Origin: a virus | Lineage: Duplodnaviria; Heunggongvirae; Uroviricota; Caudoviricetes | Length of the DNA stretch: 12,201 nucleotides | Reading direction: 5' to 3' (one strand) | IMG/VR virus record: IMGVR_UViG_2878528002_000001 | Location: 162,473-174,673 of that record | Shown here: positions 1 through 12,201 of the stretch, in pieces | Position numbering within the stretch: the first letter of the stretch is position 1 | Layout of the letters: each line of letters starts with the position of its first letter | Made by a program: the position numbers and the translations under genes | The notes under the pieces: model-generated | Told to the model about the DNA's origin: nothing | Database searches by the model: none | The model's input: the letters and a program-made list of their open reading frames with translations, nothing else

Positions 1-1
1 A

Positions 2-1603
2 TTTGAAAACCTTCCATATACGATTCATACAAGTTCTAAGTTTGAATTTGAAGGAGAATCAATAATCTTATTAGACGATTTTAATAACATCAATAATAAA
101 ATTATAAATGAATGTCATGAAATTGCCAAAAGAAATAAGTTATCATCAGAAGAACTTGAAAAGTTGATTGATGAAAAGACATATAAGACTCCGCGAAACC
201 TTGCGTCTGGTTCAGTGAGACAGCTCAATAGTGAAGTAACAAAAAATAGGCATGTTAAATTTATTGTATGGAAAGTTCCGTATGGGGTTGCTAGTTATAC
301 GAGTGGATTTAAACTTGCAAAACAAATGGGATTTGAGGTAGTGCCATATGTTACATACAATAGTAAAACTGATAATATCGATGAAAAAATTGATATTCTA
401 ACATCTATCGCTAAAGAAAAAGGATATCCTATTGATGGAATTGTATGTACATACAATGATGTAAAATTTGGCAAATCTCTTGGTATGACAAATCATCACG
501 CAAGAAACGCAATAGCATATAAATTTTACGATGAAGAGAATGTCACAACTCTTAAAACAGTTGAATGGTCAATGGGAAAAACTGGACAGCTTACTCCAGT
601 TGCAGTTTTTGAAGATACTGTAATTGACGGAACAACAGTAAATAGGGCATCATTACATAATGTTTCCGTATTCAAGTCTTTTGAACTAGGTGCAGGAGAC
701 GAAATAACTGTCTATAAATCAAATATGATTATACCGCAAATACGAGATAATCTATCCAGAAGTGGTACACTAACCATTCCAGATACATGTCCTATATGCG
801 GTGAACAAGCACAAGTAATTAAAGATAACGAATCTGAAGTTCTTATTTGTTCAAATCCAGATTGTCCAGGTAAATTACTTGGCAAAATTTCACACGCGGT
901 TTCGCGAAATGCCCTAAATATTGATGGATTATCTGATGCAACAATTGAAAAATTCATTTCTCTTGGATGGTTGAAATCCATTTCTGATATTTATTCCCTT
1001 AAAAAATATGAGAAAAATATGAAATCACTTTCTGGTTTTGGTAAAAAATCTGTAGATAAACTGCTTGCATCTATTGAAATTAGCCGCAAAACAGAGCTTA
1101 ACAGATTCATTAATGCATTATCAATTCCAATGATTGGCAATACAGCCAGTAAAGCAATTGCAAAATATTGCGATGGAAGTGTGGATAAATTCTTTACAGG
1201 AATGGATGAGAAATTTCCTTATATTAATATAGAAGGAATTGGCACACAGCGTACCGAAATTATGCATGATTTCTGGAATAATCATAAAGAAGAAGTCAAA
1301 TCATTTGCAAGAGAATTTGTTTTCGAAGAGACAGAGACAAGCAATACGGCATCAAATAACCTCGAGAATATGATTTTTGTTATTACTGGAAGTTTAAATG
1401 AATTTGAAAACCGTGATGCTGCAAAGTATGAGATTGAAAAACATGGTGGAAAAGTGTCTGGATCAATTTCAAGTCGGACAAATTTTCTCGTAAATAATGA
1501 TGTGAATTCTACATCAACTAAGAACACAAAAGCTAAAAACCTAGGAATACCCATTATCAATGAACCGGAGCTGATTTCGATGCTAAATTCTAATACTATT
1601 TGA
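2..1603 (+). CDS. ligA: NAD-dependent DNA ligase (5' end outside window)
   Basis: Frame is open from base 2 (FENLPYTIHTSSKFEFEGE...), so 164 is not the true start. Motifs: PRNLASGSVRQL, YPIDGIV, AIAYKF, WSMGKTGQLTPVAVF, RASLHN (OB fold), Zn finger CPIC...CSNPDC, HhH repeats (NIDGLS, GFGKKS, IEGIG), BRCT (FVITGSL...LGIPIINE). Confidence 0.96.
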   Translation, partial: FENLPYTIHTSSKFEFEGESIILLDDFNNINNKIINECHEIAKRNKLSSEELEKLIDEKTYKTPRNLASGSVRQLNSEVTKNRHVKFIVWKVPYGVASYTSGFKLAKQMGFEVVPYVTYNSKTDNIDEKIDILTSIAKEKGYPIDGIVCTYNDVKFGKSLGMTNHHARNAIAYKFYDEENVTTLKTVEWSMGKTGQLTPVAVFEDTVIDGTTVNRASLHNVSVFKSFELGAGDEITVYKSNMIIPQIRDNLSRSGTLTIPDTCPICGEQAQVIKDNESEVLICSNPDCPGKLLGKISHAVSRNALNIDGLSDATIEKFISLGWLKSISDIYSLKKYEKNMKSLSGFGKKSVDKLLASIEISRKTELNRFINALSIPMIGNTASKAIAKYCDGSVDKFFTGMDEKFPYINIEGIGTQRTEIMHDFWNNHKEEVKSFAREFVFEETETSNTASNNLENMIFVITGSLNEFENRDAAKYEIEKHGGKVSGSISSRTNFLVNNDVNSTSTKNTKAKNLGIPIINEPELISMLNSNTI

Positions 1604-1620
1604 AGGGAAAATTATATCAT

Positions 1621-1866
1621 ATGAAGTTAAAAATTCGATTAAAAACAGTAAATGACGCGAGTCTATTTACTGCGAAATGCAATGAATATAGAGATAATGA
1701 TGTTGACTATTTGGTAGGAAGGTACATCATCGATGGCAAATCATTAATGGGGATATTGAGTACGGGGCTTGATAAAGTATGTGAAGTAGATTTTCATTGC
1801 GATAATAAACAAATTTGTAACCAATTTCGCCAGGACATGAAACTTTGGATTGCGGAGGATAAATAG
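1621..1866 (+). CDS. HPr-family protein lacking the His15 phospho-site but keeping the Ser46 motif (81 aa)
   Basis: GRYIIDGKSLMGILS matches the HPr regulatory-serine motif (DAKSIMG). No HARP/His in the N-terminal part. ATG 1621 chosen over TTG 1600. Confidence 0.8.
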   Translation: MKLKIRLKTVNDASLFTAKCNEYRDNDVDYLVGRYIIDGKSLMGILSTGLDKVCEVDFHCDNKQICNQFRQDMKLWIAEDK

Positions 1867-1867
1867 T

Positions 1868-2098
1868 ATGACCATCGAAGATGAATATTATGTTCTTATA
1901 ATACTTAATACGAAAGAAAAAGGTATGTACAGCACTTATATCCGTGATAAAACAATGTTTTGTTCACCCAAAGGAGTTACCGAGGATATACGCCAGGCAC
2001 TAAAATTCGGAAGTATTATGGCTGCACGACTTTATAAGGGAATGAAAAAACTGGAAGGCTTTATTCCTTTGTATGTCAAAAACACAATTACATTTTAG
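1868..2098 (+). CDS. Hypothetical protein (76 aa)
   Basis: GGAGG at 1854-1858 upstream of ATG 1868; fills the gap between the HPr-like gene and thyA; no recognisable motif. Confidence 0.7.
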   Translation: MTIEDEYYVLIILNTKEKGMYSTYIRDKTMFCSPKGVTEDIRQALKFGSIMAARLYKGMKKLEGFIPLYVKNTITF

Positions 2099-2108
2099 GA
2101 GAACTTAT

Positions 2109-2978
2109 ATGACAAGAGCCGATTTAAGATTAATACAGGATATTCGAAATATCATGAACAACGGGACAATGGATGAGAATCCTCGTCCCCGTTATAGTGA
2201 CGGAACACCCGCGCATACAAAATTTGTGAATCATGTTGTAAGAACATATGATTTAAGTAAAGAATTTCCGATTTGTTCACTACGTCCGATTGCTTGGAAA
2301 ACGGCAATCAAAGAGATTTTCTGGATTTACAAAGATGCCAGTAACTCATTGGACGTTCTACGTAACAAATACAATATTCATTACTGGGATGACTGGGAAT
2401 CAGTAATGATACCAGAAACGATTGGCATTCGCTACGGTGCCACAGTAAAAAAATATGATTTATTAAATAAACTTATTACGGATATTAAAAAAAATCCATA
2501 TGGACGCCGCCATATCATAAGTCTGTGGCAGGAAAACGATTTTGATGAATCAGATGGACTCGCACCATGTGCATTCCTTACTATTTGGAATGTCAGAGGT
2601 GAATATCTTGACATGTGCTTAATCCAGAGAAGTGGCGATATGCTTACAGCTTCCGGAGCTGGCGGAATAAATGAAGTGCAGTACGCATGTTTGCAGATGA
2701 TGGTTGCGAAAGCGACTGGATATAAACCTGGTAAATTCACACACTTCGTGGCGAACGAACAGATTTACACACGTCACTTTGATGCTGCGAATGAGCTACT
2801 TCGTCGAGCATCAGAACAGAAAATTGAATCAAATAGCCAGTATGATTACGAATTCGAACCAGTCAAAATGAATTTCAATCCTAAATCTGATAATTTCTAT
2901 GATTTCTCAATCGAAGATTTTTCCCTTGAAAATTATAATCCGATTAAACCACAGATAAAACTTGAATTAGGCATTTAG
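2109..2978 (+). CDS. thyA: Thymidylate synthase (ThyA; Bacillus subtilis ThyA / phi3T-like branch)
   Basis: DGTPAHT, AWKTAIKE, HYWDDW, YGRRHI, catalytic LAPC, QRSGD, N(EV)QY, IYTRH, C-terminal DFYDFSIEDF. SD AGGAG 2097-2101 supports ATG 2109 rather than 2073. Confidence 0.95.
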   Translation: MTRADLRLIQDIRNIMNNGTMDENPRPRYSDGTPAHTKFVNHVVRTYDLSKEFPICSLRPIAWKTAIKEIFWIYKDASNSLDVLRNKYNIHYWDDWESVMIPETIGIRYGATVKKYDLLNKLITDIKKNPYGRRHIISLWQENDFDESDGLAPCAFLTIWNVRGEYLDMCLIQRSGDMLTASGAGGINEVQYACLQMMVAKATGYKPGKFTHFVANEQIYTRHFDAANELLRRASEQKIESNSQYDYEFEPVKMNFNPKSDNFYDFSIEDFSLENYNPIKPQIKLELGI

Positions 2979-3002
2979 TTTTATAAGAACGGAGAAAATA
3001 TA

Positions 3003-4283
3003 ATGAAAACAAATATCTTTATACCAACAAAAATAAATGTAGGATTCCAAAAACGAAAAGATACTTATACAAGTAAATTAGCTTATGTAATCTATTTTGA
3101 TGAAAAAGGTAAATTACGAAAAGAAACCTCATGGCAAGGTTGGAGAGATGAAGGTATTCCAAACGAAATCTACGATAATGAGCCAATGGAAGGATTTGTA
3201 TTAAATAAGAAGGTTGGTGGAGATAGATATGGTTGGAATCCCAGACAGACATATACCAGAGTATATGACCCTAGAGGATTCGAGTTTGAAATTACAATTC
3301 CAAATCTGTTGTGGATTTTAGAAAATTGTAACTGTATCAAAGGTAAAGGACTTGAAGGTGAATTTGTTTATGGTTGGGATGGTAAAGAATTAGTTCTTGT
3401 ACCTGTAGAATCCTCGGACTATAAAGAAATTCAGGAAAAGAATAAAGTCATTCATAATAATACATTTATTAAAGCAAGAGATTTAATCATTGGTGCTACA
3501 TATGAGGATTTGAATGGTAATCAATATGTATATATGGGAAAATCAAAGCCTTGGAAAGATCAGTCAAATTATTACCATGAAAGTCATGGTTACTATTATA
3601 GTAACAACAGAAAAGAAGGATATGAATATCCGCTTGATGATACATGGTTAATCAGTAAATGTCGAAGTAGTTATTATAATCAAAACCTTACTTACTATAG
3701 AAGTATTCAAGAAGAAAAGAATGAATTTTTCTTTATTCTTCTTGGAAATCCTAGTGCTGAATATAGTTGGGACAGAGAAAATAGAGTAACACATATGAAA
3801 ACAATTACAAGAAAGTTCACCCATATGGTTCTTGAAAAAAGACCAGATTATCCAGATATGGTTAATCTGTTATATAGCAATGCTGAATATTGTCAAGAAG
3901 ATTTTGAAGCAGATAAGCTTATTGATTTACCATACGATATATTTGTTGCTATGGCACAAGAAACCATTGAAAAGTGTCTTAAACATAATTGGCACGGTAA
4001 TGATTTTGTAGTTGGTAAAGAAAAAGATAAGCTTCTTGGTAATATAAAAGTATATTATGAAAAAGAGAGTGGTAAATGGTATATCATGGATACCATTATT
4101 GAAACCTATGAGGAAAAGAAATGGTTCTCTAGTGAAATGGAAACAAAAACAAGGGAACAACAGGTTAAAAAATATTTTGATAATTTAGAAGAATGTTATC
4201 AGTATATTCATCCTATCTATGGAGAACATTATTTAAAAAATGGTTATCTGGAAGGGAGATTTTATTATGGCACAGAAAAATGA
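3003..4283 (+). CDS. Conserved-looking phage hypothetical protein (426 aa)
   Basis: GGAG SD 8 nt before ATG. The N-terminal ~145 aa is rich in W/G/Y/F motif-like blocks (YVIYFDEKGKLRKETSW, EGFVLNKKVGG, RVYDPRGFEFEIT, GKGLEGEFVYGWDG) that I recall from large-phage hypotheticals. No function assignable. Confidence 0.85.
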   Translation: MKTNIFIPTKINVGFQKRKDTYTSKLAYVIYFDEKGKLRKETSWQGWRDEGIPNEIYDNEPMEGFVLNKKVGGDRYGWNPRQTYTRVYDPRGFEFEITIPNLLWILENCNCIKGKGLEGEFVYGWDGKELVLVPVESSDYKEIQEKNKVIHNNTFIKARDLIIGATYEDLNGNQYVYMGKSKPWKDQSNYYHESHGYYYSNNRKEGYEYPLDDTWLISKCRSSYYNQNLTYYRSIQEEKNEFFFILLGNPSAEYSWDRENRVTHMKTITRKFTHMVLEKRPDYPDMVNLLYSNAEYCQEDFEADKLIDLPYDIFVAMAQETIEKCLKHNWHGNDFVVGKEKDKLLGNIKVYYEKESGKWYIMDTIIETYEEKKWFSSEMETKTREQQVKKYFDNLEECYQYIHPIYGEHYLKNGYLEGRFYYGTEK

Positions 4284-4683
4284 TGAAAGAATTATGCAGT
4301 TAAAGAAAACTATTGAAGAAAAAAGACAGGAGCTTGCATCAAAACCAACAAGATTCAATCCAATTACTAATTGTTTATTAGTATTGGATAAGGTTACTTA
4401 CAATTTACATATTGATTCAAGCGAAATGTTGTTAATTAAACTTAATGCACTTTTAATATCTGCAAAAGATTTAGAAATTGACACTTCTACATTAATGATT
4501 TCGGGTAGCTCACTTGATGACTGGATTGCTGATGTAAAAGCAAATCTTGAAGTACAGAGATACAAGGCTGAGAAAAAGAAATTAGATATGTTAGAAAAAC
4601 AACTTACGGCATTGTTGTCTGATGATAAACAAACAGAGCTTCAAATTGATAGTTTGGAAGAATTATTAAAAGATTCTGAATAA
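4267..4683 (+). CDS. Helical/coiled-coil hypothetical protein (138 aa)
   Basis: GGGAG SD at 4254-4258 supports ATG 4267; overlaps the previous gene by 17 nt; heptad-like Leu/charged pattern at both ends. Confidence 0.82.
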   Translation: MAQKNDERIMQLKKTIEEKRQELASKPTRFNPITNCLLVLDKVTYNLHIDSSEMLLIKLNALLISAKDLEIDTSTLMISGSSLDDWIADVKANLEVQRYKAEKKKLDMLEKQLTALLSDDKQTELQIDSLEELLKDSE

Positions 4684-4688
4684 GGAGT

Positions 4689-5258
4689 GTGATTATTATA
4701 CATACAGTATATTGTGTATTAGGAAGAACATCTTCGGGTAAATCAACCATTACCCAAAAAGCAGCGAACAATCTGAATATGAAAGTCTTAAAATCATATA
4801 CTACTCGGCAAAGGAGAGAGAATGAAACAGATGAGAATTGTGATCATATATTTATCTCTTCCAATGAAGTAGAAAAATATCGTAATGATATGATTGCTTA
4901 TACGGAACGTGTAGGTTATTGCAGCTTTGCAACGAAACAACAACTCTTGGATAATGATTTCTACATTATCAATCCCTCTGGATATTTTGAATTAAAGCTG
5001 AAAACTAAGAACATGGATGTTGAACTTATTCCAATATATATCACGGTACCTTACCGAACATTAGAGAAACGTGCACGAAATCGTGGTGAATTTAATACAT
5101 GGAGAGAGAATTATATCAAAGAGAGCGAAGAATTTACGGATTTTGAAAAATCAAATCTTATCGATTATCGAATCTTAAATGATGGAGATTTGGAATTTTC
5201 TGTGAATAAACTCATCAATATAATTCGAAAGGATAAACAAATAGATGAAAAGAAATGA
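4689..5258 (+). CDS. gmk: Guanylate-kinase-like nucleoside monophosphate kinase
   Basis: P-loop GRTSSGKST, Gmk-type SYTTRQRRENE...DHIF, LID region LEKRARNRG, C-terminal RILNDGDL. Exact start and substrate are uncertain. Confidence 0.85.
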   Translation: MIIIHTVYCVLGRTSSGKSTITQKAANNLNMKVLKSYTTRQRRENETDENCDHIFISSNEVEKYRNDMIAYTERVGYCSFATKQQLLDNDFYIINPSGYFELKLKTKNMDVELIPIYITVPYRTLEKRARNRGEFNTWRENYIKESEEFTDFEKSNLIDYRILNDGDLEFSVNKLINIIRKDKQIDEKK

Positions 5259-5808
5259 TATTAAAACGATTTATTGTGACCTGGACGGAGTTGTTTTTGA
5301 TACGATTGCTGCAATCGTAAACCTATATAACGAAGACTATAAATATTATAAAGATTACAAACTGGTACATTGGTACGATATCGAATCATGGAATTTTGAA
5401 GAATGCATATGTGCTACATATACTGATATTAATAATTATTTCAATCAGCCACGATTTTTCGATGAACTGGAATATATGCCATTTGCAGATGTTGTAATTC
5501 CAAAACTTGCAGAACATTACAAAATTGTTTTTGTGAGCCACGGACAACAGCCAAACCTGGTGCAGAAAAAGGAATTACTCAGAGGTATCTTCCCGTTCGC
5601 AAAATTCATCGGAGTTAATTGGAATGAATATAAAGATAAATCCCATATCGATATGAGTGATGGTATCTTTATCGATGATTCAGCGAAAAATCTGATTACT
5701 TCTAATGCAGAAGAATGTATCTGCTTTGGCGACGAATATGAATGGAATGAAAAATGGAATGGTAAACGTATCTCAAATTGGTGCGATTTGGAGAAATATC
5801 TATTATAG
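5245..5808 (+). CDS. HAD-family 5'(3')-deoxyribonucleotidase (NT5C-like)
   Basis: HAD motif I IYCDLDGVVFD, motif II FVS, motif III K (KDKS), motif IV IFIDD; FFDELEYMP typical of NT5C-type enzymes. Confidence 0.85.
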   Translation: MKRNDIKTIYCDLDGVVFDTIAAIVNLYNEDYKYYKDYKLVHWYDIESWNFEECICATYTDINNYFNQPRFFDELEYMPFADVVIPKLAEHYKIVFVSHGQQPNLVQKKELLRGIFPFAKFIGVNWNEYKDKSHIDMSDGIFIDDSAKNLITSNAEECICFGDEYEWNEKWNGKRISNWCDLEKYLL

Positions 5809-5828
5809 GAAGGAAGAATTTTTAAAAC

Positions 5829-6017
5829 GTGATTTCAACAAGTGGAGAGTTGATGAGGACATTAAATCGTATTGGGGACGATTTTATTACAGTTGAGTTA
5901 TTCGGGCAAGAGTATGTTATCGACTGTGTTGCACATAGAAAAAATTACACGGATAGTCCGTGTTCACATATAACACTAAAATGTCGCAGCGGAGGAGAGG
6001 GTGAAATTAAGAGATGA
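5829..6017 (+). CDS. Hypothetical protein (62 aa)
   Basis: GTG start after a purine-rich AGGAAGG (long spacing); stop overlaps the next ATG (ATGA). Confidence 0.6.
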   Translation: MISTSGELMRTLNRIGDDFITVELFGQEYVIDCVAHRKNYTDSPCSHITLKCRSGGEGEIKR

Positions 6018-6181
6018 CTGAGTTAAAAGCGGTAGAAATTTTTACAAATGACGAGAAAAAACTTCTTATAGAAGCAATTTGTGATAAGCAAATTAGAAAA
6101 ATTGTCAAAGATCCGGACGCATATAATAGCCAGAAATACATGGAATTAGAGGCGTTGAAAATAAAAATTAAAGACATGTAA
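6014..6181 (+). CDS. Hypothetical protein (55 aa), not in ORF track
   Basis: Hand translation MTELKAVEIFTNDEKKLLIEAICDKQIRKIVKDPDAYNSQKYMELEALKIKIKDM*; ATGA coupling with upstream gene; GGAGG/GAGGGTG upstream; exactly fills an otherwise empty gap. Confidence 0.72.
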   Translation: MTELKAVEIFTNDEKKLLIEAICDKQIRKIVKDPDAYNSQKYMELEALKIKIKDM

Positions 6182-6210
6182 TGGAGAATTATATATTGGA
6201 GGTAATTTAT

Positions 6211-6378
6211 ATGGATGTGTTGATTGGATTCGTGGGCGGTATCTTAATCGGATCAATTATCGGAATTTTTATCGCTGGGTTATTATTTTCGGCAGAAGAT
6301 AAAGATAAAGATGACGAAGAACAAGAGAAATGGATTCGGGAATATAATTCTAGGAGGAAAAAGAATGAATGTAAATGA
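6211..6378 (+). CDS. Small single-pass membrane protein (55 aa)
   Basis: GGAGGT SD 6198-6203 before ATG 6211; N-terminal hydrophobic helix VLIGFVGGILIGSIIGIFIAGLLF with GxxxG repeats, then an acidic and a basic tail. Confidence 0.75.
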   Translation: MDVLIGFVGGILIGSIIGIFIAGLLFSAEDKDKDDEEQEKWIREYNSRRKKNECK

Positions 6379-8644
6379 ATGGTTAAATGAAAATACTCTA
6401 GGAATTGATATTTGGAGAAACAAATATCAGTATAACAATGAATCTTTTGATGAGTGGATTCAAAGGGTTTCTGGCGGTAATAAAGACATTGCAAAATTAA
6501 TTAAAGAAAAAAAATTTCTATTCGGAGGAAGAATTCTTGCCAATAGAGGACTTGAAAATGAAGGCAGAAAGATTAGCTTGTCTAATTGTTATGTAATTGC
6601 ACCTCCGGAAGATAATATTGAGAGTATTTTTGATTGTGCAAAAAAATTAGCACGTACATATAGTTACGGTGGCGGATGCGGCGTAGATATTAGCAAACTC
6701 TCTCCAAGAGGGGCGAAAGTAAATAATGCCGCTAAAGAAACATCTGGCTCTGTTTCGTTTATGGATTTGTACTCAATGGTAACAGGTTTGATCGGACAAG
6801 CCGGAAGGCGTGGGGCATTAATGCTTAGTATTTCATGTGAACATCCAGACCTTGAAGAATTTATAGAAATTAAATCAGATCTTAATCGTATAACTAAAGC
6901 CAATATTTCAATTCGAATTACTGATAAGTTTATGGCAGCCGTAAAAAACAAACAGCCATTTGAATTATCTTTTACAAGACTTGAAACCGGAGAAACAATC
7001 ACAAAAACGATTGATGCATATTCTATGTTTCATAAAATGTGTGAAATGAACTGGGACTACGCAGAACCAGGAATGCTTTTCTGGGATAGAATTAATAATT
7101 GGAATTTACTCAGTTGTGACGATGATTTTGAATATGCAGGAACAAATCCTTGTGCAGAAGAACCTCTTCCAGCCGGAGGATCATGCTTACTTGGTAGTAT
7201 TAACTTATCTGAATTTGTTAAAGAAGATAAGCAGTTTGATTTTGAATCATTCAAGGACTGTGTAGATAAATCCGTAATTGCTTTAAACGAAGTATTAGAC
7301 GAAGGATTACCACTTCATCCATTAAAAGAACAAAGGGAATCTGTTTATAATTGGAGACAGATTGGGTTAGGCATTTTTGGACTTGCTGATATGTTAATTA
7401 AAATAGGAATTACATATGGAAGTAACGAATCTATAGAATTATGTGACCTTATTGGTCACGTAATGGCAGATCAAGCAATTAAAACATCAGCATTACTCGC
7501 AAAAAAAGAATCCCCATATCCAATGTATAAACCAGAATGCATTGAACAGTCTGCATTTTATAGTAAAAATGCATTGGGAGAAACCAAAACTCTCGTTGAA
7601 TCTTTTGGATTACGAAATTCTCAACTTTTAACAATTGCACCAACTGGAAGTTTATCTACAATGCTTGGAGTTTCCGGAGGGATTGAACCAGTTTTTGCAA
7701 ATTATTACACAAGGAAGACAGAATCCCTTAAAGGGCATGATGAATATTATAAGGTTTATACTCCAATTGTAGAAGAGTATATGACAAAAAATAATATTTC
7801 TGATGATACAGAATTACCAGAATTCTTTATTACAGCACAAAATTTGAATTACCATAATAGAATTTCTATGCAAGGCATTTGGCAATCACATATTGATGCT
7901 TCAATTAGTTCTACTGTAAATCTTCCAGAATCAGCAACGATTGCCGATGTTGAAAATTTATATATGGAAGCATGGGAAAATGGATTAAAAGGTGTCACCA
8001 TTTTTAGAGACGGATGTAAGAGACTCGGCATTTTAACCACAAATGACAAAAAAGAAAAAGTAGAAGAAAAGTCTTCTAATAACAAAATCAGTGAATCTGA
8101 TTTGCCACGCGGATATATCATTACGGCAGATGATAACGTAGTTGGATTAAAACGTAAAATCATGTCTGGATGTGGAAGTTTACATGTTGTTGCAATGTTT
8201 GACCCTGTATCTGGGGAGTTACTTGAAACGTATCTTTCTAAAGGATCAACAGGAGGATGTCAGTCAAATCTTGCTGCCGTTTCACGTCTTATCTCGCTTG
8301 CCGCACGAGCTGGAGTTGATGTGTACACCATTGCTGATCAGCTCCAAAGTTGTACTGCGTGTCCTTCATATGTTGGAAGAACCATGACAAAACACGATAC
8401 AAGTAGAGGTAAATGTTGCCCGGACGCTGTTGCTAATGCATTAATTGACATGTACAGAGAAATGCAAAAAAACATCAATGATGAAGAAGATATTACTACT
8501 CAGGCAAAAAAAATGACACATAAAACCAGTTCTAATAAGAAAAACATTAAAACTAAAAATCCATGTCCTGTATGTGGAGAAGAGCTGATTTTTGAAGGTG
8601 GTTGTAATGTTTGCAAATCATGCGGTTGGAGCAAGTGTGACTGA
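6365..8644 (+). CDS. nrdJ: Class II adenosylcobalamin-dependent ribonucleotide reductase (759 aa)
   Basis: SD AGGAGG 6352-6357 supports ATG 6365. SNCYV, GGGCG, TNPCAEEPL (N-C-E active site), CLLGSINL, IAPTGSLS, SGGIEP, SISSTVN. KGVTIFRDG lacks the class I Tyr-Tyr pair and no beta subunit is adjacent. Cys-rich C-terminal domain plus Zn ribbon. Confidence 0.93.
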   Translation: MNVNEWLNENTLGIDIWRNKYQYNNESFDEWIQRVSGGNKDIAKLIKEKKFLFGGRILANRGLENEGRKISLSNCYVIAPPEDNIESIFDCAKKLARTYSYGGGCGVDISKLSPRGAKVNNAAKETSGSVSFMDLYSMVTGLIGQAGRRGALMLSISCEHPDLEEFIEIKSDLNRITKANISIRITDKFMAAVKNKQPFELSFTRLETGETITKTIDAYSMFHKMCEMNWDYAEPGMLFWDRINNWNLLSCDDDFEYAGTNPCAEEPLPAGGSCLLGSINLSEFVKEDKQFDFESFKDCVDKSVIALNEVLDEGLPLHPLKEQRESVYNWRQIGLGIFGLADMLIKIGITYGSNESIELCDLIGHVMADQAIKTSALLAKKESPYPMYKPECIEQSAFYSKNALGETKTLVESFGLRNSQLLTIAPTGSLSTMLGVSGGIEPVFANYYTRKTESLKGHDEYYKVYTPIVEEYMTKNNISDDTELPEFFITAQNLNYHNRISMQGIWQSHIDASISSTVNLPESATIADVENLYMEAWENGLKGVTIFRDGCKRLGILTTNDKKEKVEEKSSNNKISESDLPRGYIITADDNVVGLKRKIMSGCGSLHVVAMFDPVSGELLETYLSKGSTGGCQSNLAAVSRLISLAARAGVDVYTIADQLQSCTACPSYVGRTMTKHDTSRGKCCPDAVANALIDMYREMQKNINDEEDITTQAKKMTHKTSSNKKNIKTKNPCPVCGEELIFEGGCNVCKSCGWSKCD

Positions 8645-8659
8645 TTGTAATTAATGAAA

Positions 8660-8686
8660 ACGGAGAGTTATTCTTTAGCTCTCCGT
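8660..8686. terminator. Stem-loop after nrdJ (terminator or mRNA-stabilising hairpin)
   Basis: ACGGAGAGTTA-ttctt-TAGCTCTCCGT: 11-bp stem with one G-U. No U-tract on + (AATTAAAA follows); TTTCATT follows on the minus strand. Confidence 0.55.
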
Positions 8687-8708
8687 AATTAAAAGGAGCG
8701 AATAAAAT

Positions 8709-9032
8709 ATGAAAAATTTATCACCTAAAACTTATATTGGCAATGAAAATATGTCCGAAAAAGCATATACGAAAGCCGGATTTTACTCAAAATCCAATAC
8801 ATATGACATGTCATTTTACCTCTATAAAGATATTGTAAAAGCCTCAATTTCAATCGACAAAGAAGATTTCGAAATGTCCGTAGATGTCACGCACAATGAT
8901 AATATGTTCGCTCCATTTTATAATCCAGATGATCGTCATAATAACATGGTTTATGAGAAATCCGTAAAAGAATATAACAGACAAATGGATGCATTGGTCA
9001 AAAAAGGAGTGCTTATTTGTGAAAGTGATTAA
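8709..9032 (+). CDS. Hypothetical protein (107 aa)
   Basis: AAGGAG SD 8693-8698; ATG 8709; no reliable motif. Confidence 0.78.
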   Translation: MKNLSPKTYIGNENMSEKAYTKAGFYSKSNTYDMSFYLYKDIVKASISIDKEDFEMSVDVTHNDNMFAPFYNPDDRHNNMVYEKSVKEYNRQMDALVKKGVLICESD

Positions 9033-9288
9033 CCGTGGAGATAAGCTTTTCTGGGCGCGAATTGTACCCTGTTGTGGAATCTATGAAGTCCATGATTTGC
9101 ATGTCAGAACAGTCGGAAAAGACTATTATGTCGGCGTAGATAAACACGATAAACATACATATTTACTAGGATTCAATACACTTGATGACGTTGTTTTCGA
9201 AGACAGAAAACAAGCTTTGAGCAAAGTTCATGCCGCTGAAAAGAATAAAATTGAGGTGGATTCCGATACATATTATGAAGAATATTGA
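9019..9288 (+). CDS. Hypothetical protein (89 aa), predicted beta-rich
   Basis: AAAGGAG in 9003-9009 supports GTG 9019 rather than ATG 8989; alternating hydrophobic pattern suggests a small beta barrel. Confidence 0.75.
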   Translation: MKVINRGDKLFWARIVPCCGIYEVHDLHVRTVGKDYYVGVDKHDKHTYLLGFNTLDDVVFEDRKQALSKVHAAEKNKIEVDSDTYYEEY

Positions 9289-9299
9289 GGGTGTTTATT

Positions 9300-9434
9300 A
9301 TGAATAGATTACACATTATTATGGCATGGATTGTATGTGGCGCGGTTGCAATTTGTGGGTTATATACGAATAATCTTGAAGCTGTCGCGATGTTGGCACT
9401 ACCATTCATTATGTATATGACCCGCGTTAGATAG
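9300..9434 (+). CDS. Small hydrophobic protein, two possible TM helices (44 aa), not in ORF track
   Basis: GAGGGTG SD 9287-9293; hand translation MNRLHIIMAWIVCGAVAICGLYTNNLEAVAMLALPFIMYMTRVR*; fills the 9289-9446 gap. Confidence 0.7.
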   Translation: MNRLHIIMAWIVCGAVAICGLYTNNLEAVAMLALPFIMYMTRVR

Positions 9435-9446
9435 GAGGATAATTTA

Positions 9447-9674
9447 ATGGAAGTAGATTATAAGTTAGCCGTTAAAAATGGTATAGATTCTTTGATGAAA
9501 GGATTCGATGACACGGCTAATGACATATTACAAAAACATGGAATTTCTGAAGACATAGACACCTTTCTTAAAGATGCGAATGAGGCGGAATTAATCTGGT
9601 TTTGGAGCCATATTATACCTATTCGTAGTGATAAAGAGGGGAATTATTATATTGGAAATTATGAATATCAATAG
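9447..9674 (+). CDS. Hypothetical acidic protein (75 aa)
   Basis: AGGAGG SD 9433-9438 before ATG 9447. Confidence 0.75.
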   Translation: MEVDYKLAVKNGIDSLMKGFDDTANDILQKHGISEDIDTFLKDANEAELIWFWSHIIPIRSDKEGNYYIGNYEYQ

Positions 9675-9726
9675 AAGCAAAATAGGAAATCATAGACTTA
9701 TTAATAGTATCGAGGAGAATTGAATT

Positions 9727-10242
9727 ATGGCAAAAAGAGTAGCAAAATTTGAAAAAGTATCAAAGGAACAGTTTGTTAAAGATTGGCAGCATGAATTTAT
9801 GGGATCAGAAGAGTGGGCAGGGATGGTATATGATCGCATCAAATTACCACAGAGGGCAACAAAATTTTCTGCCGGATATGATTTCTTTTCACCACTTGAT
9901 TTCACATTAGAACCAGGCAAGACAATCAAAATTCCAACAGGAATCCGTTGTGGAATGAATATAGACTGGGTATTGCAATGCTATCCTCGCAGTGGGTTAG
10001 GATTTAAGTATAGAGAAATGCTTTCCAATACGGTCGGAATCATTGATGCCGATTATTACTACAGTGATAATGAGGGGCATATTTTTGCAAAGATTGTGAA
10101 TGCAGGTGATAAACCACTACATATTAAATCTGGAGATGGTTTTATACAAGGGATTTTTTTGGAATACGGAATTGTAGAGGATGACCATGTAGAAACGACT
10201 AGAAATGGTGGAGTTGGAAGTACGGATAAAAACAAAGGGTGA
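9727..10242 (+). CDS. dut: Trimeric dUTP diphosphatase
   Basis: All five dUTPase motifs: SAGYDF, PRSG, GIIDADYY, GDGFIQG, RNGGVGSTD; GAGGAG SD 9712-9717. Confidence 0.95.
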   Translation: MAKRVAKFEKVSKEQFVKDWQHEFMGSEEWAGMVYDRIKLPQRATKFSAGYDFFSPLDFTLEPGKTIKIPTGIRCGMNIDWVLQCYPRSGLGFKYREMLSNTVGIIDADYYYSDNEGHIFAKIVNAGDKPLHIKSGDGFIQGIFLEYGIVEDDHVETTRNGGVGSTDKNKG

Positions 10243-10385
10243 TAAATATCGAAGTAAAAGATATAGATTCCATTCTCAGCAATGAGAAAGGAGCAATGAT
10301 TATTATTAGTATATTATATGAAAAAGGGATTATAAATAGTAAAACATATGATAATATTATGAAAAAATATACTAACAATACATAA
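10239..10385 (+). CDS. SHOCT-like small protein (48 aa) upstream of integrase, not in ORF track
   Basis: Hand translation from GTG 10239 (GTGA overlap with dut stop): MINIEVKDIDSILSNEKGAMIIISILYEKGIINSKTYDNIMKKYTNNT*. LYEKGIINSKTYDNIMKKY fits the SHOCT pattern L..G.I...Y/F...K. Confidence 0.65.
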   Translation: MINIEVKDIDSILSNEKGAMIIISILYEKGIINSKTYDNIMKKYTNNT

Positions 10386-10392
10386 AATACAA

Positions 10393-10421
10393 TTGAAAAT
10401 AAGGCTTATTTTATATATAAT
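10393..10421 (+). promoter_or_regulatory. Sigma-A/70-type promoter for the recombinase
   Basis: TTGAAA (10393-10398), 17-nt spacer, TATAAT (10416-10421); SD AAGGAG 10449-10454 and ATG 10462 follow. Confidence 0.8.
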
Positions 10422-10445
10422 CATATATAAAATAGGCTTTATTTT
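10396..10445. repeat. 50-bp imperfect inverted repeat (23-bp arms, 4-nt loop AATC); possible intrinsic terminator/operator
   Basis: AAAATAAGGCTTATTTTATATAT-aatc-ATATATAAAATAGGCTTTATTTT: 21 Watson-Crick pairs plus 2 G-T; right arm ends in a T-tract. Confidence 0.85.
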
Positions 10446-10461
10446 TGAAAGGAGATAACAC

Positions 10462-12201
10462 ATGGAGAATTCAGCAATAAATACACTTCCATTTTATAAT
10501 ACACCTCTTGATAGAAATAGCCCTAGGAATATGGTATTCTACGGAAGAGTATCTACTGAACACGAAGCACAACTTTCAGCTTTACAAAATCAAATACAAT
10601 GGTATGACGACCAATTAAAATCACATCCCAATTGGAATCTAGTTGAACGATATATTGACGAAGGAATTACTGGTACACAGGCAAAAAAACGTCCTGGATT
10701 CCTTAATATGATTGATGATGCGAAAAAAGGAAAATTCGATTTAATCGTAACAAGAGAAGTATGTCGTTTTGCACGAAACACAGTTGATACACTCATATAC
10801 ACCCGAGAATTAAAAAACAAATATAATATAGAAGTTTATTTTGTAGATGATAACATTTGGACTATGGACGGTGATGGCGAACTACGTCTTACTTTGATGG
10901 CAACATTAGCGCAGGAAGAAAGTAGAAAAACATCTGATCGAGTTAAAGCCGGGCAAAAAGTAAGTAGAGAAAACGGGGCGCTGTATGGTAATGGCAATAT
11001 TTTAGGATATGATCGAGTAGGAGATACTTATATAATAAACGAAGAACAAGCAGAAACAGTTAGAATGATATATGATATGTATCTAAACAAAGGATTAGGT
11101 TCTATGAAAATTGCAAAGGAGCTTTCTATACAGAAACGAAAAAATGCCAGTGGTAATATAAAGTGGAGTGCAGAGCGTGTTATGCGTGTACTAAAAAAAT
11201 CAACGTATGCTGGTATTATTGCTTACGGTCAATCGCATAGTAATAATTATTTGGAACAAAAAAGAATTAACAACTTGAATCGTGATACATATATGTATCA
11301 AAAAATAGATATTCCCGTTATTATCCCAAAAGAAGAATGGGACAAAGTGCAAGAAATCATCGCTAGTCGTACCCAAAAAATGGGTGATGACTTGCGTGGT
11401 AAAAAAGAAGTAAAAGAATTTTGGAGCAAAAAGCTTCTATGTAAATGTGGCAGCTCGTTTAGACGTAATAAATGGAGAACTAATAAAACAGGTGAAGAAG
11501 TGTTTGGTTATCAATGTCAACGTCAAATAAATTATGGAAGTAAACAGTTTAGAGAAAAGAACGGGCTAGATACTGAAGGATATTGTGATATCAGAATGGT
11601 TGCTGACTGGAAACTTGATATGATGGCAAAAATTATCATTGAGCAAATTTGGAAGAACAAAGGAGAATCTATCATATTGGCGTTAAAAATGATTGCTGAT
11701 AATTATGAAGAAGATGTTTCTCCTGTCAAAAAAAACAATAAAGAAATCGAACTCAAAATAGAAAAATTACAAAATCGCATGAAAAACTTAATCGAAATGA
11801 GAGCTGATGGAGAAATTACAAAAGAGGATTTTACAGAATTTAAAAATTCCATCAATGATCAGATATCTATCTTAAATTCTGAATTGGTTATAGAAGAAAT
11901 AGAATCTGATAAACCGGAATCCATAGAAAAGAAAATTGATACTATTCGTCAAATAATAGATGAATCTATAGATTTTTCACAGCCAAAACTACCAAGATAT
12001 ATTATTGATCGTTTTATTTCAAAGGTCGTTGTTCTTGATAATAACAAATTTAGATGGTATCTCACATTAGGAGATAACCCAGATGATGACATGTATATAG
12101 ATGCTCAAGTAGAAGGACGAAAAAACAACAGTTCAGTGCAAATATTAAGCAGTGAAGATAGCCTACTTACCTTCCATAGCAGCACAGGCAGCAATCGCTG
12201 A
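10462..12201 (+). CDS. Large serine recombinase (phage integrase), 579 aa
   Basis: Catalytic YGRVST (Ser31), YIDEGITGT, RPGF...KFDLIV, RFARN, AQEESRKTSDRV; recombinase domain (LGYD, YAG...YG); Zn ribbon LLCKCG...YQC...C; long coiled coil. Confidence 0.95.
   Translation: MENSAINTLPFYNTPLDRNSPRNMVFYGRVSTEHEAQLSALQNQIQWYDDQLKSHPNWNLVERYIDEGITGTQAKKRPGFLNMIDDAKKGKFDLIVTREVCRFARNTVDTLIYTRELKNKYNIEVYFVDDNIWTMDGDGELRLTLMATLAQEESRKTSDRVKAGQKVSRENGALYGNGNILGYDRVGDTYIINEEQAETVRMIYDMYLNKGLGSMKIAKELSIQKRKNASGNIKWSAERVMRVLKKSTYAGIIAYGQSHSNNYLEQKRINNLNRDTYMYQKIDIPVIIPKEEWDKVQEIIASRTQKMGDDLRGKKEVKEFWSKKLLCKCGSSFRRNKWRTNKTGEEVFGYQCQRQINYGSKQFREKNGLDTEGYCDIRMVADWKLDMMAKIIIEQIWKNKGESIILALKMIADNYEEDVSPVKKNNKEIELKIEKLQNRMKNLIEMRADGEITKEDFTEFKNSINDQISILNSELVIEEIESDKPESIEKKIDTIRQIIDESIDFSQPKLPRYIIDRFISKVVVLDNNKFRWYLTLGDNPDDDMYIDAQVEGRKNNSSVQILSSEDSLLTFHSSTGSNR
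12178..12201 (+). other. Putative attachment junction / ppdK-like 3' tail overlapping the integrase stop
   Basis: 12179-12201 is 14/23 G+C in an otherwise AT-rich window and reads GCA GCA CAG GCA GCA ATC GCT GA = AAQAAIA in another frame, like the PPDK C-terminus (..PIARLAAAQAA..). Only 7 codons visible. Confidence 0.55.

Follow-up and report, generated by a model that had tools for sequence, protein, structure and literature searches.

A prophage of about 172 kb inserted in the 3' end of ppdK, with an attachment site inside its own large serine integrase gene and a probable exchange of the integrase tail on integration

The stretch of DNA analysed here (the window, 12,201 bases) is the final part of an IMG/VR provirus record of 174,673 bases. 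It ends in attR (window positions 12159-12201) of a prophage of about 172 kb, which occupies positions 2595-174670 of the record (G000) and is inserted in the 3' end of the ppdK gene of a Blautia-type gut host. Taken as a whole, the data are very probably best explained by an attP that lies inside the phage's own large serine recombinase (LSR) gene, with a swap of the C-terminal tail of the integrase upon integration. The features of the window on which this reading draws are as follows.

10462-12201, plus strand: large serine recombinase gene, prophage form, 579 aa (P0001), from the open reading frame, its translation and Pfam
12159-12184, no strand: predicted P half-site of attP, retained at attR, from a dyad-symmetry scan of three attPs
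12178-12198, no strand: 21-bp core, the same in attL, attR, attB and the inferred attP, read as SSTGSNR in the integrase frame and as AAQAAIA in the ppdK frame
12185-12186, no strand: predicted crossover dinucleotide CA, the best dyad centre of three attP sequences
12199-12201, plus strand: TGA, the stop codon of the prophage-form integrase and the first host bases to the right of the core, gcT GAg in the ppdK frame

The integrase shows Pfam matches to Resolvase (PF00239, E 2.9e-29, residues 25-173) and Recombinase (PF07508, E 8.5e-17). The catalytic Ser31, in the motif YGRVST, is invariant in 44 homologues (alignment A2), as are in the same alignment the four cysteines of the zinc ribbon (C326, C328, C351 and C374), and the coiled coil is represented by long helices at residues 381-501 of the model. 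Foldseek matched the SPbeta (E 2.5e-19), PhiC31 (2.4e-15) and Bxb1 (2.4e-11) integrases, and that of LI as well. With the domain order of the phage-type enzymes (resolvase, recombinase, zinc ribbon with coiled coil), P0001 can be assigned to the large serine recombinases. SPbeta SprA, PhiC31, Bxb1 and A118/LI share this order and fold and have a short quasi-palindromic attP beside int. In the canonical serine integrases attP is located outside the int open reading frame, and to our knowledge none of them has a state-dependent isoform. An identical 579-aa integrase is recorded in 254 blocks of public assemblies, and no close relative of the gene was found among GenBank phages.

The record carries 2.6 kb of host DNA at its left, and its right edge is the integrase stop codon. 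An earlier note on this DNA had described an abrupt rise in GC content at about 12179 together with an alternate reading frame, and both were recovered: 14 of the 23 bases at 12179-12201 are G or C, compared with 26-36% GC in the preceding 600 nt (200-nt windows), and from 12179 the alternate frame reads AAQAAIA and then GA-. The last 24 bases of the window recur, with 23 of 24 identical, at G000:C1:2595-2618 (E 4.5e-5, search within the record). An open frame of 512 residues, which ends ..SPFRVPIARLAAAQAAIAETKAK and contains the PEP-utilizers and PEP-utilizers_C domains of Pfam, that is, ppdK, has this second copy in frame at its 3' end. The proposal that the window ends in an attR at the 3' end of ppdK was thereby borne out, and the ppdK body was found where the note had told the reader to look for it, at the other end of the prophage. 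Beyond the core, attL continues as AT-rich phage DNA that includes a holin-like gene. On the right side, ten long contigs from public assemblies carry host genes directly next to the integrase. Reading beyond 12201, as the note had advised, the host contig gives GAGAAGAATGCATAA, where the ppdK frame runs to ..AAQAAIAEKNA and is closed by a stop codon, with a terminator and host genes further on; the bases 3' of the core on the host-flanked contigs are TGAGAAGAATGCATAA, with the ppdK frame ..AIAEKNA, a stop and a strong terminator. Terminators are present on both arms.

All four att forms (attR, attL, empty attB and attP) were recovered, which confirmed the structure of the insertion, and because all these junctions were located the span of the prophage can be given as 2595-174670. 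Empty attB sites, in which ppdK, the core and the identical right flank occur without any phage, were found in four reference genomes (Ruminococcus sp. AF41-9, Blautia sp. MSJ-19 and two uncultured Blautia), as a comparison with empty-site strains had been expected to reveal. In a same-species isolate with an empty site, the end of ppdK differs from that of the lysogen by 1 base over 522, and its contig departs from the attL sequence (L002) at position 1521, right after the core, into the host flank of the window. The raw-read runs X21 and X22 proved to be free of this organism. The bases that follow the core are TGA in the empty attB sites too, and AGA in attL and attP. The integrase does end ..TFHSSTGSNR with TGA as the final three bases of the window, as had been noted; the assignment of these last residues to the GC-rich segment needs refinement, since the SSTGSNR codons lie inside the 21-bp core common to phage and host, and only the bases from TGA onward are host DNA.

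The attP form was found in two lineages, and in both the integrase frame continues past the core, which agrees with the two alternative integrase C-termini that had been anticipated. In a sister phage, with an integrase 82% identical, this form is present on five IMG/VR contigs of 72-180 kb with the integrase in mid-contig, and the frame is extended by 46 codons. Other contigs of the sister phage hold the integrase gene in the attR form and one holds attL; at the A/T polymorphism of its core, both attL and attR have T. In the lineage of the window itself the attP form is represented by P0274, a protein of 624 aa which shares a 90%-identity cluster with P0001 and has 45 further codons. Its contig (L036) matches the window at 97% up to 12198 and L002 at 91% from position 1501; both matches cover the core, which differs by a single A/T substitution. 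A 38-mer built from the two arms of this phage, representing the exact attP junction, had no match in IMG/VR.

These sequences show the following arrangement. In the free (attP) form the gene encodes an integrase of 624-625 aa, in which a body with the catalytic, recombinase, zinc-ribbon and coiled-coil parts is followed by a disordered linker encoded by attP and by an end module of about 40 residues. Recombination of attP with attB leaves the body and linker at attR, where they meet the host TGA at once, giving the 579-aa form found in the prophage. At attL, the phage arm provides ppdK with new last codons (ETKAK for EKNA), a stop and a terminator. With attP inside the integrase gene, integration therefore strips a conserved tail of 45 residues (46 in the sister phage), and because the core lies inside both genes, the integrase and PpdK each have two alternative C-termini.

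To locate the crossover we scanned three attP sequences for dyad symmetry: the inferred attP of this phage, that of the sister phage and that of a 64%-identical relative. The best dyad centre is CA in all three, with 14-16 of 24 flanking positions complementary against about 6 by chance, and the symmetry is bounded by the outer motifs TAGCCTA to the left (12159-12165, within the predicted P half-site) and AGGCGA to the right. Such a quasi-palindromic attP appears to be the layout expected for a serine integrase, and the crossover would take place at the CA of 12185-12186, the first two bases of the Gln codon of ppdK. The predicted P half-site encodes the poorly structured integrase linker ..SLLTFHSS... 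No serine recombinase other than that of 10462-12201 is encoded in the record; tyrosine recombinases are represented by two frames that pass the Phage_integrase cut-off of Pfam and by a third, weaker match. One of these could be supposed to integrate the prophage, the position of the core in the LSR gene being then a coincidence. We consider this extremely improbable, because the tyrosine recombinase frames are located 50-90 kb from either junction, because the attPs show the quasi-palindrome that a serine-integrase site would be expected to have, and because LSR genes from numerous lineages and several kinds of element contain the ppdK core at their 3' ends, among them that of a small element with Rep and FtsK and no other recombinase nearby.

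The end of PpdK is rewritten as the earlier note had proposed, from the native ..AIAEKNA to ..AIAETKAK in the lysogen, with a stop regenerated near the native one. A phage-supplied terminator about 155 nt downstream (-27.6 kcal/mol, z-score -6.8) replaces the native one, and the host ppdK terminator is now 3' of the integrase gene. The phage arm also has a GTGTCCAA-type motif that resembles the host 3' UTR; Rfam gave no match above threshold in either the ppdK 3' UTR or the phage arm. The new residues, the exchanged terminator and this motif are what would be expected if the arrangement served chiefly to change host metabolism, through a new tail and 3' UTR for the gene of a central carbon enzyme. 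Such a purpose is very unlikely, given that only the last 3-4 residues differ past the conserved AAAQAAIA and that different elements and hosts give different tails (ILER, supplied by an element; ANK and ERKD on the host side). Moreover, regeneration of a stop within few residues is the usual repair pattern, also described for ppdK elements of Bacteroidota (PMC11005914). The change in PpdK would rather be a near-neutral repair, with no manipulation of the host.

The part of the integrase that is lost upon integration is under purifying selection: between this phage and its sister the tail codons show 9 synonymous and 10 non-synonymous changes in the integrase frame, and the other frames of the same DNA show 2-3 synonymous versus 16 non-synonymous changes, plus stops. 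The pattern A..YR.....Y.R..QW is invariant across 28 tails with identity down to about 30%, and the final residues are not conserved, with hydrophobic ends such as ..VEIGL and ..EVYISI. AlphaFold predicts the module as strand-helix-strand, with pLDDT 92-97 in a model of the C-terminal 118 residues for which 36 sequences were used. Conservation and models together indicate that the removed piece is a real domain. After insertion its DNA is at attL, 172 kb away, where it follows ppdK in another frame and has no start codon that could be used; the module coding piece is silent in this lysogen.

The module could be linked to no Pfam family, solved structure (PDB) or Atlas cluster. For the C-terminal 118 residues there was no significant fold match with Foldseek (best E 0.33) or VIA (best Z 4.6, the VIA matches listed spanning residues 1-80 of the 118 only, mostly 2-59), and Pfam on 36 tails, with E up to 10, gave scattered chance matches only. 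An Atlas lead to DUF4368 (score 0.77) was rejected, being below chance level and finding no support with hmmscan.

Upstream of the module, about 50 bp of attP encode the integrase stretch ..SL....SSTGSNRRNKGE.., and the attP-encoded residues 565-585 have pLDDT below 50 in the 625-aa model, the sole long segment of low confidence in the C-terminal half. The substitutions found in the linker among relatives (S/C and N/Y) correspond to silent GCA/GCT Ala codons in the ppdK frame, and the evolution of this integrase segment is therefore constrained by a host gene. Given its flexible tether and its hydrophobic last residues, the module could act on the amount of enzyme, as a degradation or stabilisation signal of the free-genome form; in BPs-type systems, C-terminal tags are removed in an attP-dependent manner (PMC4557955; 10.64898/2026.10.29.762952). 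We regard such a role as decidedly unlikely: about 40 confidently folded residues with invariant Tyr, Arg, Gln and Trp exceed the needs of a degron, and the terminal residues themselves are unconserved.

To see how far this layout extends, we analysed the 120 best matches to the integrase (55-98% identity). The module is present in 35 of them, including homologues at 58-64% identity. Twelve, with P0001 and the variant long form P0002 counted in, have tails of various kinds that begin just past the TGxY codons and soon stop, at least 14 finish in residues that are the ppdK 3' end read in antisense, and other homologues contain ..YVQHR.., which is the same ppdK core in the third frame. Related integrases thus seem to read one host core in three registers. 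At the DNA level, one locus (L032) is a phage-internal attP form in which the +1 frame reads AAQAAILER and a stop, and another (L033) is the attR form of the small Rep and FtsK element, followed by the host terminator; in a third (L043) there is a convergent overlap of 76 nt between the recombinase gene and ppdK.

With a profile built on the module we searched 1.84 billion cluster representatives and obtained 337 matches (E up to 0.001). Among the best 150 of these 337, 33 are recombinases or fragments and 89 have an N-terminal part unlike a recombinase. Pfam on ten of the 89 revealed host-gene domains in six: ppdK in three, and FeoB_N, the membrane protein family Cons_hypoth698 and AraC in one each. 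We read these proteins, from their open reading frames, as probable chimeras of the attL-side junction. If this holds, recombinases with several targets all cut just upstream of the module. In more distant LSRs the module follows the zinc-ribbon domain directly, with no long linker in between, and it hence predates the ppdK specificity.

The same anatomy could arise without any regulatory meaning, if attP were located in a tolerant linker solely since the att sites of serine integrases adjoin int, and if the module worked, or were dispensable, regardless of the integration state. The low confidence of the attP-encoded segment and the direct attachment of the module in distant LSRs are compatible with this. 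So are the prophage tails, which with other host ppdK tails reach 588, 590 and 594 aa besides 579; because the length follows the host tail, the end of the short form is accidental. A neutral swap is nevertheless rather unlikely in our view, since the module is strongly conserved, since the cut falls upstream of it across targets (ppdK in two registers, feoB, an araC-type gene and a membrane-protein gene), and since an important part that is always lost on integration would hardly be neutral with respect to state.

The closest known case is phage Mx8 with its IntP and IntX forms (Tojo et al. 1996; Magrini et al. 1999). As summarised in PMC6070905, attP lies in the coding sequence of the Mx8 tyrosine integrase and integration gives the gene a new 3' end, which modifies the specificity of the enzyme and does not inactivate it, the prophage isoform being active. 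The phage described here resembles Mx8 in having attP inside the integrase open reading frame and in encoding a different isoform from the prophage (579 versus 624/625 aa). It works like this type and is not a member of it: the Mx8 enzyme is a tyrosine recombinase with a tRNA-linked attB and ours is an LSR, the part lost here is a conserved folded module common to hundreds of cluster representatives, and the attachment site doubles as coding sequence for the C-terminus of a host protein.

Among serine recombinases, the LSR gene dsiB of the Dehalococcoides ssrA islands always overlaps attL at its 3' end, and McMurdie et al. (2011, PMC3146451) suggested that DsiB is perhaps fully functional only from the circular element. 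The C-terminal parts of DsiB over the att region diverge in length and sequence, and no conserved module was defined there (PMC3146451). DsiB targets ssrA and was seen only in the integrated state, whereas in the present case we obtained both forms, and what is removed is a conserved domain. With regard to the target, PMC11005914 describes PvCTn-like conjugative transposons of Bacteroidota that insert in the 3' end of ppdK with imperfect direct repeats and a stop within few residues. They share with our phage the target codons A-A-Q-A-A-I and the regenerated stop. They differ in their Bacteroidota hosts and conjugative nature, and the sequence here departs at some bases from their published 20-bp motif; the text searched reports neither the class of the integrase nor an attP inside its gene.

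The Mycobacterium phages BPs and Brujita, as well as the corynephage CyranoPS, have attP in the repressor gene, so that integration shortens the repressor and alters how it behaves, and use a tyrosine integrase (PMC4557955; 10.64898/2026.10.29.762952). The analogy with BPs drawn in the earlier note holds in principle, as in both cases attP lies within a phage regulatory gene whose product is shortened by integration; it fails as to the gene that is cut, which here is the integrase itself, with no repressor at the junction. The text searched of the survey of serine recombinases and att sites by Durrant et al. (PMC10083194) does not mention att inside the recombinase gene, and no report of an attP within the gene of a serine integrase came up in phrase searches of the literature. 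For serine recombinases the layout has received no more than a passing mention in print. New in the present work are the recovery of all four att forms for a phage of 172 kb, the folded conserved module as the part that is lost, the several targets and the three registers.

Both forms of the integrase are common in nature and occur in the same lineages, which suggests that the short form is still able to excise; if it is sufficient for excision, the module would serve the circular-genome phase. By analogy with Mx8 IntP/IntX, the module may favour the integration reaction between attP and attB, the prophage enzyme being a poor integrator, so that the rearrangement of the gene would record the state of the phage. 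We put this forward tentatively, as the reading we prefer among the alternatives and one that falls short of being probable. A stronger version, in which the module would be a built-in state sensor of a large clade of serine integrases, is speculative and rather less likely. According to it, only the full-length enzyme would integrate, the short form would be committed to excision, the module would perhaps be an extra DNA-binding or synapsis domain, and directionality would come partly from the rearrangement of the int gene, beyond the separate directionality factor.

Several consequences follow for databases and for the target gene. In the output of gene callers and provirus boundary tools, the 579-aa form and many junction chimeras stand as proteins in their own right, and because short forms are listed separately in this way, some of the enzymes catalogued with their att sites may be truncated. 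Unrelated elements of gut Bacillota appear to share an integration hot spot in the final conserved ppdK codons; with the published Bacteroidota cases added, this hot spot extends over two phyla.

Serine integrases are leading tools of genome engineering, and their one-way behaviour comes from att-dependent contacts of the coiled coil and from a directionality factor. The long and short forms described here provide a natural isoform pair for comparison. If it is true that a large natural family loses a conserved integrase domain on integration, this would represent a second, genetic layer of control.

The integrases P0273, P0277, P0280 and P0283, which belong to the same 90% cluster as the integrase of the window (P0001), are prophage forms of 588-594 aa ending in ..STGSYRRKERLIAV... 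Judged from the proteins, these tails fit hosts in which the end of ppdK would read ..AIAERKD, so the prophage isoform differs in length according to the strain that hosts it. A variant was detected in a 1.9-kb metagenome contig that carries the integrase at 98% identity as a 611-aa ORF (P0002), in which the reading frame crosses the core, continues for 10 codons into the phage arm and then diverges into unrelated sequence. Possible explanations are a chimeric contig, a variant of the phage arm or the presence of a second element.

L035:1730-1863, variant integrase contig

The ppdK site is also the target of related recombinases. A clade of 611-aa proteins with 56-57% identity, abundant in gut assemblies and represented by contig L043, targets the same ppdK codons with the opposite orientation of integration, and the last ~25 codons of its recombinase are the ppdK 3' end in antisense (..LIAACAAARRAIGTR..). 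In a third clade the core is read in the remaining sense frame (..YVQHR..).

L043:3501-5336 (+), related recombinase
L043:5261-7888 (-), ppdK

The motif GTGTCC(A/C)A(A/G)C occurs both in the phage arm to the right of attP and in host DNA to the right of attB, 10-25 nt upstream of a terminator hairpin, and the same arrangement of motif and hairpin is present in the sister phage and several species of Blautia. Part of the phage arm may be a diverged ppdK 3' UTR copy. The motif-bearing region (phage arm or ppdK 3' UTR) had no match in Rfam.

L002:1671-1740 (attL-side phage sequence), motif before terminator hairpin
L003:11790-11850, motif before terminator hairpin
L018:4855-4915, motif before terminator hairpin

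The IMG/VR provirus record (G000) is mis-bounded at G000:C1:1-2594 and window 12199-12201: its left side includes ~2.6 kb of host ppdK DNA and its right cut falls exactly on the integrase stop, the true element extending from about 2595 to 174670. The prophage interior, far from both junctions, contains two clear and one weak Phage_integrase frames, with dimer resolution or inversion as possible roles. Upstream of the integrase, synteny with annotated contigs indicates a block encoding an NAD-dependent DNA ligase, thymidylate synthase, NT5C-type nucleotidase, ribonucleotide reductase with a TSCPD domain and dUTPase.

G000:C1:51975-52550 (-), tyrosine recombinase frame
G000:C1:72056-72400 (-), tyrosine recombinase frame
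G000:C1:90474-91031 (+), tyrosine recombinase frame
Window 2-10242, nucleotide-metabolism and replication block

Matches of the profile of the module, the C-terminal integrase piece left at attL on integration, suggest that in some lineages it is fused in frame at attL to a truncated host protein (P0171, P0176, P0268, P0156), the partners being PpdK, a FeoB G-domain, an AraC-type regulator and a Cons_hypoth698 membrane protein; lysogens with such in-frame fusions could express the module within a host-phage chimera.
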